Assembly (NCBI GenBank): GCA_946529215.1 | Contig: CAMMZC010000003.1 | Location: 3,976-67,975, forward strand | Direction of reading: 5' to 3' | DNA: 64,000 nucleotides | DNA from: an uncultured Clostridia bacterium | GTDB lineage: Bacteria > Bacillota > Clostridia > TANB77 > CAG-508 | Shown here: piece by piece, positions 1 through 64,000 of the stretch | Numbering within the stretch: position 1 is the first letter of the stretch | Layout of the letters: each line of letters begins with the position of its first letter | The notes under the pieces: generated by a model | The model's database searches: none | Seen by the model: the letters and a program-made list of their open reading frames with translations, nothing else | Told to the model about the DNA's origin: nothing | Position numbers and translations under genes: made by a program

Positions 1-2888
1 TCTTTTTGATATTTATCTATAACTAAATCATATTGTTTTGCAATCATTAACCCTAATTTATTTGCTGCTGTAAATGTAGAGTATTTACCTGCATCTGTTA
101 ATATTGAAAAATATACTCCATGTTCACTATATGATATTTCATTATATTTTATACCTTCTGGTAAATTCACCTCATAAACAAATTTATGACTTTCACCTTT
201 ATGTAATCTATATTGTCCAAGGTCGATTAAGTATGATTTAATTTCATTCCAATTTGTAATTTCATTTGTTTTTTTCCATTTATTTGCTTCATTTGTTAAA
301 TCATTTGATGGCTTTTCTTCTGTAGAATAATAAATAGTAGCGTATTGTGTTAACTCTTCAGGTATATGAATACCAGTATTTGATATGGTTGTAGAATATG
401 TAGAACCTAATTCATTATCTCCTATAATAAACTTGTTCCCTCTAAATGGTATTACACCTTGTAATACAACATCTGTTATGTCTTGTGAGTAATTATTTGT
501 TATGCTTAATTCTATTTCTGCATTTCTTTGTTGTTTTCTAACTGTTGCAACTCTAGGTGCTATAGTTTCACTATTATTATTGTCATAATTAAATGCTTTT
601 TGGCTTGTTAATAATTCGTTTGAAGATATTAATGAAATTTGAGTAGTTATATAATTGATTTTTTCATTTTGATTCAAATCTCCATCTATATCATATATAT
701 CTTTACTCTTAAATAAGTAATCTGACGCTTCTTCATTTATAGCATATAGTTCAATCTTTCTGGTAACTGTTGTGTTTCTAGGGTCTGGAGTCATATTACA
801 ATCAATTTTCAAATTATATTTTTGTTCTGTATTATTCTCTGTTAAAATATTTATAAAATAACATTCATCTTCTTCGTGTAAATCATATCCTAATATAGAT
901 ACATTTTCATTATCTATTTCTACAGAATTAATTTTCATATCTATTATTTCTTTAGGTATTTTTACTAGGAATATGCCATTTTTCCATTTTTGTGTATTTT
1001 CTCCGTCATTTATATTTATATTTATTATTTGATTTTCTAATGTTTCTTGTGTTGATATCTTATCTTTTTCTATATTAATTTTTGCAACAGAAAGTGGAGC
1101 TTCATAGTATGCATTATTTGTGACTTTACTTAAATCTGTTCCATAATAACCAGACAAGGTAGTCTTTATATATTGCAATTTATTAAAACTATCTCTGTCA
1201 TAATTATAAGTTATATAATTGTCATCTAATTCTTTAATATTATACACATAGAAACTTGTATTTTTATTTACACTGCTAGTTTCTACTCTTATATGTTTTA
1301 CTGAATTCTTATAATTAAATGGACTTGTTGCAGTATATTGATTCCAATTGTTTTGTGTAAAAGTTTCTATTAATTCGTTTGTTTCATCATTATAAATCTT
1401 AATCCAACCATTTTCACCCAAAGCAGAGAAAGCATCTTTAAAATATATTCCTTTATTTGTAGTTAAGTTTTCCATATCTTCCTGTGATGAATCATTCTTT
1501 ATAAAATTGTCTGAAATTTGCTCATTACTATTTTCAGCTTCTTTCATTATAATTTCTTTATTCTCACCTTGTGATCCTCTAGTTATTTTCCATAAAACAG
1601 TATAATAATCATCTTTTTCTTCTTCAGTCATTCCATTATAAATTTTTAATGGTTTTTCTTTTGATATATAATGTCTATAATATGGATATGCTGATTCTTT
1701 TCCTATTTCAGTAAAAAATCTATAGACAAAACCTTCTGTTTTTGTCCATCTTACAACAATTGTTGATTCATCTGTATTTGATACATAAGGATTTTGAAAT
1801 CCACTATTTGTATTATTAAAGCCTTCATAATATGTCTTTAATGGAATCATTAATTCCAAAACATCATCTTTCATATTATCATAAGCTTGTTTTGGATATA
1901 CTACATTAAATTTATATGTATTGCTTCTACATCCACTATCTGCAGATTTTTTTACTACTCCATTTTCATACAATTGTGCTTCTCTTTTAGCAATAAAAAA
2001 TCCTGTTTCCGAATTGTACTCAGATGTAATTCCGTCTCCTGTTATGTTTACAGATATAGGTCTATATCCATTTAGTTCTGATATTACACCTTCAATATTT
2101 GAAGTTTTTAATAATAATTTTTCATCTGTCTCTTTAGTTATAATTTCAAAATCTAATTTAACTTTATCTCCTTTTAAAAGTTGATCCATATTGTCTACAT
2201 TTTGGTTTATTTTATTAGTATATATTTTTGAAGTTACTGTTCCATACCAATCTACTGTAAAATTAATTGTTTTATTTATTGGAGTTTCATGACCATTATC
2301 ATCAATATGTGTTCCTGTAAGTGTTACACTATTTATTTTGCTGTATTTTGTTGTATCATTTCCAATTGCTGCTTTTACAATACCTGTTATTAATTTTTGA
2401 TTACCATTTTGTATATCTTTTAGTTTTATTGTTTTGGTATCTTCAGAAATATAGTTTTGTGCAATAATTTGATCTCTTACAAGTGTTGTTGCTAAGTTAA
2501 AATTGTTTGAATTTATTGTAATTACTCCATCTTTAAAATGACCATTATTTATTACTTTAAGGTCCATATATAATGTATCTTGTTTTCCTATTTCATTACA
2601 TGTTCCTCTTATTGAATCTGCTTTTCCATCTCCATCTAAGTCTTTTAGGAAAAAAGCATCAAAAAGGACATAGTCAGATTCTGTTTTTTCATCTCCAGAT
2701 TTAACTACATCATATTCTCTTGACCTTAAAATTTCTGGTGTGATTTTAAAACTCTCCGTTTTGCTATTTTTTTTAGTTACATAAATAGCTAGAACGACAA
2801 CAATAATAGCAAAAAGAACAGCCAATATCTTTTTGGTATTTACTGTTCTTTTTTTATTTTTTTTACTATTTAATTTACTATTTTTCAT
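1..2888 (-). CDS. Large membrane-anchored surface protein, N-terminal ~960 codons only (ORF runs off the left edge; absent from the supplied ORF track)
   Basis: Own translation of the minus strand from the ATG at 2888: MKNSKLNSKKNKKRTVNTKKILAVLFAIIVVVLAIYVTKKNS. That is a basic N-terminus plus one hydrophobic helix, i.e. a signal anchor. The frame at the left edge (..ANKLGLMIAKQYDLVIDKYQK) is in phase with 2888, and I met no stop while reading through. Contains a DLDGDGKAD calcium-binding-like motif. No family recognised. Confidence 0.7.
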   Translation of the reverse strand, partial: MKNSKLNSKKNKKRTVNTKKILAVLFAIIVVVLAIYVTKKNSKTESFKITPEILRSREYDVVKSGDEKTESDYVLFDAFFLKDLDGDGKADSIRGTCNEIGKQDTLYMDLKVINNGHFKDGVITINSNNFNLATTLVRDQIIAQNYISEDTKTIKLKDIQNGNQKLITGIVKAAIGNDTTKYSKINSVTLTGTHIDDNGHETPINKTINFTVDWYGTVTSKIYTNKINQNVDNMDQLLKGDKVKLDFEIITKETDEKLLLKTSNIEGVISELNGYRPISVNITGDGITSEYNSETGFFIAKREAQLYENGVVKKSADSGCRSNTYKFNVVYPKQAYDNMKDDVLELMIPLKTYYEGFNNTNSGFQNPYVSNTDESTIVVRWTKTEGFVYRFFTEIGKESAYPYYRHYISKEKPLKIYNGMTEEEKDDYYTVLWKITRGSQGENKEIIMKEAENSNEQISDNFIKNDSSQEDMENLTTNKGIYFKDAFSALGENGWIKIYNDETNELIETFTQNNWNQYTATSPFNYKNSVKHIRVETSSVNKNTSFYVYNIKELDDNYITYNYDRDSFNKLQYIKTTLSGYYGTDLSKVTNNAYYEAPLSVAKINIEKDKISTQETLENQIINININDGENTQKWKNGIFLVKIPKEIIDMKINSVEIDNENVSILGYDLHEEDECYFINILTENNTEQKYNLKIDCNMTPDPRNTTVTRKIELYAINEEASDYLFKSKDIYDIDGDLNQNEKINYITTQISLISSNELLTSQKAFNYDNNNSETIAPRVATVRKQQRNAEIELSITNNYSQDITDVVLQGVIPFRGNKFIIGDNELGSTYSTTISNTGIHIPEELTQYATIYYSTEEKPSNDLTNEANKWKKTNEITNWNEIKSYLIDLGQYRLHKGESHKFVYEVNLPEGIKYNEISYSEHGVYFSILTDAGKYSTFTAANKLGLMIAKQYDLVIDKYQK

Positions 2889-3025
2889 CCCTATCTTCTC
2901 CTTCGAATTATGCAAATTTTTCCTTATTTCTTAAATTGTTTCCTCAATTTTTATTTAATCATACCTGTCGTTATTTGTCAATAATTTTACTAAGATTTTT
3001 TTAGGTATTTTTTACTATTTTGGGT

Positions 3026-4108
3026 TTAAATAAATTTTCTTGGAACCCTATCTGAAATAGTACACATAATTTCATAATTTATAGTATTACATTTATCTGC
3101 AAGTTGCTCAAGAGTAATATTTTCGTTATCCCAGATTATTACATCATCACCTAATTTTACATTATCTATTTCTGTAACATCTGCCATAAAACTGTCCATA
3201 CAAACCTTTCCTATAATAGGTGCTTTTTTGCCATTAATTAAAACTTTCCATCCATTTGAAAAATCTCTTCTAAAGCCATCTGCATAACCAATTGGAATTG
3301 TTGCAACTTTTGTTTCTTTTTCTGTTATAAAGCTTCTTCCATAACCAATACTTGTTCCTTTTTCTACAGTTTTTAGAAATGTAATCTTAGACTTTAAACT
3401 TGCAATTGGTTTTAGATTTATTTTTTCAAAAGTATTTTCTGCACCTGCATATCCATATAGAATTATCCCAGGTCTTACAAGATTAAAATGAGCTTCAGGA
3501 TAATTAAGTAAAGCATTTGATGCTGCTGCATGTATATATTTTATATCTCCTAAAATTTCTTTAGCCTTTTGAACTGCAATTTTAAAAGATTTTAATTGAT
3601 GCATAGAATACTCATCATCTACATCTGCTGCAGAAAAATGTGTGTAAATTCCTTCAACTTTAATATTTGAGCCTAAACTCTTTATGTATTGTTCAATTTT
3701 GTATGGATGAACTCCTGTTCTTCCCATTCCTGTTCCAACTTCAACATGGACTATAACGTTTTTGCCTGTTTCTGCCAATTTCTCCGCAAATTCGTAAGAA
3801 CTTATTCCAACAACTATATTATATTGGATTATTTTTTCTATTTCACTTTCATAAGGTTGATTTAATACGAATATTTCTTTTTCATATCCTATGTTTCTTA
3901 AATTTACAGCTTCATCTACATTTGCAACTGCCACAATATTAAATTTGTTTAATACTTCTAGCCTTTTGTTAATATATGTTCCATATCCATTTGCCTTTAT
4001 AACAGGCATAAGCTGAACATTTTCTCCAACATATTTTTGAATTTGTTCAATATTAAACTCTAAATTTTTTAAATTTACTTCCATATATGTAGGTCTAGTG
4101 ATTTCCAT
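3026..4108 (-). CDS. alr: Alanine racemase
   Basis: 360 aa. PLP-lysine motif VIKANGYG near the N-terminus. C-terminal YEIMCTISDRVPR is typical of Alr. GGAGG lies upstream of the ATG. Confidence 0.92.
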   Translation of the reverse strand: MEITRPTYMEVNLKNLEFNIEQIQKYVGENVQLMPVIKANGYGTYINKRLEVLNKFNIVAVANVDEAVNLRNIGYEKEIFVLNQPYESEIEKIIQYNIVVGISSYEFAEKLAETGKNVIVHVEVGTGMGRTGVHPYKIEQYIKSLGSNIKVEGIYTHFSAADVDDEYSMHQLKSFKIAVQKAKEILGDIKYIHAAASNALLNYPEAHFNLVRPGIILYGYAGAENTFEKINLKPIASLKSKITFLKTVEKGTSIGYGRSFITEKETKVATIPIGYADGFRRDFSNGWKVLINGKKAPIIGKVCMDSFMADVTEIDNVKLGDDVIIWDNENITLEQLADKCNTINYEIMCTISDRVPRKFI

Positions 4109-4150
4109 AAAGTCCTCCTCTTTCTTATATATTAATCAAATGTATGCAGT

Positions 4151-4801
4151 TTAAGCTTCTTCTTCATATTTTTTATGTATCTTCATAATTTCGTTATCCA
4201 TTTTGTTAATTATTCTCGCATATTTAACCATTTTTTTAGAATCTGCACTAGAAAGCTTATTTTTAGCCTTATATTTTAATTTATGTTCTGTACTTGACCA
4301 AAAGTCCATTGCCATTGTTTTTATTTGAATCTCTGTTTTAACATTTGCAAATGCATCCCCTATATTTACAGGTGTTTGAGCTATTATATGATATCCTGAA
4401 TATCCACTTTTTTTAGGCTTTGTAAGATAGTCCTTTCTCTCCAAAATTTCTAATTTTGGATTTTCTTCTATAATTTTAACTACTTTAAATACATCACTTT
4501 TAAAAGGACAAACAACTCTTATTCCTGCAATGTCATCAACATTTTCTATAAGGTTTTTGTAGTTTAAATCATATTGCTTTCTTTTCATCTTCTTTATAAT
4601 ACTATCTGGGGTTTTTACTCTGCAATTAATATTGTTTATAACATCATATTGATAATAATTACTTAAGCTGTTTTTTACATTTTCTAAATCATCTTTTACT
4701 TGAGTCATTGCCATTTCGTAAATATGCATTATTTTTTGAAATTCCTGCTCTTTTACATTAATCGGGACTAATTGATTAGAAGCAAGTGTTGGCACTTCCA
4801 T
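4151..4801 (-). CDS. Small alarmone synthetase (RelQ/RelP-type GTP pyrophosphokinase)
   Basis: 216 aa with only the RelA/SpoT synthetase domain: DIAGIRVVC, SGYSGYHII, EIQIKTMAMDFW. No HD hydrolase domain. Size matches YjbM/YwaC-type enzymes. Confidence 0.88.
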   Translation of the reverse strand: MEVPTLASNQLVPINVKEQEFQKIMHIYEMAMTQVKDDLENVKNSLSNYYQYDVINNINCRVKTPDSIIKKMKRKQYDLNYKNLIENVDDIAGIRVVCPFKSDVFKVVKIIEENPKLEILERKDYLTKPKKSGYSGYHIIAQTPVNIGDAFANVKTEIQIKTMAMDFWSSTEHKLKYKAKNKLSSADSKKMVKYARIINKMDNEIMKIHKKYEEEA

Positions 4802-4946
4802 AGCGATCCCTCCTTGACTAAAATTTTATTAATATACTGTAATGTAATGATGATTGTTTTATGTTTTTTGTGTAAAATATTTTCTATTTGGATTATATCA
4901 TATTGCAATTTTTTTTTCAATAATATATAATTATTTTTGAAAGGAA

Positions 4947-5927
4947 ATGATAACAATGATACAAGAAGCGGAAAATCCCCCATATTTAAATGATTTTTTA
5001 GATTACATGATAACAATTCAAAATAAATCAAAAAATACTGTAAAAGAATATAATTATGATTTAGCAACATTTTTAAGATTTTTAAAAATGCATTTCAAAT
5101 TAACAGATGAAGATGATTTAAAAATGATAGAATTTGATGATGTAACAATTGATACATTAAAAAAAGTAAAACTTGAAGATTTGCATGCCTTTTTAGGATA
5201 TCTTACAAAAAACTATAATAGCAAGGCGACTACACGTTCTCGCAAAGTTTCAAGTTTAAGGGTATTTTTTAATTATCTATGTCAAAAAAATTTAATTGAA
5301 ATAAATCCTACACAAAATTTAGAGACTCCAAAAATAGGAAAAAGATTGCCAAGATATTTGACTTTGGAAGATAGTAGAAAACTTTTAAATGTAGCTTCTA
5401 ATGAAGATAATAGAAATAATGAAAGAAATTATGCTATAACTACCCTATTTTTAAATTGTGGAATGCGTTTATCTGAGCTTGTCGGAATAAACTTAACAGA
5501 TATTGTTTGGGACGAATGTCAATTAAATGTAATTGGAAAAGGAAATAAAGAAAGAACAATTTATTTAAATAAAGCTTGTGTTAAGGCATTAGAAGAATAT
5601 ATGAGAGTTAGACCTAAAACACATATAACAGCAGACGCAGAAAAAGCCTTATTTTTAAGTGAAAGAAAACAACGTATCTCTCGCAGAATGGTTCAAGAAA
5701 TCATTTATAGTGAACTAAAACAAGCAGGACTTGATACTTCAAAATTTTCTGTACATAAACTTAGACATACTGCTGCAACTCTTATGTACCAATATGGACA
5801 AGTTGATATTCGTGCTTTGCAAGAACTTTTGGGGCATGAAAGTATTTCTACTACTGAGATTTATACTCATGTAAGTAATAATCAAGTTAGAGATGCAGTT
5901 GAGAGAAATCCTTTGGCAAATATGTAA
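4947..5927 (+). CDS. Xer-type site-specific tyrosine recombinase
   Basis: 326 aa. Xer-like N-terminal core-binding region. C-terminal RHTAATLM ... LLGHESISTTEIYTHV catalytic signature. Confidence 0.88.
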   Translation: MITMIQEAENPPYLNDFLDYMITIQNKSKNTVKEYNYDLATFLRFLKMHFKLTDEDDLKMIEFDDVTIDTLKKVKLEDLHAFLGYLTKNYNSKATTRSRKVSSLRVFFNYLCQKNLIEINPTQNLETPKIGKRLPRYLTLEDSRKLLNVASNEDNRNNERNYAITTLFLNCGMRLSELVGINLTDIVWDECQLNVIGKGNKERTIYLNKACVKALEEYMRVRPKTHITADAEKALFLSERKQRISRRMVQEIIYSELKQAGLDTSKFSVHKLRHTAATLMYQYGQVDIRALQELLGHESISTTEIYTHVSNNQVRDAVERNPLANM

Positions 5928-5998
5928 ATGTGTAAAAAAACCTGTTGTAAGCTATACAACAACATGTATCAAAAACTTAATAATGATTCAAAAAAAAA

Positions 5999-6028
5999 CG
6001 CCTAAAAAGCCATTTTAGGTGTTTTTTT
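5999..6028. terminator. Bidirectional rho-independent terminator
   Basis: Hairpin CGCCTAAAA-agcca-TTTTAGGTG (one G.U pair), preceded by an A-run and followed by a T7 run. It sits between the convergent xer gene (+) and the 6029 ORF (-). Confidence 0.75.
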
Positions 6029-6556
6029 CTATTTTTCTTTGTTTGCTGTACAATAATTAAATATTTCTTCTGCTATTTCTTCTTCTCTGCCAGCTCTATA
6101 ATAAAATACATTATTAAAAATATTATTATTTCTAAGAATAATTGTAAAAGAATCATTTAGTGGAATGTCTATTATTTTTTCTTTAAATTCTACTCTTCTA
6201 TGTAAAGTATAAGTATTAGGACTTACTTTTACTTTTTGTCTTTTATGTGATAATTTATGAAGAAAAGATTTTAAAGCAAGTTTATCATTTAACAATATTG
6301 ACTTTTGATAATTATCAAATATAATAGTTTTTTCTACACGTGAATAATATTTTTTTGATTCTTCAATATTTGATCTACTATAAAACAATGTGGATTCTCT
6401 ATAGAACGGAGACTCAAAATCTCTATCTCTGTAATTTATTCTTATTTTCTTAGCACTAGATGGAATTACTATTTTTGGAATTAATCCGATATAAATATAT
6501 TTCTTCAACTCCTTCTTGAAATTCAATTCCAGTTGCATTATAGCTAGTAAAAGCAA
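6029..6556 (-). CDS. Probable C-terminal fragment of the 6456..8153 gene, displaced by a frameshift
   Basis: In the ORF-track entry only the part downstream of about 6500 looks meaningful. Its frame (..YIYIGLIPKIVIPSSAKKIRINY..) continues the LRR-like pattern at the end of the upstream ORF. The two ORFs overlap by 100 nt in different frames. Confidence 0.45.
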   Translation of the reverse strand: MLLLAIMQLELNFKKELKKYIYIGLIPKIVIPSSAKKIRINYRDRDFESPFYRESTLFYSRSNIEESKKYYSRVEKTIIFDNYQKSILLNDKLALKSFLHKLSHKRQKVKVSPNTYTLHRRVEFKEKIIDIPLNDSFTIILRNNNIFNNVFYYRAGREEEIAEEIFNYCTANKEK

Positions 6557-8153
6557 TCGCTTTTAGGCTTTTAGGAAATACTACATATTTACCTTTCATA
6601 TCTCTAACAATTTTTCGAGAAAATTCTTCTGCTTCTGGGCAACCAAATAGAGCTCTGTTATTAGTGTTTATATACTCTATCCCTTCAGGAACATAATATA
6701 CTTCTCTTTTAATTTTAAAAAAATTTTTTTCTTTAAGAAGTTTGTACAAAATTATTAAAGGTAATATTTGTTCATTATCTTCTACAATAGATAATCTATT
6801 ACATATTGTTTCTATAGGTAATTGCTCCTTATAACATATTGATTCCCAAGGTGTGCGTTCTGAATCAAACCAATGTGGCCCCTGATTTCCAAAATATTTA
6901 ACGTTGTTTTCTACACCTAAAAAATCTTTTCTATCAGCAATTCTTTTGAACCAGTTAATCATTTTTTCTTCTGAGTTTAGTGATACTAATAATTGTAACA
7001 AATATATATTATTTAATATATATTTTATGTCAAAATCACCTGAATCATTAGTAAAAATATTCTTTATGTAAGAAACAACATCTTTTGCATTTTCTTCACC
7101 AAATAGTTCTTGTAATGTAGAATTATTACCTCTTATAATATCTTCAATCCTTTTTTCTACTTCTTTACTATATATGTCGTATGCTTCTTCACTGTTTCCT
7201 TTTTCTAATAGCGGGCTTTTAAAAAGATTATAATCATTAGCAACAACATCAAATTTTAATTTATATAATTTAGCTTTTATGTCTTTATCTAGCAATTTTC
7301 CATATTTTTCATAGAAATTTAAATCATTTTCTAATTGATCAATTTCATTTAATAAATCTGTTAAAATGCCTGTACTTCTTTTTAAATCGATGCCTTGTAA
7401 TCTTTCAGATAATATTTCTTTATATTCAGGATGTTTATAAAAATAAGATTCAACTCTTTTTTCTAGTATTGCAATTTTAGTATATAAGTCTGTAGTCATA
7501 ACATCTATATCATCTATATTCAAAATATTTGAAGCATTTACTTTTAAGGTTTGATAATAATTTTCTAACTCATCTCTATTTATATTTTCAATTTTTAAAT
7601 TTTGTAATATTGTTTTATAACTTTCTGTTTCAAAGAGTATTGCTTCTTTTTGATTCATACATATTAAAAAACTTGTTGTTAAATTCTCAATTTCTTGTTC
7701 TATTGTGTTACGTTTCTTTTTTGGTAGACCTATTTTTTTCTTTAACTCTGTAAGTGCAACTAATCTACACAATATATCATTTTGCTTTTTTTGTATATCA
7801 CTTAAATACAGTTCAAATTTTTTTAAAAGAATCATTTTATTCATTTCAGATTTTTCTTTTAATAAATTGTCTTTTTCATTTACAAATGTTTTTGTTGTTA
7901 AAGAAATCAGCATATTTAGTTCTTTATTTAATTCTAAATTATTAAAATCTGCTGTAAAAATAATCTTCTTTTTTAGCAATTGATTAAAATCTTCTATATA
8001 ATTATCTATTCTTTCATACATATCTTTGCAATTTAAAAATGCACTTTTACTAGGTATATTAAGTGTATCTGATAATCGCATTATTGTATAGTCGTGATTA
8101 ATATTTAAATTTATTCCGAATATGCTCTTTATTATTTTAAGGATACTTATCAT
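6456..8153 (-). CDS. Hypothetical protein: long helical/coiled-coil region plus BspA-type leucine-rich-repeat-like C-terminus
   Basis: 565-aa ORF rich in K/E/N. The C-terminal ~100 aa (YVPEGIEYINTNNRALFGC ... VVFPKSLKAIAFTSYNATGIEF) resemble LRR_5 repeats. A consensus promoter and a GGGGGA RBS lie upstream. Confidence 0.6.
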   Translation of the reverse strand: MISILKIIKSIFGINLNINHDYTIMRLSDTLNIPSKSAFLNCKDMYERIDNYIEDFNQLLKKKIIFTADFNNLELNKELNMLISLTTKTFVNEKDNLLKEKSEMNKMILLKKFELYLSDIQKKQNDILCRLVALTELKKKIGLPKKKRNTIEQEIENLTTSFLICMNQKEAILFETESYKTILQNLKIENINRDELENYYQTLKVNASNILNIDDIDVMTTDLYTKIAILEKRVESYFYKHPEYKEILSERLQGIDLKRSTGILTDLLNEIDQLENDLNFYEKYGKLLDKDIKAKLYKLKFDVVANDYNLFKSPLLEKGNSEEAYDIYSKEVEKRIEDIIRGNNSTLQELFGEENAKDVVSYIKNIFTNDSGDFDIKYILNNIYLLQLLVSLNSEEKMINWFKRIADRKDFLGVENNVKYFGNQGPHWFDSERTPWESICYKEQLPIETICNRLSIVEDNEQILPLIILYKLLKEKNFFKIKREVYYVPEGIEYINTNNRALFGCPEAEEFSRKIVRDMKGKYVVFPKSLKAIAFTSYNATGIEFQEGVEEIYLYRINSKNSNSI

Positions 8154-8181
8154 AATATTCCCCCTATTTTATATCAGGAAT

Positions 8182-8210
8182 ATTATACCATACGTCTGAG
8201 TTTATGTCAA
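8182..8210 (-). promoter_or_regulatory. Sigma-A consensus promoter for the 8153 gene
   Basis: Minus strand reads TTGACA (8210-8205), a 17-nt spacer, then TATAAT (8187-8182), about 30 nt upstream of the ATG. Confidence 0.6.
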
Positions 8211-8253
8211 CTAGCACATTTAGGATAGGGCTTTTTGCCCATTCCGACTTGCA

Positions 8254-9993
8254 CTAGTCCAAAAAAAGACCTTTCATCCATTTAATTGCATTCTCATAAG
8301 TTGCAACATCTTCCAAATCTACATCAACCATTTTAAGCAGTTCAACAGACTTTTTTGTACAACCTTGTTTTAGCATATCTATATATTTTTCAACATATCC
8401 AGGCTTTTTTTCTAGAATATTTTTTGCAATTACAATTGCAGCCGATACTCCTGTTGCATATTTATATACATAAAAAGGAGTATAAAAATGAGGGATTCTT
8501 GCCCATTCATATTTTATTTGCTCATCTATTACTACATTTTCTCCAAAATATTCTTTGTTTAAATCATAATAGATTTTATTTAAATCTTCAGCAGTTAACA
8601 TTTCTCCAGCTTCAATTTTAGAATGAACGATTTTTTCAAATTCTGCAAACATTGCTTGTCTAAAAAATGTAGCTCTAAACATTTCCATTAGTTCATATAA
8701 AAGCTCTTTTTTCTTGTTTTCATCTTTTTCATTGTTTATTTGATACATTGCAAGTAATATTTCATTTGTAGTTGATGCAATTTCAGCTACCATAATTGTA
8801 TAATTTGCATCTATTACATTTTGATTTGTATTTGAATAGTATGAATGCATTGCATGTCCTAATTCATGAGCTATTGTACTTACATCTCTTTTTTTATTTA
8901 CAAAATTTGTAAGCACAAATGGATGTACTCCATAAACTCCCATACTATATGCTCCACTTCTCTTGTTTTCTTTTTCATATACATCTATCCAATTATTCTC
9001 AAAAGCTTCTTTTAGTTTAGAAACATATTCTTCACCAATTACAGAAAGCGCATCAAGTACTTGTTTTGAAGCTTCTTCATAAGAAATATTATCATCTTCT
9101 GCTTCTATTGGATTAACATATATATCATATAAATGCATTTCATCTTTTCCAAGTAAATCTTTTTTTATTTTCATAAATTCGTGATTTACATTTAGGTTTC
9201 TATGAACAGCTTCAATCAAAGCATTATACACCTTTATTGTAGCATCATCATTATCTACTGCTCTTTCTAAAGAAGAATTATATTTACGTAATTTACTCGT
9301 AATAGTTGCAGATTTAACTTTTGTAATATATAACTCACCAATTGTATTTAAAAATTCACTATATTTTTTATACATTAAATTAAATGCTTGTTTGCGAACT
9401 TCTTCATTTTTATCTTTTAAATAATATGTGTAATTACTATCTGTTAGCTCTACTTTTTCCCCATCTGCATTTTTTAGTTTTCCAAATTTAAATTCTGTAT
9501 TTGTTAAAATATCAAAAGTATCTTCCATACTAGAAAAAACTTCAGAATAATTTGCTAAAAGCTCTTCTTCTTTTTCAGATAGAATATGTGCCTTTTCTTT
9601 TAAAATTTCTTCTAATTCTCTTCTATATCTTTCAAGTTTTGGTTCATTATTCATAAAAGTTAAAAGCTTCTCATTTTCAATTCTAGTAATTTCTGGAGTA
9701 ATAAATGCAGTAGCTTTTTCAAATTCTGTTCCTACATTTTCTACAATCTTATATAGTTTTATATTGTTTGAATTTGCCATATCTAAATGATAAGTTAACA
9801 TTCCATAACTATAAAATTTTTCATAAACTTCCAAAGTTTCTTCATAAAGTCTATAACAGTTATATAAATTATTTGCGCTTTCTCCTAGTTTTCCTTTATA
9901 TTTCTCTAAATTTTTAAGATTATCTTTTATTTTTTGTTTTGCTTCTTCAAAATCCTCTTTTGTTTTATAAATATCTTTTAAATTCCAATTCAT
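8254..9993 (-). CDS. pepF: Oligoendopeptidase F (M3B)
   Basis: 579 aa. Zinc motif HELGHAMH. Overall layout matches PepF-family peptidases. Confidence 0.9.
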   Translation of the reverse strand: MNWNLKDIYKTKEDFEEAKQKIKDNLKNLEKYKGKLGESANNLYNCYRLYEETLEVYEKFYSYGMLTYHLDMANSNNIKLYKIVENVGTEFEKATAFITPEITRIENEKLLTFMNNEPKLERYRRELEEILKEKAHILSEKEEELLANYSEVFSSMEDTFDILTNTEFKFGKLKNADGEKVELTDSNYTYYLKDKNEEVRKQAFNLMYKKYSEFLNTIGELYITKVKSATITSKLRKYNSSLERAVDNDDATIKVYNALIEAVHRNLNVNHEFMKIKKDLLGKDEMHLYDIYVNPIEAEDDNISYEEASKQVLDALSVIGEEYVSKLKEAFENNWIDVYEKENKRSGAYSMGVYGVHPFVLTNFVNKKRDVSTIAHELGHAMHSYYSNTNQNVIDANYTIMVAEIASTTNEILLAMYQINNEKDENKKKELLYELMEMFRATFFRQAMFAEFEKIVHSKIEAGEMLTAEDLNKIYYDLNKEYFGENVVIDEQIKYEWARIPHFYTPFYVYKYATGVSAAIVIAKNILEKKPGYVEKYIDMLKQGCTKKSVELLKMVDVDLEDVATYENAIKWMKGLFLD

Positions 9994-10022
9994 AATTACT
10001 CCTTTCCGTGTTAATCCCCAAA

Positions 10023-11426
10023 TTAATTCTTCGCAAGCTCATATATTGCTTCTGCATATATTTTACAAGCTAAAACTATTTTTTCTATATCTACAAATTC
10101 ATTTGCCTGATGACACATATCTTGGTCACCTGGAAAATTTGCGCCAAAAGATATACAATTTTCAAAAGCTCTTGCATAAGTACCTCCACCAATTGCAATA
10201 GGTTCAGCATTAGAATTTGTATTTTTGTTGTATATGCCACAAAGTAATTTTACAAGCTCATTATCTTTTGGAATATATAATGGCTCTTGGTTACCTGCAA
10301 CATATGTTTCTAAATCGAATTTTTCACATTTCTTTGCAATATTATCTGTAACCTCTAAAATTGGCGTATTTACAGGAATTCTTAAGTTTATTCCTATTTG
10401 CAAAAAATCTTCATAGAATTTAAAATGTCCAACATTTAAAGTAAGTACTCCTGATTCATCTTGTAATGCCAAATCTAAAAGCCTTCCGTTATATTCCATT
10501 CCAATATATTTTTCAAAAAAATCTAAAATATTAATGTTGTAATTAAAATGCTTATAAATTCTGTTTAATAAAATAATCATTTGAGAAACTGCATTTTTAC
10601 CAAGTTCAGGATGTGCTGCATGTGCTTGAACTCCTTTAGATGTAATATGAATGTCTGTATCATAAGTATCATAAGAAATATTGAAGTTTAGTTCTCTAAT
10701 AACATCACTTAAATAATTAAAACAATCTCCAACATCAATTTTATCTGGGTCAAGTTTTAAAACAACTTTGCAGTATTTTGGCACAACATTTATAGCATTA
10801 TTTTTGCAATCAATTTGTGCTATCTTTATTGGCAAATCTTCATATTTTGAATAATCTTCTTTTATATAAATTGTTGCAATTCCCTTTTCTGCATAAATAC
10901 ATGGAAAATTTGCATCAGGACTAAATCCAATGCTTGGAAGTTCTTCTTTTTCTTTGTAATGTTTAATACATTTCCAAGCTTTTTCTTCATTTACTCCTAA
11001 TATTAAACGTACCCTTGAATTCACTTTTAAATTATCTTTAACAGCTTTCATTGCGTATAGTGAACTTATTACAGGACCTTTATCATCAATTGTACCTCGT
11101 CCATAGATTTTTCCATCTCTTATATTTGCCTCAAATGGTGGTGTATCCCAACCATCTCCACTTGGAACAACATCTAAATGTCCAATTATTCCAACTAATT
11201 TTTCTCCTTCGCCAAATTCTATGTATCCACAATAATTATCTATATTTTTAGTTCTAAATCCTAATCTTTCCCCTAATTTTAAAGTATAGTCTAGAACATT
11301 TTTACATCCTTCTCCAAAAGGCATTTCAGGATCATCTGTCTCTTCAGAAACACTTGAAATATTTACTAAGTTGCATATCTCTTTAACTATTTCATTTTTT
11401 TGGCTTTCTATATATTCATCTAACAC
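10023..11426 (-). CDS. pepV: Dipeptidase PepV (M20 family)
   Basis: 467 aa. Motifs GHLDVVP, GRGTIDDKGP and a C-terminal GGGTYAR are typical of PepV / Xaa-His dipeptidases. Confidence 0.88.
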   Translation of the reverse strand: MLDEYIESQKNEIVKEICNLVNISSVSEETDDPEMPFGEGCKNVLDYTLKLGERLGFRTKNIDNYCGYIEFGEGEKLVGIIGHLDVVPSGDGWDTPPFEANIRDGKIYGRGTIDDKGPVISSLYAMKAVKDNLKVNSRVRLILGVNEEKAWKCIKHYKEKEELPSIGFSPDANFPCIYAEKGIATIYIKEDYSKYEDLPIKIAQIDCKNNAINVVPKYCKVVLKLDPDKIDVGDCFNYLSDVIRELNFNISYDTYDTDIHITSKGVQAHAAHPELGKNAVSQMIILLNRIYKHFNYNINILDFFEKYIGMEYNGRLLDLALQDESGVLTLNVGHFKFYEDFLQIGINLRIPVNTPILEVTDNIAKKCEKFDLETYVAGNQEPLYIPKDNELVKLLCGIYNKNTNSNAEPIAIGGGTYARAFENCISFGANFPGDQDMCHQANEFVDIEKIVLACKIYAEAIYELAKN

Positions 11427-11709
11427 TAAAAAACACCTCTTTACATTAATTATTCTATATTATAATTTATATGTTATTATATATAAAAATGACCTCGAAC
11501 TCATAGGTTATCCGAGGTACGATTAATATATAATATAGCAATCATTTTTAAACTTGTCAAGTATGATTTTGAAAATAACAATTGATACAATAATAAAATT
11601 ATATCATCATTAAATATTTATTTAATATTTTATTTTTTATCTCAAACCATAGCGTCCAATAAATCATATTATATAATATAATGTAAAATGAAAGGAGGAA
11701 ATGTAGAAT

Positions 11710-12288
11710 TTGGAAGTAAAAGGTAAAAAAATTGGATTTGTATTTACAGGTTCATTTTGTACATTTAAAAAAACAATACCACAAATGAAAAAATTAAAAG
11801 AATATGGGGCTGAAATTTTGCCAATAATGTCATTTAACAGTTATAATTTAGATACTAAATTTGGTAAAGCTAAAGATTTTGTAAAAGAAATTGAAGAAAT
11901 TTGCAAAAAAGAAATAATTCATACAATACAAGGCGCTGAACCAATTGGCCCCAGTCACTTAACTGATATTATGATTGTTGCACCAGCAAGTGGAAATACT
12001 ATGTCCAAACTTGCTAGTGATATTATAGATACACCTGCTACTATGGCAGTAAAATCACATCTAAGGAACAACTTACCTGTTGTTATTGCCCCTTCTACGA
12101 ATAATGGGCTTGGAGCAAATATGGCAAGTATTGCAGCTCTTATAAATAGAAAAAATTATTATTTTGTTCCATTTAGGCAAGACAACCCAATAACTAAACC
12201 TCGCTCCATTGTTTTTGACCCTGAATATATATTGAAGACAACGGAACTTGCATTAGATGGAGAACAAATTGAGCCAATACTTTTGTAA
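11710..12288 (+). CDS. spoVFB: Dipicolinate synthase subunit B-like flavoprotein (SpoVFB/CoaC fold)
   Basis: 192 aa with a TTG start 10 nt after GGAGG. KIGFVFTGSFCTF ... IVAPASGNTMSKLA ... FVPFRQDNP aligns along its whole length with my recollection of B. subtilis SpoVFB. No spoVFA-like gene is adjacent. Confidence 0.75.
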   Translation: MEVKGKKIGFVFTGSFCTFKKTIPQMKKLKEYGAEILPIMSFNSYNLDTKFGKAKDFVKEIEEICKKEIIHTIQGAEPIGPSHLTDIMIVAPASGNTMSKLASDIIDTPATMAVKSHLRNNLPVVIAPSTNNGLGANMASIAALINRKNYYFVPFRQDNPITKPRSIVFDPEYILKTTELALDGEQIEPILL

Positions 12289-12312
12289 AAAATAAAACTT
12301 TATTATTTTAAA

Positions 12313-12336
12313 AGAGGACTCTAAATGAAGTCCTCT
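12313..12336. terminator. Hairpin terminator between convergent genes
   Basis: AGAGGACT-ctaaatga-AGTCCTCT, an 8-bp GC-containing stem, between the spoVFB stop (12288) and the 12354 ORF stop. A T-rich tract follows on the minus strand. Confidence 0.55.
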
Positions 12337-12353
12337 ATCCTCATACTCAAAAT

Positions 12354-12998
12354 TTATCTTCCATCTGTTTGGATTTGATGTAAATCAAGTTCTTCAAAAA
12401 GTTTTATTAAATCTTGCTCAGGATTTTTTAATAATTCTTCTGCTATTTTATCTATATCTATTTGAGCCATATCTTTCCAAAATTCAAATAAAGAATCTCT
12501 TTCAAATACTTTTAATTCGCCCTCTATCCTTGTCATCACTTTTTTGATATTTTCTGGTAATTTATCAATATAATCTTGTATTTCGTATTTATCTTCAATT
12601 TCGCCTTCGAGAACACTAAAATCATTTCTTTGATTTTTTATCCATTTTTCTAAATTTTGTTTTGCTGATACATCATCAGTTTGATTTTTTATGTATTCTA
12701 ATTCAGGTGCACCAAGAATCTTATCAATATCTATTAATTTATGGTAAAATAAATAATCAGTTACTAAATGTAAAAAATATCCTCTTTTTTGACTATTTTC
12801 TATACTTCTTCCATTTTCCTGTAAATATTTTGCTGGGTTTGACCAAGCTGCATGTAATCCATAATGAGTACGTCCTTTTTCACTTGAAGGAACCAGATCT
12901 GGTTCAAGTGTACCAATAATAAATTTTTCTTCATCTTCTTCTTGATGATTTTTTAAATATAATTTAGCTATTGCTAAATGCATTGCAAAACTTGCCAT
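12354..12998 (-). CDS. Hypothetical metal-dependent hydrolase-like protein (zinc phospholipase C-like N-terminus?)
   Basis: 214-aa ORF. N-terminal MASFAMHLAIAKLY ... EPD ... THYG ... FLHLVTDYLFYH has His/Asp spacing reminiscent of Zn-dependent PLC/YdjM-like hydrolases. Family not certain. Confidence 0.5.
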   Translation of the reverse strand: MASFAMHLAIAKLYLKNHQEEDEEKFIIGTLEPDLVPSSEKGRTHYGLHAAWSNPAKYLQENGRSIENSQKRGYFLHLVTDYLFYHKLIDIDKILGAPELEYIKNQTDDVSAKQNLEKWIKNQRNDFSVLEGEIEDKYEIQDYIDKLPENIKKVMTRIEGELKVFERDSLFEFWKDMAQIDIDKIAEELLKNPEQDLIKLFEELDLHQIQTDGR

Positions 12999-13093
12999 AT
13001 TTATCTCCTGTCTTTCTTTAAAAATAATTACATTAAAACAATTTTGTGTTTTTTATTATGCAAACTTATTTACATAACATTATATCATAAATA

Positions 13094-13834
13094 TTACCAC
13101 ATTTCAACAATTGCATGCAATTTGTTTTCGTCTTGGCTTTTAATTGTTACTATATGTTTACCTTCTTCCATAGTATAATATATTTTCACAATTTCACCTA
13201 ATCTAATTTGATGTTTATATGTAATTCTTAAATTATCCTGTTCATCTGCAAAATACACCTCATCTGGTAAAATTTCATTTGCAAGTTTTAAATATACTAA
13301 ATTATTCATATGATTATTTACATCTATATTTGCTCTTCGAACTTCATATTCAATCATTTTTTCATAAGATATAGGCTCTTTTAATTTTGTAACTTTTTCT
13401 TCAGCCTCTTGCAAATTTCCTTCAGGATTAAAGAGTTCAAGTGTTTGTGTATCTAATTTTACAATCTTTCTTTGTTCAAAATTGTAAAATAACCATTTTG
13501 ATGTTGCAGTAGCAATTAACTCATCTTTCTCATCATAAATTTCAAAATTACGGTAACAATTAAAACTTGGCTTATCTGTAGGAAGCGCATAAGTTTTCAC
13601 TTTAATAGTATCATTAAAACAAAGTCTTTTTTTTACTTCCAAACTCCAATCTAAAATTAAAAATGCACCATTATTTTTTTCTATGTCATTTACTCCATAT
13701 CCTACCAAACCAGAATGATATGTTGCTATATCTTCTAAAAATGCCAAAATTCCATAATTTGTTAATTTATTTTTCATTCCAATTTCTCTTAATCCTAATT
13801 TATATGTTTGCTCTATTTTCATTTTTAAAATCAA
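13094..13834 (-). CDS. Acyl-ACP thioesterase
   Basis: 246 aa with double hot-dog layout. DVNNHMNNLVYL matches the acyl-ACP thioesterase catalytic motif. The start may be the ATG at 13822 rather than the TTG at 13834. Confidence 0.8.
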   Translation of the reverse strand: MILKMKIEQTYKLGLREIGMKNKLTNYGILAFLEDIATYHSGLVGYGVNDIEKNNGAFLILDWSLEVKKRLCFNDTIKVKTYALPTDKPSFNCYRNFEIYDEKDELIATATSKWLFYNFEQRKIVKLDTQTLELFNPEGNLQEAEEKVTKLKEPISYEKMIEYEVRRANIDVNNHMNNLVYLKLANEILPDEVYFADEQDNLRITYKHQIRLGEIVKIYYTMEEGKHIVTIKSQDENKLHAIVEMW

Positions 13835-13880
13835 TTCCTCTCTTTTAAGGTTGCTTTTTGTGACGGAGAAAAAAGTAACT

Positions 13881-15182
13881 TTAATACCCAGGTTTTTCTA
13901 GCAACCTAAACATATTCCTCTTATACTCTTCAACTCCAGGTTGATTAAATGGATTTACACCTAAAATATTTCCAGATATTGCACAAGAAAGTTCAAAGAA
14001 ATATATAAGTTCTCCAATATTTTCTTCATTTAGCTCATCAATTGTTACCATAATATTTGGAACTCCCCCTGAAACATGTGCTTCAATTGTACCTTCCATA
14101 GCTTTTTTATTTACATAGTCTAAATCTTTTCCTGCTAAATAATTTAATCCATCTAAATTATCATCATCTGCATTTAATCTAATATTCAAATTAGGATTTT
14201 TAACATTAACTACGGTTTCAAATAAATTACGTCTTCCATCTTGTACATATTGTCCCATAGAATGTAAATCTGTGGTATAATCAACTCCGGCAGGGAATAT
14301 TCCACTTCTTTCCTTTCCTTCACTTTCTCCATAAAGTTGTTTCCACCATTCTGTAAAGTAGTGTAATTTTGGTTCGTAATTAACCAAAATTTCAATATTT
14401 TTTTCACTTTTATATAAAATATTTCTTGCAATTGCATATCTGTAACATTCATTATATTTTAAGTCACTATCTGAATATTTCTCTTGAGCAACTCTTGCAC
14501 CATTCATTAGTCTGTCTATATCTATTCCTGCTGTAGCTATTGGAAGAAGGCCAACTGCTGACAAAACAGAATATCTACCACCAACATTGTCTGGCACAAC
14601 AAATCTCTCATAACCTTCCATTTCTGATAGAGTTTTTAGAGCTCCTCTTTCTTTATCTGTTGTAACGTAAATTCTACTTCTAGCCTCATCTATTCCATAT
14701 TTATTTTCTAAAATTTCTCTAAATATTCTAAAAGCAATTGCAGGCTCTGTCGTTGTTCCTGATTTTGAAATTACATTTACAGAAAAATCTTTATCTTCCA
14801 AAATTTCTATTAATTCATTAATATAATTTGGGCTTAAATTATTTCCTACATAAAAAATCATAGGATATTTTCTTTTTTCTTCTTTTTGAAGATTTACAAA
14901 AGAACTTGAAAGTGCATCTATAACAGCTCTTGAGCCTAAATATGATCCACCTATTCCAATTACTAATAAAACATCAGATTCTTTTCTAATTTTTTCTGCT
15001 GCTTTTTTTATTCTTTCAAATTCTTCTTTATCATAGTTTGTAGGAAGCTCTAACCATCCAACAAAATCTTCTTCATCTCCTGCTCTTCTGTGTAAATCTT
15101 TGTGAATATTTTCTACTTGAGATTTATATTGCATTATCTCTTTCTCATCAATTTTGGCATTTTCTAAATTTAATTTTAACAT
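13881..15182 (-). CDS. pgi: Glucose-6-phosphate isomerase
   Basis: GIGGSYLG and SKSGTTTEP sugar-isomerase motifs. The ORF is open to 15200, but the ATG at 15182 is the one preceded by AAGGA at good spacing. Confidence 0.92.
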
Positions 15183-15263
15183 TTCTATCATCCTTTCCAT
15201 TTGACATATTGTACATAGAATTTATATACAACTTTTTTTTTAATAATATGATTGTATCAAAAC

Positions 15264-15301
15264 ATAAAAAAAATAGCAAGTAATTTTTTATTTTCTTGCT
15301 A
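15264..15301 (-). terminator. Rho-independent terminator after rpmA
   Basis: Minus strand reads TAGCAAG-14 nt-CTTGCTA followed by a T8 run, 12 nt downstream of the rpmA stop. Confidence 0.65.
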
Positions 15302-15312
15302 CTTTTTTTATA

Positions 15313-15594
15313 TTATTGAGCATTAGCTACTTTCTTTTCTTCTACAGGATATACACTAACTTGTTTTTTATCTTTACCTTTTCTTTCAAATTTAACTGTA
15401 CCGTCAACTAATGCATAAAGTGTATCATCACTTCCAATATCTACATTAGTACCTGGATGTACCTTTGTTCCTCTTTGCCTTACTAAGATATTTCCTGCTA
15501 GAACAAATTGACCATCAGCTCTTTTTACACCAAGACGCTTAGATTCACTATCTCTACCGTTATGGCTGCTACCTTGACCTTTTTTATGAGCCAT
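15313..15594 (-). CDS. rpmA: 50S ribosomal protein L27
   Basis: [24 protein letters not shown]... is the canonical L27 sequence. It starts directly at the mature N-terminus with no cleavable extension. Confidence 0.97.
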
Positions 15595-15655
15595 GTTTTT
15601 TCACTCCTTCCAGTTTTCGAATTTATATACTTTTAATTTAAATTCTAATTTTTAA

Positions 15656-16075
15656 TTAAGCATTAGCAGTTGCTTTTACTTTAGCTTCTGATTTTTTTGT
15701 ACTAGTTGTTTTTGTTTCAGTTTTTTTTGCTTCAGTTGCTTTAGTTTCTGCTTTTTTTGCTGTTGCTAAATTGATTGATGTAATCTCAACCTTTGTGTAT
15801 GGTTGTCTGTGTCCTTGTTTCTTTCTTTCATTCTTTTTAGCTTTCATTTTGAAAACAATGATTTTTTTGTGTTTACCATGAGAAACAACTTTTCCTTCAA
15901 CCTTTACACCTTTAACATAAGGATTTCCAACTTGTACTTTTCCTTCATCTGAAACTAAAACTACATTGTCGAATGTAACTTTTTTTCCTTCTTCAGCTTC
16001 TAATTTTTCGAAAAATACTACATCTCCTTCTGCTACTTTGTATTGTCTTCCACAGCTTTCAATTATTGCGTACAT
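15656..16075 (-). CDS. rplU: 50S ribosomal protein L21 with Lys/Thr/Ala-rich C-terminal tail
   Basis: [14 protein letters not shown]... L21 core of ~103 aa, followed by a low-complexity tail [36 protein letters not shown]. Confidence 0.95.
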
Positions 16076-16178
16076 TTAAAATGCACCTCCCTTTTTCGTA
16101 TACTCGCTAATCCTTAAAAAAGGTAGTTAAATGTTTCATAACTTTTGTGTACCTTGACTAAGCGGATTACAATTACTT
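16076..16178 (-). promoter_or_regulatory. rplU 5' leader, possible L21-leader-type autoregulatory structure
   Basis: ~100-nt UTR between the consensus promoter and the rplU ATG. By hand, UAAUCC/GGAUUA and AAGGUA/UACCUU segments can pair. Its position matches the L21 leader known in Bacillota. Not verified with a covariance model. Confidence 0.35.
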
Positions 16179-16207
16179 ATTATACAATAATTTTTACATC
16201 TTGTCAA
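16179..16207 (-). promoter_or_regulatory. Consensus sigma-A promoter of rplU-rpmA
   Basis: Minus strand reads TTGACA (16207-16202), a 17-nt spacer, then TATAAT (16184-16179). Confidence 0.7.
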
Positions 16208-16258
16208 TGAATTTTTGGTATATTTTTGAAAAAATTTCATAAAATATTAAAAAAGTAC

Positions 16259-16287
16259 TTGACAATTCATATTAAACATATTATAAT
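16259..16287 (+). promoter_or_regulatory. Consensus sigma-A promoter of the initiator tRNA
   Basis: TTGACA (16259-16264), a 17-nt spacer, then TATAAT (16282-16287), about 35 nt upstream of the tRNA. Confidence 0.7.
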
Positions 16288-16321
16288 TATATTTGTTTAG
16301 CACAAATATCATTTTAAACAT

Positions 16322-16397
<76 letters not shown>

Positions 16398-16403
16398 AAT
16401 AGA

Positions 16404-16436
16404 AACCTTGAAAACTTACGTTTTCAAGGTTTTTTA
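16404..16436 (+). terminator. Rho-independent terminator after tRNA-fMet
   Basis: AACCTTGAAAAC-ttac-GTTTTCAAGGTT, a perfect 12-bp stem, followed by a T5 run. Confidence 0.85.
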
Positions 16437-16499
16437 TTTAATAAAATTGTTAATACATTTGCAAATTTTAGTTAAGATATATATTTATTTTCTGATGCT

Positions 16500-18575
16500 T
16501 TATTGATTTTTTAATTTTAATATGTTGATTGTTTCCATAGTTTCTTTAGACTTCTCGTTATCTTTGCCATATACTTTGCATTGTAATTTGTATAATTTTT
16601 CGTATAACTCTAGCGAATTATTATATTTTTTCATTTTTTTATAAATACTAGCTAAATTATTTAAATTCCTTAATGTATTTGGATGAGTTTTCCCTAATGT
16701 TTCTTCACTCTTTTTATATGCTTCTTTTCCAAATTTTATAGCATTATCATAATTTTCTATATCACTATAATAAGTTGCAAGATTGTTTAACGATGTTAAT
16801 GTGTTAGGATGAGAGTCTCCCAATATTTCCTTTAATTTATTATAAACTATTTCACCTAATTTTACAGCTTTATTATAATTTCCCGTATGATTATAATAAT
16901 AAGAAAGATTATTTAAGCTTCTAAATGTATCTGGATGCTCATATCCTAATGTCTCTTTTCTATTTTTGTATACCTTTTCTCCTAACCTTATTGCTTCTTT
17001 ATAATCTTTTTTATAATTATAATAAATTGCAAGTCTGTTTAAACTTGTTAATGTATTTGGATGAGTTTTGCCTAATGTTTCTTTTCTTTTTTTATACACA
17101 TCTTTTCCGAGTTTTATTGCCATATCATAATTTCCTATATTACTGTAACTGACAGCTAGATTATTTAAACTAGTTAATGTATCAATATGAGTTTCTCCTA
17201 AACTTTCTTCTCTTTTTCTATATACTTCTTCTCCAAGTTTTATTGCTATATCATACTTTCCAATATCATCATAACCTCTCGCTATATTATTTAAACTATC
17301 TAATGTATATAAATTATTCTCTCCTAATACTTCTTTTTGGATTTTATAGCATTCATTGTTTACTTCCAATGCTTTGTTATAATCACCTGTATTTCTATAA
17401 GCAACAGCCAATTTAGTTAAACTTATCAATGTATTTAAATGTTTTTCTCCTAATTCTTTTTTATCTTTTTCATATACCTTTTTTTGCCACTCTAAAGCTT
17501 TTTTATAATCTAATTTTGTTCCTTTACCTTCTTCATATATATATACAAGCTCTTTCATTGCTTCTTTACATTCAAGATTTCCTGATTGTTCAAGCAGTTT
17601 TATTCCTTTTTCTTTATTTACTTCAACATCAATGCCATTTAAATATGCTAATCCTATAAAGTATAAGTGTTTTGGATCATCATTTTCCCTCCATGCTTCA
17701 TTTATTAAATACTTTTTTAAAGATTCACTTAAAAGCTCTGTATCATTTACTTTAATCGGAACAGGTATTTCTTTATATTTTTTTTGTAATTCTTCTTTAC
17801 TTGTATCTACCGCTTCAATTGGAACTATATTTTTACATTCTTTTTTAGCATTTGGATATTCTATTTTTTCCACATAGTTTTCTTCATTTACTAGATTTGG
17901 CGTTACAACCATTGCAAATAATTTACTTTTCTTCAAAGCTTCCTCTATTGACTCATTAAAATCTTGCCCTGGCTTTAAAAACTCATCATACCAAATTGCA
18001 ATATCTCTGCAAAATTCATTTTCATGAATTAAATGCATTATGTTTTCAGCATGTTTTTTGTCTTTTTTTCTATAACTTAAAAATATATATGCATCAAAAG
18101 CTTCTTGAACCTGTTTTCTCAATTCATCACTTACTAATACTGATTCTATATATTCTTTTAATTTACTTTTATATTTTTCTTCTCCAACAACTAACTTACT
18201 TAATGCTTGAAGGTTTCCACATTTTTCGTTAAAGTAGCTATCTATATTTGGCTCCATCATTATTGGCAAAATTGGAATATGATTATCCATTGCATATTGA
18301 AATTCTACTACTCTTGCATCACATTCTTCTGATATAAATTTCCATGTTACAGGTATCACAAATAAGTTTATTTGGCTCAAGTCATCTATAATTTCTCTTG
18401 AATTAATATTTTTATCAGCTTTATAATAAATTACACAATTTCTTATATCTAGAATTTCTTCAGTTATCTCTTCAAAATATTTATCAAAATCATTTTGATA
18501 GCAACAAAAATATACTCTTGATTTATCTTTTAGTTCTTTTCCTCTTGTTTTATATTTTAACTTTATTTCTTCCAT
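16500..18575 (-). CDS. Tandem TIR-like + TIR domain protein with C-terminal TPR array
   Basis: 691 aa. Residues ~18-110 form a TIR-like flavodoxin module (RVYFCCYQNDF...LFVIPVT...IPILPI). Residues ~160-260 form a canonical TIR (YIFLSYRKKDKKHA...IWYDEFLKPGQDF...KLFAMVVTPNL..NYVEKIEYP). Then come about 7 kinesin-light-chain-type 42-aa TPRs (LGxxHPNTLTSLNNLAxxYxxxGNYDxAIKLG). No P-loop. Confidence 0.8.
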   Translation of the reverse strand: MEEIKLKYKTRGKELKDKSRVYFCCYQNDFDKYFEEITEEILDIRNCVIYYKADKNINSREIIDDLSQINLFVIPVTWKFISEECDARVVEFQYAMDNHIPILPIMMEPNIDSYFNEKCGNLQALSKLVVGEEKYKSKLKEYIESVLVSDELRKQVQEAFDAYIFLSYRKKDKKHAENIMHLIHENEFCRDIAIWYDEFLKPGQDFNESIEEALKKSKLFAMVVTPNLVNEENYVEKIEYPNAKKECKNIVPIEAVDTSKEELQKKYKEIPVPIKVNDTELLSESLKKYLINEAWRENDDPKHLYFIGLAYLNGIDVEVNKEKGIKLLEQSGNLECKEAMKELVYIYEEGKGTKLDYKKALEWQKKVYEKDKKELGEKHLNTLISLTKLAVAYRNTGDYNKALEVNNECYKIQKEVLGENNLYTLDSLNNIARGYDDIGKYDIAIKLGEEVYRKREESLGETHIDTLTSLNNLAVSYSNIGNYDMAIKLGKDVYKKRKETLGKTHPNTLTSLNRLAIYYNYKKDYKEAIRLGEKVYKNRKETLGYEHPDTFRSLNNLSYYYNHTGNYNKAVKLGEIVYNKLKEILGDSHPNTLTSLNNLATYYSDIENYDNAIKFGKEAYKKSEETLGKTHPNTLRNLNNLASIYKKMKKYNNSLELYEKLYKLQCKVYGKDNEKSKETMETINILKLKNQ

Positions 18576-18647
18576 AACAATACTCCTATCATAAAAATTC
18601 TCTACTATTTTGTAAATGGTAAATTATTTAAAAAAATAACAATGTTA

Positions 18648-19232
18648 TTAATTAGTGATTGATTTACACATATAAATCCAAATATAGCTCCACAAATTCC
18701 ACCGAATTAAATGAGAATCATGTGCTATATTATCTTTCTTTCTTAGATCTTTTATTTCATCTATAATATAAAATATTATTATTAATACTAGAGTTATTGG
18801 TATTTTATTTTCTGTAATATTAACAAATGCACTTAAAACAGTTAGCATAAAAGATATACAGCTTGCACCTTTAAGCCATTCTTTTCCTTTAATAAAATTG
18901 AAAATTCCAACCACAAATGCAGTTATTAATATCATAATTAATAAATTAACAGAACCGTACTTTTCTTCTATAAGAGGTCCGAGTAATAAAATTTTTAGAT
19001 AATTATTTGAAAGATGACTCCAATCAGCATGTCCAAGTATATGTGTAAATAATCTTATATAAGTTAATGGGTTTAGTAAAGACGCTCTTTCTGTCGAAAA
19101 TACACGTCTTGTAGATTTTCCTTTTGTAATTTTGTCTAATAGAAGCACACCAAGAGATATAAAGAACATTGTAAGAGTTACAACAGCATTATATTGAAAA
19201 TAGTCCATTATATTAATTTCTTGTATATTCAA
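18648..19232 (-). CDS. Rhomboid-family intramembrane serine protease, apparently frameshifted in the last TM helix
   Basis: FTHILGHADWSHLSNN (H-x4-H-x3-N, the rhomboid TM2 histidine/asparagine signature), a GASC serine motif, and NIAHDSHL. After HL the annotated frame reads IRWNLWSYIW. The +1 frame reads FGGICGAIFGFICV, the canonical rhomboid TM6, and stops at 18605. TTG start. Confidence 0.7.
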   Translation of the reverse strand: MNIQEINIMDYFQYNAVVTLTMFFISLGVLLLDKITKGKSTRRVFSTERASLLNPLTYIRLFTHILGHADWSHLSNNYLKILLLGPLIEEKYGSVNLLIMILITAFVVGIFNFIKGKEWLKGASCISFMLTVLSAFVNITENKIPITLVLIIIFYIIDEIKDLRKKDNIAHDSHLIRWNLWSYIWIYMCKSITN

Positions 19233-19332
19233 TGTTATCTCTTCCCTTCTTTATTCACCTTTAATATATTTTTGTATATCTTTAACTGCTTTTTTATTTC
19301 TTCTTATTTCTCTTGCTCTATTGATATCTTCC

Positions 19333-27427: not shown

Positions 27428-29746
27428 TTAAATTCTACTAGAATTGCAAGAAAAATATATAACTTGATATTTTTTCGTAAATTCTTGTAAAATTTCAAGT
27501 GCTTTTGAGGTTTTTGATTCATCTAAATTTACAAATGGGTCATCAAGCACAACAAATGGTGTTTCGCCACTAAACAAAGCATCTATTAAACTAAATCTCA
27601 TACAGATATAAATTAAGTCTTTGTATCCAGTGCTAAAAGTTTTTATTTCTTTTTGAGAACCATTTACTTCTATTTTTACATCTAAATTTGTATCAACAGA
27701 AGTTTTTAATTCTTTGGTATCAATCAAAGATAAATATTTATTAAATCCAATAACCATACTTTTTAGATAATTTGATGAAAAGTTTTCTTTTGATGTTTTT
27801 AAAAGTTCTTCTGTTTTGTTTAAAATTTTATATTTTTCTTCTAAATTGCTTATTTCTCCTTTTAAATTTTCTATATCACTTTCTAAATATTCACTTTCAT
27901 CAATTCTATTTTCTAAAACCTCTATTTGATTTTTTATTTGATTTTTTTCGTCATTTAGCATATCAATTTTGTTATTTAAAACATCTATTTTATGCTTGAT
28001 TTCTTCTTCAGAAGCGGATATTTCTTCTATATTTTTAAATTCCTCAACATTATTTTCTTTTTCATATTTTTCTTTTTTGTCAATTATATCTTTTAGTTGA
28101 TTTTTAGATTCTTCAAATTGATTTATTTTTATTTTCAAATCTTGTATTAGGTCTGTATATGATTTGTCTATACTTATATAATATGTTTTAAAGTCATCTT
28201 CTATTTCATTTTTTAATTTTTCAAGATTAATTTTTAAATTTTGTAAAGACACATCTTTTGATATTTTGTTTTTTAATAGTGTTTTATAATTACTGTATTC
28301 TGTTTTTAAACTAGTTAAATCTAAAATCTTATTTGAACTTTCTGCTGAATAATATTGTTTTAAGAAATTTTCTACATTATGGTTTATTTCTTCTTTTTTA
28401 TTTTGCATATCTTCTATTTCTTTTTGAAGATTTAAAATTTCTTTGCTCAAGCTAGAAATTTTACGTCTTTTGTTTTTAGATAAAAAACTGAATAAACCAA
28501 AAAGTATACCTGTAGAAATTAGACTTATTCCTGCTATTTTTTGTATATTTGTAATTATCAAACCACTGCCTATTATTATTAATAATAAAGATAATATTAT
28601 TGTAATTAACACCTTTTTACGTTTTTTATTAACTATGTCTAAATCATTTTGTTTTTGTTCTTTCTCTTTTTTCTTTGTATTGACTTTTTCTTCTATATCT
28701 TGTATTTGCGAATATTCAAAAATATTTTTATCTATTTCTTCTATTGAAATATTTCCATTTTTATATTTATTTTGCAGTACTTCTAATTCTTTTGCTTCTT
28801 CATCTGTTATTTTGCAATTTGATATTTCTAATTTTGTTTTTTCTATTTCATAATTTTTATTAGCTAGATTTTCTAAAAATGAATTTGTAGGAATCCCATT
28901 TGAGAAAAATTTTTCAAAATTTTTATATTCTTCTTGGTAAGAAGAATATTTAGTTAGTATTGAGTCATAAACTTCTTTTTTGGCTTTAACTCTATCTTGT
29001 TCAATCTTTTTTTTAAGTAGTTTTTGTTCCTCAATTCTTTGATTTTCTAAGGTATGTATTTCATTTATTTTTTCTTCTAATTGATTTTTTCTTGTTTCAA
29101 AATTTTCAATATCTATTTTGCTATTTTCAAATTTTCTTTGTAAATCATATAATTTAGTCTTTTTTTCGTCTATTAGTCCACCTTGTCCTCTATCTTTTTT
29201 ATATATTTTTTTTGCTTCATTGAGTTTCTTTAATGCTTCTTCTGATGTGTTTATATCATTATCACTTTCTAACATATTTGTAAGTTTAGCATTAATGCTG
29301 TCTTCCATCTCAATCTGTATTTGCCCTTGTGGTATGTATGTACTTCTTTCATAAGCACTTTTGTTTATTTTAAATATTTCTTCTCCGATATTTTCTGAAT
29401 AATCTTTGCTCTCCAAATTTGTTTCTAAATTATATAATTTAAATGTATCATCAGTAGCTTTTTTTCCAAATGTTCTTTCTATTCTATATTTTTTGCTATT
29501 TATTTCAAATTCAATACTTCCGCCATATATTCCTCCTTGCCATGGAATATATCTTTTTCTATCTGATTTTTCAAATCTTGCATTTGCTTGAGTATCTAAC
29601 CCATAAAACATAGATTTAATAAATGTTGCAAAAGTTGTTTTTCCAAATCCATTATCTTGTTTTATTGTATTTAATCCATCTTGAAAATCATAACTAAAAT
29701 CTTGCAATTTACCAAAATTTTGTATATGGCATTTTAATAATTTCAT
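27428..29746 (-). CDS. SMC/SbcC-like AAA ATPase (YhaN-like) with central TM hairpin
   Basis: 772 aa. N-terminal Walker A (NGFGKTT), a long K/E-rich coiled coil, and a C-terminal FSTGYKD / VVLDDPFVNLD (signature, Walker B, D-loop). Two hydrophobic helices sit in the middle (VLITIILSLLLIIIGSGLIIT, AGISLISTGILFGLFSFL). Confidence 0.8.
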   Translation of the reverse strand: MKLLKCHIQNFGKLQDFSYDFQDGLNTIKQDNGFGKTTFATFIKSMFYGLDTQANARFEKSDRKRYIPWQGGIYGGSIEFEINSKKYRIERTFGKKATDDTFKLYNLETNLESKDYSENIGEEIFKINKSAYERSTYIPQGQIQIEMEDSINAKLTNMLESDNDINTSEEALKKLNEAKKIYKKDRGQGGLIDEKKTKLYDLQRKFENSKIDIENFETRKNQLEEKINEIHTLENQRIEEQKLLKKKIEQDRVKAKKEVYDSILTKYSSYQEEYKNFEKFFSNGIPTNSFLENLANKNYEIEKTKLEISNCKITDEEAKELEVLQNKYKNGNISIEEIDKNIFEYSQIQDIEEKVNTKKKEKEQKQNDLDIVNKKRKKVLITIILSLLLIIIGSGLIITNIQKIAGISLISTGILFGLFSFLSKNKRRKISSLSKEILNLQKEIEDMQNKKEEINHNVENFLKQYYSAESSNKILDLTSLKTEYSNYKTLLKNKISKDVSLQNLKINLEKLKNEIEDDFKTYYISIDKSYTDLIQDLKIKINQFEESKNQLKDIIDKKEKYEKENNVEEFKNIEEISASEEEIKHKIDVLNNKIDMLNDEKNQIKNQIEVLENRIDESEYLESDIENLKGEISNLEEKYKILNKTEELLKTSKENFSSNYLKSMVIGFNKYLSLIDTKELKTSVDTNLDVKIEVNGSQKEIKTFSTGYKDLIYICMRFSLIDALFSGETPFVVLDDPFVNLDESKTSKALEILQEFTKKYQVIYFSCNSSRI

Positions 29747-29764
29747 GTTAATCCTCCATTTGTA

Positions 29765-30850
29765 TTATAATAAATCTTCTCCTGAAAGTGCTTTAATTCC
29801 AGTGCTTATAACTTTATTTTTTTCTTCCTCTGTTAAATCTTTTTGATCTAATACAAGCCTTATAAATTCACCTTTTAAAGAAATATCATTTTGAAATTTC
29901 ATATAATCTATTTTGATATTTGGCTTATCTTCGATTTTTAGAAAAAAGAAATCTGATTCAAATTTTTTTGTTAAATAATCTATATCTCTTTCTTCTCCTA
30001 TCTCAATATCTCCGCCTAAAACTAATTTTACTAAGCTTGTTCCAGGAATACCCTTTAATTTTTCTGCTATGGATTGTTCAATTTCGTTATTTTCCTTTAA
30101 TCCTGTTAAGTCTGCATGAACTTCATATAATGTTCTATACGAAAAAGGTATAAACTCAGTTTTTATCTTATTATCTTCTATATTTAGTAGCACGAATCCC
30201 TTTTCTCCACATTCATCAAATCCTCTTCCTTCTAGACAACCAGAATAACAATATACTCCCCTATTGTCTAATTTTTCTTTTTTGTATGAATGAATATGTC
30301 CTAATGCAAGATAATCTATATTTTTGTTTTTAAGCTCTTTTAAATTTATTATCTCAGCTTTATCTTTTATAGATGTTTCTGACTCTTGACCATGCATAAC
30401 AACTATGTTTAACTTATTTTTTTCTAGAAATAAAGAATTATATATTTCATAATTTGGAGTATTTCCAAACTCTATTCCAGAAATTGTTATATTGCCATAT
30501 TCATAAGTTTGCCAATTATTTCTGTTAAATGTTTTTAAATTTGATGGTAATTCTTCATCTTCATCTATAAATCCGGCTTCATCATGATTTCCTTTTAAAT
30601 AGACAAAATCTATTTCAGGATTAGATATAATAGCATTTTTAACAGTCTTTTTAGCTTTAACAGTAACTGCTTTTTTATCAAATAAATCTCCTGCAATTAT
30701 TATTATTTTAACATCATTTTCTTTTGCATATTGTACCATTCTATCGAATGTAAGCAAAATTTCATTTTTTCTTTCTCTTGCTTTTTCTTTATCTAAGTTT
30801 GTTTCCATTTTAGAATCAAGATGTAAATCACTACAATGAATTATTTTCAT
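29765..30850 (-). CDS. SbcD/Mre11-family metallophosphoesterase (YhaO-like)
   Basis: MKIIHCSDLHLD, IIAGDLFD, GNHD, MHGQ and GHIH calcineurin-like phosphoesterase motifs. The ORF is open to 30880, but the ATG at 30850 matches the family start and has a GGAAAGGAA RBS. Confidence 0.85.
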   Translation of the reverse strand: MKIIHCSDLHLDSKMETNLDKEKARERKNEILLTFDRMVQYAKENDVKIIIIAGDLFDKKAVTVKAKKTVKNAIISNPEIDFVYLKGNHDEAGFIDEDEELPSNLKTFNRNNWQTYEYGNITISGIEFGNTPNYEIYNSLFLEKNKLNIVVMHGQESETSIKDKAEIINLKELKNKNIDYLALGHIHSYKKEKLDNRGVYCYSGCLEGRGFDECGEKGFVLLNIEDNKIKTEFIPFSYRTLYEVHADLTGLKENNEIEQSIAEKLKGIPGTSLVKLVLGGDIEIGEERDIDYLTKKFESDFFFLKIEDKPNIKIDYMKFQNDISLKGEFIRLVLDQKDLTEEEKNKVISTGIKALSGEDLL

Positions 30851-31047
30851 ATTTACTGACATTCCTTTCCTGCAAGGCACAAAATTTGATTAAAATAACT
30901 GCTTTTTCAGTTATTTTCAAACTTGCCTTGCTTTTCTAGAAGTTGACTAAAAGAAATTCTGCCCAATTTCTTTTTCAAAATATATCCTAACAAAAAAACA
31001 AAAAAATGTCAATAGTTTTTCGAACATTTTTTTGTTTTCTTTTTTTA

Positions 31048-31123
31048 TGGTGCCACCAAGCAGAATCGAACTGCTGGCCTACGGGTTACGAATCCGTCGC
31101 TCTACCAACTGAGCTATAGTGGC
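31048..31123 (-). tRNA. tRNA-Thr (CGT)
   Basis: Reverse complement GCCACTA TA GCTC AGTTGGTA GAGC G ACGGA TTCGTAA CCCGT AGGCC AGCAG TTCGATT CTGCT TGGTGGC ACCA. Clean cloverleaf with a single A31.C39 mismatch. Anticodon CGT. CCA encoded. Confidence 0.9.
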
Positions 31124-31300
31124 AAATACAATTTATATTATAGTAGTTAACTTTCAAAATGTCAATAAATATTTTAAATTTAATACCACTTCCTATTTAC
31201 AATAAACTAAATGCACTCTACATTAACATTTACATTTTCACTTAGGTTTTATTATTTAAAAGGAAGTACTACTGAAAAAATTTAGTACTTCCTTAAAACA

Positions 31301-33427
31301 TTACAAATGCAAAACCCTTGCCTTTATCTCTTTAGTCTTCCCTACATTCCAAAAATTCTCTCCCAAGTATCCACAAGTGCGACGTACAACTGTAAGTTTG
31401 CTATGGTCTTTGTTTCCGCAATTTGGGCATTCCCATTCTAAGTCTTTATTTATTTTAATTTCTCCATCAAATCCACATACATGACAATAATCAGATTTTG
31501 TATTTACTTCTGCATATTGAATATTCTCATATATGTATTTAATTAATGTTTCTAGTGCTGGAATGTTGTTTTTCATATTTGGAATTTCTACATAAGAAAT
31601 TGCTCCACCACCAGATAATTGTTGAAATTCTGATTCAAATTTAAGCTTTTCAAATGCGTCTATTTTTTCTCTAACATCTACGTGATAAGAATTTGTGTAA
31701 TATCCTTTATCTGTTACATCTTCTATAGTTCCAAATCTTTCTTTATCTATTTTTGCAAATCTATAGCACAAGCTTTCTGCAGGTGTGCCATACAAAGAAA
31801 ATCCTATATTTGTTTCTTTTCTCCATTTTAAAGTTTTATCTTTCATGTATTGCATTACTTTTATTGCAAAATCGTGTCCTTCAGGTGCTGTGTGTGGAAC
31901 TCCTTTCATTAATTTTGTCATTTCATATATTCCTATATATCCAAGAGAAATTGTTGAATATCCTCCATAAAGTAATTTATCTATTTTTTCTCCTTGCTCT
32001 AATCTTGCAATTGCTCCATATCTCCAATGAATTGGGCTAATATCTGCAGATGTTCCAACTAATGCATAATGTCTACACATTAATGCTTCTTTACATAGTT
32101 CTAATCTTTCATCTAGTAGCTCCCAAAATTTCTTTTCGTCTCCTTCTGCAACAATTGCAACTTGTGGCAAATTAATGCTTACTACCCCTTGATTAAATCT
32201 ACCTTCAAATTTGTAGTTTCCATTTTCATCTTTCCATGGAATAAGGAAACTTCTACATCCCATTGGGCTAAATACATTTCCTTCATAATTTTCTCTCATT
32301 TTTTTAGCAGAAATATAATCCGGATACATTCTTTTTGCAGAGCATTCTACAGCAAGTTTTGTTAAATAATCATATTTTCCACCTGTTAAATTATTACATT
32401 CATCTAAAACATAAACTAATTTCGGAAATGCTGGTGTAACATAAACTCCTGCACTATTTTTAATTCCTTGTAACCTTTGACGTAATACTTCTTCTATTAT
32501 CATTGCATTTTCTTCGATGTATTCGTCATTAGGGTCAATGTGCAAAAATAGTGTAACAAATGGAGCTTGACCATTTGTAGTCATTAATGTGTTTATTTGA
32601 TATTGAATTGTTTGCACTCCCGCTGCTAATTCTGTTTTTAGCCTTTTTGAGACTAATTTTTCTATTATTTTTTTATCAAAATTTTCACCTAGTTCTTCTA
32701 TTACTTCTTTTTTAAATTTTTCCTTACTTTTTCTTAAATATTTGCCAAGGTGAATCATATCTATAGATTGTCCGCCATATTGATTACTTGCAACTGTTGC
32801 TATAATTTGAGAAGTTACAATGCATGCAACTTGAAAGCTCTTTGGAGAATCTATCATTTTGCCATTCATAACAGTTCCATTGTCTAACATATCACCTATA
32901 TTTATTAAACAACAATTAAATATTGGTTGTATAAAATAATCTGCATCATGAAAATGCAAAATTCCGTCTTCCCATGCTTTTATTATTTTTTCTGGAAGTA
33001 AAATTCTTTTTGATAAATCCTTTGAAACTTCTCCTGCAATTAAATCTCTTTGTGTAGAAGCAATTAATGCATTTTTGTTTGAATTTTCTTCCATTACATC
33101 TTTATTATTTCTTCTTATTAAACCTAAAATTGATTCATCTGTAGTATTACTTTTTCTAACCAATGCTCTTGTATATCTATATACTATGTATTTTTTTGCA
33201 AGCTCATATTTTCCAAGTTCCATCAATTTTGCTTCTATTATATCTTGAATATCTTCAACTAAAATTCTCTTTTTGCCTAATTCTTCTATATATTCTGTTA
33301 TTGTTTTTATATCTTCTGTTGATGCCTTTTCTTTTTTGGTAACTTCTGTATTTGCCTTTTCTATGGCAATTTTTATTTTACTTTTGTCGTAATCTACGAC
33401 TCTTCCATCTCTTTTTATTACTTTCAT
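31301..33427 (-). CDS. nrdD: Anaerobic ribonucleoside-triphosphate reductase
   Basis: ATP-cone at the N-terminus (MKVIKRDGRVVDYDKSKIKIAIEKA), Zn ribbon CHVCGF..CPNCG, and glycyl-radical motif RRTCGYLG at the C-terminus. The ORF-track extension to 33544 runs through a palindromic repeat and is rejected. No nrdG is adjacent. Confidence 0.93.
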   Translation of the reverse strand: MKVIKRDGRVVDYDKSKIKIAIEKANTEVTKKEKASTEDIKTITEYIEELGKKRILVEDIQDIIEAKLMELGKYELAKKYIVYRYTRALVRKSNTTDESILGLIRRNNKDVMEENSNKNALIASTQRDLIAGEVSKDLSKRILLPEKIIKAWEDGILHFHDADYFIQPIFNCCLINIGDMLDNGTVMNGKMIDSPKSFQVACIVTSQIIATVASNQYGGQSIDMIHLGKYLRKSKEKFKKEVIEELGENFDKKIIEKLVSKRLKTELAAGVQTIQYQINTLMTTNGQAPFVTLFLHIDPNDEYIEENAMIIEEVLRQRLQGIKNSAGVYVTPAFPKLVYVLDECNNLTGGKYDYLTKLAVECSAKRMYPDYISAKKMRENYEGNVFSPMGCRSFLIPWKDENGNYKFEGRFNQGVVSINLPQVAIVAEGDEKKFWELLDERLELCKEALMCRHYALVGTSADISPIHWRYGAIARLEQGEKIDKLLYGGYSTISLGYIGIYEMTKLMKGVPHTAPEGHDFAIKVMQYMKDKTLKWRKETNIGFSLYGTPAESLCYRFAKIDKERFGTIEDVTDKGYYTNSYHVDVREKIDAFEKLKFESEFQQLSGGGAISYVEIPNMKNNIPALETLIKYIYENIQYAEVNTKSDYCHVCGFDGEIKINKDLEWECPNCGNKDHSKLTVVRRTCGYLGENFWNVGKTKEIKARVLHL

Positions 33428-33453
33428 TTCTTTCCCTTTCTCACTAGTATTTT

Positions 33454-33655
33454 CGTTACAATTCACAACCGAAAATATTTTTTTATAAAAGTTAATATAT
33501 AAATTATTTGTAATTAAATGTGGGGACCGTTCAATGATTTCCAAAAGTTTGAAAAACTTTTGATGAAATCATTAGAATGGGGATAATGTAAAATAATTTA
33601 TATATTAACTTTAACCCGTACAACAATTAGCTGAAAATTGTAACGTATTTTTTAA
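33454..33655. repeat. Nested palindromic element in the nrdD leader (interrupted copy of the 43776..43863 element)
   Basis: Outer inverted repeat CGTTACAATT (33454-63) / AATTGTAACG (33646-55). A perfect 22-bp inverted repeat AAAGTTAATATATAAATTATTT (33488-509) / AAATAATTTATATATTAACTTT (33591-612). Central hairpin AATGATTTCCAAAAGTTT / AAACTTTTGatGAAATCATT (33533-73), flanked by direct ATG(T)GGGGA repeats. Confidence 0.75.
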
Positions 33656-33656
33656 A

Positions 33657-33665
33657 ATTATATCA
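33657..33665 (-). promoter_or_regulatory. Extended -10 promoter candidate for nrdD
   Basis: Minus strand reads TGATATAAT (TGnTATAAT), immediately upstream of the palindromic element. The whole ~220-nt element would then be the nrdD 5' UTR. Confidence 0.35.
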
Positions 33666-33684
33666 ATAATTATTAAAAAATCTG

Positions 33685-33713
33685 TTGCTATTGCAACAAA
33701 TATATGCTATAGT
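33685..33713 (+). promoter_or_regulatory. Promoter candidate for the crp/fnr gene, overlapped by a 14-bp palindrome
   Basis: TTGCTA (33685-90), a 17-nt spacer, then TATAGT (33708-13). The palindrome GTTGC-TATT-GCAAC (33684-97) overlaps the -35 and may be an operator. Confidence 0.4.
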
Positions 33714-33780
33714 TATATATATCAAAATAAGAAAAATTTTAAAATATATCCAACAAAAAAATTAATAGAGGTGTAACAAA

Positions 33781-34413
33781 ATGCAATCTGAAGAAGAAAT
33801 TTCAAATTTTCTAAAATCCATTGAAACTAGATGCTATAAGACAACTAAGCACTCATTTTTAAAAGGAGAAACAATAACAACATATCTTGAAAAACGTAAT
33901 CAACTATGCATTCTTCTAAATGGAGAGGCAGATTTAATTAGATATGATTTTAATGGTAATAAAACAATAATTGGACAATTTTCTAATAATAGTATTTTCG
34001 GAGAAGCCCTTTATCCCGCAAATACAAATAACGAACTTTTTGTGCTTGCAAAAACAAATTGTGAAGTATTATTTTTTTCTTATGATAATCTTTGGACTAA
34101 ATGCAGGCAAAATTGCTCATTTCATAAAGAATTTTCCGAGCAAATAAATAAACTAATTATTAGCCAAGTAGTTGAACTTAACACTAGAATTGAGCTTCTT
34201 ACTAAAAAAAATATAAGAGACAAACTTTTATCATATTTTGATATTTTGTCTAGTAAAAAATTAAGTAAAACTATATCTATTCCTTTTACTTTTACAGATT
34301 TAGCAGATTATTTGAGTGTAGATAGAAGTGCTATGACTCGTGAGCTTTCTCATCTTATTGAAGAAGGCTTTATAGAGAAAAAGGGAAAGAAAATTAAATT
34401 ACTATATAATTAA
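33781..34413 (+). CDS. Crp/Fnr-family transcriptional regulator
   Basis: 210 aa. N-terminal cNMP-binding-like beta-roll (GETITTY...LCILLNGEADLIRYDFNGNK). C-terminal HTH (FTDLADYLSVDRSAMTRELSHLIEEGFI). No N-terminal Cys cluster of true FNR. Confidence 0.85.
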   Translation: MQSEEEISNFLKSIETRCYKTTKHSFLKGETITTYLEKRNQLCILLNGEADLIRYDFNGNKTIIGQFSNNSIFGEALYPANTNNELFVLAKTNCEVLFFSYDNLWTKCRQNCSFHKEFSEQINKLIISQVVELNTRIELLTKKNIRDKLLSYFDILSSKKLSKTISIPFTFTDLADYLSVDRSAMTRELSHLIEEGFIEKKGKKIKLLYN

Positions 34414-34423
34414 AAAGCAGACA

Positions 34424-35401
34424 TTATACATCTGCTTTTTTACTTTCTTCTATTTCTTTTTGAAAATTATTATAAGCTTCATTCCAAGCCTCAAAACTTT
34501 TGTCTTCTCTATGATCTGGAAGATCATTGTTATTTTTCAAATACTCACCAAGATAACTTGTTACTTTTAAAGCACCTGTGTAATTTAAATGCTCTCCCCT
34601 TTTTTCTTGACAATCTTTTTTCCAATTAATTTTTAATTCATCAACCTTTAAATTTAAGTCAATATATTCTATTCCTAATTTTTTTGCGATTTTTTCTATT
34701 CCATTGTGTTTATCATAATTCCAATTTGCAGGTGATGGTGAATTATACAGCATAAATTTTGCATCATTTTTTTTACATAAATCTTTAATTTCTTTTAAAT
34801 GTTTTATATTATCACTAGGTACTTTTTTAGAAACTTCATTTTCCTTCATGAAGTTATCTCTTTTGCTCTTCTTTACTTTATTGGTCTTAGTGCTAAATCT
34901 ATATCCTTTATCATTTACTATTTCTGTATATTCAGGTGTTTTATAAAAATCCTCTTTGGTTAAATTTTTCCATCTATCATGAAATTCCAAAACTGGAAAA
35001 TATTTATCAACATATTCTTTTAAATGGCGCACATATCCATTTTTAGTATATAAAGCATTTGCTTCTAAAATAACAATTTTAGGCTTTTGTCTTTTAAAAG
35101 CTACATTTAAATAATAGTAACTATTAGAAATACGCTGTGCAGGTGTCCCACAAACATAAGAAGTAAATCCATATTGATTCCATAGTTCTAGAGGTATATA
35201 TGAATTATATGATTCACTATCTCCAAGTACTATAACATCTATAGTATTTTCTGGCTCAGTATAAATTCCTGTTACAAGTTGTTTTCTTTTTCCTATTCCA
35301 GCTTCTAAAGTATTGTTTTTTGGTACAAATATTTTTGAAAGTAAAGCTAAAATTATAAAAAATATGCCTACAAAAACAATACATTTTATTGTCCTTTTCA
35401 T
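34424..35401 (-). CDS. Membrane-anchored SGNH/DltD-like acyltransfer accessory protein
   Basis: 325 aa with an N-terminal TM anchor (IKCIVFVGIFFIILALL). VIVLGDSESYN (block-I-like GDS) and GEHLNYTGA (DxxH-like block V). It lies directly downstream of the MBOAT gene, as DltD/AlgJ-type partners do. Confidence 0.65.
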   Translation of the reverse strand: MKRTIKCIVFVGIFFIILALLSKIFVPKNNTLEAGIGKRKQLVTGIYTEPENTIDVIVLGDSESYNSYIPLELWNQYGFTSYVCGTPAQRISNSYYYLNVAFKRQKPKIVILEANALYTKNGYVRHLKEYVDKYFPVLEFHDRWKNLTKEDFYKTPEYTEIVNDKGYRFSTKTNKVKKSKRDNFMKENEVSKKVPSDNIKHLKEIKDLCKKNDAKFMLYNSPSPANWNYDKHNGIEKIAKKLGIEYIDLNLKVDELKINWKKDCQEKRGEHLNYTGALKVTSYLGEYLKNNNDLPDHREDKSFEAWNEAYNNFQKEIEESKKADV

Positions 35402-35448
35402 TTTACATCTCTCTTTCTATTAAAATACTTTTTATTATTGGCATTTTA

Positions 35449-35571
35449 GTGTATATTTTAATAATGCGCGTAAGCAACCAAACGAGCATAGCGGGTGCGA
35501 TTGGATCAACTTACAAACAAGTCATTTAGAATATGGAAGTTGCGACACACAATCATTATAAAAATATACAC
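35449..35571. repeat. 123-bp imperfect palindromic intergenic element
   Basis: Left arm GTGTATATTTTAATAATGCGCGTAAGCAACC and right arm GGAAGTTGCGACACACAATCATTATAAAAATATACAC are reverse complements with a few mismatches. The relatively GC-rich core sits between the MBOAT and SGNH genes. Confidence 0.65.
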
Positions 35572-35578
35572 AAAAAAA

Positions 35579-37168
35579 CTAAAAATTAGCATACATTGGC
35601 TGTACTGCCTCATAGTTGATTCCATAAGCTCCAAATAAAAGTATTGCAAAAATTATTAAATAGTAAATAGTCCATCTAATAACTATATTTTTCTTAGAAA
35701 TTTTTTCTCTAACACTTATATCTTTTTCATGCATTATGCTAATTACAAACACTAAAATTGTAAATATAGCAATAATTATAAAATCTTGCACATCCATTCC
35801 AAGTTTTAGAATTGTTCCATCTTTAAATGAATTTAATGAGAAATTTGTAAACATCTTACCAAGCATCTCAAATCCTGATGTAACTGTTGTTGCTCTGAAG
35901 AATAACTCTCCAACAAAAACAAGTAATGTAGTTTTTATTATTTGCAATCCTTTATACCACGCTTTTTCTCTATTTATGTGTAATTTCGCACTAATCCACA
36001 AAACTGCAGGCTCAAATATTTTGCCTGATAAAATAAGTACAAAATGATACATTCCAAAAAATATAAAAGTCCAAGCTGCTCCATGCCAAAGTCCATTACA
36101 GAACCATACACAAAATAGTGCAATAGCACTTGCAATTAATGGTCCATAATATTTTCCAATTTTCTTTCTAGCATTTGTTGTTAATTTTTTTAATGGCTCA
36201 GAAAGTGATAATGGATAAAATATGTAATCTCTGAAAAATGCCCCTAAAGTTATATGCCATCTTGTCCAAAATTCTGATATGTTTTTTGAGAAAAATGGTT
36301 GTTTGAAATTTTCTGGTAATTTTATTCCAAAAATTTCTGATGTTCCAATTACCATATCCATTGTTCCTGAAAAATCCATATAAAGCTGTAATGTATAAAG
36401 AACCATACCAGCTACCATAATTCCGCCATCATATTTTGCATAATTTCGATATATTTCACCTATAAATCTGTTTAGCCTATCTGCAATAATCATTTTCTTA
36501 ATCATACCATAGCTAATTCTTAATAATCCGCTTTTTAAGTTAGCATAAGTAATCTTGTTTCCTTCCCATAATTGCATTGCAGTTTCTGAATATCTGCAAA
36601 TTGGGCCTTCCATAATTTGTGGGAAGAATGTTAAATATAAACTAAGTCTTGCAATATTTTTGTCTGCCTTAATTTTTTCGTGATATATGTCAACCAAATA
36701 CGAAACTGCTTGTAAAGTATAGAATGATATACCTATTGGCATTAATATTTTTGGTATTTGTAGCTTGAATGGTATTTTTAAAGTTTGTAATAAAGAATTT
36801 ACATTTCCACCAATAAATCCTATATATTTTACTACTAACAAAATACCAATATTTACTAAAACTCCAAATGTTAGTACTCTTCTTTGTTTTTTTAAATACT
36901 CTGCTCTTATTTTCTTTTTTTGTTCTTTTTCTGCTTCTTTTAAAATTCCATTTCTTTCATTTTGTAATAGTTCGAGCCAAATTCCTATATAATGTATTAA
37001 AAATGTAGAGCCTATTACATACACAATTAATTTTTTGCTTATAGACCAAAAAAATGCATAGCTAGCAAGCAATAGCACTTTCCATCTGTGTTTTTGTGGA
37101 ACTATGCTATAAGCAATTAATGTTAAAGGAAGAAACATAAAAAGATATGCTACTCCAAAATATGTCAT
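35579..37168 (-). CDS. MBOAT-family membrane O-acyltransferase (DltB/AlgI-like)
   Basis: 529 aa, multipass. Conserved His contexts FWTRWHITLGAFFRDY and NGLWHGAAW are typical of DltB/AlgI. Confidence 0.88.
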   Translation of the reverse strand: MTYFGVAYLFMFLPLTLIAYSIVPQKHRWKVLLLASYAFFWSISKKLIVYVIGSTFLIHYIGIWLELLQNERNGILKEAEKEQKKKIRAEYLKKQRRVLTFGVLVNIGILLVVKYIGFIGGNVNSLLQTLKIPFKLQIPKILMPIGISFYTLQAVSYLVDIYHEKIKADKNIARLSLYLTFFPQIMEGPICRYSETAMQLWEGNKITYANLKSGLLRISYGMIKKMIIADRLNRFIGEIYRNYAKYDGGIMVAGMVLYTLQLYMDFSGTMDMVIGTSEIFGIKLPENFKQPFFSKNISEFWTRWHITLGAFFRDYIFYPLSLSEPLKKLTTNARKKIGKYYGPLIASAIALFCVWFCNGLWHGAAWTFIFFGMYHFVLILSGKIFEPAVLWISAKLHINREKAWYKGLQIIKTTLLVFVGELFFRATTVTSGFEMLGKMFTNFSLNSFKDGTILKLGMDVQDFIIIAIFTILVFVISIMHEKDISVREKISKKNIVIRWTIYYLIIFAILLFGAYGINYEAVQPMYANF

Positions 37169-37238
37169 TTTTATCTTTCCCTTCTCTTACTTCATAATTT
37201 TGTTTTTTTATATCTCAAATTAAAAAGATTTTTGTTTT

Positions 37239-37469
37239 CTACCCTTCTTCTTGCAAACGTGTAATCATTTCCCACATAGCTTTTGCAGAATTAAAGTTAT
37301 CTGGTATTATTTCTACTGTTGGTATTACAATGTCAAATTCATCTTCTAGCTCTGCAACAAGTGAAATGATTGCAAGTGAATCTAAATAATGCTCATCTAT
37401 TAAAGTTGTGCAATTTTCGTAATCTACTCCATCTTCTATTTCTTCTAAAATTTCAATTAATCTTTCCAT
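37239..37469 (-). CDS. Acyl/aminoacyl carrier protein (DltC-like)
   Basis: 76 aa, acidic. Phosphopantetheine attachment motif HYLDSLAIISLV. Confidence 0.85.
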   Translation of the reverse strand: MERLIEILEEIEDGVDYENCTTLIDEHYLDSLAIISLVAELEDEFDIVIPTVEIIPDNFNSAKAMWEMITRLQEEG

Positions 37470-37600
37470 TTTTAACTTCCTTTCTAGGGACAGATTTCAG
37501 TTCCCATTTTACTTTAATATTTATTAACCTTTATTTATGAACTTTAGTTTATTATATATTTTATCAATAGCCAATTTCTCTTGGGGAAATACGTTCTTTT

Positions 37601-37808
37601 TTTTAAAAAATTTCGACGCACCCCCTTTTTTGGCACAAGCATAAGGATTAGCGGTAATCAATTTTTAGCGTTATTTTTGTTTAAAATCTCGCATTTTTTT
37701 ATAAAAGTCGTTATTTTTTAATCTCATTAATTTTAGCGATATTATTATATTAGGTATGATGCGTCTTGTTTGATTACAATTTTTGCGTCCAAATTTTTTA
37801 AAAATTTT
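37601..37808. mobile_element. MITE-like element, family A, copy 1
   Basis: ~208 bp, non-coding. Terminal inverted repeats AAAAATTTCGACGCA ... TGCGTCCAAATTTTT. The first ~65 bp and last ~30 bp are near-identical to 51463..51669. It is inserted between the decarboxylase and carrier-protein genes. Confidence 0.6.
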
Positions 37809-37915
37809 ATATATTATCTATATGTTTTTAAAAATTTAAGCTTATTTAACATAATAGTTTTTCTTATTTAATGATTGAATTTTAAAGATATTTTTATTAA
37901 TGAAAGTTCAGCCTG

Positions 37916-39160
37916 TTAAAAATAATAACTTGCCTTGTTTAAAGTATATGTTTCAAATGCCTCTCTTACTAATTTGAGTTTTCCACCTTTAAGTAAAGCA
38001 ACTTCTGGCAATTCTCTACTTAAAAATAGTGAAATTCCTTCTGTCATACAATAAGCTCCTGTGTTTTTAAATATAAACACATCTCCTACTTGTAAATTAC
38101 TTACAGGATATTGTTTTATAATTATATCATTTATTGTACAAAGTGAACCCATAAGATTCCAAGCTTCTGTATTGTTGTTATCTTGCTCTGTTTTTTTGTT
38201 TTCACGCTCTTCTTTATTATCGTCTTGCTCAATATTAGTGTTATCTCGCAATTGATATATTTCAAGATGTGGAAACTTCATTGCCATTGTTTGTCCATAA
38301 TAAACTAAGTGATGAATTCCTCCATCTAGTATAGCATAATTTTGACACTTATTTGTCTTTTTGTCAACTACTTTTGTTAAATAATATCCACAAGAAGCCG
38401 CAATGCTTCTGCCAAGCTCAATTACAATTTTTCCTTTATATTTCATATTGTCAATTCCGTTAGAGAATTCTTTTAAAAATTCTACTTCATCAAATTCTTC
38501 TCCTTGGAAATAATGCACAGGAAAACCTGTTCCAAATTCAAGCTCTTCTACTATGTAGTTATATTTTTCTTCTAGTCTTGCTAAAAACTCATCTAAATAA
38601 TCTATTTCTTTTTGAAGCCTTTTGTTTGTTCTTTTTTGAGTTCCTGAAAAATATTGAATTCCTTCAAAATTCAAGTTTGTATAAGAATCTTTTTTAGATA
38701 TTATTTCTTCTATATCTTCTTCATTTATTCCAAATTGATTTCCACTTGTAAGTCTAAGTAAAACATTTAGTTTTACATTATGTTTTTTTGAAAGTTCATC
38801 TAAAAGCTTTAACTGTTCTTGCGACTCAACTGTGTATCTTCCAATTTTTTTGTTTGATGTGATCATATATTCTATTACACTTGGAGTTTTATACACTCCA
38901 GAAATAACTATTTTTTCAGGTGTAATACTTGATTCTTCACATATGCTGTATTCCCCTGGAGAACATACTTCAAATCTGTCTACATCATCATTTATTTCTT
39001 TTACAATAAATGTATTTGCTTTTATTGCATAACATAGTTCAAGCCTATTTGTTAAATTTTCTCTTAAAAATCTAATTCTTTGTTTTAGCTTGTCAATGTC
39101 AAATACATAAATTGGTGTTTCATATTTTTTTAAGATTTTTTCTATAATTTCTTGTTTCAT
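37916..39160 (-). CDS. Fold-type III PLP-dependent decarboxylase (Orn/DAP/Arg decarboxylase family)
   Basis: 414 aa. TPIYVFD ... CYAIKAN (PLP lysine), ILDGGIHH, and C-terminal GSLCTINDII (the family's active-site Cys region). It has an Asn/Asp/Glu-rich insertion QLRDNTNIEQDDNKEERENKKTEQDNNNTE. Confidence 0.8.
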   Translation of the reverse strand: MKQEIIEKILKKYETPIYVFDIDKLKQRIRFLRENLTNRLELCYAIKANTFIVKEINDDVDRFEVCSPGEYSICEESSITPEKIVISGVYKTPSVIEYMITSNKKIGRYTVESQEQLKLLDELSKKHNVKLNVLLRLTSGNQFGINEEDIEEIISKKDSYTNLNFEGIQYFSGTQKRTNKRLQKEIDYLDEFLARLEEKYNYIVEELEFGTGFPVHYFQGEEFDEVEFLKEFSNGIDNMKYKGKIVIELGRSIAASCGYYLTKVVDKKTNKCQNYAILDGGIHHLVYYGQTMAMKFPHLEIYQLRDNTNIEQDDNKEERENKKTEQDNNNTEAWNLMGSLCTINDIIIKQYPVSNLQVGDVFIFKNTGAYCMTEGISLFLSRELPEVALLKGGKLKLVREAFETYTLNKASYYF

Positions 39161-39221
39161 TTTTTCTCCTTCATTATTATATTTGATTAAAAAATCTACG
39201 CACTGAAAAAAGTAATTTTTA

Positions 39222-40727
39222 TTATTTTTTTAAGATTAGTGCCAACTCTTTCCTATCAATCTTCCCATTTTTAGTAATTGGAAATTTCTCTATTTGAGTA
39301 ATTTTATTAGGGACCATAAATACCGGTAAATTTTCTTTCAAATATTTAACAACTTCATCTTTTTCTATATTTCCAACATAAAAGCCATAAAGTTTTCCTT
39401 TTTGCTCATTAAATAAGCAGCAACTTCTTTCAACTCCAGTTACTTTTTCCATTGCTCTTTCTATTTCTTCAAGCTCAATTCTATGTCCCATGTGTTTTAT
39501 TTGAAAATCTTTCCTTCCCATAAAAACAATTTCGCCATCTTTGTTATATGTACCTAAATCTCCTGTTTTATATATCATATCTATATATTTGTCATTTAAA
39601 GGATTTTGCACAAAATGTGATGAAGTTTGTTCTTTGTTGTTAAAATACCCTAATGCTAAACAAGTTCCTTTTACACAAATTTCACCCTGTGTGTCTGCAT
39701 CTGTAATTAGTTTATCATCTTCATCTAATAAAAGCACTTGCTCATTTGGAAATGGCTTTCCTGCTGGGATTTTTTCGTAATTTAAATTTTTGTCTACTAT
39801 ATGATATGTGCAATTACATGTAATTTCTGTTGGTCCATATAAATTAACATACATTGCATTTGGCAAATGTTCTATCCATTGTTTTAAATGCTTAATTGGC
39901 ATTACTTCTCCACTAAACATAACTTTATTTACTGTTTCTGGTGTTTTGTAATCTAATGCATGGAAAGTTGTAATTAAGCAAAGTGCAGATACTGCCCAAA
40001 TAAGAGTTGTAACTTTGTTGTTGCAAATATAGTCAAGTAATTCTGCAGGTAGAGAAAATAGCCTTTTAGGAATTATGACTAGAGTTGCACCTTGCGAAAT
40101 ACTTGAATATATATCTTTTACAGATACATCAAAATCAAATGGTGCTTGATTTCCTATAATATCGTTTTCTGTTATATTAAAAATCTCAGTAAAATTATCT
40201 ATAAAGTCAATTACAGACCTATTTCCAACCAATACTCCTTTTGGCACACCTGTTGAACCTGAGGTAAAATTCGCATATAGTGGGTCTAAGTCAAGTGCAG
40301 CGTTTCTTATTTCTTTTAGCTTAGTTTCTCCTATTTCTGTGTTTTTTAAATCTTCTAATAATAAAATGTCTTCTTTATTTATTAACTCTGCTGCTATTTC
40401 TTCATGTGCTTTATCTGTAACAATATTTTTCGCACCTAAAACATTTATTATATGTTCTAGTCTTACTTTGGGTAAATCTGGATTTAGCAAAACATAAAAA
40501 CAACCTGCATATACTGCTCCAAAAAACGTTGCTAATGTATCTTTTCCTTTTTCCATTAAAACTGGCACAGGATTTCTTGGCTCATAATATTTGCTTAATC
40601 CTGTTCCTATTTTTTTGCTTAAATTTGTTAATTCTTTGTATGTATATTTTCCTTTTTCATCTATTACTGCTATTTTCTCACTATTTTTTTGAGTACTATT
40701 TTCTAAGTATTCTAATACTGTTTTCAT
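39222..40727 (-). CDS. Amino-acid adenylating enzyme (DltA-like AMP-dependent ligase)
   Basis: 501 aa. FTSGSTGVPKG, NLYGPTE, YKTGDL and GRKDFQIKHMGHRIELEEIE adenylation core motifs. Size matches a stand-alone A domain like DltA. Confidence 0.85.
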   Translation of the reverse strand: MKTVLEYLENSTQKNSEKIAVIDEKGKYTYKELTNLSKKIGTGLSKYYEPRNPVPVLMEKGKDTLATFFGAVYAGCFYVLLNPDLPKVRLEHIINVLGAKNIVTDKAHEEIAAELINKEDILLLEDLKNTEIGETKLKEIRNAALDLDPLYANFTSGSTGVPKGVLVGNRSVIDFIDNFTEIFNITENDIIGNQAPFDFDVSVKDIYSSISQGATLVIIPKRLFSLPAELLDYICNNKVTTLIWAVSALCLITTFHALDYKTPETVNKVMFSGEVMPIKHLKQWIEHLPNAMYVNLYGPTEITCNCTYHIVDKNLNYEKIPAGKPFPNEQVLLLDEDDKLITDADTQGEICVKGTCLALGYFNNKEQTSSHFVQNPLNDKYIDMIYKTGDLGTYNKDGEIVFMGRKDFQIKHMGHRIELEEIERAMEKVTGVERSCCLFNEQKGKLYGFYVGNIEKDEVVKYLKENLPVFMVPNKITQIEKFPITKNGKIDRKELALILKK

Positions 40728-40851
40728 TTATTTTATATCCCCTTTTATCTATCTGCTAAATTTTTTTTAACTTGTTTTTATTTATGATAATACATTATTT
40801 AGATTAAATAGTTTTGTATTTGGTTCATTTATTTTAAAATAATCTTTTAAT

Positions 40852-41559
40852 CTATCTGATTAAATCTTTTATAACTTCTCCAGCTAAAATAAGTCCTGCA
40901 ACTGAAGGAACAAAAGAAATGCTTCCTGGAATTTGTTTATTTGTTTCTTCATCAAAAATATTTGTTTTTATAGGTTCTTCTTTTGAATAGACTACTTTTA
41001 AACTTTCTACTCCTCTTTGCTTTAATTCTTTTCTCATAACTTTAGCTAAAGGACATATACTTGTTTTGTAAATATCTTCTACTTCAAATTTTGTAGGATC
41101 TAATTTATTCCCTGTTCCCATACATGAAATAACAGGAATATTATGACTTTTTGCTCTTACTATAATCTCTATTTTAGCTGTTACTGTATCTACACAATCT
41201 ATAATATAATCTATTTTTTCGTTAAAAAAGTCTATGCTCTCTGGCATAAAAAAATCTTTATGAATTTCAATTTTTGCATTTGGATTTATATCTAAAATTC
41301 TTTGTTTAGCTACTTCTACTTTTGACATTCCTATCGTTTGGTGAGTTGCAATTATTTGTCTATTTATATTGGTTTCATCAACCACATCTTTATCTATTAA
41401 AATAAAACTTCCAACTCCTGCTCTTACTAATCCTTCCACAACATAAGAACCGACTCCACCTATCCCAAATACTGCAACTTTTGAGTTTTGGAGTTTTTTT
41501 ATAGATTCTTTTCCAATTAAAACTTCAGTTCTTGAAAATTGACTTGTCAATATTCTCAC
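40852..41559 (-). CDS. tcdA: tRNA threonylcarbamoyladenosine dehydratase (ThiF/E1-like)
   Basis: 235 aa. VAVFGIGGVGSYVVEGLVRAGVGSFILIDKDVVDETNINRQ Rossmann/E1 motif. Length and sequence match TcdA/CsdL. Confidence 0.8.
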   Translation of the reverse strand: MRILTSQFSRTEVLIGKESIKKLQNSKVAVFGIGGVGSYVVEGLVRAGVGSFILIDKDVVDETNINRQIIATHQTIGMSKVEVAKQRILDINPNAKIEIHKDFFMPESIDFFNEKIDYIIDCVDTVTAKIEIIVRAKSHNIPVISCMGTGNKLDPTKFEVEDIYKTSICPLAKVMRKELKQRGVESLKVVYSKEEPIKTNIFDEETNKQIPGSISFVPSVAGLILAGEVIKDLIR

Positions 41560-41653
41560 TTCTTTCTTTTATGTTATTATTCTACTACATTTACGTTATA
41601 AATGCAAGTGATTTTAATTATTCTTTTACTAGTCATAAACACTTTAATGTAAA

Positions 41654-41693
41654 CAAAAAAATCCTCTAAGCAAATCAAAATTAATGCTTAGAG
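41654..41693 (-). terminator. Rho-independent terminator after rpsR
   Basis: Minus strand reads CTCTAAGCA-12 nt-TGCTTAGAG followed by GATTTTTTT, 9 nt after the rpsR stop. Confidence 0.75.
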
Positions 41694-41701
41694 AATAAAC
41701 A

Positions 41702-41986
41702 TTATTCAGCTGTATATGGTAATACAGCGATTTGTCTAGCTCTTTTTATAGCTAGAGTAATATCTCTTTGATGTTTTGCACATGCCCCTGTTGTTCTTCT
41801 AGGTAATATTTTACCTTTATCATTAACGAACTTTTTCATACAATCGAAGTTTTTATAATCTAAAACAAAGTTTGCATCTCCACAAAGTGGGCACACTTTT
41901 TTTCTTTGTTTTCTTAATCTTGGATTGTAATCTTCATCATAATTTTTATTGTTTCTGTTATTTCTCTTATTTTTCTTATCTGCCAT
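41702..41986 (-). CDS. rpsR: 30S ribosomal protein S18 (with basic N-terminal extension)
   Basis: C-terminal [34 protein letters not shown] is canonical S18. The N-terminal ~25 aa are Asn/Lys/Arg-rich. Confidence 0.95.
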
Positions 41987-42011
41987 TTATTTCACCCCTT
42001 ATACTAATTTT

Positions 42012-42455
42012 TTAGAATGGTAAATCATCAGTGCTAGATACTTCAAAATCCGAACCTGCTCCTGAATCTCCTTCCATTCCACCTGGCATTGTTGAACCAA
42101 AAGCATTATCAAAAGCTGCACTAACGCCTTCTCCATCTCTCTTGCTGTCTGCAAAGTATGTTTCCTCAGCTACAACTTCTGTTATATAATGTCTTCCTTT
42201 ATCATCATCCCAAGTTCTTGTTTGAAGTCTTCCAATAACTCCTACTTGTTGACCTTTTTTAAAGTATTTACTGCAAAACTCTCCATTTTTTCCCCATGCT
42301 ACAATATTGAAAAAATCTGCTTGTCTTTCCTCTCCCTGTCTTACAAATCTTCTATTTACTGCTAGTGCAAATGAAGCTACTAATGTATTTGAAGTTTGAG
42401 TATATCTAACTTCTGGATCCTTTGTTAATCTTCCCATTAAAATTACTTTGTTCAT
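42012..42455 (-). CDS. ssb: Single-stranded DNA-binding protein
   Basis: MNKVILMGRLTKDPEVRYT OB-fold start, a Gly-rich linker and the C-terminal acidic tip DDLPF. Confidence 0.95.
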   Translation of the reverse strand: MNKVILMGRLTKDPEVRYTQTSNTLVASFALAVNRRFVRQGEERQADFFNIVAWGKNGEFCSKYFKKGQQVGVIGRLQTRTWDDDKGRHYITEVVAEETYFADSKRDGEGVSAAFDNAFGSTMPGGMEGDSGAGSDFEVSSTDDLPF

Positions 42456-42539
42456 TTTTTATCACATACCTTTCTACTTTAAAAAAGCCCCTATTCTTTT
42501 TCTTTATTCTTTAATATTTTTAATTATCTTGTGCATTTT

Positions 42540-42824
42540 TTATTTGTCTTTTCTTACAACGATGAATTTTAAAACTTCATCTGTGATTCTGTAATTTCTT
42601 TCTAATTCGGCAATTGAATCAGGTTTAGCTTCGAAATTAATTAGCATATATGTAGCTTCTTTATTCTTTTTGATCTCATATGCTAATTTTTTCTTACCCA
42701 TATTCTCTACAGATTCTACTTTTCCGTTTTCATTAATTAACCCTGTAAATTTACTTTCTAAAGCTTTTATAGCTTCTTCAGTACAATTTGGATTAATAAT
42801 GATTACACTCTCGTATTTATTCAT
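42540..42824 (-). CDS. rpsF: 30S ribosomal protein S6
   Basis: MNKYESVIIINP... 94 aa. First gene of the conserved rpsF-ssb-rpsR order. Confidence 0.93.
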   Translation of the reverse strand: MNKYESVIIINPNCTEEAIKALESKFTGLINENGKVESVENMGKKKLAYEIKKNKEATYMLINFEAKPDSIAELERNYRITDEVLKFIVVRKDK

Positions 42825-42965
42825 TATTTACACCTCCTTTTGGATTTATAACCCACAATCATAATTGTGAGTAAGGATGTTAATCATCGTTAACATTTAA
42901 CAAATACTATTCTATCACAAAAATTCTCTCTTTGCAAGTTTTTTTTAATTATTGTTTGAAATTTT

Positions 42966-43382
42966 TTAGTTTGCTATAGCTAATTTAAGTTCTTTTATTT
43001 CATTTTCATTTGAAATAATTCTAGCTTCTAACTTAGCATCGCGTTCATAGGTTATAGAGGATACTACATTTATTGCATTAACTACATCTTCTACTATTTC
43101 TTCTTTTTGTTTCTTTAAATCTTCTTTAAATTCTGCTCTTAATTCTTTTAAATCTTCTTTAAATTCTGCTCTTAATTCTTTTAAATCTTCTTTAGTTGCA
43201 AATTTCTTTAAGTCTTCTTTAGTTGCAAATTTCTTTAAGTCTTCTTTAGTTGCAAATTTCTTTGCTTCTTCTTTTGTAACCATATTTTTCAACTCACTTC
43301 TTATTTCGTCTAAAGCTGTTTGAAAATTATTAAATCCTTTTAATAATGTAATAAGTATATCATCTCTTTCTTTATTAGTCAT
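42966..43382 (-). CDS. Coiled-coil protein with in-frame tandem repeats (DUF1640-like?)
   Basis: 138 aa. KFATKEDLK occurs three times and ELRAEFKEDLK twice, encoded by perfect DNA tandem repeats. The remainder is heptad-like. Confidence 0.7.
   Translation of the reverse strand: MTNKERDDILITLLKGFNNFQTALDEIRSELKNMVTKEEAKKFATKEDLKKFATKEDLKKFATKEDLKELRAEFKEDLKELRAEFKEDLKKQKEEIVEDVVNAINVVSSITYERDAKLEARIISNENEIKELKLAIAN
43118..43267. repeat. Intragenic tandem repeats (2 x 33 bp, then about 3 x 27 bp)
   Basis: AAATCTTCTTTAAATTCTGCTCTTAATTCTTTT occurs twice (43118-43183). TCTTCTTTAGTTGCAAATTTCTTTAAG follows about three times (43187-43267). Both unit lengths are multiples of 3. Confidence 0.85.
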
Positions 43383-43775
43383 TTATTTCCTCCTTTCCTT
43401 GCTTCTAAATAATTTCTAGAAAACATTTTAATTGTATTTTTAAATATCCTCATATATAGTTAAATCATTTTTTATAAATTTTAGCATCTTCACACCTCCT
43501 AGTCTAAAATAATTTAGTATATTTAGCAAATAGCCTATCCAACCATTAATTAGTATTATATTTTATTTTTTTTATTTTTCTCTTTTTTTCTTTGATTTTT
43601 ATAAGAATCAAATTATTTGAAATAATTATCAATAATAAAAAAATATGTCTTACTGAAAAAGAAATTATTTTATCTTGTATAAGCAATAAAAACTATTGCA
43701 ATTAATATATTATCACAAAATATATAATAATGCAATAGTTTTTTAAAAAAATTACCAAATTTTTACATTTAATTA

Positions 43776-43863
43776 TTACAATTCACATCCGAAAATATTT
43801 TTTTAGTAAATGTAAATATTTATATATTAACTTTAAACAGTACAACAATAAGCTGTGAATTAT
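43776..43863. repeat. Uninterrupted copy of the palindromic element found in the nrdD leader
   Basis: TTACAATTCACATCCGAAAATATTTTTTTAG...ATTTATATATTAACTTTAAACAGTACAACAATAAGCTGTGAATTAT. Both ends align with 33456-33485 and 33585-33650. Terminal inverted repeat AATTCACA/TGTGAATT. Confidence 0.7.
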
Positions 43864-43872
43864 ATCATTTAG

Positions 43873-44520
43873 CTAATATCCTCTTGGTTTTAGTTCCAAA
43901 TAAATAGGTTTTTCTTCTCTAATCATAGTAGATTTTCCATGACCTGGATATACAATTGTTTCATCAGGTAATTTCATAAGTTTATTTGTAATAGAATCTA
44001 TTATATCTACAAAACTAGATGTTGGTAAATCTGTTCTTCCCCAAGCACCTCTAAATAAAGTATCTCCAGATATTAATAATTTTTCAGATTCACAATAAAG
44101 TGAAGATGAACCTATTGTATGTCCAGGTGTGTGGATTACTTTAAACTCTAAATTTCCAAGATGAATTAAATCTCCGTCATCAATTCGAGAATCTGCTTCT
44201 AATTCAATCTCAGGCATATCTATTATTTGGGTTAAATTTATACTCATATCATTAAGCCCCTCCGCATCAAACCTGTGAATTAAAACTTTTCCGCCTTTTC
44301 TATTTTTTAGTTCTGTAATCCCACTAATATGATCACCATGACAATGTGTAATATAAATATATTTAAGGTTTGAATTCAAAATTTCAAGCACTTCAACTAT
44401 CCTATCTACATCACCTGCAGGGTCTACTACCATAGTCTCTTTTGTTTCTTCATCACAAATCACATAACAATTCGTAGGATCTCCAATCCAAGTTTTAATT
44501 TTTAATCTTTTAAGTATCAT
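43873..44520 (-). CDS. MBL-fold metallo-hydrolase (glyoxalase II-like)
   Basis: 215 aa. THCHGDHISG (HxHxDH), then downstream His/Asp ligands (HTPGHT, GDTLF, PGHG). Confidence 0.85.
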   Translation of the reverse strand: MILKRLKIKTWIGDPTNCYVICDEETKETMVVDPAGDVDRIVEVLEILNSNLKYIYITHCHGDHISGITELKNRKGGKVLIHRFDAEGLNDMSINLTQIIDMPEIELEADSRIDDGDLIHLGNLEFKVIHTPGHTIGSSSLYCESEKLLISGDTLFRGAWGRTDLPTSSFVDIIDSITNKLMKLPDETIVYPGHGKSTMIREEKPIYLELKPRGY

Positions 44521-44631
44521 TTATAATTTATCCTCCAATATTTTATTTAAATTAAACAATAAATTTTAAAGCGAAAAAGTTTTAACGAAACGAATTACAA
44601 TTTCTATTAAGTATGAGGTGGAGGTGCTTTA

Positions 44632-46836
44632 CTAAACTTTTTTCCTCTTTACCTCATACACACTATCAATTTTTCTTAAAGCTTTTAGCACATTATTTAA
44701 GTCATCAACTCCTTGTGTTTCAAGGGTTGCCTCAATAATTGCAATTCTATCTTTATTTGCTTTTGCACTAACTGCGTCTAATTTTGCTTTAGCATTATTT
44801 AAAGCCATAATTACATCGGAAAGAAGATTATTCCTATCATTTGCATAAATTTCAATTTCTGCTTTATAAGAAATCGTTTCTTCTTCTACCCATGAAACAT
44901 CAATCATTCTGTTTTCTTCTTTTATAAGTTCTTTAACATTTATGCAATCTTTTCTATGTATAGAAACTCCTCTGCCCTTTGTAATATAACCTACAATTTC
45001 ATCACCAGGAAGTGGATTACAACATCTTGAAAGTTTAACTAAGCAATTATCTATTCCTTTTACAATTATACCATTACTTGATTGTTTAGATTTATTTGAT
45101 TGCTTTTCTGTTGAAAGTTGTTTTATTTCTTCCTCTAAATTATTTTCTTGATGATATTTTCTATATTCAATAAGCATTCTAGCAATGACCTTATTTGCAG
45201 TATTTGCTCCAAATCCAACTGCAGCATACATTTGTTCCAAATTTTCGTATTTATATCTATCAAGCATTGGTTTAATATATTCTGGCTTGAATAGTTCTAC
45301 ATAATCTATACTAATTCTTTTAACTTCTTTTTCAATTAAGTCTTTTCCTTTTTCTATGTTCTCTTCTTTATTTTCTTTTCTAAACCAAGCATTAATTTTG
45401 TTTCTTGCAGATGAACTTTTTACAAATTTAAGCCAATCCATACTTGGTCCTTTAGAATTATCTGAAGTAATTATTTCTACAATATCTCCACTTTTTAACG
45501 GTGTTAAAATAGGCATCATCTTGCTGTTTATTTTGCAACCTACCATATGGTGTCCAATTTCAGCATGGATATTGTACGCAAAGTCTATAGCATTTGCTCC
45601 TTTAGGTAAAACCTTTATTTTTCCTTTTGGAGTAAACACATATACCTCATCTTCAAAAAGTTCTGTTTTTAATGTTTCTAAAAATTCTTGTGGATCTTGC
45701 ATATCTTTTTGCCATTCTATTGTTTCTCTAAGCCAAGCCAAATCATCTTGTTTAACTTTAACATTTTGTTTTCCAATTCCTAGAAAATTTGCTTCTTTAT
45801 ATGCCCAATGTGCAGCTATACCAAATTCTGCGACTTTGTGCATATCCCATGTACGAATTTGCACCTCAAATGGAGTTCCTTTTTCCCCTAAAAGAGTTGT
45901 ATGAATAGATTGATACATATTAGGTTTTGGAACAGCAATATAATCTTTAAACCTGCCTGGCATTGGATTATACATCTCATGTACAACCCCAAGTGAAGCA
46001 TAACAATCTTTTACTGAATTTACAATTATTCTTATAGCAAAAAGGTCATAAATTTGGTCAAGTGTTGAGTTATCTCTTTTCATTTTTTTGTAAATACTAT
46101 ATAAATGTTTTGCTCTTCCTGTAACTTCTGCATCTATCCTTTGTTTTTTTAGAGCAACTCTTATATCTTCCATTATTTTATCAAGAAATTGTAATCTTTC
46201 ATCTCTTTTTTTGTTTATGCCTTCTACAATTTCTCTATATTCTTCAGGATAAAGATATTTAAACGCCAAATCATCAAGCTCTGCTTTAATAGAATAAAGA
46301 CCCAACCTATTTGCAAGAGGGGAATATAAATCCATAGTTTCCTTTGAATTTACAATTTGTCTTTCTCTTTTTAAATATTTTAAAGTTCTCATATTATGAA
46401 GTCGATCTGCAAGTTTAATTAAAATTACTCTTATATCTTTACCCATTGCTAAAAACATTTTTCTGTAATTTTCAACTTGATTTTCTTCAATTGAGGCAAA
46501 TTGAATATTACTTAATTTTGTAACACCATCAACCATTTCAGCAACTTCTTCTCCAAATTCTTTTGCAATATCTTCATGTGTTGCATCTGTATCTTCAATT
46601 ACATCATGCAAAAGAGCTGCTGCTATAGTTTGCTCATCAAGTCCCATATCTGCCAAAGTATAAGCAACTTGTAAAGGATGAACTATATATGGTTCTCCTG
46701 AATTTCTTTTTTGTTCACCATGTTTTTGCAAAGCATAATTATATGCTTTTAATATAAACTTTGTATCAACTCTACGCGAATTCTGTTTCTTTTTTGAAAT
46801 TATATCTTGTATTGTTACTTCTTTTAATTCTGACAT
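44632..46836 (-). CDS. relA: Bifunctional (p)ppGpp synthetase/hydrolase
   Basis: 734 aa. HD hydrolase domain (HPLQVA..LLHDVIEDT), synthetase domain (FAIRIIV, YQSIHTTL, EVQIRT), then TGS and a C-terminal ACT-like region. Confidence 0.95.
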   Translation of the reverse strand: MSELKEVTIQDIISKKKQNSRRVDTKFILKAYNYALQKHGEQKRNSGEPYIVHPLQVAYTLADMGLDEQTIAAALLHDVIEDTDATHEDIAKEFGEEVAEMVDGVTKLSNIQFASIEENQVENYRKMFLAMGKDIRVILIKLADRLHNMRTLKYLKRERQIVNSKETMDLYSPLANRLGLYSIKAELDDLAFKYLYPEEYREIVEGINKKRDERLQFLDKIMEDIRVALKKQRIDAEVTGRAKHLYSIYKKMKRDNSTLDQIYDLFAIRIIVNSVKDCYASLGVVHEMYNPMPGRFKDYIAVPKPNMYQSIHTTLLGEKGTPFEVQIRTWDMHKVAEFGIAAHWAYKEANFLGIGKQNVKVKQDDLAWLRETIEWQKDMQDPQEFLETLKTELFEDEVYVFTPKGKIKVLPKGANAIDFAYNIHAEIGHHMVGCKINSKMMPILTPLKSGDIVEIITSDNSKGPSMDWLKFVKSSSARNKINAWFRKENKEENIEKGKDLIEKEVKRISIDYVELFKPEYIKPMLDRYKYENLEQMYAAVGFGANTANKVIARMLIEYRKYHQENNLEEEIKQLSTEKQSNKSKQSSNGIIVKGIDNCLVKLSRCCNPLPGDEIVGYITKGRGVSIHRKDCINVKELIKEENRMIDVSWVEEETISYKAEIEIYANDRNNLLSDVIMALNNAKAKLDAVSAKANKDRIAIIEATLETQGVDDLNNVLKALRKIDSVYEVKRKKV

Positions 46837-46947
46837 TTTTTATTCCCTCCTAAAGTTTCTTTTTGGGACGGAGGTAAAAAGTAACCTCATTACCCTAATC
46901 TACCTTTTTATCCATTTATATATTCAATAAATTATTACAAATACAAA

Positions 46948-48636
46948 TCAAATCGCCTTCATCACATCTTTTAAATTTATCTGCACACTATCTGTGCCGT
47001 TAAATGAATTTATTTCTAAACAACCTGCAATATCTACTTTATCTCCTATAATAAATTCATTTGCCATATACCCTAAATTAAATCCAATTGCATTAATATA
47101 AGTGTTATTATTACTTTTTAAAACAAGTTTAAGATGTTTTCCTTCTGTTAAAGACCTTATAGAATCTATCTTTAAATTCTTAAAAGCAAATATCGGTGTT
47201 TTATTTCCTTCACCTAACGGTTCAAGTAAATTCAAGCTTTCTACCATTTCTTTATCTATTTTATCTATATTTATTATGCAATCTATATTTATTGTTGGAT
47301 ATATATCTTCTATATTTGCTTCTTTTACAATTTTTTCAAATTTCTCTTTTAATTTAGGCAAATTTTCTTTTTTTATACTTAATCCAACAGCCATACTGTG
47401 GCCACCAAAGCCTTCTAATAATTCTTTACATTTTGTTAAAGATTCATGTAAATCAAATCCTGATATACTTCTTCCTGAACCTTTCCCTATATTTTCTCCA
47501 TTTTCAAAACATATAAGAAGACATGGTTTATAATATAAATCTGTTATCTTTGAAGCAACAATCCCTACAACTCCATGATGCCAATCATCTCCACCTAAAA
47601 CTATGCTATTTTCGTTTTCTAAATTGTTAGCTTCAATTTGTTTAATCGCATCATCATAAATTATTTTTTCATATTCTTGTCTATCATTATTGTATTTTGC
47701 AATATTTCTAGCTTTTTCTGAAGCTTCTCTCATATTACTGCATAAAAGTAAATCTAAAGCTTCATTTGCATGTCCCATTCTACCACAGGCATTAATTCTT
47801 GGAGCAATTCCAAATGAAATTGCAGTAGAATCTATTTTTCTGTAACCCGCTAAATTAAGAAGTGAAACAAGTCCACAATTTTTGGTTTGCTTAATAAGCA
47901 TCAAGCCAAGTTTTGTAATAACCCTATTTTCATCCTTTAAAGGCACTATGTCTGAAATCGTTCCCAGAGCCACTATATCTAAAAATTTCAAATATTCTTT
48001 TTCATCTAAATTAAGTTTTTGAGAAATTGCTTGGCATAATTTAAAAGCTACTCCAACTCCTGCAAGCTCTCTAAAAGGATATTTATTATCCTTTCTTTTA
48101 CAATCTACAACAGCAATAGCATTTGGAAGTTCTTCACCTGGCTCATGATGATCTGTTACAATTGTTTCTATTCCTAAACTTTTGGCATATTCAATTTCTT
48201 CTATCCCTGTTATTCCACAATCAACTGTTATCATAAGATTATAACCCTGCTCTGCTATTTTTTTTATTGCTTCTTTATTTAAGCCATATCCTTCATATAA
48301 TCTATTTGGAATATATTCATTTACTTCAATACCCAAATCCTTGAAAAAGCTTTTTAAAACAGTAATACTTGTAATTCCATCTACATCATAATCTCCAAAA
48401 ACTATAATTTTTTCTTTATTATCTATTGCCTCTAAAATTCTTTTTACAGCTTTTTCCATATCTGGCATTTCATAAGGATTATGAAAATCATATCTTGTTG
48501 GCTCTAAATATGTTTTTATATCTTTTATTTCTCTGTTTGCTAAAATAGTCGCAAGTAAACTATTTACATTATATTTTTCTTGTATATTTTTTATTTTTTC
48601 TTCGTTTATTTTATAATATTCCCATTTTGTTTTCAT
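46948..48636 (-). CDS. recJ: Single-stranded-DNA-specific exonuclease RecJ
   Basis: DHH motifs (FGDYDVDGITS, VDCG, VTDHH) and a DHHA1 domain (GGHSMAVG). The ORF is open to 48651, but the ATG at 48636 follows AAAGGA at good spacing. Confidence 0.92.
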   Translation of the reverse strand: MKTKWEYYKINEEKIKNIQEKYNVNSLLATILANREIKDIKTYLEPTRYDFHNPYEMPDMEKAVKRILEAIDNKEKIIVFGDYDVDGITSITVLKSFFKDLGIEVNEYIPNRLYEGYGLNKEAIKKIAEQGYNLMITVDCGITGIEEIEYAKSLGIETIVTDHHEPGEELPNAIAVVDCKRKDNKYPFRELAGVGVAFKLCQAISQKLNLDEKEYLKFLDIVALGTISDIVPLKDENRVITKLGLMLIKQTKNCGLVSLLNLAGYRKIDSTAISFGIAPRINACGRMGHANEALDLLLCSNMREASEKARNIAKYNNDRQEYEKIIYDDAIKQIEANNLENENSIVLGGDDWHHGVVGIVASKITDLYYKPCLLICFENGENIGKGSGRSISGFDLHESLTKCKELLEGFGGHSMAVGLSIKKENLPKLKEKFEKIVKEANIEDIYPTINIDCIINIDKIDKEMVESLNLLEPLGEGNKTPIFAFKNLKIDSIRSLTEGKHLKLVLKSNNNTYINAIGFNLGYMANEFIIGDKVDIAGCLEINSFNGTDSVQINLKDVMKAI

Positions 48637-48703
48637 ACTTTTTCCTTTCATTATAACTACTTATCTGTATTTTACTACACACATAATAAAAATGCAAGGA
48701 GAA

Positions 48704-48734
48704 TAAAAAAAAGTTGCAAATTTCTTTGCAACTT
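48704..48734 (-). terminator. Rho-independent terminator after rny
   Basis: Minus strand reads AAGTTGCAAA-gaaa-TTTGCAACTT followed by a T8 run. It is preceded by a second hairpin, ACAGAAAAG/CTTTTCTGT, at 48746-48772. Confidence 0.8.
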
Positions 48735-48786
48735 GTTTAAATATAACAGAAAAGCCATACTCACTTTTCTGTTACGTAAAATACGA

Positions 48787-50328
48787 TTATTTAGCATAAT
48801 CAACTATTCTTTTTTCTCTAATAACATTAACCTTAATTTGTCCTGGATATTCCATTTCATCTTCAATTCTCTTTGAAACATCTCTTGCTAAAACAGTCAT
48901 TTGGTCATCATTTATTTTATCAGGTTTAACTATGATTCTAACTTCACGACCTGCTTGAATAGCAAATGATTTTTCAACTCCTTCAAATGAATCAGCAATT
49001 GCTTCTAAGCTTTCTAATCTTTTTATGTAAGCTTCTAATGTTTCGCGTCTTGCTCCAGGTCTTGATGCTGAAATTGCATCTGCAGCTTGAACTAAAACAG
49101 CTTCCATTGTTTGTGGCTCCACATCACCATGATGTGCTTCAACTGCATTTATAATAAGTGGATTTTCTTTATATTTTTTTAGAACATCTACACCTATCTG
49201 TACATGAGTTCCTTCCATATCGTGATCTAGAGCTTTTCCAATGTCATGAAGTAATCCTGCTCTTCTTGCTCTTTTGGCATCTAAGCCAAGTTCTTCTGCC
49301 ATAATTCTTGCTAAATTTGATACCTCTATAGAATGGCTTAAAACATTTTGCCCATAACTTGTCCTATATTTAAGTTTACCTAGTAATTTTATAATATCTG
49401 GATGTAAGTTATTAACTCCTGTCTCTAAAGCTGCTCTTTCACCCTCATCTTTTATAATTTGACTTAGTTCTTCTTTTGCTTTTTCTACCATCTCTTCAAT
49501 TTTTGCTGGATGAATTCTTCCATCATCAATTAATTTTTGAAGAGCAATTCTTGCAACTTCTCTTCTTAGTGGATCAAATCCTGATAAGATAACTGCTTCA
49601 GGTGTATCATCTATTATTAAATCTATTCCTGTAAGAGTTTCTAATGCTTTAATATTTCTTCCTTCTCTACCAATTATTCTTCCTTTCATATCATCACTTG
49701 GAAGGTTAACAATTGAAACTGTAGTTTCTGAAGTATGATCTGCAGCACATTTTTGTACGGCATAAGTTATAATCTCCTTAGCATTTTTATTAGATTCTTC
49801 TTTTGCTTTTTGATTTAAGTCTCTAATAATTTTAGCTTTTTCCGTGCTGATTTCCTTTTCTACTTGTGCTAATAAGAAGTTTTTAGCTTCTTCTTTACTT
49901 AAACTAGCAATTCTCTGTAATTCTTGGGATTGCTTCTCAATTAATTCATTTGCTTCCTTTTTTTGAAGTTCAATGTTTTCATACTCTTTGTCTAAGTCTT
50001 TTTCTTTTTTTTCTAAGTTGTCTGAACGTCTGTCCAAATTTTCTTCTTTTTGAATCATTCTTGATTCTTGTTTTTGTACTTCGCTTCTTCTTTCTTTAAT
50101 CTCTTTATCTAATTCATTTCTATCTTTCATTATTTCTTCTTTTGCTTTAATGATTTCTTCTTTTTTCATATTTTCTGCTTCAATTTTAGCTAAATCAACT
50201 AGTCTCTTTGCTTCTTGTTCAGCTCCTTGAATTTTAGATTCAGCAATTTTCTTTCTTAAGAACATTCCTATAAAAATTCCAATTGCTATTGAGATTAAGA
50301 AAGTTGCGATTATGACTATTGGATTCAT
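48787..50328 (-). CDS. rny: Ribonuclease Y
   Basis: N-terminal TM helix ([23 protein letters not shown]), K/E coiled coil, KH domain ([11 protein letters not shown]) and HD domain (LLHDIGKA). The ATG at 50328 has the best spacing from AGAGGTG. The ORF is open to 50367. Confidence 0.95.
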
Positions 50329-50510
50329 AATCATACACCTCTTTCTTATTAAATTTTCAATGTGCAAATAAATATATATATAAGATTTCGGAACATAGTT
50401 TAAATTTTGAAGAATAAATTTTAATTATGTTCCAATTTATTCTTTTATTAAATATATTTCTCTACCCTTATAGTATATAAAAATTTTGGTGAACTGTCAA
50501 GAGAAAAATG

Positions 50511-50552
50511 TAAAAAAATACTGCAACATTTAAATTGCAGTACTTTTATTTT
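50511..50552. terminator. Bidirectional hairpin terminator
   Basis: An A7 run, then TACTGCAA-8 nt-TTGCAGTA, then CTTTTATTTT. Downstream of the aquaporin gene on the minus strand. Confidence 0.65.
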
Positions 50553-50616
50553 GTTTAAGTGCATAAATTTCTGCACATTGGTTTTTATACTAACATTACA
50601 TTTATACTTTAGTCTG

Positions 50617-51318
50617 TTACTTTGCTTCTTTTTCTTTATTTAAAAATTTATATGTAAATGCTGCTAATGCAGAACCTACAAATGGAGCCACTATAAATAC
50701 CCAAACTTGCTTAATAGCTTCAGTTTTACCTACTATAGCCATTACTGCTGCTGGTGCTAAACTTCTTGCTGGATTAACAGATGTTCCTGTTAAAGCAATT
50801 CCAAGAATATGTACAAATGCTAACGTAAGTCCAATTACAATTCCAGCAACTGATGACTTTTTCTCATCTGAAGTAACTCCAATTATTGTATAAATGAATA
50901 CAAATGTTAAAACTACTTCAACAGCAAGTGCTGCCCACATTGAAATTCCAAGTGATGAATTTGTTCCAAATCCATTTGTTCCAAGTCCTATAGCTTGAAT
51001 TCCTCCAGCTTGTGCAACTGCTTCAGATTGACTTAAGATAAAGAAAAGGATTCCTGTTCCTATAAATGCACCTACTACTTGTGCTAAAACATAAAATAAA
51101 AATTCTGTAACAGTAATTTTTTTGTTAATTAGCATAGCAAGTGATACAGCTGGGTTTACATGACATCCTGATACATTACCTATTACATAAGCCATTGCAA
51201 CAATTGAAAGTCCAAATGCTAAAGCTATAGCTACTGTGTTTCCTGTAATTACAGCTGTTCCACATCCAAACAATACTAATACGGCTGTTCCGATTGCCTC
51301 ACAAAAATACTTTTTCAT
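50617..51318 (-). CDS. MIP-family channel (aquaporin Z-like)
   Basis: 233 aa with six TM helices. Two NPA boxes (HVNPAVS, SVNPARS). Confidence 0.9.
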   Translation of the reverse strand: MKKYFCEAIGTAVLVLFGCGTAVITGNTVAIALAFGLSIVAMAYVIGNVSGCHVNPAVSLAMLINKKITVTEFLFYVLAQVVGAFIGTGILFFILSQSEAVAQAGGIQAIGLGTNGFGTNSSLGISMWAALAVEVVLTFVFIYTIIGVTSDEKKSSVAGIVIGLTLAFVHILGIALTGTSVNPARSLAPAAVMAIVGKTEAIKQVWVFIVAPFVGSALAAFTYKFLNKEKEAK

Positions 51319-51462
51319 AAATTTTTCCTCCTTTAAAAAATCTGAATTTATTATATTATTTTTTTCATTTTAAGTCAATACATTTTTTTAGTTTTTTATT
51401 TATTGTAGTTACTGGTTAACGATTTTAAAAAAAAATTAAAGTAATTCGATTTTAGTATATAT

Positions 51463-51669
51463 TTTTTTGAAAAAATTTCGACGCACCCCTTTTTTTGGCT
51501 ATAACGTGAGGATTAGCTGTAATCCATTTTAAGCACATTGCAAGTCTTTAAAAAGCAGTTTCTTAATAAAATAAGTTTATTTTTAATCTTCGTAAGATAT
51601 AAATACACATTTATAGTATGTTTCATATTCTTAATTTAGTCGAGATTTTTGCGTACAAATTTTTCAAAA
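51463..51669. mobile_element. MITE-like element, family A, copy 2
   Basis: GAAAAAATTTCGACGCACCCCTTTTTTTGGC...AGGATTAGCTGTAATCC...GATTTTTGCGTACAAATTTTTC. The termini match copy 1 (37601..37808) and the middle has diverged. Located between rpe and the aquaporin gene. Confidence 0.6.
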
Positions 51670-51717
51670 TCAATATAATATAATCACAAAATATTACTTT
51701 CTAATCTATTAATAAAT

Positions 51718-52377
51718 TTATAACTTTAATTCGTCAATTATTTGCCTATAATCTTTCGCCATAATAATCGCAGTACCTGCAACTAAAACATTTGCACCTG
51801 CGTTTTTTACAGCTTCACAAGTTTTTAAATTTATTCCCCCATCTGCTTCTATATCTATTTCCAAATTATTTTCATCAACATATTTTTTTAAAGTCGCTAT
51901 TTTATCAACCATATCAGAAAGCAAAGTTTGCCCACCTTTTCCAGGCTCAACAGTCATAACCAAACATGTATGAATATATGGCAAATATTTATAAACTTCT
52001 TCTATTGGAGTAGCTGGTTTTACAGATATTCCTACTTTACTATTATTCTGTTTTATTAAATTTATGCATTCAAAAACTTCTTTTTCATTTTTGCATGCCT
52101 CTAAATGAAATGTTATAATATTTGGCTCAACACTTGAAAAATCATCTATTCCTTTTTTTACATCTTCAACCATTAAATGCACATCTATTGGTAAATTTGA
52201 AATTCTTTTTATATATGAACTCACTTCTAACATATCATTATATGTATTATTTTTTACAAACTTTCCATCCATCACATCTATATGAAAATAATCTGTTTTT
52301 GCTTTTTCAAGCGCAAATATTGTTTCAGATTCTTTTCCTTTTATCATATTTAAAATTGAAGTTGATATTTCTGTCAT
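51718..52377 (-). CDS. rpe: Ribulose-phosphate 3-epimerase
   Basis: MTEISTSILN.., HIDVMDG, DVHLMV, MTVEPGKGGQ and a C-terminal DGGIN motif. The upstream in-frame extension to 52446 has no homology support. Confidence 0.92.
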   Translation of the reverse strand: MTEISTSILNMIKGKESETIFALEKAKTDYFHIDVMDGKFVKNNTYNDMLEVSSYIKRISNLPIDVHLMVEDVKKGIDDFSSVEPNIITFHLEACKNEKEVFECINLIKQNNSKVGISVKPATPIEEVYKYLPYIHTCLVMTVEPGKGGQTLLSDMVDKIATLKKYVDENNLEIDIEADGGINLKTCEAVKNAGANVLVAGTAIIMAKDYRQIIDELKL

Positions 52378-52567
52378 TTTTATTAACATCCTTTCAAACA
52401 AGACACCACACTTATTGAAAAAATAAAATATACATTTATTTTTCAACTTTGTCTCCTCTTTTTTGTATTATATATCTTTTTACTTGTTTATGCAAGTAAA
52501 AATTATTAATTCTTTGAATCCTTGAAATTTCGCAATACAAAGTGAAAACAAATATTTTATTTTCACA

Positions 52568-52595
52568 AGAAAAACAGCCTTGCAAAGCAAAGCCA
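52568..52595 (-). terminator. Rho-independent terminator after eno
   Basis: Minus strand reads GGCTTTGC-ttt-GCAAGGCT (one mismatch) followed by GTTTTTCTT, 11 nt after the eno stop. Confidence 0.7.
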
Positions 52596-52605
52596 TTTTT
52601 ATATA

Positions 52606-54045
<1,440 letters not shown>

Positions 54046-54048
<3 letters not shown>

Positions 54049-54231
54049 AATGAATATATAAGTATTTTAAGAAGTAATCTTAGTTAACTAAATAGCTTAA
54101 AAATTCTTAATAATTTTGCAAGGGAATCTAAAAACAAATTTTTTTAGGGTGCTTGTAAAATTAATTAGAATTTTTAGCGTTAAATGAAAGTTACCTAAGA
54201 TTATTCGAAAAATACATATATATTCATTTAA
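54046..54231. repeat. 186-bp imperfect palindrome (MITE-like)
   Basis: Two ~80-bp arms (TTTAATGAATATATAAGTATTTTAAGAAGTAATCTTAGTTAACT... and ...AGTTACCTAAGATTATTCGAAAAATACATATATATTCATTTAA) are about 75-80% complementary. Lies between the yezG-like stop and the eno leader. Shares the ATTTTTAGCGTTA submotif with family A copy 1. Confidence 0.65.
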
Positions 54232-54249
54232 TTCACAAAATTAAATACA

Positions 54250-55008
54250 TTAATTATCTAAAATCTGATTTTTAGACGTTTTCTCTTTTTCTACCTCTTC
54301 ATGCATTTCCTCTTTTGTATGTTTATTTTTATCTTTGTTATAAACTACATTGCTAAAAATTTTACTTTTTATAGTACTTGCTTTACTAATAAGTTCATCT
54401 TTTTCATACATAACAAAATCACGAGCAGCAATATCTTCTTTACCAAACCCTATATTATGATTTTCTGTTTTAACATATAATCCTGTTTCATATAATTCTT
54501 TTTTTTGCTCATCATTACTGTTAAAATAGCTTTCAAGAATTTTTCTTTCTTCTTTGCTGTCTCCCCCTATTTTTAGATATTTATATTTCCAAATAATATT
54601 TCTTTCAAATACATCTTGTTCTGTATTAGGTAAAGTATCATATCTATATTCTATTCTAAATTTTAAATTTGCAATAGAAATGCTTAAATTTGTCCAAACT
54701 TCTTGGTCTGTATCTATAAAATCTTGTCTTAAACTCTTTATACATTTAAATAGTTCTTCTACAATTTTCAAGTATTGTTCTTCGTTTATATTAAACCTTC
54801 TAGGAACTTCATAAACATTAATATATTTTTTCTTTAAAATTCCTTTTGGCAAATAATAGAAAAACATTTCTCCTGACCCAGAGTTTTCCTCTTCTTTATA
54901 AACAGATGCATACAAATATATTTCTTCCCATTTTTCAGGTATAAGAGTAAATATATAATTTTGAATTTGTTCATATTTTTCTTTCATTGTTTTCGTAGTT
55001 CTTAACAT
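54250..55008 (-). CDS. YezG/DUF600-family immunity protein with C-terminal extension
   Basis: Residues 10-150 (IPEKWEEIYLYASVY..MFFYYLPK..QEVWTNLSISIANLKFRIEYRYD..IIWKYKYLKIGG) match my recollection of B. subtilis YezG (..QEVWTNLT.., ..IWVYKNLG..). An extra ~90 aa of K/E-rich tail follows. The ATG is 4 nt after the gpmI stop, with its RBS inside gpmI. Confidence 0.7.
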   Translation of the reverse strand: MLRTTKTMKEKYEQIQNYIFTLIPEKWEEIYLYASVYKEEENSGSGEMFFYYLPKGILKKKYINVYEVPRRFNINEEQYLKIVEELFKCIKSLRQDFIDTDQEVWTNLSISIANLKFRIEYRYDTLPNTEQDVFERNIIWKYKYLKIGGDSKEERKILESYFNSNDEQKKELYETGLYVKTENHNIGFGKEDIAARDFVMYEKDELISKASTIKSKIFSNVVYNKDKNKHTKEEMHEEVEKEKTSKNQILDN

Positions 55009-55012
55009 TTAT

Positions 55013-56560
55013 TTATTCCTTTTCTAATAGAGTTTCGCCTGTCATTTCCTTAGGCTGATCAATATTCATCAAATCTAATATAGTAGGTGCTAAATCCGCA
55101 AGTTTTCCTTCAGATTTTAGCTTTATATTTTGATTTTCAGATACTACAATCATTGGAACCAGATTTGTTGTATGTGCAGTATGTGGTTCTCCTGTTGCAT
55201 AATCTATCATTTGTTCACAATTTCCATGGTCTGCTGTAATTATTAAATTACCATGCATTTCATTTATTGCCTTTACAACTTTTCCAAGACATTCGTCTAC
55301 CGCTTCTACAGCTTTTATAGCTGCTTCTAAGCTTCCTGTATGACCTACCATATCTGGATTTGCATAATTTAAAATTATACAATCATATTTTCCACTTAAA
55401 ATTGCTTCTACAACTTTTTCTGTAACTTCATATGCACTCATTTCTGGTTGTAAATCATAAGTTTCTACTTTAGGAGATGGAATCAAAATTCTATCTTCTC
55501 CTTTGTATTGCTTTTCCTCGCCACCATTAAAGAAAAATGTAACATGAGCATATTTTTCTGTTTCTGCGATTCGAAGTTGTGTTAATCCTCTATTACTAAG
55601 TACTTCTCCTAATGTATTTTTGATTTGCTCCTTTTTAAATGCTATATGAACATTTGGCATAGTTTCATCATAAGATGTAAAACATACAAAATATGTGTTT
55701 ATTTTTTTTGTTTCAAATTCGTTAAAATCTTTATCAACAATTGCTCTTGTTATTTCTCTTGCTCTATCAGGTCTAAAGTTAAAGAATATAACAGAATCAT
55801 TTTCCTCTATTTTAGCAATTGGAGTTTCCCCATCTGCTGAAGTAATTACAGTTGGTTCAACAAATTCATCAAAAACTTCTTTTTGATAAGAATTTTCGAT
55901 TGCATTTATAACATTAGCAGATTTTATACCTTCACCATTAACTAGTGCATCATAAGCTTTTTTTACTCTTTCCCATCTTTTGTCTCTATCCATACTATAA
56001 AATCTTCCAGAAATTGAAGCTATTTTTCCAATTTCTTTTTCTTTCATTTTCTCTTGTAATTCTATAATATAGTTTTCTGCAGAAGCAGGTGGTGTATCTC
56101 TTCCATCTAAAAAGCAATGTACATAAACATTTTCAAAATCTCTTCTTTTAGCCATTTCTAAAAGACCATATAAATGTCTATTATGGCTATGAACTCCTCC
56201 GTCTGAAAGAAGTCCTAAAATATGTAATTTTGAATTATGTTTTTTACAATTCTCTATAGCATTGATAAATTCTTCATTTGAGAAAAAATCCCCATCTTCT
56301 ATAGATTTTGTTATTCTTGTTAATTCTTGATATACAATTCTTCCTGCACCTATATTTGTATGACCAACTTCAGAATTACCCATTTGTCCTTCTGGCAAAC
56401 CAACAGCTAACCCACTTGGCTTTATTTTTGTTGTTGGATACTTTTTCATAAGTGAATCAATATTAGGTGTATTCGATAATTTAACCGCATTTCCTTCTTC
56501 TTGCTCATTTATACCAAATCCATCTAATATCATTAGCATTGTTACTTTTTTTGGTTCCAT
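55013..56560 (-). CDS. gpmI: 2,3-bisphosphoglycerate-independent phosphoglycerate mutase
   Basis: MEPKKVTMLMILDGFG, NSEVGHTNIGAGR and ADHGN motifs. The ATG at 56560 follows GGAGG. The ORF-track extension to 56644 is rejected. Confidence 0.95.
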   Translation of the reverse strand: MEPKKVTMLMILDGFGINEQEEGNAVKLSNTPNIDSLMKKYPTTKIKPSGLAVGLPEGQMGNSEVGHTNIGAGRIVYQELTRITKSIEDGDFFSNEEFINAIENCKKHNSKLHILGLLSDGGVHSHNRHLYGLLEMAKRRDFENVYVHCFLDGRDTPPASAENYIIELQEKMKEKEIGKIASISGRFYSMDRDKRWERVKKAYDALVNGEGIKSANVINAIENSYQKEVFDEFVEPTVITSADGETPIAKIEENDSVIFFNFRPDRAREITRAIVDKDFNEFETKKINTYFVCFTSYDETMPNVHIAFKKEQIKNTLGEVLSNRGLTQLRIAETEKYAHVTFFFNGGEEKQYKGEDRILIPSPKVETYDLQPEMSAYEVTEKVVEAILSGKYDCIILNYANPDMVGHTGSLEAAIKAVEAVDECLGKVVKAINEMHGNLIITADHGNCEQMIDYATGEPHTAHTTNLVPMIVVSENQNIKLKSEGKLADLAPTILDLMNIDQPKEMTGETLLEKE

Positions 56561-56697
56561 TTTTTTTCCTCCATTTGTTTCTTTTTTTGGAAAAGAATTG
56601 GTCTTTTGGCTAGAAAAATTTATTTTCAAAAGAGAATGACGCATATATTTTGTATGTAACCGCGTTTTAAATAAATTTAAAAGACACCAAAAATCAA

Positions 56698-57450
56698 TTA
56701 TTTTTCAAAATTTACTATAGCAGAAAAATCATCAGCTTTAAGACTTGCTCCTCCAATAAGTCCTCCATCTATATCTGACATTTCAAGTAATTCTTTTGCA
56801 TTACTTGGCTTCATACTTCCGCCGTATTGTATTATAACTCTTTCTGACACATTTTGTCCATAGATTTCGCAAATTTTTTCACGAATTTTTTTAATTGCTT
56901 CATTTGCATCTTCTTTAGTTGCTGTTTTTCCTGTTCCAATTGCCCATATTGGCTCATATGCAATTATAGTATTTGCAACCTGTTCGTTACTTAGTCCATC
57001 TAAAGCTTTTTGAGTCTGAGAAGTAATTACTTCAAAAGCACTTCCTGCTTCTCTTTGCTCTAAAGTTTCTCCAACACATACAATTGGTTTTAATTCATTT
57101 GCAAATGCAGCTTTTATCTTTTTATTTACTGTTTCATCTGTCTCATTAAAATATTGTCTTCTTTCAGAGTGACCTATTATCACATATTCTACTCCAATAG
57201 ATTTTAGCATTTTTCCAGAAACCTCTCCAGTAAAAGCTCCTTTTTCTTCAAAATGCATATTTTGTGCACCAATTTTTATATTAGTTCCTTGAGCTATGTT
57301 TAAACAATAAAATAAATCAGTATACGGAACGCATAAAATGACTTCATTTTCAGTATCTTTTACTAATGGCTCTAGTTCTGTTATCATTGCCATTGCTTCA
57401 TTTGGAAGCATATTCATTTTCCAATTTCCAGCTATCACTTTTCTTCTCAT
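56698..57450 (-). CDS. tpiA: Triosephosphate isomerase
   Basis: IAGNWKMN, IIGHSERR and AYEPIWAIGTG. The ATG at 57450 follows GGAGG. Confidence 0.97.
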   Translation of the reverse strand: MRRKVIAGNWKMNMLPNEAMAMITELEPLVKDTENEVILCVPYTDLFYCLNIAQGTNIKIGAQNMHFEEKGAFTGEVSGKMLKSIGVEYVIIGHSERRQYFNETDETVNKKIKAAFANELKPIVCVGETLEQREAGSAFEVITSQTQKALDGLSNEQVANTIIAYEPIWAIGTGKTATKEDANEAIKKIREKICEIYGQNVSERVIIQYGGSMKPSNAKELLEMSDIDGGLIGGASLKADDFSAIVNFEK

Positions 57451-57467
57451 TATTATAAACCTCCTTT

Positions 57468-57803
57468 TTAACATTTTTTATTATGTTTATATTCTCTATG
57501 CCTATTATATTGCATTTTCTCTTCAATTATTTTATCTAAATCAATATTATATGCTCCGCAAAAATCACATATTCTAATTATAACATCTGCAAATACTGAA
57601 GGTATACCACAAGGCTTATCTCCATTTTCATAATATGTTTCATTAAAGTCCTTTCCATGTCTATATTCTTCAAATGCTTCAGATAATTCTGTGTGCATTA
57701 ATGCAATTACTTCTCCAAAATCTCTTTCTTTTTCCCAAAAACCATGTTTCTTTGAATTTTCGAAAGCTTCTTTAGATATATCATTTAATGATTTCATAAT
57801 CAC
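57468..57803 (-). CDS. MazG-like nucleotide pyrophosphohydrolase (small, all-alpha)
   Basis: 111 aa. LMHTELSEAFEEYRH ... FADVIIRICDFC is the EExxE/D-type MazG helix pair. Its start overlaps the ispH stop by 4 nt (ATGA). Confidence 0.7.
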   Translation of the reverse strand: MIMKSLNDISKEAFENSKKHGFWEKERDFGEVIALMHTELSEAFEEYRHGKDFNETYYENGDKPCGIPSVFADVIIRICDFCGAYNIDLDKIIEEKMQYNRHREYKHNKKC

Positions 57804-58645
57804 ACCTCTTCTAATTTATTTTTTACCCTTATAATATCTTCTTTTGGAGTTGATGCTCCTGCCATTATTCCAATTGTTTTTATATCTTTCATTTTTTTTA
57901 TATCTAATTCATTTTCATCAGCTATAAATAAAACTTTATCACAATATTTACATGATATTTCATATAATTTATTTGTATTTGAGCTTCTCTTGTCACCTAT
58001 TATTACCATCATTTCAACTTTTTTTGCTATTTCTTTAGTTTCTTTTTGTCTAATTTCAGTTGATGGACAAATTGTTTTTTTAATTTCTAAATGAACATTA
58101 TTTTTTAACTGTCTTTTTAATTCCTCTGCAATTTCATCAAATTTTATTGAACTATGTGTTGTTTGAGAAATTAATAAAATATTTTTTTCATTTTGAATTT
58201 TTTTTAATACTTTATTTATTTCCTCTTTATTAGCTATAACTGCATATTTAGTCCCCGCTCTACTTTTTATTCCTATTATTTCCGGATGTTTATTATCACC
58301 AACTATAATTATAAAAAAGTCTTTTTTTGAATAATCTTCTACCATCTGTTGAATTTTTAAAACACTTGGACAAGTTAAGTCTATAAGTGCAATATTGCTT
58401 TTTCTTGCTTTTTCATATACATCTTTTGGTACGCCATGAGCCCTTATTATTGTTTTGCCTTTTGCTTGTTCTATATTATTAATAAATATTACTCCTGCTT
58501 TTTCTAACTTTTCTATCACATTTTGATTATGAACTATTTCACCTAAGCAATATGTTACACCAATTCTAGCTTCTTTTATTGCATTATCTACTGCTCTTTT
58601 AACTCCGTAGCAAAAACCTGCATTTTCACCTATTATTATCTCCAT
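57800..58645 (-). CDS. ispH: 4-hydroxy-3-methylbut-2-enyl diphosphate reductase
   Basis: 281 aa. GFCYGVKRAV (first Fe-S Cys), EIVHN, TCPSV and SSNTNKL motifs. Confidence 0.92.
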   Translation of the reverse strand: MEIIIGENAGFCYGVKRAVDNAIKEARIGVTYCLGEIVHNQNVIEKLEKAGVIFINNIEQAKGKTIIRAHGVPKDVYEKARKSNIALIDLTCPSVLKIQQMVEDYSKKDFFIIIVGDNKHPEIIGIKSRAGTKYAVIANKEEINKVLKKIQNEKNILLISQTTHSSIKFDEIAEELKRQLKNNVHLEIKKTICPSTEIRQKETKEIAKKVEMMVIIGDKRSSNTNKLYEISCKYCDKVLFIADENELDIKKMKDIKTIGIMAGASTPKEDIIRVKNKLEEV

Positions 58646-58751
58646 TTTCTATCATTCCTTATTATAGCATTTTCATTGCTTCTTCTTCTAGAAAATCTAC
58701 TATGCCTTCTTGCGGATTTTTTTATTTTGCTATTTAAACAATATTAATTCG

Positions 58752-59939
58752 TTACTTATCTAATAAAGCTTCAATTCCTGGTAATTTCTTACCCTCTAAA
58801 AATTCTAATGAAGCTCCTCCACCTGTAGAAACATGTGAAATTTTATCTGCAAGACCTGCTTTTTCTACAGCTGCGGCTGAATCTCCTCCACCTACAATTG
58901 TAATTGCATCATTTAAGTTTGCTAGTTTATGAGCTATAGCATCTGTTCCAACTGCGAATTGATCAAACTCAAATAATCCTAAAGGTCCATTCCATACTAT
59001 AGTTTTAGCTCCATTTAATTCTTTCCTAAACATTTCTATAGTTTTTTCTCCTATATCAAAACCTTGCCATCCATCTGGAATATCTGTCCAAGCTACAGTT
59101 TTGCTTTCTGTATCTGGCTTATATTCTTTTCCTATTTTTGTATCTATAGGAAGCACCATTTTTACACCTTTTTCTTTAGCTTTTGCCATTAATTCTAAAG
59201 CTAAGTCGCATTTATCCTCTTCACATAAAGAATCTCCAACACTATATCCTTGTGCTTTGAAAAATGTATATGCCATTGCTCCACCAATCATTAATGTATC
59301 TACTTTTTCTAATAAACTATCTATTACACCAATTTTATCAGAAACTTTAGCTCCACCTAAAATTGCAACATAAGGTCTTTTTGGATTTTCTAATGCATTT
59401 CCTAAAAATGTTAATTCTTTTTCTATCAAAAATCCTGATACAGCAGGTAAATATTTTGTTACTCCTTCTGTAGAAGCATGTGCTCTATGTGCTGTTCCAA
59501 ATGCATCATTTACAAATACTTCTCCAAATTCGGCTAATTTTTTAGCAAATTCAGGATCATTATCTGTTTCTTCTCTATGAAATCTAAGATTTTCTAATAA
59601 TAATATTTCTCCATTTTTTAATTTATTTGCTTTTTTAGTTGCATCTTCACCAATTACATCTTTTGCCATAACTACATCTGTTTTTAATTGTTTTGAAAGC
59701 TCTTTTGCAACAGGTGCTAAAGAAAATTCAGGTTTAAACTCTCCTTTTGGTCTTCCTAAATGTGAACATAAAACTATTTTGCAATTTTGTTCTAATAAGT
59801 ATTTTATAGTTGGAAGTGCAGCTACAATTCTTCTGTTATCTGTTATATTTCTATTTTCATCCATTGGAACATTAAAGTCACATCTAACTAAAACTTTTTT
59901 ATCTTTTAAATCTATATCTTTCACTGTTTTTTTATTCAT
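58752..59939 (-). CDS. pgk: Phosphoglycerate kinase
   Basis: [18 protein letters not shown] and [13 protein letters not shown]. The ATG at 59939 is preceded by AAAGGA. The ORF is open to 59957. Confidence 0.97.
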
Positions 59940-60002
59940 AAATATCCATCCTTTCATAAATAAATGGGTAGAAAAGTTCCCCCTCCACCCATATTTTTCA
60001 AC

Positions 60003-61019
60003 CTAATTTAATTCTGCAAAATACTTAATAGTTCTAACCATCTGACTAGTATATGAATTTTCATTATCATACCAAGCAACTACTTGTACTTGATATAAAT
60101 CATCTGCAAGCTTCATACACATTGTTTGTGTACTATCAAATAATGAACCACATGTAATTCCAATAATATCTGAAGATACTAATGGCTCATCTGTATATCC
60201 AAATGAAGCACTTTCTTGAGCTTTCATTGCTGCATTTATAGAATCTGGTGTAATATCTGTTCCTTTAACAACTGCTGTTAAAATTGTTGTTGATCCTGTA
60301 GGAACTGGAACTCTTTGTGCTGATCCAATTAATTTCCCATTTAATTCAGGTATAACTAGTCCAATTGCTTTAGCAGCTCCTGTTGAGTTTGGTACAATAT
60401 TTACTGCTGCAGCTCTTGCTCTTCTTAAATCACCTTTTCTGTGTGGACCATCTAATAACATTTGGTCTCCAGTATATGCATGAACTGTTGTCATTATTCC
60501 TGATTGGATTGGTGCATAATCATTTAATGCTTTTGCCATTGGTGCTAAGCAGTTTGTTGTACAAGAAGCAGCTGAAATAACTGTATCTTCTTTCTTTAAT
60601 ATGTTTTCATTAACTCCAAATACTACTGTTGGTAAATCACTTCCTGCAGGTGCTGATATAACAACTTTTTTAGCACCAGCTCTTATATGAGCTTCTGCTT
60701 TTTCTTTTGTTGTATAAAATCCTGTACATTCTAATACAACGTCTACATCTAATTCTCCCCATGGTAATTGAGACGCATCTGCCATTGCATATATTTTTAT
60801 TGTTTTTCCATCTACTGTTATAGAGTCTTCTCCTGCTACTACTGTATCTGCCTTATCATATCTTTTTTGACATGAATCATATTTTAATAAATGAGCTAAC
60901 ATTTTTGGACTTGTTAAGTCGTTTATTGCAACAACCTCATATCCTTCTGCTCCAAACATTTGTCTAAATGCTAGACGTCCTATTCTTCCAAAACCATTAA
61001 TGGCTACTTTTACTGCCAT
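60003..61019 (-). CDS. gap: Glyceraldehyde-3-phosphate dehydrogenase
   Basis: INGFGRIGR, the active site SCTTNCLAP, and WYDNE. Confidence 0.98.
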
Positions 61020-61056
61020 AAAAATTCCTCCTTTTTATTTAGCTTCATATATTTTA

Positions 61057-61166
61057 TTATAAAGCAAAAATCGTTAGATTTTTGTGAATATAAAAAGACA
61101 AAGTTTCTTATATTCGTGCGATTGCAAAGCAATCTGTACATATGCGAAGCTACTTTTCTTATTTTG
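61057..61166 (-). promoter_or_regulatory. Conserved ~110-nt leader upstream of gap (paralogue of the eno leader)
   Basis: Aligns with 53937..54048. The central palindrome GATTGC-N3-GCAATC is retained with its loop inverted (AAA vs TTT), and one flanking stem pair is changed in a compensatory way. Confidence 0.55.
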
Positions 61167-61298
61167 CCTTTTTAAGACAATTTTATTCTATACTATTAAT
61201 AGTTTTTTTGCAAGTGTTTTTCAAAAATTTTTTTTAAATATTTAGACTCTTCATCAAAAAAAAATATACTAACACTATTAACTAGTAATCAGTATATT

Positions 61299-61559
61299 TT
61301 AGTTGTTATAATGACCTTTACAAGAAATAATTTTCACGCAATCATTATCTATTGTATAAACTATTCTATTTACATCATCTATTCTTCTACTCCAAAATCC
61401 CAACAAGTTATCTTTTAGAGGTTCAGGTTTTCCAATGCCTTCATAAAAATTTCTATTTATGTCTTTTATTAATAAATTGATTCTTTTTAAAGTCTTTTTG
61501 TCCTGTTTTTGCCAATAGCAATAATCTTGCCACGCTCTTTCTTCCCATAAAATTTTCAT
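61299..61559 (-). CDS. yoeB: YoeB/Txe-family toxin (type II TA)
   Basis: MKILWEERAWQDYCYWQKQDKKTLKRINLLIKDI..GIGKPEPLKDNLLGFWSRRID..RIVY...GHY aligns end to end with E. coli YoeB as I recall it. Alternative in-frame starts at 61574/61571 overlap the antitoxin gene. Confidence 0.88.
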   Translation of the reverse strand: MKILWEERAWQDYCYWQKQDKKTLKRINLLIKDINRNFYEGIGKPEPLKDNLLGFWSRRIDDVNRIVYTIDNDCVKIISCKGHYNN

Positions 61560-61560
61560 A

Positions 61561-61830
61561 TTATTTATCATCATCCTCTATTAAATCATGCTCTTCAAAT
61601 TTTGCTTTTCCTGTTTTAATATCAGATACAATTTTTTCAAGATATTCTATATTACTTTTAGAATAAAATGGGTCTATTTTTATTTCAAATGGTAATCTTC
61701 TTTCTCTTAGTACTGTTTTTATAAACATATTTATTGCTACTGATACATTCATACCTGCTTCATTACAAAATAATTCAAAATTCTTTTTATCTAATTCATT
61801 AACTCTTACACTTAAATTTGTTTGAGCCAT
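61561..61830 (-). CDS. RelB/DinJ-family antitoxin
   Basis: MAQTNLSVRVNELDKKNFELFCNEAGMNVSVAINMFIKTVLRERRLPFEI is a DinJ-type ribbon-helix-helix, followed by an acidic C-terminal tail. The ATG at 61830 lies 8 nt after AAGGAAG. Confidence 0.85.
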   Translation of the reverse strand: MAQTNLSVRVNELDKKNFELFCNEAGMNVSVAINMFIKTVLRERRLPFEIKIDPFYSKSNIEYLEKIVSDIKTGKAKFEEHDLIEDDDK

Positions 61831-61852
61831 AAAAATCACTTCCTTTTAGTAT

Positions 61853-61892
61853 ATTATATTACAAATATATTATTTTGTCAATACATTGTATT
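61853..61892 (-). promoter_or_regulatory. Consensus promoter of the TA operon with overlapping palindromic operator
   Basis: Minus strand reads TTGACA (61881-76), a 17-nt spacer, then TATAAT (61858-53). The palindrome AATACA-T-TGTATT (61880-92) abuts and overlaps the -35. Confidence 0.6.
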
Positions 61893-61952
61893 ATTTTGCA
61901 CTCTATAGCTCCATTTTATACTATATATAATTAAAATTATTTATTATCTATT

Positions 61953-62483
61953 TTACGCTACCTCTGTCACATACTCATATTCTTCATAACTTGGCATATA
62001 TTTTTCTATCATATCCCAAAATTTTTTAGTATTTGCTCTATATTTTAGATGGCAAAATTCATATAAAACTACATATCTTAAAACTTCTTTATTATATTTA
62101 ACTATTTCAGGATTTATAACTATAGTTTTGTCTTTTAATGTTTTTGCAAGTTTATTTGGAATTCTTTTTATGACATAGTTTTCTGGTGCAATACCTTTTA
62201 GCTTAATTCTTGTTTCTTCCATAATATTTTCTATTTCAACTCTTGCAATTTCATCATACATTTTTTCTAATGCTAATTTTAAAATATTTACATCACTATT
62301 TCTTTTATATTTAAGTGGTAAATTAATTTCTATATTTTTTCCATTTAAATCTAGTTCAGGATTTTTTATTTTTTTATATATTATTTTTATCTCATAACTT
62401 TCTCCAAATATTTTTGCGTCTTTTCCTAATACTTTTTCTAAATTTGTTTTTCTATTTAATAATTTTAACATAATACAATCCAT
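61953..62483 (-). CDS. DUF45/YgjP-like (M48-type) protein with degenerate zinc motif
   Basis: 176 aa. The C-terminal VVLYEFCHLKYRANTKKFWDMIEKYMPSYEE corresponds to the family's HExxH...FW..v...mPdy block, but the first His is Tyr. Confidence 0.65.
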   Translation of the reverse strand: MDCIMLKLLNRKTNLEKVLGKDAKIFGESYEIKIIYKKIKNPELDLNGKNIEINLPLKYKRNSDVNILKLALEKMYDEIARVEIENIMEETRIKLKGIAPENYVIKRIPNKLAKTLKDKTIVINPEIVKYNKEVLRYVVLYEFCHLKYRANTKKFWDMIEKYMPSYEEYEYVTEVA

Positions 62484-62731
62484 CCCTTTCTTTTTTGCTT
62501 TCTAGGACACATACCATGTAAATCGCTTTGCATTCTTGCTTTTTATATATCTAAATTCTAAATTTATGCCCTAAATATTTATTGTGAACTCTTGTTCGCT
62601 TTGCTGATTGTATTATATATCGTATTTTTTATTTTGTCAATACTTTTTTTAAAAGTTTTTCAAATTTCTGTTCGTATTCTTGTAAATCCTTATTAAACCT
62701 ATTATTGGTCATTATTTAATTATCTACGCAT

Positions 62732-63616
62732 CTATAAATTGGTTAATAAATTATTTAATTTATTACTTAAATCACATTTAATTACCAACTCTTTTGAAGT
62801 TACTGGATGTAAAAATTTTAGTTTATAGCAATGTAGAGCCTGCCCTTCTATTAAATCACTTTTTTTACCATATAATGAATCTCCTAAAAGTGGATGACCA
62901 ATATATGCAAAATGTACACGTATTTGATGTGTTCTTCCTGTTAATAATCTGCATTTTACTAAATTATTATTACTAAATTCGCTTATAACTTCATATTCTG
63001 TTATTGCCCTTTGTCCTGTTTCAGATACACATCTTTCTATAATGCTTCCTTCTTTCCTTTCAATAGGTTTATCTATTATTCCTTTTTTATATTCTAAAAC
63101 TCCTGTTACAATTGCTAAATACTCTTTTGTAAAAGTTTTTGTTTGCATTTGTTTAATTAGATTTTCCTGAATATATTCATTTTTTGCAAAAATAACTAGA
63201 CCTGATGTATTTAAATCTAGTCGATTTACAGGTCTAATTTTTTTATGAATTCCAATAGTTTCAAAATAGTATTTTACTCCACTTGCAATAGAATCTTCAT
63301 AATGCCTAATTGAAGGATGAATTGCAATTCCTGAAGGTTTATTTATTATTAACATTGCTTCATCTTCATATACTATATCTAAATTCATTTGTTTTGAAAC
63401 TATGTTTGAATTATCTTCTTCATAGTTTAGGTCTATTGTTATTACATCATTTTCAGTAACTTTAAGTCTCGTATCTATATTTACACCATTTACAAAAATT
63501 CTTTTGTCTCTTATAAGTTTTGTAAATAGCCTATTTGACAAATCAAATTTTTGATTAATTATTTCATTTATTATTTTATTTGTATCATTTTTATTTACAA
63601 TATATTTAAGTATCAT
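62732..63616 (-). CDS. RluA-family pseudouridine synthase (RluD-like, with S4 domain)
   Basis: 294 aa. N-terminal S4-like RNA-binding region. Catalytic HRLDLNTSGL aspartate motif. C-terminal GRTHQIRVH. Confidence 0.88.
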   Translation of the reverse strand: MILKYIVNKNDTNKIINEIINQKFDLSNRLFTKLIRDKRIFVNGVNIDTRLKVTENDVITIDLNYEEDNSNIVSKQMNLDIVYEDEAMLIINKPSGIAIHPSIRHYEDSIASGVKYYFETIGIHKKIRPVNRLDLNTSGLVIFAKNEYIQENLIKQMQTKTFTKEYLAIVTGVLEYKKGIIDKPIERKEGSIIERCVSETGQRAITEYEVISEFSNNNLVKCRLLTGRTHQIRVHFAYIGHPLLGDSLYGKKSDLIEGQALHCYKLKFLHPVTSKELVIKCDLSNKLNNLLTNL

Positions 63617-63628
63617 AAAACTCCTTTT

Positions 63629-64000
63629 TCAGATATTTTCACATATAAAATCTATTACACCAAAATCATTTTCTGGCAAATTTGCTTTTTCTTCGTCTGT
63701 TATTTCGGTACAGTATTTATTAAGGTTTTTATTAATTGAAATTGCACCTAAAGGGTATCCTGGATTAATTTTAGTAGATATTTTATCCACCATATAAAGA
63801 TCATCTTCACTCCATATATATGTTTTTTCTTCTCCATTTTTTATTAAAGCTATTCCATATATCCATCTACAGGGTAATTTACCATCAACTCCATAATCTC
63901 TTACTAATTTAGTATAATGTTCAATCATCTCTTCGTCAGTTAATCTCTTATCATTTACTCTTCTAACATACATTCCAGGTTGTTTATCATCTGGAACTTT
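63629..64000 (-). CDS. Hypothetical protein, C-terminal part (ORF continues beyond the right edge)
   Basis: The frame stays open upstream of the listed Met (..KVPDDKQPGMYVRRVNDKRL..) to position 64000. No family recognised. Confidence 0.5.
   Translation of the reverse strand, partial: KVPDDKQPGMYVRRVNDKRLTDEEMIEHYTKLVRDYGVDGKLPCRWIYGIALIKNGEEKTYIWSEDDLYMVDKISTKINPGYPLGAISINKNLNKYCTEITDEEKANLPENDFGVIDFICENI

Follow-up and report, generated by a model that had tools for sequence, protein, structure and literature searches.

The window analysed here is a 64,000-nt stretch of DNA from an uncultured Clostridia bacterium. Its minus strand carries, at 16500..18575, a complete open reading frame of 691 aa whose product joins a TIR-like module 1, a TIR module 2, a Sel1-like linker and seven TPR_12 units; an identical 691-aa product is on record on an NCBI contig. 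Expression signals, recognised as consensus matches only, flank the gene on the same strand: a promoter-like site and ribosome-binding site together occupy 18583..18616 (TTTACA, a 17-nt spacer and TATGAT at 18616..18588; AGGAG at 18587..18583), and a terminator-like hairpin lies at 16403..16432, 68 nt past the stop codon. The neighbours of the gene in the window are housekeeping (L21/L27, Pgi, rhomboid). No PADLOC-recognisable defence island was found around it, which counts against an immune reading. The best PADLOC matches of the protein were a TIR-SAVED effector and ThsB (the latter weak, E 2e-4), a faint likeness to effectors that speaks for an immune reading, and none of the PADLOC system models fits it past the level of the TIR domain itself.

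Module 2 (aa 159-270; 17766..18101, minus strand) is a canonical TIR_2 domain, as indicated by Pfam, by PDB profile matches and by conservation across 340 homologs. Pfam TIR_2 (PF13676) matches aa 164-257 with E 5.9e-12 and 46.6 bits, passing the curated gathering threshold (28) for membership in the TIR superfamily. The four motifs that the initial annotation had quoted for this module are all present in the 691-aa reading frame: IFLSYRKKD at aa 164-172, WYDEFLKPG at 195-203, LFAMVVTP at 219-226 and NYVEKIEYP at 233-241. The module contains a beta-A strand (FLSYRKKD), a BB loop (W195-x-D197-E198, then P202-G203) and an alpha-C helix carrying E239, and its beta-A and BB-loop motifs are invariant across the 340 homologs. 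The stretch NYVEKIEYP had been put forward as holding a candidate catalytic Glu, and the proposal stands for one of its two glutamates: E239 (codon GAA at 17859..17861, minus strand; codon checked), kept in 340/340 aligned homologs, is the predicted catalytic residue, whereas E236 was rejected, that position being Met in 228/342 homologs. Alignment to known TIR domains, proposed earlier as a check on this residue, agreed in large part. In five of six canonical TIRs, TIR-1 (WVHKE) among them, the E239 column holds the Glu of a conserved W-x-x-x-E motif, the residue that is catalytic in SARM1 and TIR-1. The exception is AbTIR, whose catalytic Glu is placed by HMMER at V235, one helical turn or four residues before E239, and by MAFFT likewise four residues earlier. 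With the AbTIR offset as a caveat, E239 supplies the conserved Glu at the start of alpha-C that characterises enzymatic TIRs.

The module 2 profile matches AbTIR (E 1.5e-5) and also TIR-1/SARM1 in the PDB. With SARM1 and C. elegans TIR-1 the module shares the F-[IL]-S-Y-R-[RK] start and a 13-residue spacing from the Glu to a K-N-I-[IV]-P-I strand, and the predicted design, a TIR NADase controlled by a helical-repeat domain with no NTPase, is common to them as well. SARM1 differs in its ARM-SAM-SAM-TIR order, its single TIR per chain and its SAM-driven oligomerisation, and the similarity is weak (E about 0.007). Module 2 is also the most constrained region of the protein: its dN/dS is 0.03-0.04 vs 0.19-0.20 in the TPR region, and between homologs it keeps 76-98% identity where the TPR region falls to 37-40%. 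Judged by these sequence features, module 2 would be a catalytically competent NAD+ glycohydrolase or cyclase.

Module 1 (aa 1-158; 18102..18575, minus strand) is a duplicated and diverged TIR. Searching Pfam with module 1 alone gave no match, its profile had no significant match among PDB sequences, and kinship with TIR domains was revealed by fold comparison only: the domain has five strands in a flavodoxin-like beta/alpha fold, and TIR domains are the structures nearest to it, in keeping with its earlier description as a more divergent TIR-like flavodoxin fold. At the catalytic-Glu position it has an acidic residue, E91, and this column is Asp or Glu in 318/342 sequences. A family motif, H26-P27, is replaced by Y26-Q27 in the window copy while some 93% of module 1 sequences retain it; with the His-Pro motif lost, module 1 may be impaired in the window strain. 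In predicted structures pTM fell from 0.83 for module 1 by itself to 0.58 for the module pair. How the two TIR modules are oriented to each other is thus predicted with low confidence, which so far leaves the proposed pairing in cis structurally unsupported.

A helical linker of Sel1-like repeats and one degenerate TPR unit (aa 271-385; 17421..17765, minus strand) leads from the TIR pair into the repeat array, with a Pfam Sel1 match at aa 305-333 and the degenerate unit at 344-385. The array itself (aa 386-679; 16539..17420, minus strand), a predicted ligand-sensing solenoid, consists of seven 42-aa units exactly in phase, with 44% self-identity at lag 42 vs about 5-12% at other lags, and Pfam recognises seven stretches each of TPR_12 (E 3.4e-79) and TPR_10 (E 9e-65). 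These regular units are of the kinesin-light-chain type, and the initial count of about seven near-regular 42-aa repeats was correct. They are the source of a 126-bp periodicity in the DNA that had also been noted; Tandem Repeats Finder recovers the period, but over a narrower extent than the 16.55-17.5 kb first given (16649..17308; 4.9 copies at 69% and 2.2 copies at 80% identity). The unit positions that differ from repeat to repeat are also those that differ among orthologs, and substitutions concentrate there. Repeat number, for which a comparison between strains had been suggested, does vary, from an estimated 2 or so to 36 units across the family. Two further ideas about the array were rejected. 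Quantisation of protein length by 42 aa across the family gives a weak signal: 21% of lengths are no more than 3 aa away from a multiple of 42 vs 17% expected, because tails vary. The protein is also not the TPR protein of the FxSxx-COOH system (NCBIfam NF040586), since its 267.6 bits fall short of the cut-off of 300 for this full-length model; the alignment is limited to the TPR region (aa 356-605 vs model positions 487-736 of 830). The difference in constraint (dN/dS of 0.03 in the TIR, 0.2 in the TPR) fits a TPR sensor that would drive an N-terminal, NAD+-cleaving effector.

No NTPase family in Pfam or NCBIfam matches the protein, and no Walker A motif is present in it. The same holds for the family: a true Walker A was found in 0/88 family ORFs from other genomes, the lone pattern match (in L048) being the N-terminal G-x-x-P-x-G-K stretch of module 1. 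Two observations made at the outset, that tandem TIR or TIR-like domains are fused to a TPR array with no NTPase and that the usual STAND ATPase between sensor and effector is missing, thus hold for the window protein and for its 88 homologs. Bacterial TIR-STAND/NLR proteins (TIR-NB-ARC-TPR, Avs-type) likewise begin with a TIR and end in a kinesin-light-chain-type TPR_12/TPR_10 array, but their defining NB-ARC/STAND ATPase is missing here and a second TIR stands at the N-terminus instead. Membership in the STAND/NLR-like group (Avs, TIR-NLR) was rejected, as no central P-loop NTPase (NB-ARC/NACHT) was found. Closer parallels in design are two NTPase-less defence proteins: Vulcan, a single-protein NIR/DUF4062-HEAT system (bioRxiv 10.64898/2026.09.04.749371), and DSR2, a SIR2 and alpha-solenoid protein (PMC11850899). 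In each case one chain, encoded by a lone gene, carries an N-terminal NAD+-degrading domain and a C-terminal helical-repeat sensor without an NTPase. The present protein shares this architecture and gene organisation as a design analogy, not as a homologous member; its predicted catalytic domain is a tandem-duplicated TIR, not NIR or SIR2, and in place of HEAT-like repeats it has TPR_12 units with a regular length of 42 aa. TIR and TPR modules are also combined in the NAD+-linked phage defence of BcTir/BcTpr (bioRxiv 10.1101/2023.05.26.542521), but that system is divided between two genes, and the TPR protein bears the NADase as an N-terminal glycosidase domain that is not a TIR, whereas in the present protein a single chain contains the TIR pair and the TPR array.

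The family to which the protein belongs is large, with about 2,300 clusters at 50% identity from >500 species, mostly animal-gut Clostridia, and it is abundant in the gut Clostridia of humans and animals. Members are chromosomal, non-syntenic and under purifying selection. A phage or plasmid origin was rejected: tblastn against 50,697 phage and 72,556 plasmid records gave no match, an absence that also counts against the immune reading, and IMG/VR gave 2 matches only. No published study of the tandem-TIR-TPR family, and no biochemical data for any member, was found. In the collection searched, members are labelled "tetratricopeptide repeat protein" or are unnamed, and catalogues of gut defence may therefore miss a major component. 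When genes within four positions were clustered in 80 loci, no conserved operon partner emerged: the gene is stand-alone, without an obligatory partner. Three points about it had gone unnoticed before, namely the large stand-alone family, the lost His-Pro motif and recurrent neighbours with a RyR domain.

Such wide distribution in gut Clostridia, together with the housekeeping neighbours in the window and the poor fit to PADLOC models, could be taken to mean that this is a non-enzymatic scaffold or housekeeping TPR protein whose TIRs act only as adaptors between proteins, in the manner of MyD88-type signalling in animals, and which plays no part in conflict. We regard this as improbable. An adaptor role sits poorly with the absolute conservation of a Glu at the catalytic position along with the BB-loop and beta-A motifs, and a housekeeping role with the accessory pattern of the family: close orthologs occupy differing genomic contexts, tandem paralog arrays occur in six loci (L008, L013, L053, L057, L063 and L069), and repeat number is highly variable. 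The recurrent RyR linkage, and an Abi_2-RyR fusion in one ortholog of a window operon (see below), also argue against it. Far less probable still is a secreted or injected effector of the Tcp/Btp kind acting on host or competitor cells. In its favour, the organisms live as commensals in the gut, and some bacteria are known to use TIR effectors against the NAD+ or TLR signalling of a host (PMC7188309, PMC9092222), but the 691-aa protein contains no transmembrane-like hydrophobic stretch and, as read by eye, no obvious N-terminal signal peptide. Secretion-system genes are absent among the neighbours in the 80 loci, and a TPR sensor and paralog arrays are more typical of intracellular receptors.

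The reading that we favour, at a probability of roughly 0.55, is that the protein is a stand-alone cytoplasmic immune sensor-effector, an NTPase-less TIR system comparable to DSR2 or Vulcan, and that the family probably cleaves NAD+ in immunity. The solenoid of seven 42-aa units with its Sel1-like capping repeats would bind a protein or peptide derived from the invader, and the N-terminal TIR pair would be the output, with module 2 the predicted NAD+-cleaving unit. TIR enzymes need a second TIR surface for a complete or gated active site. Module 1 could supply that surface in cis, completing or gating the active site. STAND ATPases are thought to drive oligomerisation, and ligand-driven clustering of the TPR arrays might replace that step. 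An infected cell would then be expected to use up its NAD+ and stop growing. Should module 2 prove to be an active NADase, the family would show that no STAND ATPase is required to couple a TIR effector to a TPR receptor; the built-in second TIR may assume the oligomerisation role, which would make the activation rule of TIR enzymes directly testable. In a minority of genomes, RyR-domain proteins encoded alongside probably read or buffer an ADPR-type product as well, and the protein may also feed RyR-domain receptors.

Genes with a RyR domain (PF02026) are the sole neighbours that we count as recurrent for the family. They gave 14 matches in 11/81 loci, all no more than two genes away from the family gene, where just 33% of the genes in RyR-bearing loci lie that close. 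Coupling is tight in several cases (a 4-bp overlap in L009, 22 bp in L030, and operons in L039, L043 and L052). The window itself has a RyR-only gene (E 6e-35; 25289..25579, 96 aa) and, three genes upstream, a RyR membrane gene (634 aa). It is thus conceivable, if rather unlikely, that the protein is mainly a ThsB-like signal generator in a Thoeris-like arrangement: once it senses an invader, it would make a cyclic ADPR isomer for RyR proteins, either membrane proteins with TM, Rossmann/TrkA_N and RyR parts or small RyR-only proteins, acting as effector or buffer, and its own depletion of NAD+ would be secondary. Phage RyR-domain proteins bind or cleave 2'cADPR and 3'cADPR (PMC13232231), and the cellular RyR family retains a matching His/Trp/His/Asp pattern, but ligand binding by the cellular proteins is putative. 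Against this reading, about 86% of family loci lack a RyR gene within 10 kb, and RyR neighbours are in some cases encoded on the opposite strand. The RyR operon of the window is directly coupled, across a 27-bp gap, to a DUF4062/NIR-TPR gene; from the TIR-TIR-TPR gene it is set apart by an intervening rhomboid-like gene and by a distinct promoter-like site, and orthologs of the operon occur without the TIR-TIR-TPR gene. Like ThsB, the TIR here may generate cADPR-type signals, and in a subset of loci its partner is a membrane protein that putatively binds a ligand. ThsB, however, is small and always accompanied by an effector gene, whereas here 86% of loci are partnerless and the TIR carries a sensor array. 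Membership in Thoeris was rejected: no neighbour is conserved in the 80 loci, RyR genes are adjacent in just 11/81, and ThsB matches are weak. Expanded Thoeris types have been surveyed (bioRxiv 10.64898/2025.12.03.692087), and the portions of the main and supplement text of that survey examined here make no mention of RyR-domain effectors.

A broader role for the RyR proteins is suggested by a reciprocal test, in which homologs of the window RyR membrane protein were found 8-22 bp from TIR genes of other architectures, namely TIR-WD40 (eight loci), TIR-NB-ARC-TPR, TIR-only and TIR-MORN. In one case (L088) the RyR gene that adjoins a TIR-NB-ARC-TPR protein belongs to the same family as that of the window. 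A tentative proposal, which we hold at well under even odds, is that TIR-repeat sensors and cellular RyR proteins form an undescribed Thoeris-like immune pathway with small RyR-only or Abi_2-RyR proteins as buffers or relays of the signal. Its sensors may include the tandem-TIR-TPR, TIR-WD40, TIR-MORN, TIR-NB-ARC-TPR and neighbouring NIR-TPR proteins, and a TIR-made ADPR-type signal may be received by a RyR domain on a membrane/Rossmann (TrkA_N-like) module. If true, this would be a bacterial counterpart of cADPR-to-ryanodine-receptor signalling. Through the recurrent link, RyR proteins of the cell become candidate receptors or regulators for the ADPR signals that TIRs make, which complements the recent finding that phage RyR proteins bind and cleave such signals. 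Apart from the RyR genes, the most that turned up repeatedly near the family gene was ABC-transporter-like genes, in 9 of the 80 loci.

The tandem TIR-TPR gene is a single open reading frame at 16500..18575 on the minus strand, encoding a protein of 691 aa in which all four peptide motifs quoted in the initial annotation are found (aa 164-172, 195-203, 219-226 and 233-241). In Pfam, TIR_2 covers aa 164-257 with 46.6 bits (cut-off 28), a Sel1 repeat falls at aa 305-333, and TPR_12 (E 3e-79) and TPR_10 each match seven stretches. The array, described earlier as 42-aa TPR_12 repeats with a DNA periodicity of about 126 bp, proved to be exactly phased: seven units of 42 aa span aa 386-679, self-identity is 44% at lag 42 compared with about 5-12% at other lags, and Tandem Repeats Finder gives a matching 126-bp period at 16649..17308. 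The missing NTPase was likewise borne out, as no NTPase family, P-loop or other, matched the protein in Pfam or NCBIfam, and a search of it for the Walker A pattern found none. Judged by consensus matches only, the gene appears to be transcribed on its own: a promoter-like TTTACA-17-TATGAT site and a putative AGGAG ribosome-binding site lie just upstream, and a candidate hairpin lies 68 nt past the stop codon. Its G+C content (25%) is in line with that of the window (27%). Together, reading frame, motifs, domains, repeats and G+C confirm the original observation.

Residues 1-158 (module 1) matched no family in a Pfam scan, and a profile built from them found nothing among PDB sequences. An AlphaFold2 model of aa 1-292, made from 49 homologs (pLDDT 88), predicts two successive beta-alpha modules with their elements in the same order, and module 1 modelled alone reaches pLDDT 87 and pTM 0.83. 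Profile-profile alignment relates module 1 to module 2 (aa 159-270) with 97% probability (E 5e-11), and the module 1 profile, run against 1.84 billion representatives, nearly always found two matching stretches per protein. These models and profile comparisons point to an internal duplication. The annotation had called the first module a divergent, TIR-like fold; by profile alignment and predicted fold it is a second TIR, and "tandem TIR" is the right name. For the modelled pair pTM is 0.58, with the relative orientation of the modules not confidently predicted. At the module 1 column equivalent to E239, the predicted catalytic glutamate of module 2, Asp occurs in 223 sequences and Glu in 95 (E91 in the window copy). 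The most conserved module 1 motif is H26-P27, with H26 in 318 of 342 homologs (93%) and P27 in 292 of 342 (85%). The window copy carries Y26-Q27 in its place (codons 18498..18500 and 18495..18497, minus strand), and His-Pro is kept in its closest species-level relatives, the homologous proteins P0002 and P0003.

Module 2 conservation, taken over 342 distinct homologs, shows F165, S167, Y168, R169, K170, D172, W195, D197, E198, P202, G203, T225, P226, N233, E239 and P241 to be essentially invariant. A catalytic Glu had been proposed within NYVEKIEYP: E239 holds up, being Glu in 340 of the 340 homologs aligned at that column, but the motif's other glutamate, E236, was rejected, since that position is Met in 228 of 342. 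Comparison with known TIRs, which had been suggested as a check, gave agreement with one exception. In the HMMER alignment E239 is paired with the "WVHKEL" Glu of C. elegans TIR-1, a residue equivalent to the catalytic E642 of SARM1. In a MAFFT L-INS-i alignment that included canonical TIRs from related loci, the same column holds the Glu of WCKKE (TIR-WD40), WVPKE (TIR-only), DCLNE (TIR-NB-ARC), SIATE (TIR-MORN) and WVHKE (TIR-1). AbTIR is the sole outlier by both HMMER and MAFFT, with its Glu set four residues before E239 and on the same face of the helix. We treat the active-site geometry of E239 as predicted.

The protein belongs to a family of fixed architecture (module 1, module 2, linker, then TPR array) whose only source label is "tetratricopeptide repeat protein". 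The first homolog search returned about 3,000 matches, most spanning 95-100% of the query; the module 1 profile gave proteins about 560-1,900 aa long that fall into 2,338 clusters at 50% identity, and species-representative genomes hold more than 521 family loci. Hosts are almost all animal-gut Clostridia (Oscillospiraceae, Lachnospiraceae, Ruminococcus, Christensenellaceae), with a few Spirochaetia, Erysipelotrichaceae and Bacilli, and the nearest relatives are MAGs of rabbit-gut Clostridia, in which module 2 is 92-93% identical. Among 88 family ORFs no genuine Walker A motif was seen; the lone pattern match falls in the N-terminal region of module 1. Repeat counts are estimated at roughly 2 to 36 per protein and peak at 9-11; the window copy has 7. 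Head-to-tail paralogs occur, two or three per locus, at L008, L013, L053, L057, L063 and L069 (loci from other genomes); these tandem paralogs are unequal in length and hence in repeat number. The genomic context of close orthologs (85-87% identity) differs from that of the window copy. The family was sought in phage and plasmid collections and not found, and is almost absent from IMG/VR. Against two orthologs, dN/dS is 0.03-0.04 for module 2, 0.05-0.11 for module 1 and 0.19-0.20 for the TPR array; by this measure the whole gene is under purifying selection. Within the 42-aa unit, the array positions substituted between orthologs are those that also differ from repeat to repeat. This pattern would be expected of a solenoid whose structure is fixed while its binding surface evolves, though the comparison does not amount to a formal positive-selection test.

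Several known systems resemble this arrangement. DUF4062, renamed NIR, is an NADase, and Vulcan, a NIR with HEAT repeats, defends without any NTPase (bioRxiv 10.64898/2026.09.04.749371). Vulcan and DSR2 share the design of an NADase with a helical-repeat sensor and no NTPase. TIR-NB-ARC-TPR proteins have like domain content, the TIR-TIR-TPR protein resembling such a protein minus its ATPase. One defining feature each of STAND, Thoeris and FxSxx-TPR was looked for and found lacking, which places the protein outside all three. NTPase-less TIR fusions to TPR-containing modules have already been noted in comparative-genomic surveys (PMC8195603); our literature search found no prior description of, and no experimental work on, the tandem-TIR-TPR family. 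The best-supported model, to which we assign a probability of roughly 0.55, describes a TIR sensor-effector without an NTPase, in which the TPR array would act as receptor, module 2 as the NAD+-cleaving output, and module 1 as a built-in partner or regulator TIR. The interpretation first offered is supported overall, refined by E239 as the Glu and by module 1 as a true second TIR. The invariant catalytic-site residues, together with the gene's accessory behaviour and the absence of export signals, make a purely structural protein or a secreted effector unlikely.

Clustering of every gene lying up to four positions away from the family gene in 80 loci showed no obligatory partner. The sole recurrent neighbours are RyR-domain (PF02026) proteins (14 matches in 11 of 81 loci), and every match lies at most two genes from the family gene, compared with 33% of genes in those loci that lie so close (roughly p = 1e-6 by locus). 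Coupling can be tight (a 4-bp overlap at L009, a 22-bp gap at L030), and operons join the two genes at L039, L043 and L052. Proteins of about 1,360-1,410 aa also adjoin family genes at L016 (5010..9089; a protein kinase domain, with weak matches to RyR and, at the C-terminus, to a Card1-like endonuclease) and L056 (4568..8803; a weak RyR match).

The window has RyR genes of its own: a 96-aa RyR-only gene (25289..25579, minus strand; PF02026, E 6e-35), whose stop codon abuts a gene for a 634-aa RyR membrane-type protein (23384..25288, minus). The N-terminal part of the latter contains 3-4 transmembrane-like segments; a GxGxxG Rossmann region (TrkA_N in its homolog P0287) and a C-terminal RyR domain are also present. 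In the reciprocal test, most loci with enough flank had a TIR gene 8-22 bp from the homolog of the 634-aa protein: TIR-WD40 (L087, L093-L097, L099, L100), TIR-NB-ARC-TPR (L088), TIR-only (L089) and TIR-MORN (L039). This adjacency points to a TIR/RyR gene pair that has not been described. These RyR proteins are covered by no PADLOC model, and neither RyR nor PF02026 occurs in the main text of a recent Thoeris-type survey or in the portions of its supplement that were available as text. Two recent preprints, the one on NIR and Vulcan cited above and one on phage RyR domains, make the neighbour link meaningful. In the latter, phage RyR-domain proteins bind or cleave 2'cADPR and 3'cADPR (PMC13232231), and the cellular RyR family keeps H554, W557, H592 and D621, a pattern matching the phage proteins. 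A bacterial TIR-to-RyR-domain signalling axis is a tentative proposal, with odds well short of even.

Downstream of the 634-aa RyR gene by 27 bp lies a gene for a 1,270-aa protein (19544..23356, minus) with an N-terminal DUF4062/NIR domain, a TPR-like middle and C-terminal SpaA/prealbumin-like domains, in which a Walker A motif is absent. It is followed by a rhomboid-like gene and then the TIR-TIR-TPR gene, with the RyR genes on the same strand. The main rival reading is that the TIR-TIR-TPR protein chiefly makes a signal for RyR-domain receptors, a role compatible with the sensor-effector model. We consider this improbable: 86% of family loci have no RyR neighbour, in the window it is the NIR gene, rather than the TIR-TIR-TPR gene, to which the RyR operon is coupled, and orthologs of that operon occur without the TIR-TIR-TPR gene. 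The sensor-effector model remains our preferred reading.

The 1,270-aa protein is rare (only 5 full-length homologs in 5.8 billion sequences); it has a Glu at around aa 96-97, roughly where NIR domains have their catalytic Glu, and a candidate second TIR-like module near aa 175-230, spotted by eye. In an ortholog of the window operon at L116 (400..7330), the small RyR protein is joined in one chain with an Abi_2 (abortive-infection) domain (387 aa), followed by the 634-aa RyR membrane protein and then the NIR-TPR-SpaA protein. Elsewhere in the window, 27428..30880 (minus) holds a 772-aa SbcC-like AAA protein with weak PADLOC matches to LmuB, JetC and AriA, adjoined by a 371-aa calcineurin-like phosphoesterase; the two are most simply an SbcCD pair. 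Ribosomal protein L21 (15656..16075, minus) has a long C-terminal tail rich in Lys, Thr and Ala; its gene and that of L27 (15313..15594) have no ysxB-like gene between them, and L27 begins MAHKKG, without an N-terminal propeptide.

Follow-up and report, generated by a model that had tools for sequence, protein, structure and literature searches.

The nested palindrome in the 5' leader of nrdD is, with a probability that we put at about 0.85, a non-autonomous transposable element (MITE) of a family not described before. Its insertion, its terminal repeats, the duplication of its target, the empty site in relatives and its dispersal to other loci and taxa are observed directly. In the window (the whole 64-kb stretch of DNA that was analysed, with a G+C content of about 27% and, going by source names, from an uncultured member of the Clostridia of gut and rumen metagenomes), the element is present in only two copies, a long one in the nrdD 5'UTR and a short one at 43.8 kb (Table 1). 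The MITE is a kind of element that is already known, and what is previously undescribed is the family member in the nrdD 5'UTR. The first-pass annotation of this DNA had proposed that small palindromic elements inserted into each other. The part of that proposal that stands is an outer mobile element with terminal repeats, an 8-bp duplication and an empty site; an insertion nested within it is possible only.

Table 1. Features of the nrdD locus and of the two copies of the element, with positions in the window.
Feature	Position	Strand	Description
nrdD	31301..33427	-	Anaerobic ribonucleoside-triphosphate reductase, 708 aa; Pfam NRDD, Gly_radical, ATP-cone
Left 8-bp target-site duplication, GTATTTTC	33447..33454	+	From filled versus empty sites; 7/8 in window, 8/8 in L001
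Long copy of the element	33455..33644	.	190 bp, non-coding; nested palindrome in nrdD 5'UTR
Left terminal inverted repeat, GTTACAATTCACA	33455..33467	+	Pairs 13/13 with right end in L001, 11/13 in window
Middle palindrome, left arm	33488..33516	+	29 nt; missing from short copy
Direct repeat ATGTGGGGA, left of inner hairpin	33518..33526	+	Read from sequence
Inner hairpin	33527..33580	+	Perfect cores 33533-33550 / 33554-33573
Direct repeat ATGGGGA, right of inner hairpin	33577..33583	+	Overlaps the hairpin's outer pairs; read from sequence
Middle palindrome, right arm	33584..33612	+	29 nt; present in short copy
Right terminal inverted repeat, TGAAAATTGTAAC (TGTGAATTGTAAC in L001)	33632..33644	+	From sequence and comparison with L001
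Right 8-bp target-site duplication, GTATTTTT	33645..33652	+	Covers predicted nrdD start (~33650); from filled versus empty sites
Extended -10 of nrdD promoter, TGATATAAT	33657..33665	-	Predicted; conserved in relatives
Palindrome TGTTGC-N4-GCAACA	33683..33698	.	Candidate operator of the divergent Crp/Fnr-family regulator; GTTGC / GCAAC arm cores invariant
Crp/Fnr-family regulator gene	33781..34413	+	Divergent from nrdD; Pfam cNMP_binding, HTH_Crp_2
Short copy of the element	43775..43866	.	92 bp; terminal repeats 10/13; flanks ATTTAATT / ATTTAGCT, 6/8

Anatomy and Predicted Fold of the Long Copy

The long copy lies between the nrdD promoter and the ribosome-binding site, and its internal organization agrees closely with the first description of this leader. 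The perfect 22-bp inverted repeat reported there (33488-33509 against 33591-33612) is present and extends to 29-nt arms at 90% complementarity, which form the middle palindrome. The inner hairpin placed at 33533-33573 is likewise present, with 33533-33541/33565-33573 and 33542-33550/33554-33562 both perfect, and the ATG(T)GGGGA direct repeats said to flank it can be read on either side, differing from each other by a 2-nt indel. The left end of the element carries a conserved asymmetric subterminal stretch, CCGAAAATATTTTT, and the target of the 8-bp duplication is A/T-rich. No ORF is specific to the element; the only one that runs across it is a mechanical in-frame upstream extension of nrdD.

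The whole nrdD leader is predicted to fold as one rod (-55.2 kcal/mol, z = -6.1) in which the ribosome-binding site is unpaired. A promoter and terminator scan found no convincing outward-facing promoter or terminator-like site inside the element. The same scan scored TTGATA-18-TACAAT on the nrdD strand at 10/12, with its -10 in the promoter-proximal terminal repeat; this candidate was set aside as the nrdD promoter, the conserved extended -10 being preferred. When the nrdD leader, the 43.8-kb region and the related copy in L002 were searched against Rfam 15, no family matched at gathering thresholds, and permissive thresholds returned only generic long-hairpin (miRNA-precursor) matches far below the cut-off.

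Orthologous nrdD Leaders and the Empty Site

Contigs with NrdD homologues were fetched and their regulator-nrdD spacers compared (Table 2). The NrdD protein of the window is 100% identical to P0001, and the nrdD start codon, the ATG at 33427, is kept in relatives. The nrdD site is filled in the window, in L012 and in L001, a MAG from goat omasum (RGIG2666), and is empty in L035-L039, L027 and L015/L016. Altogether, the element is missing from five related lineages, in two of which (the L017 group and L013) unrelated palindromes stand in its place. Relatives without the element but with unchanged regulation had been named in the first-pass annotation as an observation that would count against its proposal, and, as regards the lack of the element, L035-L039, L027, L015/L016, the L017 group and L013 are such relatives.

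Table 2. Leaders of nrdD in the window and in related lineages, with identity to the window.
Lineage	Identity	Regulator-nrdD spacer	Leader content
Window, L012	NrdD 100%	353 bp	190-bp element
L001	nrdD DNA 92.5%		190-bp element
L035-L039	NrdD 97%	111 bp	Empty site
L017 group	NrdD 96%	169 bp (168 bp in L041)	Unrelated 62-nt perfect palindrome, hairpin B
L022, L023, L026	NrdD 96%	134 bp	Single arm of hairpin B
L027	NrdD 95%	116 bp	No palindrome
L013, L014	NrdD 91%	187 bp	Third, different palindrome, hairpin C
L015, L016	NrdD 86%	123-124 bp	No palindrome

In L035-L039, the gene order is that of the window (the divergent regulator gene, then a gene of ~326 aa), and the leader measures ~30 nt from the -10 to the start codon. 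Across the element-free lineages, whose NrdD proteins are 86-97% identical, ~30-45 nt separate the -10 hexamer from the start codon. At the insertion point, the L035-L039 spacer reads ...TATAATTGTAAAAAAATATACAAGTGAG, and L001 reads ...AAAAAATA / GTTAC...GTAAC / AAAAAATA / CTAGTGAG, with slashes marking the junctions. In a three-way alignment, the empty-site junction is ...TATAATTGTAAAAAAAT / ATACAAGTGAG and the L001 junctions are ...TTTTAAAAAAATA / GTTACAATTCACA...TGTGAATTGTAAC / AAAAAATA / CTAGTGAG. Because this alignment fixes the junctions, the insert is bounded by 13-bp terminal inverted repeats and an 8-bp target duplication, and its length is exactly 190 bp in both filled lineages (the window and L001).

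These properties match the defining features of MITEs as given in PMC10969869. The element is non-coding and, at 190 bp, well short of 500 bp. Its termini, GTTACAATTCACA and TGTGAATTGTAAC, pair completely in L001 and to decreasing degrees in the long and short copies. The duplicated target, AAAAAATA, stands on both sides of the insert in L001, is nearly intact in the window and is present once in L035-L039, and the presence of the element varies among relatives at the same site. No autonomous insertion sequence with matching ends was found in the sampled sequence, and no transposase in the annotated part of the window. Each copy is flanked by T-TA...TA, which first hinted at a TA duplication; this and an IS630/Tc1-like origin were rejected, as comparison with the empty site reveals a duplication of 8 bp rather than of TA. 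The only transposase nearby, from an IS630-family gene in L004/L011, was also discarded as a source because the terminal repeats belonging to it (230-265 / 1357-1392) are unrelated and exclude the motif, and the motif match beside this transposase is probably due to chance.

A common origin of the three leader hairpins was considered and is a weak lead only, with pairwise values of p ~0.008 for the inner hairpin against hairpin B, p = 0.33 for the inner hairpin against hairpin C and p = 0.055 for B against C. The leader of sbcD also varies by lineage and carries a copy of hairpin B in the L017 group. Other nested intergenic palindromes are found in the window at 54046-54231, 37600-37804 and 35434-35586.

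Family Members at Other Loci and in Other Taxa

Dispersal was assessed by one genome-collection scan and one metagenome scan. The former gave matches in L001 and L002 only. The L002 copy is located between a recN-like gene and lysS in a Clostridiaceae MAG of 31% G+C, and its flanks, TATAAAAA / TATAAAAA, agree at 8/8 positions if the start of the element is taken at TTAC. Its interior is a G+C-rich hairpin with a stem of ~27 bp, predicted to form a rod of -76.8 kcal/mol. The metagenome scan gave nine matches, among which the extended end is present only in L008 and L010; the others (L003-L007, L009 and L011) lie in coding or unrelated DNA and were dismissed as chance.

The left end of the element is common to L002, L008 and L010 over 22-28 nt, at identities of 22/22 to 27/28. 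The right end is similar in L002 and L008 (AGCT..GAATTGTAAC), and L010 ends at the end of its contig. The interiors of these three copies are entirely different from that of the window element, and the duplication around L008 is degraded (~4/8).

Another ~450 kb from related loci contained no additional copies. Viral contigs searched with the end motif and the inner hairpin, and plasmids and phages searched by BLAST, gave no relevant match, and the best match to NrdD among viral contigs was 77% identical with a different promoter. A literature search with the terminal repeat sequence returned only unrelated eukaryotic papers. In addition, TTGCAATAG was examined as a motif common to the surroundings of both window copies and was dropped for want of specificity, since the window contains it five times.

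The Short Copy and the Origin of the Inner Hairpin

The first-pass annotation had recognized that a repeat at 43.8 kb recurs upstream of nrdD, and this is borne out by matches of 29/30 (33456-33485 against 43776-43805) and 35/38 (33596-33633 against 43818-43855), levels that no shuffle of the window reaches. Its dimensions have been corrected: the repeated unit, given as 88 bp at 43776..43863, measures 92 bp and spans 43775-43866, and the insert estimated at ~105 bp amounts to ~98 bp of extra material. The short copy is equivalent to the long copy minus this material, namely one of the two arms of the middle palindrome plus the inner hairpin. It begins 6 nt beyond the end of an MBL-fold hydrolase gene, whose stop codon is overlapped by the right-hand flank of the copy, and its predicted fold is unexceptional (z = -1.05). 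The 43.8-kb site is filled in L028 and L029. The syntenic L032 has no short copy at the orthologous spacer, where the difference consists of a larger indel of ~900 bp with a 138-aa repeat-rich ORF.

Most likely, the short copy is an internally deleted relic of the long form, that is, an older and decayed member from which palindrome-stimulated deletion would have removed the inner hairpin along with a single arm of the middle palindrome. We infer the long-to-short direction and favor deletion because the ends and flanks of the short copy are decayed and because one-arm deletions are seen in L022, L023 and L026. These lineages keep one arm of the L017 palindrome, with breakpoints in 7-bp direct repeats (TTTTCCA). 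It is also possible that nested insertion of the inner hairpin explains the difference between the long and short copies. This hairpin is flanked by an imperfect direct repeat, it weakly resembles hairpin B of the L017 group (p ~0.008 in a local alignment), and L002 has a different hairpin within the same ends, all of which point to such an event. However, a deletion derivative explains the short copy equally well, and judged from these sequence comparisons the odds that the inner hairpin is a second, nested insertion in the element are roughly even.

Promoter and Candidate Operator of nrdD

The pairing of nrdD with a Crp/Fnr-family gene is found in every relative examined, and the surrounding genes vary. 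The leader had been described as facing a divergent crp/fnr-family gene, which agrees with the cNMP_binding and HTH_Crp_2 domains found in its product. The extended -10 that had been placed just upstream, at 33665-33657, is also present and conserved: its TATAAT hexamer is kept in all relatives examined, as is the upstream TG except in L015/L016, the most distant of them. From this hexamer, the start of nrdD transcription is predicted at ~33650.

The regulator-nrdD spacers of all lineages share a GTTGC-N4-GCAAC core, a T-run and the TATAAT -10 hexamer. The GTTGC and GCAAC arm cores are invariant across all relatives, and the 4-nt spacer between them is variable. This palindrome overlaps a -35-like hexamer of the divergent regulator gene, and its center is ~40.5 bp upstream of the predicted nrdD start. 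A class II Crp/Fnr-dependent promoter has a 5-4-5 inverted repeat centered near -41.5. With the start as predicted, the distance from palindrome to start would be the geometry of such a site. It is more likely that the conserved control of nrdD resides in the GTTGC-N4-GCAAC palindrome than in the element.

The NrdR operator consists of tandem 16-bp palindromic boxes in the nrd promoter, with the consensus acaCwAtATaTwGtgt. A search of the whole window with up to 3 mismatches to this consensus gave no match in 33400-33800, in keeping with the first description of the leader, which had found no NrdR-box pattern there. The five matches elsewhere in the window are not clearly above chance.

Proposed Effect on the nrdD mRNA

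The element would have inserted ~6-7 nt downstream of the predicted nrdD start, so as to begin at about +7 and to leave the native promoter intact, and it would be co-transcribed within an nrdD leader of ~223 nt. The leader RNA would form a rod of three nested stems, with 22-29-bp helices suited to RNase III. The ribosome-binding site is predicted to be unpaired ~10-15 nt downstream of the element, and the start codon follows ~27 nt downstream. The element would thereby be a passenger that at most modulates the mRNA as a 5'-proximal hairpin or RNase III substrate, like Correia elements in Neisseria, where the hairpins are cut by RNase III and mRNA levels are altered (PMC2649163; PMC10969869). 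Because the nrdD strand has no terminator-like site and the ribosome-binding site is free in the predicted fold, we infer a tolerated passenger whose effect would be modulating at most, and no dedicated sensor.

Conservation between the Window and L001

In the comparison of the window with L001, identity is 92.5% over all positions of nrdD, 80.4% at its third codon positions, 73% at third codon positions of the regulator gene and 89.7% in the promoter spacer. The element is 96.8% identical (184/190), which differs both from flanking intergenic DNA (Fisher p = 0.014) and from nrdD third positions (p = 8e-10). The differences around it cluster at the two junctions (33449, 33454 and 33645-33647), and the register of the duplication is offset by 1 nt, with AAAAAATA in L001 versus AAAAATAC / GAAAATAC in the window. 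Within the element there are six substitutions, none of which is compensatory and two of which break pairs.

A single ancient neutral insertion, as far as these alignments can tell, does not predict the high identity of the element. A single ancestral insertion would need ~4 junction changes together with constraint or gene conversion to keep the interior similar, and for separate insertions at positions 1 nt apart, two additional mutational events would have to be assumed. This might suggest that the element is no neutral passenger at all, a reading that we consider rather unlikely. It would then be either a site-specific MITE, inserted twice in the same orientation 1 nt apart, or a hairpin under purifying selection, and either would explain the 96.8% identity against a neutral identity of 73-80% as well as the clustering of differences at the junctions. 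If site-specific, the MITE would target a promoter-proximal site, the nrdD transcription start, with high specificity in two lineages that differ at 20% of synonymous sites. If the hairpin is retained, sister lineages would have convergently recruited unrelated palindromes to about the first 20 nt of their nrdD mRNA.

Other Explanations of the Leader

A related explanation is that the MITE was exapted as a selected 5'-proximal stem-loop that stabilizes or processes the nrdD mRNA, different hairpins having been acquired alike in other lineages. The excess identity of the element over third positions and the promoter spacer is consistent with this, as are the occupation of about the first 20 nt of the predicted nrdD leader by a different palindrome in each of three lineages, the recurrence of hairpin B in the sbcD leader of the L017 group, and a hairpin that begins ~6 nt from the predicted 5' end with the ribosome-binding site free. 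However, the sister lineages L035, L027 and L015 have no leader hairpin, the substitutions within the element include no compensatory ones and disrupt pairs at 2 of 6 changes, strains with identical NrdD are polymorphic for full versus half hairpin B, and recent arrival also explains high conservation. Furthermore, since the sbcD leader also varies by lineage, hairpin turnover may be clade-wide rather than specific to nrdD. Leaders rich in palindromes seem to be a general feature of this clade, and their presence elsewhere makes a reading specific to nrdD less compelling. On balance, we consider exaptation unlikely.

It is very improbable that the palindrome grew in place by successive inverted duplications (template switching), its likeness to the 43.8-kb copy being due to gene conversion or chance. 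Full-palindrome and single-arm alleles do coexist in the L017 group, and the window element does consist of nested inverted repeats, but growth in place accounts poorly for the recurrence, at unrelated loci and in other taxa, of the left end (over 27-30 nt) and of a similar right end, for a clean 8-bp target duplication with an exact empty site, and for an insert of exactly 190 bp in both filled lineages.

We give hardly any credence to the other alternative in the first-pass annotation, a dedicated cis-regulatory RNA or DNA operator for anaerobic ribonucleotide reduction: the element does sit between the nrdD promoter and the ribosome-binding site, facing the Crp/Fnr-family gene, with a very stable predicted structure and high conservation between the window and L001, but it is missing in lineages with 86-97% identical NrdD and the same promoter and regulator gene, it is also found 3' of an unrelated gene at 43.8 kb and in the recN-like/lysS gap of another taxon, it has no Rfam match and no NrdR-box-like site, it bears the transposon hallmarks of terminal inverted repeats and a target-site duplication, and it has neither the conservation among orthologues (five lineages without it) nor the covariation (0 compensatory changes) expected of a cis-regulatory RNA.

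Relation to Known Small Repeats

As a MITE, the element exhibits considerable likeness to prokaryotic MITEs described so far (PMC10969869, PMC2229807): these are also shorter than 500 bp, non-coding, A/T-rich and inserted in A/T-rich intergenic targets, with terminal inverted repeats and, outside these, direct repeats that erode as a copy ages, and with transcripts that form a stable hairpin and a presence that varies among related strains. Unlike these, it has no known parent insertion sequence and few copies in the sampled sequence, and its members share ends only (~22-30 nt on the left and ~20-30 nt on the right), the long hairpins between them being different.

Correia elements (CREE) of Neisseria also have long and short forms, which differ in their case by an internal segment of ~50 bp, and they are often inserted between promoter and coding sequence and co-transcribed. 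However, their terminal repeats are 26 bp long and unrelated in sequence, and they contain an IHF site as well as promoter motifs, whereas the present element has an 8-bp duplication, 13-bp terminal repeats and no outward promoter that could be seen. Correia elements duplicate the TA dinucleotide. RUP of pneumococcus and IS630-related MITEs resemble the element in being small intergenic elements of Firmicutes bounded by inverted repeats, but the duplication here is 8 bp and not TA. REP/BIME and ERIC are likewise transcribed intergenic palindromes, with ERIC variants that carry internal insertions and BIMEs that are modular mosaics, comparable to the variable hairpins within shared ends seen here. 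Unlike the element, REPs are 20-40 bp long, G+C-rich, RAYT-associated and without a target-site duplication, and ERIC is confined to enterobacteria and vibrios; the element has no sequence similarity to REP/BIME or ERIC.

Implications

The result guards against annotation of the nrdD leader as a new riboswitch or operator, and points instead to the likely real control of nrdD in this clade of uncultured gut and rumen Clostridia, namely a palindrome at about -41 and a paired Crp/Fnr-family gene. It adds a MITE family that duplicates 8 bp of its target and whose hairpin interiors are interchangeable, from a group that has received little study, and it indicates that 5' leaders in this clade turn over fast by palindrome gain and partial deletion. 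Should site-specific re-insertion or exaptation lie behind the unusual conservation, the locus would provide a compact natural system for mobile hairpins that shape the 5' ends of mRNAs.

Conservation of the leader element and palindromes in related nrdD leaders

The 190-bp element in the nrdD leader is non-coding, and its copies in the window (33455-33644) and in L001, a contig from a second lineage carrying it (6940-7129), are 96.8% identical; the third codon positions of nrdD in the same two lineages are only 80.4% identical. The differences between the two copies are concentrated at the junctions, where the target-site duplication is offset by 1 nt.

Strains whose NrdD is 96% identical to that of the window (the L017 group) carry a 62-nt perfect palindrome that differs from the window element. 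It is found in the nrdD leader of L017 and also of L018-L021, L024, L025 and L040-L044, and these genomes have a diverged copy in the leader of sbcD (Metallophos). No target-site duplication accompanies this L017-type palindrome, which resembles a REP-like family. Three contigs of this kind (L022, L023 and L026) retain a single arm, and the deletion endpoints lie within 7-bp direct repeats (TTTTCCA); these one-arm alleles exemplify palindrome-stimulated deletion. The unrelated palindrome in the L013/L014 leader has a folding energy of -44.6 kcal/mol (z = -8.7).

Features of the window and of other contigs
Feature	Location	Strand	Remark
6S RNA gene	window 26983-27186	-	Rfam
tRNA gene	window 31051-31123	-	Rfam; between nrdD and SbcD-like gene
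tRNA gene	window 16322-16394	+	Rfam
SbcD-like gene (Metallophos)	window 29765-30880	-	directly downstream of nrdD
SbcC-like gene (AAA_23)	downstream of SbcD-like gene		with it, directly downstream of nrdD
Palindrome TGTTGC-N4-GCAACA	window 33683-33698		between divergent nrdD and Crp/Fnr-family genes
138-aa ORF	window 42966-43382	-	tandem KEDLKKFAT / KELRAEFKEDL repeats
Inverted repeat, large, intergenic	window 54046-54231		outer arms 28 nt, inner nested arms 25 nt
Inverted repeat, large, intergenic	window 37600-37804		arms 21 nt, 95% complementarity
Inverted repeat, large, intergenic	window 35434-35586		arms 33 nt
62-nt perfect palindrome, TGGAAAATGGGACGGTTCTCTTTTCCA-N8-reverse complement	L017 9919-9980; 16729-16790		nrdD leader; diverged sbcD-leader copy
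Single arm of 62-nt palindrome	L022 9003-9136; L023 and L026 5883-6016		same NrdD protein
Third, imperfect palindrome	L013 and L014 2895-2990		nrdD leader; 91% NrdD identity
412-aa HTH_28 gene	L017 and L025 12338-13576	-	downstream of nrdD
IS630-family insertion sequence	L004 230-1392 (identical in L011)		DDE_3 transposase, 350 aa; 36-nt terminal repeats

Other repeats and the short copy

The three large intergenic inverted repeats of the window could represent additional MITE-like elements belonging to other families; the 14-nt motif AATTTTTAGCGTTA occurs at ~54169 and ~37660. The interval from the MBL-fold gene to rpsF (window 42825-43872) includes a segment of ~900 bp that is missing from the syntenic relative L032, where this spacer is 162 bp; the short element copy and the 138-aa ORF, which has no Pfam family, lie in this segment. 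In L004 and L011, contigs of an unrelated organism, an IS630-family insertion sequence adjoins a match to the element's end motif, and this match is probably due to chance.

Neighboring genes and regulation

SbcD and SbcC together constitute a nuclease that cleaves DNA hairpins. Genes for such an SbcD/SbcC-like enzyme adjoin nrdD and its 190-bp palindrome, an arrangement that may be coincidental. In L017 and L025, the HTH_28 gene is accompanied by an H+-pyrophosphatase gene, both downstream of nrdD. Gene content beside nrdD is polymorphic at the strain level here: within the 96% group, some strains have the two genes and others (L018-L024) lack them.

Across all relatives, whose NrdD identity ranges from 86% to 100%, the palindrome between nrdD and the regulator gene keeps an invariant GTTGC/GCAAC arm core, and its spacer varies. 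The predicted nrdD start lies ~40.5 bp downstream of its center, and the palindrome overlaps a -35-like hexamer of the Crp/Fnr-family regulator gene. It is likely an operator with class II Crp/Fnr-type geometry.

Follow-up and report, generated by a model that had tools for sequence, protein, structure and literature searches.

A five-gene cassette of Firmicutes that may combine decarboxylation on a carrier protein with acylation of the cell envelope

Five intact open reading frames lie on the minus strand at 34424-40727 of the window (the whole stretch of 64,000 nt that was analysed), in the order adenylating enzyme (A), PLP decarboxylase (DC), carrier protein (CP), MBOAT and SGNH-fold protein (Table 1), as the preliminary description of this DNA had read them. 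The set is interrupted by two lineage-specific inverted-repeat inserts.

Table 1. Features of the cassette and their positions in the window
Feature	Positions	Strand	Characteristics
Stand-alone amino-acid adenylating enzyme, DltA/NRPS A-domain type, 501 aa	39222..40727	-	AMP-binding; TIGR01733
Fold-type III PLP decarboxylase, BtrK-like, 414 aa	37916..39160	-	Orn_Arg_deC_N + Orn_DAP_Arg_deC
MITE-like insert 1, about 205 bp	37600..37804	.	21-nt terminal inverted repeats 37600-37620 / 37784-37804, arms 95% complementary
Carrier protein, DltC-like, 76 aa	37239..37469	-	PP-binding; phosphopantetheine-site Ser31 in LDSL
Long-type MBOAT, 529 aa	35579..37168	-	PF03062
Codons of MBOAT C-terminal hexapeptide P-M-Y526-A-N-F	35582..35599	-	fits FxYxxF acyl-shuttle motif
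Insert 2, inverted-repeat ends	35434..35586	.	33-nt arms 82% complementary; ends pair in fold
Membrane-anchored SGNH-fold protein, 325 aa, predicted terminal transferase	34424..35401	-	SGNH fold; GDS Ser62, Asn226, His271

Family-specific patterns were searched in 185,579 species genomes, of which 210 matched, and synteny was sampled in the 80 best genome loci plus metagenome loci (81 in total), with decarboxylase identities of 47-90%. The order A-DC-CP-MBOAT-SGNH is collinear and on one strand in 76 of the 81 loci, with median gaps of -4, 3.5, 1 and 11 bp along it, and the decarboxylase lies between A and carrier in all 81, mostly overlapping its neighbours. Since related loci are collinear to this extent, with median gaps of only -4 to 11 bp, the five-gene set is no chance neighbourhood; a lack of co-conservation elsewhere had been named beforehand as a point that would count against it, and the five genes turned out to be strictly co-conserved. 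Context look-ups of SGNH homologs (n=5) likewise gave the same cassette at each locus returned. The taxa that bear it include Clostridia, Lachnospiraceae, Oscillospiraceae, Erysipelotrichales and Acetobacterium, its hosts being gut and rumen Firmicutes, and in some loci the SGNH gene or the MBOAT-SGNH pair is duplicated. In the literature searched, no paper on the five-gene cassette or on such a pathway was found.

Of the two inserts that had been described earlier, the first is real. This MITE-like insert, which sits within the 446-bp spacer between decarboxylase and carrier (37470-37915), has terminal inverted repeats and a second full copy at about 51462-51670; it was seen only in same-strain loci and is absent from orthologous loci, where the median gap at that junction is the 3.5 bp given above. 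The palindromic insert lies in the 177-bp MBOAT-SGNH spacer (35402-35578), slightly overlapping the MBOAT end; it occurs once in the window, does not stand out in folding energy (z -1.6), and is likewise absent from orthologous loci (median gap 11 bp).

As for the surroundings of the cassette, an OmpR-type response regulator and a histidine kinase adjoin it in 39 of the 81 loci, while a PPTase directly upstream and a Bce-type ABC/TCS module were each found in one locus. Teichoic-acid-type genes lie 2-9 kb away in two loci. Across the 80 genome loci, the 8 kb around the cassette show no enrichment of teichoic-acid genes, so that any named acceptor is conjectural.

The adenylating enzyme just passes the cut-off of TIGR01733 (321 bits, cut-off 317) and stays far below those of the DltA models (277 and 290 bits, cut-offs 560 and 476); among solved relatives it scores 207 bits with PheA and 205 bits with DltA, and lower than both with VinN-family structures. 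Its specificity code (D200, V201, K204, I243, M270, S272, L296, C304, N305 and K489, i.e. DVKIMSLCNK) differs from the Bacillus DltA code DLMT(M/L)CTVAK, and V, K and S stand where DltA has its D-Ala-defining L198, M201 and C269, so that the comparison with DltA proposed in the preliminary description finds the D-Ala code absent. All of 80 orthologs keep the code residues D235, V236, K239, S301, C330, N331 and K517, and all but one of them have Leu at position 322 (79 of 80). In the Stachelhaus code for Glu (DAKDLGVVDK), a Lys at 239 binds the carboxylate; the rest of the window's code is similar to the small-pocket Ser code DVWHLSLIDK. With Lys239 in the code, the loaded species probably still bears a carboxylate, which would place decarboxylation after loading. 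A shortened beta13-beta14 loop is the mark of VinN-type beta-amino-acid activators (PMC11253843); in the alignment this shortening is absent (the TE-to-P stretch counts 19 residues, the same as in PheA), and activation through a side-chain carboxyl is thus without support from that particular hallmark.

In the decarboxylase, the PLP lysine (Lys47 in AIKAN) and the Cys region (Cys341 in GSLCTIND) are kept, as had been noted before, and Lys47, Cys341, E248/R251 and a GAY motif are invariant among its orthologs. It does not behave like housekeeping LysA, for which 168 bits were obtained against a cut-off of 298 (TIGR01048), and its top NCBIfam match, TIGR03099, also falls short (170 bits, cut-off 478). 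Instead, BtrK comes out on top by phmmer among solved relatives (112 bits, DAPDC at most 78), by profile score (BtrK 141, SbnH 130, DAPDC 115 bits) and by Foldseek, although identity to BtrK is only about 25% and the lead over DAPDC in profile score is modest. The motifs point the same way: the Cys loop LCT-x-x-D and DGG(I/M)HH are common to this enzyme and BtrK, not DAPDC, the 'LCT' loop being of the BtrK/SbnH type where DAPDC has CE(T/S)GD. Residues ~309-329 form a 21-aa low-complexity insertion that is specific to this lineage. The active-site loops of the predicted structure are of low confidence.

The small carrier with its DSL motif was recognised correctly; DltC chains from DltB-DltC complexes are its best solved relatives, and the motifs L.SL and P.VEI.P.NFNSA are conserved among orthologs. 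The acyltransferase is an MBOAT as well, with a core (residues 141-414) homologous to DltB in which His362 aligns with the DltB His, but the 'DltB/AlgI-like' label needs refining. A C-terminal extension adds two TM segments (about 460-478 and 495-517), the score with a Firmicute AlgI-type 466-aa MBOAT is 200 bits against 88 with DltB, and each of the 78 orthologous MBOATs examined has [P/S]-[I/M/L]-Y-A-x-F at its extreme C-terminus (P in 77, S in 1). In PatA/AlgI-type MBOATs the Tyr of the FxYxxF motif is the acyl shuttle (PMC12148441). The Y-A-x-F end on two extra TM segments matches the description of that type, and no DltX was found in the cassette; rather than DltB plus DltX, it is a long AlgI/PatA type with what would be a fused Tyr shuttle.

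The SGNH protein, finally, has the anchor (one, N-terminal) and the SGNH fold attributed to it earlier, but it is not DltD: no Pfam or NCBIfam model matches it, DltD included, none of its 670 homologs is named, and a new Pfam-less SGNH family is indicated. Its Ser, Asn and His are invariant, and among transferase-type folds it matches PatB and OatA best.

Set against known systems, the cassette shares with DltABCD/DltX a stand-alone A enzyme that loads a small carrier, an MBOAT with a catalytic His together with a membrane-anchored SGNH-fold protein, a Tyr-containing hexapeptide as likely acyl shuttle, and DltB and DltC as nearest solved relatives of MBOAT and carrier. It differs in the extra decarboxylase, in a code that is not that of D-Ala (with all Dlt HMMs below cut-offs), in having the motif fused to a longer MBOAT instead of a DltX microprotein, and in the order A-DC-CP-MBOAT-SGNH versus X-A-B-C-D. 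The PatA/PatB, AlgI/AlgJ/AlgX and WssH-type systems resemble it in a long MBOAT that has two additional TM helices at its C-terminus and ends in x-x-Y-x-x-F, to which the AlgI-type score advantage can be added, but these use an acyl-CoA donor without carrier protein or adenylating enzyme (PMC12148441), whereas the present cassette always has carrier, A enzyme and decarboxylase.

A precedent for the first half of the cassette is butirosin biosynthesis, where BtrI, BtrJ and BtrK likewise comprise a carrier, an ATP-dependent ligase and a fold-type III PLP decarboxylase that acts on a tethered amino acid. Unlike the A enzyme of the window, BtrJ is of the ATP-grasp kind, and a soluble transferase instead of an MBOAT-SGNH pair passes the product to an aminoglycoside. 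There, Glu is converted to GABA-S-ACP, with BtrK being the L-glutamyl-[BtrI ACP] decarboxylase (PMC7857480). In VinN/VinL/VinO (and FlvN/L/O), which provide beta-amino-acid starter units, a stand-alone carrier receives (methyl)aspartate, bound via the beta-carboxyl, from a stand-alone A enzyme, and the tethered substrate is then the target of a PLP decarboxylase (PMC11284099). The A domain of the window and beta-amino-acid A domains have in common a bulky residue at 236 and Ser at 301 (PMC11253843), but the window enzyme lacks the shortened loop and the K330/R331 pair of VinN and has a basic residue at 239, and the Vin product feeds a macrolactam polyketide synthase, not envelope acylation. 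AlmEFG directs a non-D-Ala amino acid to an envelope molecule by a DltA/DltC-like pair, but has no decarboxylase, MBOAT or SGNH protein (its transferase being of the AlmG type), and its acceptor is lipid A. In Vibrio this pair is re-used for glycine (PMC11253843). The exosortase-A-associated decarboxylase of the TIGR03098/TIGR03099 pair is also coupled with an AMP-forming ligase, in exopolysaccharide loci, but these belong to Proteobacteria and another context, and the window scores far below the cut-offs (170 vs 478 for TIGR03099, 195 vs 592 for TIGR03098); no function for this pair was found in the literature searched.

In a rival reading, the decarboxylase acts before loading, on a free metabolite (e.g. 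meso-DAP to L-Lys, or another amino-dicarboxylate to an omega-amino acid), after which the A enzyme would load the product and the rest would be unchanged. Among fold-type III decarboxylases the enzyme does fall in the clade that contains DAPDC, most family members use free substrates, and the loop of the A domain is not shortened in the VinN manner. However, the invariant Lys239 argues for an anionic group on the substrate that enters the A pocket, and would not be expected if the A domain were made for Lys or for an omega-amino acid; the DAPDC CE(S/T)GD and the sequence after DAGMNDL are replaced by BtrK-like motifs, the LysA model stays below cut-off, and cells have plenty of the usual products, Lys for one, so that a dedicated enzyme in strict synteny would be needless. 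Such supply ahead of loading is rather unlikely. It is very unlikely that the enzyme has lost decarboxylase chemistry and racemises a free or tethered amino acid, with the module installing a D-amino acid other than D-Ala in parallel to Alr plus Dlt: although the fold is common to alanine racemase, Ala_racemase_N gives a weak match (44 bits) and Dlt works with a D-amino acid, the enzyme has the C-terminal sheet domain of decarboxylases (PF00278) and a proton-donor Cys loop that never varies, all close solved relatives are decarboxylases, and alanine racemase TIGR00492 reaches 25 bits (cut-off 168).

That the cassette is a divergent dltABCD for ordinary D-alanylation, with the decarboxylase as an unrelated neighbour, is hardly credible, even though three genes have DltA, DltB and DltC as their best named NCBIfam match and DltB and DltC are the best solved relatives of MBOAT and carrier. 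It is contradicted by Dlt scores far below the cut-offs, by the A code with V, K and S in place of the D-Ala residues, by the decarboxylase between A and carrier in 81/81 loci, and by the missing DltX (with the shuttle motif fused to the MBOAT) and DltD family match; the earlier view of a dlt-like set with an added decarboxylase, distinct from the canonical one, thus holds. With the same donor chemistry, the acceptor of the acyl group might also be a glycolipid of the membrane or a small molecule that is secreted, instead of a wall polymer. The cassette encodes no acceptor, teichoic-acid genes are not enriched nearby, the duplicated SGNH or MBOAT-SGNH units suggest more than one acceptor, and AlmEFG is a DltA/DltC-like pair that serves a lipid (PMC11253843). 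Nevertheless, all characterised bacterial MBOAT-SGNH pairs modify an extracytoplasmic polymer, namely alginate, cellulose, peptidoglycan or teichoic acid (PMC12148441), and PatB and OatA are the best transferase-type fold matches, which makes an acceptor of another kind distinctly unlikely.

From sequence, the probable role of the cassette is to attach to a polymer of the cell surface an amino-acyl group that is not D-alanine. The preliminary description had proposed a substrate made or modified in situ, with transfer of an amine or a non-alanine amino acid; the non-D-Ala code supports the latter, but a free amine cannot be adenylated, so that loading of one falls away and modification in situ on the carrier becomes the likelier half of the alternative. 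As a whole, a carrier-protein-dependent envelope acylation module with on-carrier decarboxylation, in the five steps below, has in our estimate an even chance of being right.

Judging from family and code, the A enzyme would activate an amino acid that has two acidic groups, L-Asp or L-Glu being the simplest choice, through its side-chain carboxyl, giving a thioester on the phosphopantetheine arm of the 76-aa carrier. The BtrK-like enzyme, going by its closest characterised relative, would then remove the free alpha-carboxyl from the tethered amino acid to leave beta-alanyl- or gamma-aminobutyryl-S-carrier protein; ligase, carrier and PLP decarboxylase act on a tethered amino acid in both BtrJ/I/K (PMC7857480) and VinN/L/O (PMC11284099). 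Motif and homology suggest docking of the carrier at the MBOAT's cytoplasmic face and an aminoacyl transfer, catalysed by His362, to Tyr526 in the extracytoplasmic C-terminal P-x-Y-A-x-F tail, after which Ser62 of the SGNH protein may accept the acyl group and esterify a hydroxyl of an extracytoplasmic polymer, e.g. a teichoic-acid-like or other wall glycopolymer. The net effect would be the addition of a protonated amine to the cell surface, like that of D-alanylation, and in about half of the genomes the adjacent two-component system may control the module.

The five genes of the cassette, which encode an adenylating enzyme (A), a PLP decarboxylase (DC), a carrier protein (CP), an MBOAT and an SGNH-fold protein, are called as intact minus-strand ORFs, as the preliminary description had stated, in a window with a G+C content of ~27%. 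The source annotation gives none of the five proteins a name beyond 'acyl carrier protein', and no paralogs of the five genes occur elsewhere within the window. That they form a set, as the preliminary description had presumed, is borne out by their co-conservation. Of 185,579 species, each represented by a single genome in a pattern scan, 210 encode a DC relative; the best 80 of these species' loci (47-87% DC identity) were retrieved, their ORFs were called and these were searched with the five window proteins. A, DC, CP, MBOAT and SGNH are collinear on a single strand in 76 of the 81 loci, the five non-collinear ones being contig ends or having duplicated MBOAT-SGNH units, while the order A-DC-CP is kept in all 81 and both A and CP were found in every locus examined. 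Spacing is tight, with median gaps of -4, 3.5, 1 and 11 bp (A-DC, DC-CP, CP-MBOAT and MBOAT-SGNH, respectively; 81 loci) and frequent overlaps, including 35 of the 80 DC-CP junctions. Context look-ups begun from homologs of the fifth protein led to the same cassette in all 5 cases. The hosts include unnamed Clostridia, Oscillospiraceae, Lachnospiraceae (Agathobacter, Catenibacillus), Ruminococcus bromii and Acetobacterium, as well as Traorella and Thomasclavelia in the Erysipelotrichales. One related locus (L032) has the order A-DC-MBOAT-SGNH-CP-MBOAT-SGNH, i.e. a duplicated export unit, and two others (L021 and L022) have two SGNH genes in tandem, which hints at more than one acceptor.

Features of the cassette and of the surrounding window (window positions)
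Feature	Position	Strand	Size	Remark
Five-gene cassette	34424-40727	-
Adenylating enzyme (A)		-	501 aa	Assignment confirmed by Pfam and NCBIfam
Fold-type III PLP enzyme (DC)		-	414 aa	Confirmed by Pfam and NCBIfam
Carrier protein (CP)		-	76 aa	Confirmed by Pfam and NCBIfam
MBOAT		-	529 aa	Confirmed by Pfam and NCBIfam
Fifth protein (SGNH)		-	325 aa	One N-terminal TM segment; no Pfam or NCBIfam model matched
Insert 1, MITE-like	37600-37804		~205 bp	Inside 446-bp DC-CP spacer; 21-nt terminal inverted repeats at 37600-37620 and 37784-37804
Insert 1, second full copy	~51462-51670			80% identical, both termini kept
Insert 2, single-copy				Inside 177-bp MBOAT-SGNH spacer; ends pair over ~30 nt
Other short repeat family	33456-33642 and 43776-43864			Termini TTACAATT...AATTGTAA
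Crp/Fnr regulator	33781-34413			Convergent
Ribosomal protein S18	41702-41986	-	94 aa	Long basic low-complexity N-terminal extension
6S RNA	26983-27186	-		76 bits (Rfam)
tRNA	31051-31123	-		Rfam
tRNA	16322-16394	+		Rfam
ORF with tandem repeat	16500-18575	-	691 aa	Contains 126-nt tandem repeat 16587-17390

DC has the domains PF02784 and PF00278 and is a fold-type III enzyme with a Schiff-base Lys and a Cys loop. With no variation at K47, C341, E248 and R251 (E-x-G-R motif) or in the GAY motif, it is predicted to be active, and its sequence points to a decarboxylase and not to a racemase. A housekeeping LysA, an identity considered earlier, is rejected: the LysA model TIGR01048 gives 168 bits against a cut-off of 298, and the specificity loops of diaminopimelate decarboxylases (DAPDC) are missing. 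Exosortase-A-associated models also stay below cut-off (TIGR03099, 170 vs 478 bits for DC; TIGR03098, 195 vs 592). By sequence, profile and fold alike, DC is nearer to BtrK, which decarboxylates L-glutamyl-[BtrI carrier protein] in butirosin biosynthesis, than to free-substrate decarboxylases, by a modest margin. Among solved structures, phmmer places BtrK (112 bits, full-length) before SbnH (99) and the DAPDCs (at most 78); a family profile gives 141, 130 and 115 bits, respectively, a modest margin over DAPDC; and Foldseek with the AlphaFold model of DC (pLDDT 77.5) returns BtrK first. Two elements, the Cys loop and the region of the 3-10 helix, have been described as setting specificity in this enzyme family (PMC7857480). 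In DC the former is GSLCTIND, compared to GPLCTPED in BtrK, GQLCTPKD in SbnH and GPICETGD in DAPDC, while the second motif reads DGGIHHL in DC, DGGMHHH in BtrK and DAGMNDL in DAPDC; at this motif the HMMER alignment is continuous with BtrK and broken with DAPDC. In one of its surface loops (residues ~309-329), DC has a low-complexity insertion of 21 aa (NTNIEQDDNKEERENKKTEQD) that almost all orthologs, with their 391-397 aa, lack.

DltA models fall below cut-off for the adenylating enzyme (TIGR01734, 277 vs 560 bits; NF003417, 290 vs 476). In an alignment with 80 orthologs and with PDB-derived sequences of GrsA-PheA and Bacillus DltA, it shows the specificity code D V K I M S L C N K (D200, V201, K204, I243, M270, S272, L296, C304, N305 and K489), where Bacillus DltA has D L M T M/L C T V A K at the same ten positions. 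The D-Ala pocket of Bacillus cereus DltA is shaped by L198, M201, C269 and V301 (PMC11253843). In the cassette enzyme these are replaced by V201, K204, S272 and C304, all four invariant across the 80 orthologs, so that the D-Ala code of DltA, the presence of which had been left open earlier, is absent. Seven of the ten code positions do not vary among the 80 orthologs, 79 of which also have Leu at position 322, a near-invariance that argues for one defined substrate other than alanine. Because Asp235 (Stachelhaus numbering) is kept, this substrate should have an amino group. The invariant Lys at position 239 presumably binds a side-chain carboxylate, as it does in the Glu code DAKDLGVVDK, and V236, S301 and L322 resemble the small-pocket Ser code. 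It therefore seems that the substrate may be a short amino acid with a second carboxylate. An assignment to the VinN-type A domains for beta-amino acids is rejected: these are marked by a beta13-beta14 loop that is one residue shorter and by basic residues at 330/331 (PMC11253843), whereas here the loop has PheA length and positions 330/331 are C and N.

The preliminary description had called the fourth protein a DltB/AlgI-like MBOAT, and its DltB part stands as far as the core is concerned. PF03062 matches with 56 bits (cut-off 27), the solved relatives are DltB chains only (88 bits, residues 141-414), and His362 of the WHG motif aligns with the catalytic His of the DltB WHG motif. The protein is nevertheless no DltB equivalog (TIGR04091, 170 vs 375 bits) but a long, AlgI-type MBOAT with a fused Tyr motif: it extends ~115 residues past the DltB core, through hydrophobic TM-like segments at 460-478 and 495-517, and ends in P-M-Y-A-N-F, with the tyrosine at position 526. 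A C-terminal [P/S]-[I/M/L]-Y-A-x-F is found in all 78 orthologous MBOATs, the first position being Pro (Ser in one ortholog) and not Phe. In Dlt systems the FxYxxF acyl-shuttle motif resides on a separate microprotein, DltX, whereas PatA/AlgI-type MBOATs carry it on their own chain, behind two additional TM helices, and use its Tyr to hand the acyl group on to the SGNH protein (PMC12148441). No DltX microprotein was found here, as there is no small ORF upstream of A (the spacer between the upstream ThiF-like gene and A is 124 bp). Against a 466-aa AlgI-type MBOAT that is encoded beside DHHW/ALGX genes in another Firmicute, the cassette MBOAT scores 200 bits. The nearest solved relatives of the carrier are DltC proteins from DltB-DltC complexes, and the DltC-like segment after the Ser is kept; the DltC model NF003464 fails (33 vs 68 bits). 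The fifth protein, described earlier as anchored SGNH/DltD-like, is indeed a membrane-anchored protein with an SGNH fold and its Ser/Gly/Asn/His blocks, but DltD membership is rejected since no Pfam or NCBIfam family matches; its 670 homologs are likewise unnamed and lack Pfam domains.

These features can be arranged into a mechanism in which A would load an acidic amino acid onto CP, the BtrK-like DC would decarboxylate it while carrier-tethered, the MBOAT would shift the resulting aminoacyl group onto Tyr526, and the SGNH protein would hand it to an extracytoplasmic acceptor. PLP-dependent alpha-decarboxylation requires a free alpha-amino and a free alpha-carboxyl group, so the amino acid would have to be tethered via its side-chain carboxyl, and the tethered product would be a beta-alanyl or gamma-aminobutyryl group. 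There are precedents for such chemistry, both with tethering by the side-chain carboxyl: BtrJ/I/K, which convert Glu to GABA (PMC7857480), and VinN/L/O, which convert 3-methyl-Asp to 3-aminoisobutyrate (PMC11284099). That the adenylating enzyme does not have the shortened loop of VinN-type enzymes counts against decarboxylation on the carrier, and we give the model as a whole about an even chance of being right. DC could instead have a supply role, which would dispense with chemistry on the carrier; the invariant Lys239 of A, the BtrK affinity of DC and the strict A-DC-CP adjacency all speak against this, and we regard it as unlikely. The remaining alternatives are rated lower still than supply.

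Each component of the cassette is of a known kind. The cassette is not an ordinary dlt operon, in line with the preliminary description, although the best named matches for three of its genes, all sub-cut-off, are the models of DltA, DltB and DltC, and its shuttle motif, carried by the separate DltX in the Dlt pathway, is fused to the MBOAT C-terminus. With the PatAB/AlgIJX type it has in common the long MBOAT, the C-terminal Tyr hexapeptide and the SGNH partner, but, unlike those acyl-CoA systems, it also encodes A and CP. Non-Dlt MBOAT-SGNH pathways are said to do without a carrier protein because they use acyl-CoA (PMC12148441), a rule for fused-shuttle MBOATs to which the cassette, by its gene content, is an exception. 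As in the BtrK/VinO type, DC is encoded beside its carrier protein and ligase. What appears to be new is the combination, i.e. an A enzyme and carrier that would feed a long, fused-shuttle MBOAT, a dedicated, putatively on-pathway decarboxylase and an SGNH family without a Pfam model; the full-text literature searched contained no paper that describes the cassette.

In 39 of the 81 loci, from several orders, the cassette is flanked by genes for an OmpR-type response regulator and for a histidine kinase whose extracytoplasmic loop is large, and in an Erysipelotrichales-like subset an ABC exporter pair adjoins the two. In locus L088 (2537-5374) a PPTase and a regulator-kinase pair lie directly upstream of the cassette; in L086 (11111-15688) a Bce-type FtsX/ABC and kinase-regulator module lies downstream, and an AlgI-type acetylation set is a further neighbour; and in L084 (12777-20954) TagG/H-like and Glyphos_transf genes are found nearby. 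Teichoic-acid-type genes (ABC2 transporter, Glyphos_transf, cytidylyltransferase) occur 2-9 kb off in two metagenome loci, while none lies within 8 kb of the cassette in 80 genome loci, and they are therefore rejected as regular neighbours. The regulators and envelope-type neighbours are consistent with a regulated envelope modification, although they do not name the acceptor. Flanks are otherwise variable. The ThiF/TcdA-like upstream gene, which adjoins the cassette in the closest relatives (L003-L006) but not elsewhere, is rejected as a cassette member, as is the Crp/Fnr regulator, which is convergent and does not recur among the neighbour families. Elsewhere in the window, the extended S18 gene is called in the same way in the related locus L001, and the 691-aa ORF consists in its C-terminal half of 42-aa TPR-like repeats, with an N-terminal part that is TIR-like by eye.

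Two spacers of the cassette are enlarged by inverted-repeat elements. The termini of insert 1 are AAAAAATTTCGACGCA ... TGCGTxCAAATTTTT in both window copies, and the family was seen in same-strain loci only. Neither insert is present in related loci from other organisms, where the median gaps at the same junctions are 3.5 bp (DC-CP) and 11 bp (MBOAT-SGNH), and both are therefore taken to be recent and lineage-specific. All five ORFs remain uninterrupted, with Shine-Dalgarno-like sequences before the genes downstream of the inserts. A promoter/terminator scan of the operon did no better than shuffled sequence and thus carries no information on whether the inserts split it. There is no Rfam gathering-level match in the inserts, the only matches in the window being the 6S RNA and two tRNAs elsewhere. 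Enlarged spacers at different junctions (A-DC and DC-CP) in close relatives (L004, 7555-8001 and 9185-9708; L005, 2443-2716) suggest repeated, independent insertions of small elements into the operon in this lineage. In the other short repeat family of the window, the copy in the nrdD leader has an additional internal palindromic segment of ~100 nt. Small inverted-repeat elements seem to be numerous in the source genome.

In Gram-positive bacteria, surface charge, resistance to antimicrobial peptides and signalling to the host depend to a large extent on the D-alanylation of teichoic acids, which is also a drug target. Tentatively, and with some doubt, we propose that a wall polymer may be decorated with ester-linked beta- or gamma-amino acids, formed by decarboxylation on a carrier, in many Firmicutes of gut and rumen, among them Ruminococcus bromii, Agathobacter, Faecousia, Thomasclavelia and their relatives, which would be the first case of a carrier-fed MBOAT with a fused Tyr shuttle. 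If true, this would be a previously unrecognised modification of surface charge, often under the control of a dedicated two-component system, that could affect cationic-peptide resistance and host interaction; an omega-amino ester would presumably also have a greater chemical stability than a D-alanyl ester. The cassette occurs widely among abundant commensals, and it joins two fields that have been treated separately, namely on-carrier decarboxylation (BtrK and VinO, in antibiotic biosynthesis) and envelope acylation. It would then represent a second amino-acylation chemistry in abundant but poorly studied commensal Firmicutes, with the same export logic, from carrier to MBOAT tyrosine to SGNH serine, and with an acyl group that is altered on the carrier.
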